A stretch of 14,114 nt of DNA, from NCBI GenBank assembly GCA_029856435.1, contig JAHQXB010000166.1, positions 1-14,114 on the forward strand, in the 5' to 3' direction. Position numbers and translations under genes: made by a program. Every line of letters starts with the position of its first letter. Position 1 is the stretch's first letter. Positions 1 to 14,114 of the stretch are shown piece after piece. Source of the stretch: Candidatus Jordarchaeia archaeon (GTDB taxonomy: Archaea; Asgardarchaeota; Jordiarchaeia; Jordiarchaeales; Jordiarchaeaceae). Under the pieces are notes generated by a model. That model saw only the letters and a program-made list of their open reading frames with translations. It made no database searches and was not told where the DNA came from.

Positions 1-50
1 GCCGATTAGCAGGATCAGTTCCCCCCTTTAACCAGCTTATCTTCTGACAT
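1..50 (-). other. Possible 5' start of a gene running off the left edge, interrupted by a frameshift at a G6 tract
   Basis: GTGAGG (64-59) lies 8 nt before ATG at 50, matching the SD used by genes starting at 5931 and 12151 (7-nt spacing). The frame reads MSEDKLVKGGN-stop (TGA 17-15). The -1 frame after the G6 tract (26-21) reads GELILLIG to the window edge. Only 50 nt are visible. Confidence 0.3.
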
Positions 51-490
51 TCATGCAACCTCACGAAACTTCTTCACAAAGGGGGAACTAATATAGGAGG
101 GGGAGAAAAATAAGTTTTACGCCCCTCTGTGGGGGCAAACGGGAAGGTACCACTAATTGTGCAACGAAGCATAATATATTTAATGGTAGCTCGATATTGC
201 TCATTGCAAGTATTAATTAATATCCATAAGTGATAGTTTTATTTTTTAAACCGAATTTTCGCGGATTTGGAAACTTTAGGGGAGCTACGGGGCTTTTTAT
301 CATTACGCCTCCGGCTTTTGAGAGAATAAAGGTATCAGGCCGGTGAAAACGCAACAACATGTCCCAAAAATATTAGGGAAAAGCACAATCGCCCAAATAG
401 CATCGCAAAATATGCAAAATATCAGTTAAAAAACATTCTGATAATTTACACGCGAGTCACAAGTACTTGAGCAACAGCTGAAAATTTTTT

Positions 491-1369
491 CTAAAGTCGT
501 CTGAGTTTTTCTGGGCGTAGAGGCACCTTTACGGATTTTTTTAGCGCCAAATCGATTACACTTAGTATGTCTTCTTTATCTTGTGGTAGAGTTCCTCCGA
601 GTGGTAAATAGTTTGAAGCGTGGTTGCTTCTAAAAACACAGTTGGTCAACTCTAGATTTTCCACTAGTACACGCATCTCCCTTAGGATTTCTTGCGCGTC
701 TAAAACTTGGAATTTGCCTTCAAGGACTTCTCTGTGTAGGGGGGTTCCGGGAACCACCATTAGTGTTAGCGCTCCAACGTATGGGGGGTCGATATGGTTA
801 AGAGTCTTGGCTGTTTCGACAGCATTTTCCATCCACCTATCCTTGCCACCTAAACCCAGTATTATGGTTACGGAGAGGGTTATGCCTGCATCCATTATTT
901 TTTTGCATCCTTCTATAGTTTGCTTGGCAGTCACCCCCTTACGCATTCTTTTTAGAATTACATCGTCTCCGGATTCCACGCCCAAATAGGCGATTTTTAA
1001 CCCCGCTTTGGAAAGCTCTCTAAGTTCTTCCTCAGATTTTTTAAGTGCATCAGTTGCACAAGCATATAAGCCAACCCTTTCTAGGTGAGGAAAAACAGCA
1101 TATAGCAGATTTAGTATCTCTAGCAAATCCTCGGTTTTAATGCATAGTGCGTTGCTGTCTAGAAGAAACACTCTTCGAACGCCCTCCCCATAAAGTGCTC
1201 TAGCTTCAAGAATATCCTCCTGGATCTCTTCTAAGGGTCGAATTCCAAATTTTTTTGTCAAATTGGAACCACAAAATGCGCAGGTGTTGTTTGAACAGCC
1301 TATAGACGCCTGTATGAGTAGACTTCCCGCCTCAGAGGGAGGACGAAAAACTGGTTCCACATAACGCAA
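491..1369 (-). CDS. Radical SAM superfamily protein (292 aa, function unknown)
   Basis: N-terminal YxxPVFRPPSEAxSLLIQ signature followed by GCSNNTCAFC (Cx4Cx2C), then FLLD, YLGVESG and FRSNHASNYL motifs that I recognise from a widespread uncharacterised radical SAM family. TTG start preceded by GGTGAG (1380-1375). Confidence 0.9.
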   Translation of the reverse strand: MRYVEPVFRPPSEAGSLLIQASIGCSNNTCAFCGSNLTKKFGIRPLEEIQEDILEARALYGEGVRRVFLLDSNALCIKTEDLLEILNLLYAVFPHLERVGLYACATDALKKSEEELRELSKAGLKIAYLGVESGDDVILKRMRKGVTAKQTIEGCKKIMDAGITLSVTIILGLGGKDRWMENAVETAKTLNHIDPPYVGALTLMVVPGTPLHREVLEGKFQVLDAQEILREMRVLVENLELTNCVFRSNHASNYLPLGGTLPQDKEDILSVIDLALKKSVKVPLRPEKLRRL

Positions 1370-1843
1370 AGTTACTCACCACACCACAAATTCCAAGGTG
1401 GAATCAACTTATATTTTTGTCTAAACAAACAGGAATAAATCAATCCAGCACTAGACCTTCACCTCCTTTGCTAGAGTAAAGATCTGGACACGAAAAGTTT
1501 TTCGCGTAAATCGTGGAAGAACATATTCAGATTGGTATAGTTTGTTTTTTATTTTCCCCACTATAGAGTTTCTCACTAATTTTTTCCTAAACCTATCCTT
1601 GACCCGGGGTTATTTAAGGCTTCTTTCACCAAAAGAGGCGGAAAAACCATACTTTCTGGAAGCGAAAAGGAAAAAATTAAATGGAAAGTCTATAGTCATC
1701 CTTTTGTCTAGAGTAGCCCTCATAGAGTTTATAAGTCCAAACTTTTTAAGGGCATCTTCCCTTCTTTCTATCGGCCCAAAACCTGAAAAATGCTTTAAAA
1801 ACTTTTTATGTTCAATAATCGCTAATCATATTCGAAGCAAACT

Positions 1844-3253
1844 TCACCACCAAGGCATAAGGGGAATTTGTAAGTATAGTAGTACAAGGGCTAGGGCCAA
1901 AGGAGGCACCGAAGCCACTAGACCAGGTTTAATCCATTCTGAAAAGTTGATGTTACCAAGTTTCCTTCTCTCTATCATTCCTACGGCCACTATGTTAGCG
2001 GTACTTCCAATCATGGTTAAATTGCCAAAGAGTGTACTTGCAAATAGAATACCCCACCAAAGGGGAAAGGTGAAGACTCCGAGTGATCCTAGTTCTTGAA
2101 TAATAGGTATAATTATGGAGATTGCCAAAACGTTGTCCATGACGGAGCTTAGCAGACCGGATGCAAGAGAAAGACTCAGGAAAATTTTGCTCATATCTAA
2201 TCCCATAAATGATAAAAGTTTTAATGTTAGAAAGTTTGTAACGCCCGTAACACTTAGAGTTGAAACTGCGGCAAAGAACATTATGAAAAAGGATAGTGTC
2301 CACCAGTCAATGCGTTTTTCAATTATTTCTCTTGCTTTTTTCCTATCAAGTATCAATGCTACCCCTCCTGCTCCCAGAGAAGTCCCTAGGAGCATGGTGT
2401 TTTTGGGAAGCTGAAGTAACCCTTCTATCTGGCTGTGGAGGCCTAGAAGCAGTATAGTTCCAAAGAATAGTGCAACGGAAACCAAAAATTCAGAGCGAGG
2501 AACTGTTGGCTTGTCCACATGACTACTTAGAGTATTTATGTTCTGTTCTTGGATATTGACCTCTAGTTGGTTTATATCTTTTCTAAAAAACCTCAAAACT
2601 AATAGCATCATAGTGAAAAGGGATATTATAGATATGGGTGAGGCCCATCTTGCGAATTCTCCGAAGCTTAGGTTAGCTTTGAGAGCAATGACGACCCCCA
2701 CGGGATTCCCTATTACGGTGGCGCTGCTTCCAATATTTGTGGCAAATACAAGCATAATTATGAACGGTATTGGGTTAACCCGGAACCTCACCGTTAGATG
2801 GATCATTGCTGATGCCACAAAAAGAATAGAGGTAACTTCATCAACTAGGGCGGCGAATAGCGCGGCCAGCACCATCATAACCATAACAAGGTGATTAGCA
2901 TTGTAGCCAACAAGAGAAATTATTTTGTATATGAGAATTTCGAAGAACCGTCTTTCTTCAAGAAAACTCACTACAATCATCATTCCTATCAGAAAAAGGA
3001 TAATATCAAAACCAGCAGATTCTACAATGTTTGAAATACGAGTAAGTGATAATCCCAACAAAATAACCATACCTATGAGACCAAACGCTAACCTAAACCT
3101 CCAAAACAAAATAGCTCCCAATACTATGGATGAGAACACAATTATTGAAACGACCTGAGTACTATTCAGTCCAGAAAATAAGGATAAAAAGGTAATTCCT
3201 ATAAGCAACAATAAGTAAATCAACGCAGATCTGGAAGGAGTACTCTTAAACAT
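1844..3253 (-). CDS. SLC13/ArsB-NhaD (ion transporter superfamily) permease, about 469 aa
   Basis: Many hydrophobic segments; LVDEVTSILF, TNIGSSATVIGNP, VMDNV and GNLTMIGSTANIV hairpin motifs. I moved the start from the ORF-track 3448 to ATG 3253 (MFKSTP), which has GAGGA 8 nt upstream. Substrate cannot be assigned. Confidence 0.88.
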   Translation of the reverse strand: MFKSTPSRSALIYLLLLIGITFLSLFSGLNSTQVVSIIVFSSIVLGAILFWRFRLAFGLIGMVILLGLSLTRISNIVESAGFDIILFLIGMMIVVSFLEERRFFEILIYKIISLVGYNANHLVMVMMVLAALFAALVDEVTSILFVASAMIHLTVRFRVNPIPFIIMLVFATNIGSSATVIGNPVGVVIALKANLSFGEFARWASPISIISLFTMMLLVLRFFRKDINQLEVNIQEQNINTLSSHVDKPTVPRSEFLVSVALFFGTILLLGLHSQIEGLLQLPKNTMLLGTSLGAGGVALILDRKKAREIIEKRIDWWTLSFFIMFFAAVSTLSVTGVTNFLTLKLLSFMGLDMSKIFLSLSLASGLLSSVMDNVLAISIIIPIIQELGSLGVFTFPLWWGILFASTLFGNLTMIGSTANIVAVGMIERRKLGNINFSEWIKPGLVASVPPLALALVLLYLQIPLMPWW

Positions 3254-3539
3254 AAATAGGTTCCTCAAATCAGGAGATTTACTAATATGTTCCCTCCGCT
3301 TTATTAAGCTTATGACGATACTATGGCACCCAGTCACAGAATTTTGAATAAAAGGTAATATTTTTGGAATGAAAAAGGATGCAATCAAAATATGCATACT
3401 GTCTTTTCGGGGTAGAAACCGCAAGAATAAGCTTATCTGGGAACACAAAGAATCATCATAAGTTTATTTTCAAAAAATGTCGAATGCATCCATGTTCTGT
3501 AATAAAAGTGTTTTTTGTGGAACTATGTTTTGTTTAATG

Positions 3540-4013
3540 TTACTTTTTTCTGGTTTTTTCTATGATTGCCTTCAGTATTTCGGATAGACGGAGGTCATCT
3601 ATCACCTTGCCCTTTTTGTCCACTACAGGAATGTCTAATAGGTCTAGGCGAAGCATCTTGTCTAATGCAACATTAATATCATCGTCCAACGTTACTGTAG
3701 CATCCCTAGTTTCTGGGCGGACTAATCCTTCGGCTGTTTTGGACAGCGTTACTCTAGCAGTGTTCATTAAGTCGTCTATATCTTTAGCTCTTGGCACTCC
3801 AGTCATCACTTTTGCCCAGAGGAGGAGGTCGTATCGAGTTATTACTCCCTTAAGTTTCATCTTTTCATCAACCACAAATATTCCATGGATTTCAGGCTTT
3901 TCTGCAAAACTTTTGATGATGTCCTCTATCGGAGTTTTACCATCAACAATTAGAGCCAGCATTGGAGTAATTAATGCATCTTTAACGCGAAGGGAGATCA
4001 TATTTTTCTCCAT
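3540..4013 (-). CDS. Stand-alone CBS-pair (Bateman) domain protein
   Basis: Two CBS repeats: IHGIFVVDEKMKLKGVITRYDLL and LLDIPVVDKKGKVIDDLRLSEIL. An alternative start at ATG 4001 has GGAG upstream. Confidence 0.9.
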   Translation of the reverse strand: MEKNMISLRVKDALITPMLALIVDGKTPIEDIIKSFAEKPEIHGIFVVDEKMKLKGVITRYDLLLWAKVMTGVPRAKDIDDLMNTARVTLSKTAEGLVRPETRDATVTLDDDINVALDKMLRLDLLDIPVVDKKGKVIDDLRLSEILKAIIEKTRKK

Positions 4014-4247
4014 CCAAAATTTTGTAGTATCCGAGAAGAACTGAAAACGGGATAAGAGGTTATGTATTATTATATAAATTTTTTATACTCTTTTAAGCTT
4101 ACCCTCATAATTTTTTCAAATTTACTATTAGTGATGCTCATTGTTCTATATCCCTAATTTTAATAACACATCTCTGTGCAAATTAATTAATTAGATTGCG
4201 TAAATAATTCAATTTCTACTCAAAATTTGGGGTTATTTAGGGTAAAC

Positions 4248-4414
4248 GGGACCTTGTCTTAAGTATGTAGTTTGTTGACATGAATTGTGTGCAGGGTTAG
4301 CTGGTCTTACCCTTTTTTGGGCTTACTTGGAAGGAAGCCCTGTTAAGCCTCCTTTTTTGAGAGGAACAAACGATCATGCATAGAAGGGAAGCCACATACT
4401 TAAGACCAGAGCCC
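4248..4414. mobile_element. MITE-like non-autonomous element (167 bp)
   Basis: Terminal inverted repeats 4248-4268 GGGACCTTGTCTTAAGTATGT and 4394-4414 (reverse complement GGGCTCTGGTCTTAAGTATGT), 18/21 identical with a perfect inner 13 bp. Flanked by 9-bp direct repeats AGGGTAAAC (4239-4247) and AAGGTAAAC (4415-4423), 8/9 identical. No ORF inside. Confidence 0.72.
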
Positions 4415-4424
4415 AAGGTAAACT

Positions 4425-4440
4425 GAAATAAACTTTAAAT
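4425..4440 (+). promoter_or_regulatory. Putative BRE/TATA promoter of mfnE
   Basis: Purine-rich GAAATAAAC followed by TTTAAAT (4434-4440), about 40 nt before ATG 4481. Confidence 0.4.
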
Positions 4441-4480
4441 TAGTATAGTAGATTTCTAATTTGAACATGGGACGATTGAG

Positions 4481-5170
4481 ATGGAGTCATTCAACTTTGT
4501 CATTAGGATTGGTGGAAGTTTATCGAAGAGCAAGGCCACCCTGAAGAAGCTCTTTAATGTACTCGCTGAAATCTCTAAAACCCACAAATTTTTGGTAGTC
4601 CCGGGTGGCGGAGCTTTTGCAGATCTGGTTCGCGAAGTCTATCATAAGTTCCATATTTCTGAGGATGTAGCTCACTGGAGTGCTATACTTGCTATGGATC
4701 AAATGGGTTTTTTCTTTTCTAAAGTTCATCCTAATATTAGGATTGTTAATGAGTGGAAGGAGGCTTTGCAAACAGAACTGGGAACGATACCTGTTCTTCT
4801 TCCATCCAAGATAATGCTTGATAATGATCCCCTGCCCCACTCTTGGGATGTCACTTCCGATTCTATCGCAGCTTACATTGCACACATCACAAATACTAAA
4901 AAGTTGTTTATTCTTACTGATGTTGATGGAGTATTTACCTCGGATCCCAAGATCCAGCCGGATTCAGAGTTGATAGATGAAATTTCGGCGGAAGAACTAG
5001 CCCAGAAAAATGTTACCACCAGTGTGGATAAAGTATTTCCAAATCTGGTTTCAAAATATAAGTTGGAGTGTCTAGTTCTTAACGGTAAAGTTCCCGGGCG
5101 ATTAATTCAAGCCTTGAAAAACAAAAAGGTTAAGGGAACCCACATATACTCTACATGCGAAGGCAGGTAA
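4481..5170 (+). CDS. mfnE: Amino-acid-kinase-fold protein, probable [5-(aminomethyl)furan-3-yl]methyl phosphate kinase (methanofuran biosynthesis)
   Basis: IGGSL, VVPGGGxFADxVR, AHxxAIxAMD, LPHSWDVTSDSIA, TDVDG, TSVD and NGxxPxR motifs match my recollection of the MJ0458/MfnE group. mfnB lies about 0.9 kb away. Confidence 0.8.
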   Translation: MESFNFVIRIGGSLSKSKATLKKLFNVLAEISKTHKFLVVPGGGAFADLVREVYHKFHISEDVAHWSAILAMDQMGFFFSKVHPNIRIVNEWKEALQTELGTIPVLLPSKIMLDNDPLPHSWDVTSDSIAAYIAHITNTKKLFILTDVDGVFTSDPKIQPDSELIDEISAEELAQKNVTTSVDKVFPNLVSKYKLECLVLNGKVPGRLIQALKNKKVKGTHIYSTCEGR

Positions 5171-5188
5171 AGCTGATTCTGAGAACTC

Positions 5189-5213
5189 GAGGAGCACTAG
5201 TCCTCCTTTTATT
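5189..5213 (+). terminator. Possible terminator between the convergent mfnE and GTPase genes
   Basis: GAGGA-N7-TCCTC hairpin followed by CTTTTATT in the 50-nt convergent gap. The stem is short, so support is weak. Confidence 0.3.
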
Positions 5214-5220
5214 CGTTTGG

Positions 5221-5931
5221 TTAAGTGGTGAAATCTTTTATTATGAGTTTGGGTTGATCTATAACCTTTTTAATGGCGGGTGTTAACCAGAAGATTGAGG
5301 TTCGCCAGTCAACCTCCACGTAGCCTCTCAGTTCCAGCCAGTTTAGGTGTCGGCGCAGGTCTCTAATGTCTGTGTTTAACTCTTCCATTAGGGATTGGAT
5401 TCCTTTGACCTCTCCATCATATTTGTTCATTATCTTTAAGAGATTTAATTCCTTCTGGACTGTGACCAAAAGCAGTACGCGTAGTGCATTTTCAGCGTTC
5501 TGCCCGGTTTTTGCCACAGTTGGGATAATGTGAATATCTGGGGGAATATTCAAATCCTCTCTTATCTGGGCAGCTTTTCTTGCTCCGGGCAGATCCTGTT
5601 TATTTGCTGCTACGGTTATAGGGACTCCGGGAAGGAATTCTTCTACCTCTCGCCATATTCCTTTTGCCTCTCCGTCTGAGTTCTTATCTTGGCTGTCAAC
5701 CAAAAATAAAACGCCATCAGCACCCTTAGACAAAACTTGACGGAGGATTTTAAAGTGTTTTAATCCGGGTGTCCCAAATAGGTGAATCTGTAAATTTTCA
5801 ATGTCAACTATGCCGTAATCTAGTGCCACGGTGGTATCCCTTTTGTCTATGCTGATGCTCTTGCCCTTTGTTAGGCTTCTAATAATTGTGGACTTGCCAG
5901 AATGGTAACTGCCTGTAACTAAGATTTTCAA
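5221..5931 (-). CDS. MglA/CvnD-like (COG2229-type) small GTPase with a C-terminal winged helix-turn-helix extension
   Basis: G1 GSYHSGKS, G2 TTVALDYG, G3 LFGTPG, G4 NKQD, G5 TVAK. Residues ~160-225 (IQSLMEELNTDIRDLRRHLNWLELRGYVEV..IFWLT) follow the wHTH pattern. TTG start with GTGAGG at 5944-5939. Confidence 0.88.
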   Translation of the reverse strand: MKILVTGSYHSGKSTIIRSLTKGKSISIDKRDTTVALDYGIVDIENLQIHLFGTPGLKHFKILRQVLSKGADGVLFLVDSQDKNSDGEAKGIWREVEEFLPGVPITVAANKQDLPGARKAAQIREDLNIPPDIHIIPTVAKTGQNAENALRVLLLVTVQKELNLLKIMNKYDGEVKGIQSLMEELNTDIRDLRRHLNWLELRGYVEVDWRTSIFWLTPAIKKVIDQPKLIIKDFTT

Positions 5932-5962
5932 TATACCGCCTCACTTGGTTTAGTTATGTATA

Positions 5963-5969
5963 ATTTAAA
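5963..5969 (-). promoter_or_regulatory. Putative TATA box of the GTPase gene
   Basis: TTTAAAT on the minus strand about 30 nt before the TTG start, within a 145-nt gap after mfnB. Confidence 0.35.
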
Positions 5970-6076
5970 GGTTCAACCGTTTAAAAAAGCTTTGTATTTT
6001 ATTTTCGCAGGGAAGAGAAAGCCCAAATTTAACAATTCCACAAAGAGAGGCTTACAGGTGATTCTCAGTATTATCT

Positions 6077-6811
6077 TTATACGTGAATTTTGGTTTGTGC
6101 AGTTGCGTGCAAGATGTTTGCCAGTTCTTGGACTCTCTCCCTCGTTATTCTTCCGTGTATTCTGTCTGATTTTTCGCACGCCGCACCCCTTATACCCACT
6201 ACATCTGCACCCAAATCCTGTATTAGGGGGAGGCTTTCCTTTTTTATTGCGCCCGCTAAAGCGACTAGAACTTTTCTATTGTGGGCATCTTGTATAAAAC
6301 CTTCGATTTCTTCTAATGACCATAAATCAAATAAACCCGTACCATCTTTGATAGCGGTATCAACCATTGCAACATCTGCACCTGCTTCCGATGTTATCTG
6401 AGGAATTTTAAAAGGGTCTATAGCGTTTATTCTATATGCATCTGCGTATCCTGCTATAACAATTTTGAGGCTTGAATTATAGGTTTTGACGCTTCGAACA
6501 ACTTGTTTTGCCAAGTAAAGAGCTTCAGGATAAGTATTCACTCCATATAATCCTACTTTCACATAATCCGCTCCGCTTACAGCGGCTCCTAGGGCTGCTA
6601 AAGCTGCTGTGCCGGGTTTGTTGGGAAAGTCCCCGATTGTAGCGCTGACTTCCAGCTCTCTGGGAGTTATGTCTCTGATACGTCGAATTACCCAAGGAAA
6701 ATTGGCTCCCAGTGAACCTTCTAGAGGATTTTTTACATCAATAATATCAGCGCCACCCACTATAGCCTCTAGAGCTTCTTGTTCGTCTCTCGGGCTGATA
6801 AGTAACTTCAA
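6077..6811 (-). CDS. mfnB: (5-formylfuran-3-yl)methyl phosphate (4-HFC-P) synthase, methanofuran biosynthesis
   Basis: Full-length match to my recollection of MfnB/DUF556: LLISP, GGADIIDVKNPxEGSLGANFPW, GADYVKVG, AGYAD, MVDTAIKDG, ALAG, GIRGAAC. I prefer TTG 6811 as start because AGGTGA (6822-6817) lies 5 nt upstream; the track's GTG at 6820 falls inside that SD. Confidence 0.93.
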   Translation of the reverse strand: MKLLISPRDEQEALEAIVGGADIIDVKNPLEGSLGANFPWVIRRIRDITPRELEVSATIGDFPNKPGTAALAALGAAVSGADYVKVGLYGVNTYPEALYLAKQVVRSVKTYNSSLKIVIAGYADAYRINAIDPFKIPQITSEAGADVAMVDTAIKDGTGLFDLWSLEEIEGFIQDAHNRKVLVALAGAIKKESLPLIQDLGADVVGIRGAACEKSDRIHGRITRERVQELANILHATAQTKIHV

Positions 6812-6840
6812 CGGAATCACCTGTCAGGAAATTTTGATTA

Positions 6841-6864
6841 TCAGCAGTATATATTTTTTGCTGA
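6841..6864 (-). promoter_or_regulatory. Palindrome TCAGCA-N12-TGCTGA enclosing the putative mfnB TATA box (candidate operator)
   Basis: Perfect 6-bp half-sites at 6841-6846 and 6859-6864. The spacer reads AAAAATATATAC on the minus strand, about 35-45 nt upstream of the start. Confidence 0.5.
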
Positions 6865-6961
6865 ACAAAGTTAATCCTATATAAGGATAGGACTTGATTT
6901 TTGGTTTTTACCTTTTCTCCTCTTGGAGATATAAATGAGAATATTTTTTGCTAATTAGTCT

Positions 6962-6984
6962 AGGGGAAAAAGGGCGAAAAAGTT
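6962..6984 (-). terminator. Oligo-T archaeal terminator candidate after the 807-aa gene
   Basis: AACTTTTTCGCCCTTTTTCCCC directly follows the TGA stop on the minus strand (two T5 runs). Confidence 0.4.
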
Positions 6985-9408
6985 TCAACTTATTATTCTG
7001 GGTTTTGACTTTCTTGAATAGCTTAGAATTTTATTGTATTCTTTTCCAATTATTTGTGCCATTGCTGGTGCTATGTGTCGCTCTATGTCTCCCTCCATGA
7101 GGGTGCTGGGTGTAATTCTTGGTGATAGTTTTCCCTCCCTTTGCAGATCGGCTAGCAAGTCTTTGACGAATTTAATGGCTTTATCGTAGGTTATTTGCTC
7201 AACTTCTTCTCGCTTAAAGCTGCTATATATTGTGTTCATGGATAGATAGTAGAATTTAGCTAGAGCTTCGAGATTTTCAAGCTTAATGGGGGTAACGGTT
7301 CCGTGTTCTTGGCAGTAGGTGTCGCCCAATTCTTTTGCGCATACTGGGCAAACCGTTTTTCCAACTTCGGTACGCAGGTAGAAGAGTATCATAGCTGCTG
7401 TTCTACGATTGTCGGCTTCGCTCCATTCTAATTGGGCAAGCTCAACGCCACTTAAAGCCCTCATAGCAACGTTCACTTTTTTCTCAATTAGTCCTATGGG
7501 TTCGACTTTCTCGAATCTCTCCATCCTTGCAAGTTCCTTCTTCTTTTCCTCCTTCTCCTTTGCCACATCTATGCGTTTTCTTTTTTCTTCCTGTGTTTCG
7601 AAGTAGCGATGCGTTATGTCGAAGGCGGTGGCGTAGCTTACTGGTTCAATTTTTTCTATGTTGAGAGGCTTTTCGACTACACTTAAAAATACGGGGCTGG
7701 GTGTGCTTTTCAGTTCTTTGATTGATTCATCTAGGGACTTGCTACTTATGCGCGCCCAAATGAATCCATTTATTTGGTGAGAATCAAGGTGTGGAAATAT
7801 TTCCTTTAACTCTTGTTGGCGTAGCATTATCAAATCAAAGAAAAGTTCTTCCTTCGAAGCTCTGAGACTGGGTTCGGATTCGTCTGCAAAGGCTTTGTAG
7901 ATGATTCCGAATCTTTCAAGGTCATTCTTTAGCCTCTCGTAAATTTCAACTACACGACTCAAGTGTGTGAAAGAGTCGGAAATTAGCTTGTAGTAGGCGT
8001 CATCGTTAATTTTTCGGATGAAACTTTCTATCTCACTCATAGCCAATAATTCTCTTATACTTCCTACCTTCAAATCTTTTAGTATAAGGTTAACCTTCTG
8101 TTCAATTTCGAGAAGTTCTTTTAGTTCTTCAGGAGGTGGAAGCATTATGTATTTCTTGAGTTCTCTTAGTACAAGATCATCAATAGCACTTAATTCTGAA
8201 GAAGGTTTTGTATATGTCCAAAGAGAAATTTTTCCTTCATGAACTTTGTATCCCTGACCTTTAAGGCGCGGTATGACGTTTTTTACTAGAGTGTTTCTTA
8301 TTCTAAGAAGACGTGTAATTCTTTCAATTATGTATTTGAAGTCTTCAGCACTAATGTTAGCCTCTTCCAGTTTTTTGGTTAATTTGTCGAGGGGAAGTGT
8401 AAGTGAGGAGCAGAGGGAGTACCAATCTTCGAATCCTTGTTGTTTCATACGTTGTTCAATTTCTTCTCGAGTTTCGTCTAATAGGTATGTTAGAAAGGAT
8501 TCTAGCGCTATGGGTTCGGCGGCCTTTTTAATTATTTCGCTAGTAATAGCTTTCCTGCAAATTTCGTACAAATCGGTTAAAGTTGTTTTCTTAGCGTCGT
8601 AATCGTCTAGTATCTTTAAGAGTTCTAGTTTCAACTTACATGCATCAATATAGGTTTTAAGATCTAATTCTTTTTGGGGAATATTTCTAAACATATTTTC
8701 TGTTACAATTAAGGAAGCGTGTTCTAAAACCTCAACATTGCTAGTTAGAGTTTCAAAATCAATTGTCTCTTCTAATTTTTTTCTCAATTCCTTGTGGGTT
8801 GAAATTTCTATACACTCCTCTTCGTGAGGACCCTTGATGTCTTCTTCGAGATCTATGGGTTTTGGTTTAAATCCATAGGCAAGTTTTATTTTTTCGACCC
8901 TAATTTGGGGAGTGAGGTAGTTTATGTTTCCCATAAAGTCTATGAAGTGCGTTCTTGGGTATTTTGTGTATACTTCAACCAGTATATCTTGAATTAGTTT
9001 CTGGAGTTTAGACTTAGATTCTCCCTTGAGCCTTATCTCGGCGGCTCTCAATTGAATTTCTATCTGTTTCCTAAGTAGTTCCCTTTCTTTCTGAAAGGAG
9101 TCAGCTAAGAGAGTGTTCACTTCCCCATAGAGTTCATCCCACTGCTTCTTGGCTAGCCCCTTCAGTTCTTCAGGCGCTTTAACCTCACCTGAAGTAAGGT
9201 CAACCGTGTGCACGCCGCGGTAGTGATAAATGTATGAAACAACTGCGGCCTTAACGAAATCGGAGAAGTACGCTCTTTCCCCCACTATTGAAATCAAATA
9301 TTTTTGCTCTGATTCAGATTTTAGGCGTGTTGCTAAAGCTTGTCTAATAATAAATTCTTGAGCTACTTCTCTTAAAACCATCCTTTGTGAAGTTAGCCAG
9401 TCGGACAT
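6985..9408 (-). CDS. Large mostly alpha-helical hypothetical protein (807 aa) with a C-terminal Cx2Cx8Cx2H zinc-binding motif
   Basis: Uninterrupted 2.4-kb ORF; ATG 4 nt after the upstream gene's stop; CPVCAKELGDTYCQEH at aa 687-702 (nt 7350-7303); E/K/R-rich helix at aa ~604-634. No family recognised. Confidence 0.9.
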   Translation of the reverse strand: MSDWLTSQRMVLREVAQEFIIRQALATRLKSESEQKYLISIVGERAYFSDFVKAAVVSYIYHYRGVHTVDLTSGEVKAPEELKGLAKKQWDELYGEVNTLLADSFQKERELLRKQIEIQLRAAEIRLKGESKSKLQKLIQDILVEVYTKYPRTHFIDFMGNINYLTPQIRVEKIKLAYGFKPKPIDLEEDIKGPHEEECIEISTHKELRKKLEETIDFETLTSNVEVLEHASLIVTENMFRNIPQKELDLKTYIDACKLKLELLKILDDYDAKKTTLTDLYEICRKAITSEIIKKAAEPIALESFLTYLLDETREEIEQRMKQQGFEDWYSLCSSLTLPLDKLTKKLEEANISAEDFKYIIERITRLLRIRNTLVKNVIPRLKGQGYKVHEGKISLWTYTKPSSELSAIDDLVLRELKKYIMLPPPEELKELLEIEQKVNLILKDLKVGSIRELLAMSEIESFIRKINDDAYYKLISDSFTHLSRVVEIYERLKNDLERFGIIYKAFADESEPSLRASKEELFFDLIMLRQQELKEIFPHLDSHQINGFIWARISSKSLDESIKELKSTPSPVFLSVVEKPLNIEKIEPVSYATAFDITHRYFETQEEKRKRIDVAKEKEEKKKELARMERFEKVEPIGLIEKKVNVAMRALSGVELAQLEWSEADNRRTAAMILFYLRTEVGKTVCPVCAKELGDTYCQEHGTVTPIKLENLEALAKFYYLSMNTIYSSFKREEVEQITYDKAIKFVKDLLADLQREGKLSPRITPSTLMEGDIERHIAPAMAQIIGKEYNKILSYSRKSKPRIIS

Positions 9409-9412
9409 TTCA

Positions 9413-12151
9413 TCACTCTCCCATTTGTCCGTGTGTTTTCAGCCAATTGTTTCCTATAGAAAGCCTTATTCTGCCAGGGGCGGCATAATCGTACAGAGCT
9501 AGGTACTCTAAACTGGGGTCATCCTTATTTTTGAGATATAACCTTGTGGGTCGAGGTAACAGATTACTGAAGGCTTTAAGATATGTGTATTCTATGTGGT
9601 CGAGTAGACCTTCAATAAATTTAATGGGAGGCCTAGATTGAATCTCCAAAGGCTTCATTGAGCTTAGAAATGACGTTATTTCTGTTTTAAAAAGCTTGTA
9701 GGTTTCCTTATTTAAGTTTAATAGTGTGGAATAGTTGCTAATGACCAAGTTAGTGGCCGCAATTAGTTGTTCGCGCTTAGTGATTTCTTGGTTATACTCA
9801 TTCATCTCATCTTCGAGTGATTGTAATTCTTTCAACAATTGATTATAGGCGGAGTTTAGACCTCTGATTTCTTCATTTATTTGAGTCAATTGATTTTCTA
9901 GCACTTTAACATCTCTAGCCATTTTTTCAATTTCAATTTTCAGCTTTTCGATAGAAGAGCGAATATTATCAGTTTGAATTTTCAACTCATCCTCGCTTTT
10001 GCCTCCAACAACCGCTGCTTTTAAGTCTCTTAGTCTCTGTATTTCTGTCTCTATCTTATCGATTAATATCTTCTTGGCTTCTATCTCTTGGTGGAGCCGC
10101 AGTGGCATTTCCCGTTTAACTTTTATTTCCTCCTCGATTTTTATTCTAATACTTTCTTTGGCATCTAAATCGCTTTTCACCACTTTAATTTGTTGGCCAA
10201 CGGCGTATATCCTACTTTTTACCTCCTCTACTTTGTCATTCCACTGCTGGATTTCGTACTGGATACTTTGGCTTACACTACGCAAATTGTGAAGAGGCGC
10301 ATACTCACCACTCCCCTTTTCTCTCTGTTCTCCAACGAAGTTCACGAAGCTTTTTATCAACTTGAAAGGAGTTATTTCTTTATCTCTTATCTCCTCCTTG
10401 AAACTAGAAATCCACTCTCTGGCTAAATCTCTCCACTGAGGGTAATCTTCAAATTCTTGTTCAATGTGACTTGAAAAGGCGTCGAGAAAAACATCACTTG
10501 AAAGCTTGTCCGGCCTCTTCTTTATAAATTTAGGAAGAACATCATAGCTCAGAATATAGTCAGCAAGTCCGGGAACCACTTCCGTCATTCTGTTGATTAT
10601 GTAGTCTTTAGTGTTTTTCAAAAACGCTTGTTCGTCTGGCCCCACCCTTTGTATGATATTATTGATTGCGATTTCTAGAATTTGTGATGGAGATGTTATG
10701 CTGTCTCTTTCACTAAACCTCATTGAGGCGTCAATGATATCATTTTTGATTGATTTTCTGAGATCGTCCAGCGTCCACTTCGTTGAACCAAATAGCGTAT
10801 ATTTACCTTCTATCTCGTTTTCAAGGAGGGACTTGAAAGCTTCCAAAAATTTTTTTATGAGTTCCTTTTGCATCTCGTCCTTCTTTAAATTCTCAAGAAA
10901 CTCTTGGAATGTCTGTTCAGCCAATTCCTTTTCACATTTTATTGCCAGGAAGGAGGAGAGAGCTTGATTAAAAACTTCCAGTGCCCTCTTAGAATGCGCC
11001 ATAAAGTAAGACAGATCACCTTTAAATTCCCACGCCCAGAACTCTCTAGTTTCTTCTCCGTACTCCGAAATAAGATATTCTTGAAAGGATTTGCCCAAAG
11101 AATTCATTAAAGGAAACGCGGAATCTTCGCGTAACATTTTCTCGAAACTTTCTAGGTGGCCGTCTAATTTTGATTTTATGCCACTCTGAATAAACATGTT
11201 CCCCCGCTCTTCGAACTTGCCAAGAATTCCTGAACATTCGATAAGGAATTTTTTCCCCTCTTCAAGAAGCCATTGGGGCTGCTGCGGGGCAGTGTTTTCT
11301 AATTTATCTATGAATGCGTTATATAGGGCTTCAACAACACTTTTTTCCACAACTTCTATAGTGTAGTCGTTGATTAGTGAAAGAATCTCTCTTCCCAAGG
11401 CGCCTATATCACTTATCAGGGTTTGGATAGCTGTTTTGGTAAATATAATATGTTGAAAATGTTCAAGAAGAACTTCTTCTGAGCCAGGTATATCCTGAAT
11501 ACTAACATTTTCCACAGTGGCTTTAAAACCGGCGGGCCTCAGAGAATAGTCAACTTCAAAGCTCCCAGTAACCACAGTATCTATGTCAATACCCAAATGT
11601 CTAATAAAGTCTCTTCCATATTTTTCACGATATTTCTTCTGAGTTACTTCACCATGAACACGCCTAGTGAATCTATCAACAAATTTTTCTAAAACGTTAG
11701 CTCCTTCAGACTTCATATTTAAACCGGATAAGTAGCACGCCTTCTCTATATCAGTTAATTTTCTGTTCAATTCATCAGCTAACTCAATTGAACGAATCAC
11801 ATCTACTAGACCCTTCTCTTGCTCCAAAAGAACTAGGAAGTTTGAATGCTCCTCCCATAATCCCACTGTTAAGGCTAACACTTCAGGTAGAGTACCACCC
11901 CACACCATACGTGAAAGTTCAAATTCCACCGCACGAAGCTCAACCCCGCTAGTCTCACTGATCAAGTTGTTCAATTTATGTATCAGATAGCCTATGTTTG
12001 AGGCTAACATTTTGGCTTTAGGGAGTGAAACTGTTTCCGGTCCCACAAGAGATCCAAAAGAGCCAGTTAAATTAGAGCTGTATCCGAATACTGAAACCAC
12101 AGCCTTTTTTAAGGCCTCTGCGGTGCTTGGAGCAGTTTCTCTACTCGCCAT
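9413..12151 (-). CDS. Large hypothetical protein (912 aa): alpha/beta N-terminal domain, helical core, long coiled coil (aa ~620-830) and beta-rich C-terminal tail
   Basis: Uninterrupted 2.7-kb ORF; GTGAGG SD at 12164-12159; clear 4-3 heptad spacing at aa 630-662 and 730-797; no Walker A/B or ABC signature seen. Confidence 0.9.
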   Translation of the reverse strand: MASRETAPSTAEALKKAVVSVFGYSSNLTGSFGSLVGPETVSLPKAKMLASNIGYLIHKLNNLISETSGVELRAVEFELSRMVWGGTLPEVLALTVGLWEEHSNFLVLLEQEKGLVDVIRSIELADELNRKLTDIEKACYLSGLNMKSEGANVLEKFVDRFTRRVHGEVTQKKYREKYGRDFIRHLGIDIDTVVTGSFEVDYSLRPAGFKATVENVSIQDIPGSEEVLLEHFQHIIFTKTAIQTLISDIGALGREILSLINDYTIEVVEKSVVEALYNAFIDKLENTAPQQPQWLLEEGKKFLIECSGILGKFEERGNMFIQSGIKSKLDGHLESFEKMLREDSAFPLMNSLGKSFQEYLISEYGEETREFWAWEFKGDLSYFMAHSKRALEVFNQALSSFLAIKCEKELAEQTFQEFLENLKKDEMQKELIKKFLEAFKSLLENEIEGKYTLFGSTKWTLDDLRKSIKNDIIDASMRFSERDSITSPSQILEIAINNIIQRVGPDEQAFLKNTKDYIINRMTEVVPGLADYILSYDVLPKFIKKRPDKLSSDVFLDAFSSHIEQEFEDYPQWRDLAREWISSFKEEIRDKEITPFKLIKSFVNFVGEQREKGSGEYAPLHNLRSVSQSIQYEIQQWNDKVEEVKSRIYAVGQQIKVVKSDLDAKESIRIKIEEEIKVKREMPLRLHQEIEAKKILIDKIETEIQRLRDLKAAVVGGKSEDELKIQTDNIRSSIEKLKIEIEKMARDVKVLENQLTQINEEIRGLNSAYNQLLKELQSLEDEMNEYNQEITKREQLIAATNLVISNYSTLLNLNKETYKLFKTEITSFLSSMKPLEIQSRPPIKFIEGLLDHIEYTYLKAFSNLLPRPTRLYLKNKDDPSLEYLALYDYAAPGRIRLSIGNNWLKTHGQMGE

Positions 12152-12203
12152 AGTTAACCCTCACTTTTCAGAGTTCTTTAGCTTAAAATATGTATTGGGC
12201 AAT

Positions 12204-12218
12204 TATTTAATGTTTCTT
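12204..12218 (-). promoter_or_regulatory. Putative BRE/TATA of the 912/807-aa gene pair
   Basis: AAGAAAC-A-TTAAATA on the minus strand, about 50 nt before ATG 12151. Confidence 0.35.
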
Positions 12219-12283
12219 AAAAAAACCGGCCGCAAATCCCCACCGTTAAATAATATTCCATTTGCAGGTATACTTGTTCAAAA

Positions 12284-12299
12284 CGAAAGAATCTTAAAT
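12284..12299 (+). promoter_or_regulatory. Putative BRE/TATA of the zinc-ribbon gene
   Basis: CGAAAG-AAT-CTTAAAT about 35 nt before ATG 12335; divergent from the large-gene promoter. Confidence 0.35.
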
Positions 12300-12334
12300 C
12301 TATGTTATAATCATAAACATTAGGGTGTTAAATA

Positions 12335-12724
12335 ATGGTTAAAGCATTACCAATATTGTTAAGTATTGTACTTGGTGGCCTTGGTATATTCGCAATCATA
12401 TTGGCTTTTGCCTATCCAAGTGTTCTAGCGCTAATTGTTGGAGCCATCATAATACTTATCAGTATAGTAAGCCTAGCTTGGGGCCTAAACCAGAAGGAGG
12501 ATGAAGAAACTCCTAAGGAGCCAAAACAGATTAAAGTGAAAGCCGAAGAAGCAAAAGTTCCCATAAAAATCACTAAACCCGAACCGGAAAAGTATAAACC
12601 CATTAAACCCACTAGAGCAACCGTGCTTGCACCTAACTCAATTTATTGCCCATACTGTGGTAAACAAATACCAAAAGACAGTATGTATTGCCCAAACTGC
12701 GGATCATATTTGGAAGGAGAATAA
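12335..12724 (+). CDS. Membrane-anchored zinc-ribbon protein (129 aa)
   Basis: Two hydrophobic helices (aa ~5-50), a P/E/K-rich linker, and C-terminal CPYCG-x9-CPNCG. AGGGTG SD-like sequence upstream. Confidence 0.85.
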   Translation: MVKALPILLSIVLGGLGIFAIILAFAYPSVLALIVGAIIILISIVSLAWGLNQKEDEETPKEPKQIKVKAEEAKVPIKITKPEPEKYKPIKPTRATVLAPNSIYCPYCGKQIPKDSMYCPNCGSYLEGE

Positions 12725-12911
12725 CAATTTAAAAAGGGTTCCTGATTTTTGGAATGTCGCTTCGTATATTCTCCCATTCCTCCTTGTAAACTCACCTCTT
12801 GGTGACGTAAATTTATTTGTCTCCACTTCTCTGGTGGGACTTTAAACTGCGAAATGAGCTTAATAACCCCCCTTCAGTACTTTCGAATTGTTAATTGTTT
12901 TTATATTTTTA

Positions 12912-14114
12912 TCACCTCATTTTTAACTTTTCATCAATGGTTATATTGGGGGTAGAAGCAGAACACGGTCCCAAATACGAGGATGTGGATGGTGCGCTGG
13001 GCCTCTGGAGGCGTTCTCCCCCCACTACTTTGATATGCTGAGGAGGAGGGTGAGAAAGTTCTACAATATGATTCCCACAAAGAACACCCGCCGCCCAAAA
13101 GTTGTCCCTGTTTGACATAGTACGGCAGCGGAACCACCTCCCATCCCGACAGGATGGCTCTACGCCGAACCGGGAGTTGAAGGCAACAACCACACACACC
13201 ACTCCCCGCCCGGAGTCCCTTGTCCGCAATCAGAAATGTGAGTTCGCCATACCTGCGGCAGATGATCAGCCAGACCTCATGCTCGCAGCGTCCCCCAGAC
13301 TCATCGCAGCGCATAGTATACTTGAATCTGCCTTCACCCCCCTCAAGGGTTGAAGGTTGTTCTCCTCAACCAGCCTTTTTACGGGCTCATTCACTGGCCC
13401 CAGATTATGAATCTTATCCCCCCGCGGTCAAGCTCCTTCACCAGGTTTGTGTCGTAGAAGCCTCCGTCCAGCACCAATAGGCCTATTTTTACCAGGCGTT
13501 GGGCTTGTTCTACCAGTTTTAGGACGATTTCCGCCACCTTGTCCCCCCTTTTTCTACCACTTCTCCCAGATTGTAGAGGTATCCATCCTCGCAGATGTAG
13601 GCAGTTACAAACCTAAAAGAAGCGCTGGTGCCAATACTGGGTGATGCAGATTTATTCGGTTCCATCTCTCTAATAAGGCTCCAAATCGTGAAAGAAGCCC
13701 TATAAACACCCCTTTTTGAGACGAAACCGAACAATTCTACATCACCCCAATACTGTTCGAAAGATGTTTTTAGCCGTTTTTACTTAAGGGAAAATTATGT
13801 GCTCTGTGGCTGTTTTTGGCGAGAAAAACGAGTTAAAGTGCGCAAACAAGCCTCCAGATAAGCCCATTCCGCTCCCTCAACCCAATTTTTCGAACACTAT
13901 TGGCGTTAGTGCCCTCCCTCCTCTCGGTGATTACATGTTCTGACTGAGAACCTCCATAGTAGGGCTCATCACGCAGTCGATGGCCAGTAGTGTTTTCCTC
14001 TGCTTCATCTCTCCTCTGAATCGGGTGTTGTTTGAGGCTCTGGTACAGTACTCGTTCACCGCGGCTTAGATCTGTTCCATGTCTGGTGGTTTGAGTTTCT
14101 CCAGTACGGCGTCT
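12912..14114 (-). pseudogene. ISH3-like DDE transposase pseudogene
   Basis: Stitching minus-strand frames gives LLAID (D 13978-13976) / DEPYYGG..REGTNA / SFRFVTAYICEDG / LLVLDGGFYD (D 13468-13466) / FNSRFGVE (E 13160-13158)..RCRTMSN / RRVFFVGIIL*NFL. This follows the ISH3 pattern AID..PYYG, GT..F.YATAY, LDRGFY, RWGIE, LYN as I recall it. In-frame stops at 14068-14066 and 13063-13061, several frameshifts, and a 271-bp insertion. Confidence 0.82.
13632..13902. mobile_element. Composite MITE-like insertion (271 bp) inside the transposase
   Basis: Flanked by 10-bp imperfect direct repeats GCGCTGGTGC (13622-13631) and GCGTTAGTGC (13903-13912). Ends are CAATAC...CTATTG. Removing the insertion plus one repeat copy restores the frame EGTNASFRFVTAYIC. 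Two internal units: 13632-13747 (30-bp IR, 25/30) and 13748-13902 (18-bp TIR, 16/18). Confidence 0.78.

Follow-up and report, generated by a model that had tools for sequence, protein, structure and literature searches.

A small GTPase fused to a predicted winged helix, widespread among Asgard archaea and devoid of the catalytic glutamine

In Asgard archaea, a small GTPase of the MglA type is joined on one chain to a C-terminal domain predicted to fold as a winged helix, an architecture that is common among these organisms, yet uncharacterised. The family is real; as for its mechanism, we infer a self-contained switch whose winged helix, as the most likely output, would bind nucleic acid under the control of the nucleotide state, a reading to which we give a probability of about 0.4. 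The member described here lies in a window of 14,114 nucleotides (the whole stretch of DNA analysed, contig JAHQXB010000166.1) that comes from a metagenome-assembled genome in 181 contigs, belonging to an Asgard archaeon of the Freyarchaeota/Jordarchaeia type.

Gene Structure and Promoter

The reading frame is free of internal stops and translates into 236 amino acids, and its TTG start is retained by orthologues in two families (f1 and f2). Its neighbours on the contig are mfnB and mfnE. The TATA-like box listed below and a run of six T that follows mfnB at 5983–5988, both of which are retained within the genus, suggest that the gene may have a promoter of its own.

5221..5931, minus strand: whole gene, GTPase plus winged helix, 236 aa; TTG start at 5931, stop codon at 5221–5223
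5959..5969, minus strand: TATA-like box TTTAAATTATA, about 30–38 nt upstream of the TTG start, found by inspection

Given the TTG start and the fragmented assembly, the two-domain frame might be suspected of being an artefact of read-through, frameshift, or mis-assembly. No support for this was found, and the same uninterrupted architecture, 223–248 aa long, recurs in more than 100 independent genomes, closed chromosomes included, with the junction between alpha5 and the winged helix modelled at high confidence by AlphaFold2 (AF2), against which the artefact is scarcely credible.

A G Domain of the MglA Group 2–5 Type

The N-terminal two-thirds of the protein carry the following features (all on the minus strand; invariance refers to alignment A1, which comprises 36 sequences).

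5464..5931: G domain, aa 1–156 (Pfam, AF2, VIA/Foldseek)
5890..5913: G1 or P-loop GSYHSGKS, aa 7–14, from the sequence; G12 and K13 invariant
5830..5835: G2 Thr-Thr, aa 33–34, invariant
5761..5778: G3 and start of switch II, FGTPGL, aa 52–57, without the Asp and with Leu for the catalytic Gln
5593..5604: G4 NKQD, aa 110–113, guanine specificity; K111, Q112, and D113 invariant
5509..5517: G5 VAK, aa 139–141, from the alignments; SAK in most relatives

Over aa 2–153, Pfam returns Arf (8.2e-13), MMR_HSR1 (1.9e-12), and Ras (3.4e-09), and NCBIfam returns small_GTP (TIGR00231, E 1.3e-13), with Pfam Arf/Ras and TIGR00231 exceeding their cut-offs. The modelled fold, made of six strands and five helices, matches Arf6, Sar1, and Arl13B at VIA Z 20–22.5, and its best Foldseek match is MglA (6h17). 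Residues 1–156 thus present the G1, G4, and G5 motifs and the Ras-like fold of about 160 aa that define the Ras superfamily, but not its DxxGQ G3 with the catalytic Gln, which here reads FGTPGL. The sequence-only reading had described a complete G1–G5 set; this holds for nucleotide binding and fails for the canonical catalytic residues, as G3 has neither the Asp nor the Gln.

In its motifs, the G domain resembles groups 2–5 of the MglA family, the COG2229 “ATP/GTP-binding proteins,” of which group 4 is archaeal (Wuichet and Sogaard-Andersen 2015; PMC4316618). As in these groups, G3 starts with GTPG and has no Asp, G2 is Thr-Thr, G4 and G5 read NKxD and SAK, and an N-terminal helix is missing; both G53-T-P-G56 and T33-T34 are invariant. 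In the groups 2–5 signature, the intrinsic Arg finger of MglA group 1 is replaced by Thr (PMC4316618), and a Thr is found at this site in the G2 of our protein. Unlike in MglA groups 2–5, L, M, or H stands where GTPGQ has its Gln (L57 here), a C-terminal winged helix is present, and there is no coupling to a roadblock/MglB gene. The same survey does not mention a fusion of the G domain to a winged helix and reports that not all MglA groups have conserved neighbourhoods (PMC4316618).

Among solved structures, the best sequence matches are those of Asgard ArfR (8ouk–8oun; E 1e-15 to 5e-12), with a Foldseek identity of 28–31%. Unlike Arf and ArfR, however, the protein has no DxxGQ and no N-terminal amphipathic helix, since its P-loop begins at residue 7 and the chain opens with strand beta1; the authors of the Asgard ArfR work treat MglA2–5 and ArfR as separate groups.

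Distribution, Single Origin, and Loss of the Catalytic Glutamine

Full-length relatives were found in 140 of 201 Asgard genomes (~70%), nearly always in single copy, and the orthologues span many Asgard lineages at 97–31% identity and 92–100% coverage. Given this wide spread, the single copy in nearly every genome, and conservation across 30–97% identity, the family is under selection. As far as found here, the fused family occurs only in Asgard archaea. In the databases, its members are labelled “GTP-binding protein” and nothing more, and in the literature searched, which included surveys of Asgard GTPases and a survey of the prokaryotic Ras superfamily, the fusion is not described. The suspicion raised from the sequence, that the architecture had not been characterised, was thus borne out insofar as no describing paper was found, but with its presence in so many genomes it is anything but rare.

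In a tree of the G domain only (midpoint rooted, reference MglA and CvnD sequences absent), the fused members form one clade (support 99/97), whose sister group is made up of relatives that lack the C-terminal domain and have the canonical GTPGQ of MglA groups 2–5 (FGTPGQxRF). Since they form one clade, the fused family, monophyletic and mostly single-copy, has a single origin; its G domain probably descended from the MglA group 2–5/COG2229 type, and a MarR/ArsR-like winged helix was gained directly after alpha5.

At the site of the catalytic Gln, L is found in 91, M in 5, and H in 4 of the 101 fused members, so that the Gln is replaced in 100/101 of them versus 1 of the 18 nearest unfused relatives (17/18 keep Q). 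Across the sequences compared, these counts show that loss of the Gln accompanies the fusion, a loss that, being family-wide, bears on any “GTP-sensing” model. Five further residues (R64, D72, E95, L100, and P101), located in the switch II helix, alpha3, and the alpha3–beta5 loop, are invariant in the fused family only. GTPases with a hydrophobic residue in place of the catalytic Gln are classed as HAS-GTPases, and the family, whose Gln61-equivalent is Leu in 91 members and Met in another 5 out of 101, has the defining feature of this class. The cation-dependent signature of HAS-GTPases is an Asn at the fourth P-loop position, where our protein has H, Odin-type members have R, and Hod/Heimdall-type members have N, so this position is not conserved family-wide.

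Such a replacement could mean that the protein has ceased to cycle and is a structural or pseudo-switch protein, constitutively GTP-bound or indifferent to nucleotide, in which the G domain does no more than support the winged helix. The near-universal L, M, or H at the catalytic position would fit this reading, as would the absence of an adjacent roadblock gene of the GAP type and the fact that the equivalent Q-to-L change blocks hydrolysis in Ras. However, G1, G2, G4, and G5 show little or no variation, which implies selection for the binding of guanine nucleotide and Mg, and F60 and R64 of switch II are invariant in the family. Many GTPases without the Gln, such as Rap, Era, MnmE, and FeoB, also still hydrolyse GTP via other residues or partners, and R64, given its invariance in fused members alone, could itself join in catalysis. 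We therefore consider a pseudo-switch of this kind quite improbable.

The C-Terminal Domain as a Predicted Winged Helix

The C-terminal third comprises the following features, all on the minus strand.

5257..5454: winged helix, aa 160–225; three helices, a two-strand wing, and a further helix (AF2, VIA, Foldseek)
5323..5367: third (“recognition”) helix, aa 189–203, with the family motif L..E.R (L196, E200, R202) at its end
5281..5322: beta-hairpin wing, aa 204–217 (AF2 and alignments)
5224..5256: C-terminal tail, aa 226–236; short helix modelled at low confidence, hydrophobic/basic in pattern

In the AF2 model of the whole protein (pLDDT 88.8, pTM 0.85), helices at 162–170, 177–185, and 189–201, strands at 205–208 and 213–216, and a helix at 218–225 give the three-helix bundle, helix-turn-helix, and beta-hairpin wing of a winged helix of the MarR/ArsR type. 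The claim made from the letters alone, a GTPase of aa 1–~155 followed on one chain by a winged helix at aa ~160–225 (nt 5454–5257), is in this way upheld by the placement of the elements and by the fold matches given below; the GTPG of G3 and the Thr-Thr of G2 agree with its further assignment of the G domain to a COG2229/MglA-like type. Modelled in isolation, aa 157–236 reach a pLDDT of 82.3, and the C-terminal domain scores 93–96 within the whole chain versus 89–91 alone. The model predicts a winged helix rigidly packed against the G domain. In the tail, which varies between clades, pLDDT drops to 74 and then to 47.

The closest VIA match of the C-terminal domain is DNA-bound MarR (5h3r; Z 9.4, 78 residues aligned, rmsd 4.2), and the 18 chains at Z ≥ 8 (9.4–8.0) are nearly all helix-turn-helix (HTH) regulators that cover 74–80 of the 80 residues. 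Foldseek ranks the CggR–DNA complex and MarR best (probability ~1, TM 0.6–0.69), with an E-value of ~0.02 that is weak because the domain is only 80 residues long; FabT–DNA, SmtB, and Csa3 are matched as well. The identity of these matches must be read with the bias of a PDB rich in DNA-binding winged helices. No solved structure was found to span both domains, the whole-model Foldseek and VIA-wide matches listed covering essentially the G domain (140–170 residues). Searches of the ESM Atlas with the C-terminal domain were uninformative (every score ≤ 0.76), and with a full-length relative they led to nothing beyond that protein’s “putative GTP-binding protein” cluster.

No named HTH family of Pfam exceeds its gathering threshold, the best here being HTH_12 (14.5 bits vs. 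a cut-off of 21.4). When the C-terminal domains of 25 members were compared with Pfam, all the sub-threshold matches were HTH families, namely HTH_45 (1.5e-4), IclR (0.007), HTH_12 (0.012), and ArsR (0.016), and a profile of the domain marginally matches a GntR regulator. Searched against 1.84 billion protein representatives, the profile gave 33 matches at E ≤ 1e-3: members of full length, short entries (among those read, mostly N-truncated fragments that retain G4/G5), one apparent chimera, several repetitive proteins matched in multiple stretches, and marginal generic HTH proteins. By this profile, the domain appears to be confined essentially to the GTPase-fused family.

Neighbouring Genes and Candidate Target Sites

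Neighbours were compared across ~45 loci of some 15 families.

Frey/Jord: mfnB and mfnE
Thor-type (f7, f26): TPR protein, downstream in 11/11 loci
Odin-type (f3, f20): helical, faintly TPR-like protein, upstream in 7/7 loci
f9 and f12: HdrA–MvhD fusion
f4, f18, and f21: RNase P Rpp30 and Pop5
Heimdall-type: THUMP, Cgi121, ThrRS

A partner gene conserved family-wide was found in none of these ~45 loci, and we rejected the idea of one, as each clade has its own neighbours and none is universal; TPR proteins do not adjoin the gene in f9, f12, f16, f21, f4, and f18. The absence of a roadblock gene nearby, noted from the window, was confirmed at the scale of the genome, none of whose 15 Robl_LC7 matches lies on this contig, and roadblock genes are also absent among the recurrent neighbours in 40+ loci.

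Two palindromes had been put forward as candidate targets of the winged helix, and both were discarded as operators for being weak or not conserved. The one at 4434–4465 has 10-nt arms (90%) and sits within an AT-rich spacer; in the one at 6841–6864, 6-nt arms flank the TATA-like box of mfnB, and a relative of the same genus does not retain it. Upstream of the GTPase gene, no conserved palindrome was found.

What the Winged Helix May Bind

The combination of a sensor domain with a winged HTH is the standard design of prokaryotic one-component regulators, and the protein fits this architecture, its DNA binding being putative and the sequence indicators mixed. One parallel among the fold matches is the CARF–wHTH protein Csa3 (6wxq), a single chain that likewise places its winged helix C-terminal to a sensor and whose winged helix superposes on ours at VIA Z 8.1 (rmsd 2.5 over 70 residues). 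Unlike in Csa3, the sensor is here a Ras-superfamily G domain, a type that, to our knowledge, has not been described in one-component regulators. Fusion of a module directly after alpha5 is shared with Rag/Gtr (G domain and C-terminal roadblock) and with Era (KH), although the added fold and the G-domain lineage both differ, and the NCBIfam Era model reaches 34.7 bits where its cut-off is 237. GTPases of the Era type lack the Gln and carry fused RNA-binding domains; in Era itself, a hydrophobic residue occupies the Gln position and the added domain provides the RNA binding.

On the side of a nucleic acid output, the best fold matches are DNA-bound or DNA-binding regulators, the sub-threshold Pfam matches are all HTH families, and the C-terminal domain is mildly basic across members (median pI 9.0, median net charge +2), with R190, R193, R194, H195, and R202 in the third helix of our protein. 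Against a DNA output, the positions that usually contact bases and backbone vary between clades: neither the N-terminal half of the third helix nor the wing tip is conserved, the tip reads acidic G-D-E in the Thor-type clade, and D208-W209 of the wing, invariant across the 36 sequences of A1, are altered in that clade (alignment A3). The modest net charge, which ranges from −2 to +9 across members and is +1 by hand count in our protein, also argues against DNA, as do the failure to find a conserved palindrome upstream and the strong conservation of the family, which one would sooner expect where a partner is conserved than where operators diverge. The residues that do hold, E200, the invariant R202, and position 198, a conserved exposed aromatic or Arg, could instead form a protein interface. 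DNA binding is plausible, with DNA somewhat more likely than RNA as the predicted ligand, and protein docking, RNA binding, or dimerisation explain the data about as well.

In the first of these, the winged helix would be a protein–protein module that docks an effector or regulator (e.g. a GAP of the roadblock/longin type or a TPR protein) or that homodimerises, and the protein would be a small-GTPase switch of the ordinary kind that carries its own adaptor. Besides the variable “DNA-contact” positions, the acidic wing of the largest clade, and the near-neutral charge of many members, such docking agrees with the predicted rigid packing and with the co-conserved charged residues on both domains. 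It also finds an echo in the TPR proteins that adjoin the gene in two unrelated arrangements, TPR proteins being represented among known MglA-GTP effectors by SgmX (PMC7519303; PMC7668184). The two TPR groups are non-orthologous, however, and a family-wide partner was not found. Further support for docking comes from winged helices that are protein interfaces, as in ESCRT-II and the NPRL2/3 subunits of GATOR1, and from FeoC, a winged helix that binds the G domain of FeoB. FeoB, a membrane transporter, has a Gln-less G domain, and FeoC is a separate winged helix of ~80 aa, originally regarded as a transcription factor, a precedent by which a GTPase with a winged helix need not mean DNA binding. 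The pairing of a Gln-less G domain with a winged helix of this size recalls our family; unlike in FeoB/FeoC, however, the winged helix is on the same chain, Pfam FeoB_N matches only weakly (E 0.0075), and Pfam scans of this protein and of 25 members gave no FeoC signal in the C-terminal domains.

Other lines weigh against docking. Besides our gene, the six-frame ORFs of the source genome hold no match to the C-terminal domain reaching E 0.05, and no other protein with a related domain is there to pair with. The four long-frame Robl_LC7 proteins that were read (a roadblock with a Pro-rich tail, a roadblock with a coiled coil, zinc ribbons with a roadblock, and a double roadblock) carry no winged helix, and similarity in sequence and fold favours HTH families of the regulator type. 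We regard docking as somewhat less likely than nucleic acid binding.

A further comparison is with the actinobacterial conservons (CvnA–D; Mfp in mycobacteria), in which the GTPase CvnD works alongside a separate roadblock protein, CvnB, and a DUF742 protein, CvnC, classed as HTH-like. The broad type of G domain is the same, as is the association of a small GTPase with a small additional protein, but genes for a sensor kinase, a roadblock protein, and a DUF742 protein are all missing here, and one polypeptide stands where conservons have a four-gene operon. A fusion of the CvnD and CvnC type was rejected, no DUF742 appearing among the Pfam matches of the 25 C-terminal domains up to E = 1; the only DUF742 match of the genome (E 0.06) lies on another contig.

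Returning to the nucleic acid reading, the protein would act as a self-contained nucleotide switch with the built-in winged helix as its output module. Because the catalytic Gln is missing, slow intrinsic hydrolysis would be expected, in which case the protein may report the GTP/GDP state or await a trans-acting activator; alternatively, it may hydrolyse GTP only upon GTP-dependent dimerisation, like other Gln-less G proteins. Judging from conservation, the coupling interface is likely formed by R64, D72, E95, L100, and P101, which sit at the G-domain end from which alpha5 emerges, together with E200 and R202 at the end of the third helix of the winged helix. A more specific version, in which GTP-dependent pairing of the G domains would join two winged helices on DNA and hydrolysis within the dimer would release them, making the protein a GTP-gated DNA-binding small GTPase, seems unlikely to us. 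If true, it would nonetheless represent a conserved, mostly single-copy switch between GTPase and transcription or chromatin in Asgard archaea, with no described counterpart.

Significance

Small GTPases are usually single-domain switches that act via separate effectors, and those of Asgard archaea, which among prokaryotes are most closely related to eukaryotes, attract study as precursors of the switches that govern eukaryotic trafficking and signalling. In the fused family, the output domain is built in and the Gln replaced, which makes it a compact, expressible protein in which binding could be read out directly as a function of nucleotide state. Should the winged helix prove to bind DNA, a Ras-like switch would for the first time be tied directly to the genome; should it dock a protein instead, a dedicated partner interface would be identified. 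Either outcome would give insight into GTP hydrolysis by MglA-type G domains that lack the glutamine.

A Small GTPase of the MglA Type That Has Gained a Winged Helix

The ORF at 5221-5931 (-) encodes a 236-aa protein whose closest relatives carry the names Candidatus Freyarchaeota and Jordarchaeia (Asgard archaea), and which is a small GTPase of the MglA-2-5 type in which the catalytic Gln has been lost and a winged helix added at the C-terminus. Its motifs and predicted elements are as follows.

Elements of the GTPase-winged-helix protein
aa 7-14: G1, present, read from the sequence
T33-T34: G2, present, read from the sequence
aa 52-57: G3, FGTPGL, with Gly for the Asp of DxxG and Leu for the catalytic Gln
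aa 110-113: G4, NKQD
aa 139-141: G5, VAK
aa 146-159: last helix of the G domain (AF2)
aa 162-170, 177-185, and 189-201: first three helices of the winged helix (AF2)
aa 205-208 and 213-216: hairpin of the winged helix (AF2)
aa 218-225: final helix of the winged helix (AF2)

Residues 2-153 score above threshold for the Arf, MMR_HSR1, Ras, and small_GTP models (Pfam, NCBIfam). The sequence-only reading had described a complete G1-G5 domain, which holds for G1, G2, G4, and G5 but not for G3, where both the Asp of DxxG and the catalytic Gln are missing. MglA groups 2-5 are defined by GTPGQ in G3 and by a G2 Thr that replaces the Arg finger of group 1; the protein shares their GTPG and Thr-Thr, but has Leu where they carry Gln (Wuichet and Sogaard-Andersen, PMC4316618). 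FGTPGQxRF is found in 17 of the 18 nearest relatives without the C-terminal domain, whereas 100 of 101 fused members lack the Gln (Leu in 91, Met in 5, His in 4), so that Gln loss is a shared derived character accompanying the winged helix.

The AF2 model of the whole protein, built from a 36-sequence alignment (mean pLDDT 88.8, pTM 0.85), reproduces the winged-helix elements at the positions where they had been read from sequence. Modeled alone (pLDDT 82.3), the C-terminal domain matches MarR-DNA with a Z of 9.4; its alignments with MarR-DNA, a Pyrococcus regulator homologue (1ub9), FabT-DNA, CggR-DNA, SmtB, and Csa3 cover 74-80 of the 80 residues, and CggR-DNA and MarR are its top Foldseek matches (probability ~1). 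As far as the modeled fold goes, this predicted topology and these matches to HTH regulators bear out the winged helix, in agreement with the earlier proposal, even if no Pfam HTH family reaches threshold for this domain in the query or in the 25 members scanned. None of the matches listed in either whole-model structure search spans both domains, because they cover essentially the G domain.

The fusion itself is thus observed in the motifs, the domain matches, the AF2 model, and relatives of 223-248 aa, and the suggestion that this architecture had not been characterized agrees with the literature searched, in which we found no description of it. A survey of prokaryotic Ras-superfamily GTPases is silent on such a fusion, a study of Asgard Arf proteins includes MglA2-5 only as an outgroup class, and an AF2 survey of MK-D1 GTPases recognizes a small "MglA bacterial-like" group and makes no mention of a winged helix in the text and supplement searched.

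An Apparent Single Origin within Asgard Archaea

The two-domain proteins of 223-248 aa come from sources labeled Frey-, Jord-, Odin-, Loki-, Hel-, Wukong-, Sif/Borr-, Hod-, Heimdall-, Hermod-, and Thorarchaeota. Matches to the query (E <= 1e-20) occur in 140 of 201 sampled genomes of the phylum and in 66 of the 86 high-quality ones, almost all of them spanning both domains and almost always as one such copy per genome; in three families this query gave none (0/21, 0/7, and 0/5 genomes). In a midpoint-rooted ML tree inferred from G domains alone, all 24 sampled fused proteins form one clade (UFBoot 99, SH-aLRT 97), whose sister comprises proteins without the C-terminal domain, among them both stand-alone and KaiC-fused GTPases as well as two paralogues encoded in the source genome. 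When a C-terminal-domain profile built on 25 loci was searched against 1.84 billion representative proteins, 33 matched at E <= 1e-3. Besides full-length members and short entries (of those read, most are N-truncated fragments showing G4/G5), they include what looks like a chimera, several repetitive proteins matched in multiple stretches, and generic HTH proteins with marginal scores, such as a GntR regulator (9e-4). Among six-frame ORFs of the source genome, none apart from the query gene matched the domain at better than E 0.06. Since the tree gives one clade and the profile matches are nearly confined to the fused family, domain and fusion appear, from sequence comparison, to have had a single origin and to have stayed together since.

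The source genome holds 17 matches to the GTPase query, about 10 with a recognizable G3 motif, and 15 Roadblock/LC7 matches, five of them clustered on contig C5 next to a GTPase-query match. One 231-aa paralogue (L006:1456-2151 (-), on contig C29) has the same type of G domain, with IFGTPGH and thus His at the Gln position, preceded by a ~60-aa N-terminal extension that resembles an AbrB/SpoVT swapped hairpin by eye and has no Pfam match at E <= 0.01. Elsewhere (L008, contig C132:23179-26634), a KaiC-like ATPase (264 aa), a KaiC-like-small GTPase fusion (390 aa), and a Roadblock/LC7 protein (136 aa) lie in a row on one strand; KaiC-GTPase fusions of 370-410 aa also occur among the query relatives without the C-terminal domain.

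Genomic Setting

The window is contig C54 of an assembly of 3.54 Mb in 181 contigs (97.8% complete), and the GTPase gene lies there between two genes.

Flanking genes
4481-5170, plus strand: amino-acid-kinase-fold protein with MfnE as best match, at 180 bits under the cut-off of 300
6077-6820, minus strand: MfnB, (5-formylfuran-3-yl)methyl phosphate synthase (Pfam 4HFCP_synth 8e-82; 342.9 bits in NCBIfam, where the cut-off is 341)

By these sequence matches, the neighbors are consistent with a methanofuran-dependent pathway in the source archaeon. The sandwich, with mfnB on the same strand and mfnE on the opposite one (window 4481-6820; loci L015-L023), is shared by the order's two families, at GTPase identities as low as 53%, and absent from the other Asgard classes compared; it may reflect either inherited synteny or a functional link. 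A T6 run lies 3' of mfnB, and the TTG start codon is preceded at ~30-38 nt by a TATA-like box; as both are conserved within the genus, the GTPase gene is probably under its own promoter.

Further along, two adjoining large genes, 6985-9408 (-) and 9413-12151 (-), encode proteins of 807 and 912 aa, for neither of which any Pfam or NCBIfam family exceeds threshold; the former has a short, possibly zinc-binding motif rich in Cys and His, and the latter an SMC/Rad50-like coiled-coil stretch (~aa 580-840). Together with a divergent zinc-ribbon gene (12335-12724 +), the pair is conserved in the closed genome of a Freyarchaeum (L003), with identities of 69-75%. Over the final 1.2 kb (12900-14114), GC climbs from ~0.39 to 0.47-0.50; this stretch holds a single imperfect inverted repeat of 22 nt (13744-13765 / 13885-13906) and only short ORFs without Pfam match, and no Rfam family, tRNA, or direct repeat.

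Possible Outputs of the Winged Helix

All weak family matches and the best fold matches of the C-terminal domain are DNA-binding HTH families, the domain has a mildly basic character (median pI 9.0, median net charge +2), and the third helix of the query carries four Arg and one His, all of which count for nucleic-acid binding. Against it, the residues in the N-terminal half of the third helix and at the wing tip vary with the clade (Thor-type members have an acidic wing tip), some members have a net charge as low as -2 (+1 in the query, by hand count), and no conserved palindrome was found upstream; the fold argument is also weakened by the bias of the PDB toward DNA-binding winged helices.

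The gene neighborhood in other clades points partly to a protein-docking module. In all Thor-type loci (L032-L042, L076), a TPR_12/SNAP-like protein of ~290-320 aa is encoded downstream, at most ~50 nt from the GTPase gene (TPR proteins directly beside the gene, 11/11), and in all Odin-type loci (L024-L030; 7/7), a distinct helical protein of ~380-400 aa with a faint TPR signal is encoded upstream (~70 nt in one locus measured); both are possible clade-specific effectors, and MglA effectors do include TPR proteins (PMC7519303, PMC7668184). However, TPR neighbors are absent in six other families and no neighbor is universal across the loci compared. We regard docking as somewhat less likely than nucleic-acid binding. 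In families f9 and f12 (L058-L067), the gene instead adjoins a ~1,150-aa fusion of HdrA-like flavoprotein, ferredoxin, and MvhD/FlpD, head-to-head where orientation was read. That the protein is a non-cycling scaffold seems improbable to us.

On balance, we tentatively favor a nucleotide-gated nucleic-acid binder (probability roughly 0.42). The one-component GTP-sensing regulator proposed from sequence is partly supported: the fusion stands, and DNA binding by its winged helix is tentative. By analogy with Era, an RNA-related role may also be considered, since in some clades the gene lies directly beside those for RNase P subunits, a THUMP protein, Cgi121, or ThrRS, most of them on the opposite strand.

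With regard to how the G domain might be coupled to the winged helix, R64, D72, E95, L100, and P101 are (nearly) invariant in the fused family and variable in relatives without the C-terminal domain, and map in the AF2 secondary structure to the switch II helix, its end, helix alpha3, and the alpha3-beta5 loop. Given the usual architecture of Ras proteins, we take D72, E95, L100, and P101 to lie at the nucleotide-remote end, where alpha5 exits and the winged helix starts. Within the winged helix, conservation is highest at L165, L196, and E200 and at R202, an invariant residue at the third helix's end. We infer from this conservation that the two sets of residues may form an inter-domain interface, across which the switch II helix would relay the nucleotide state to the winged helix.
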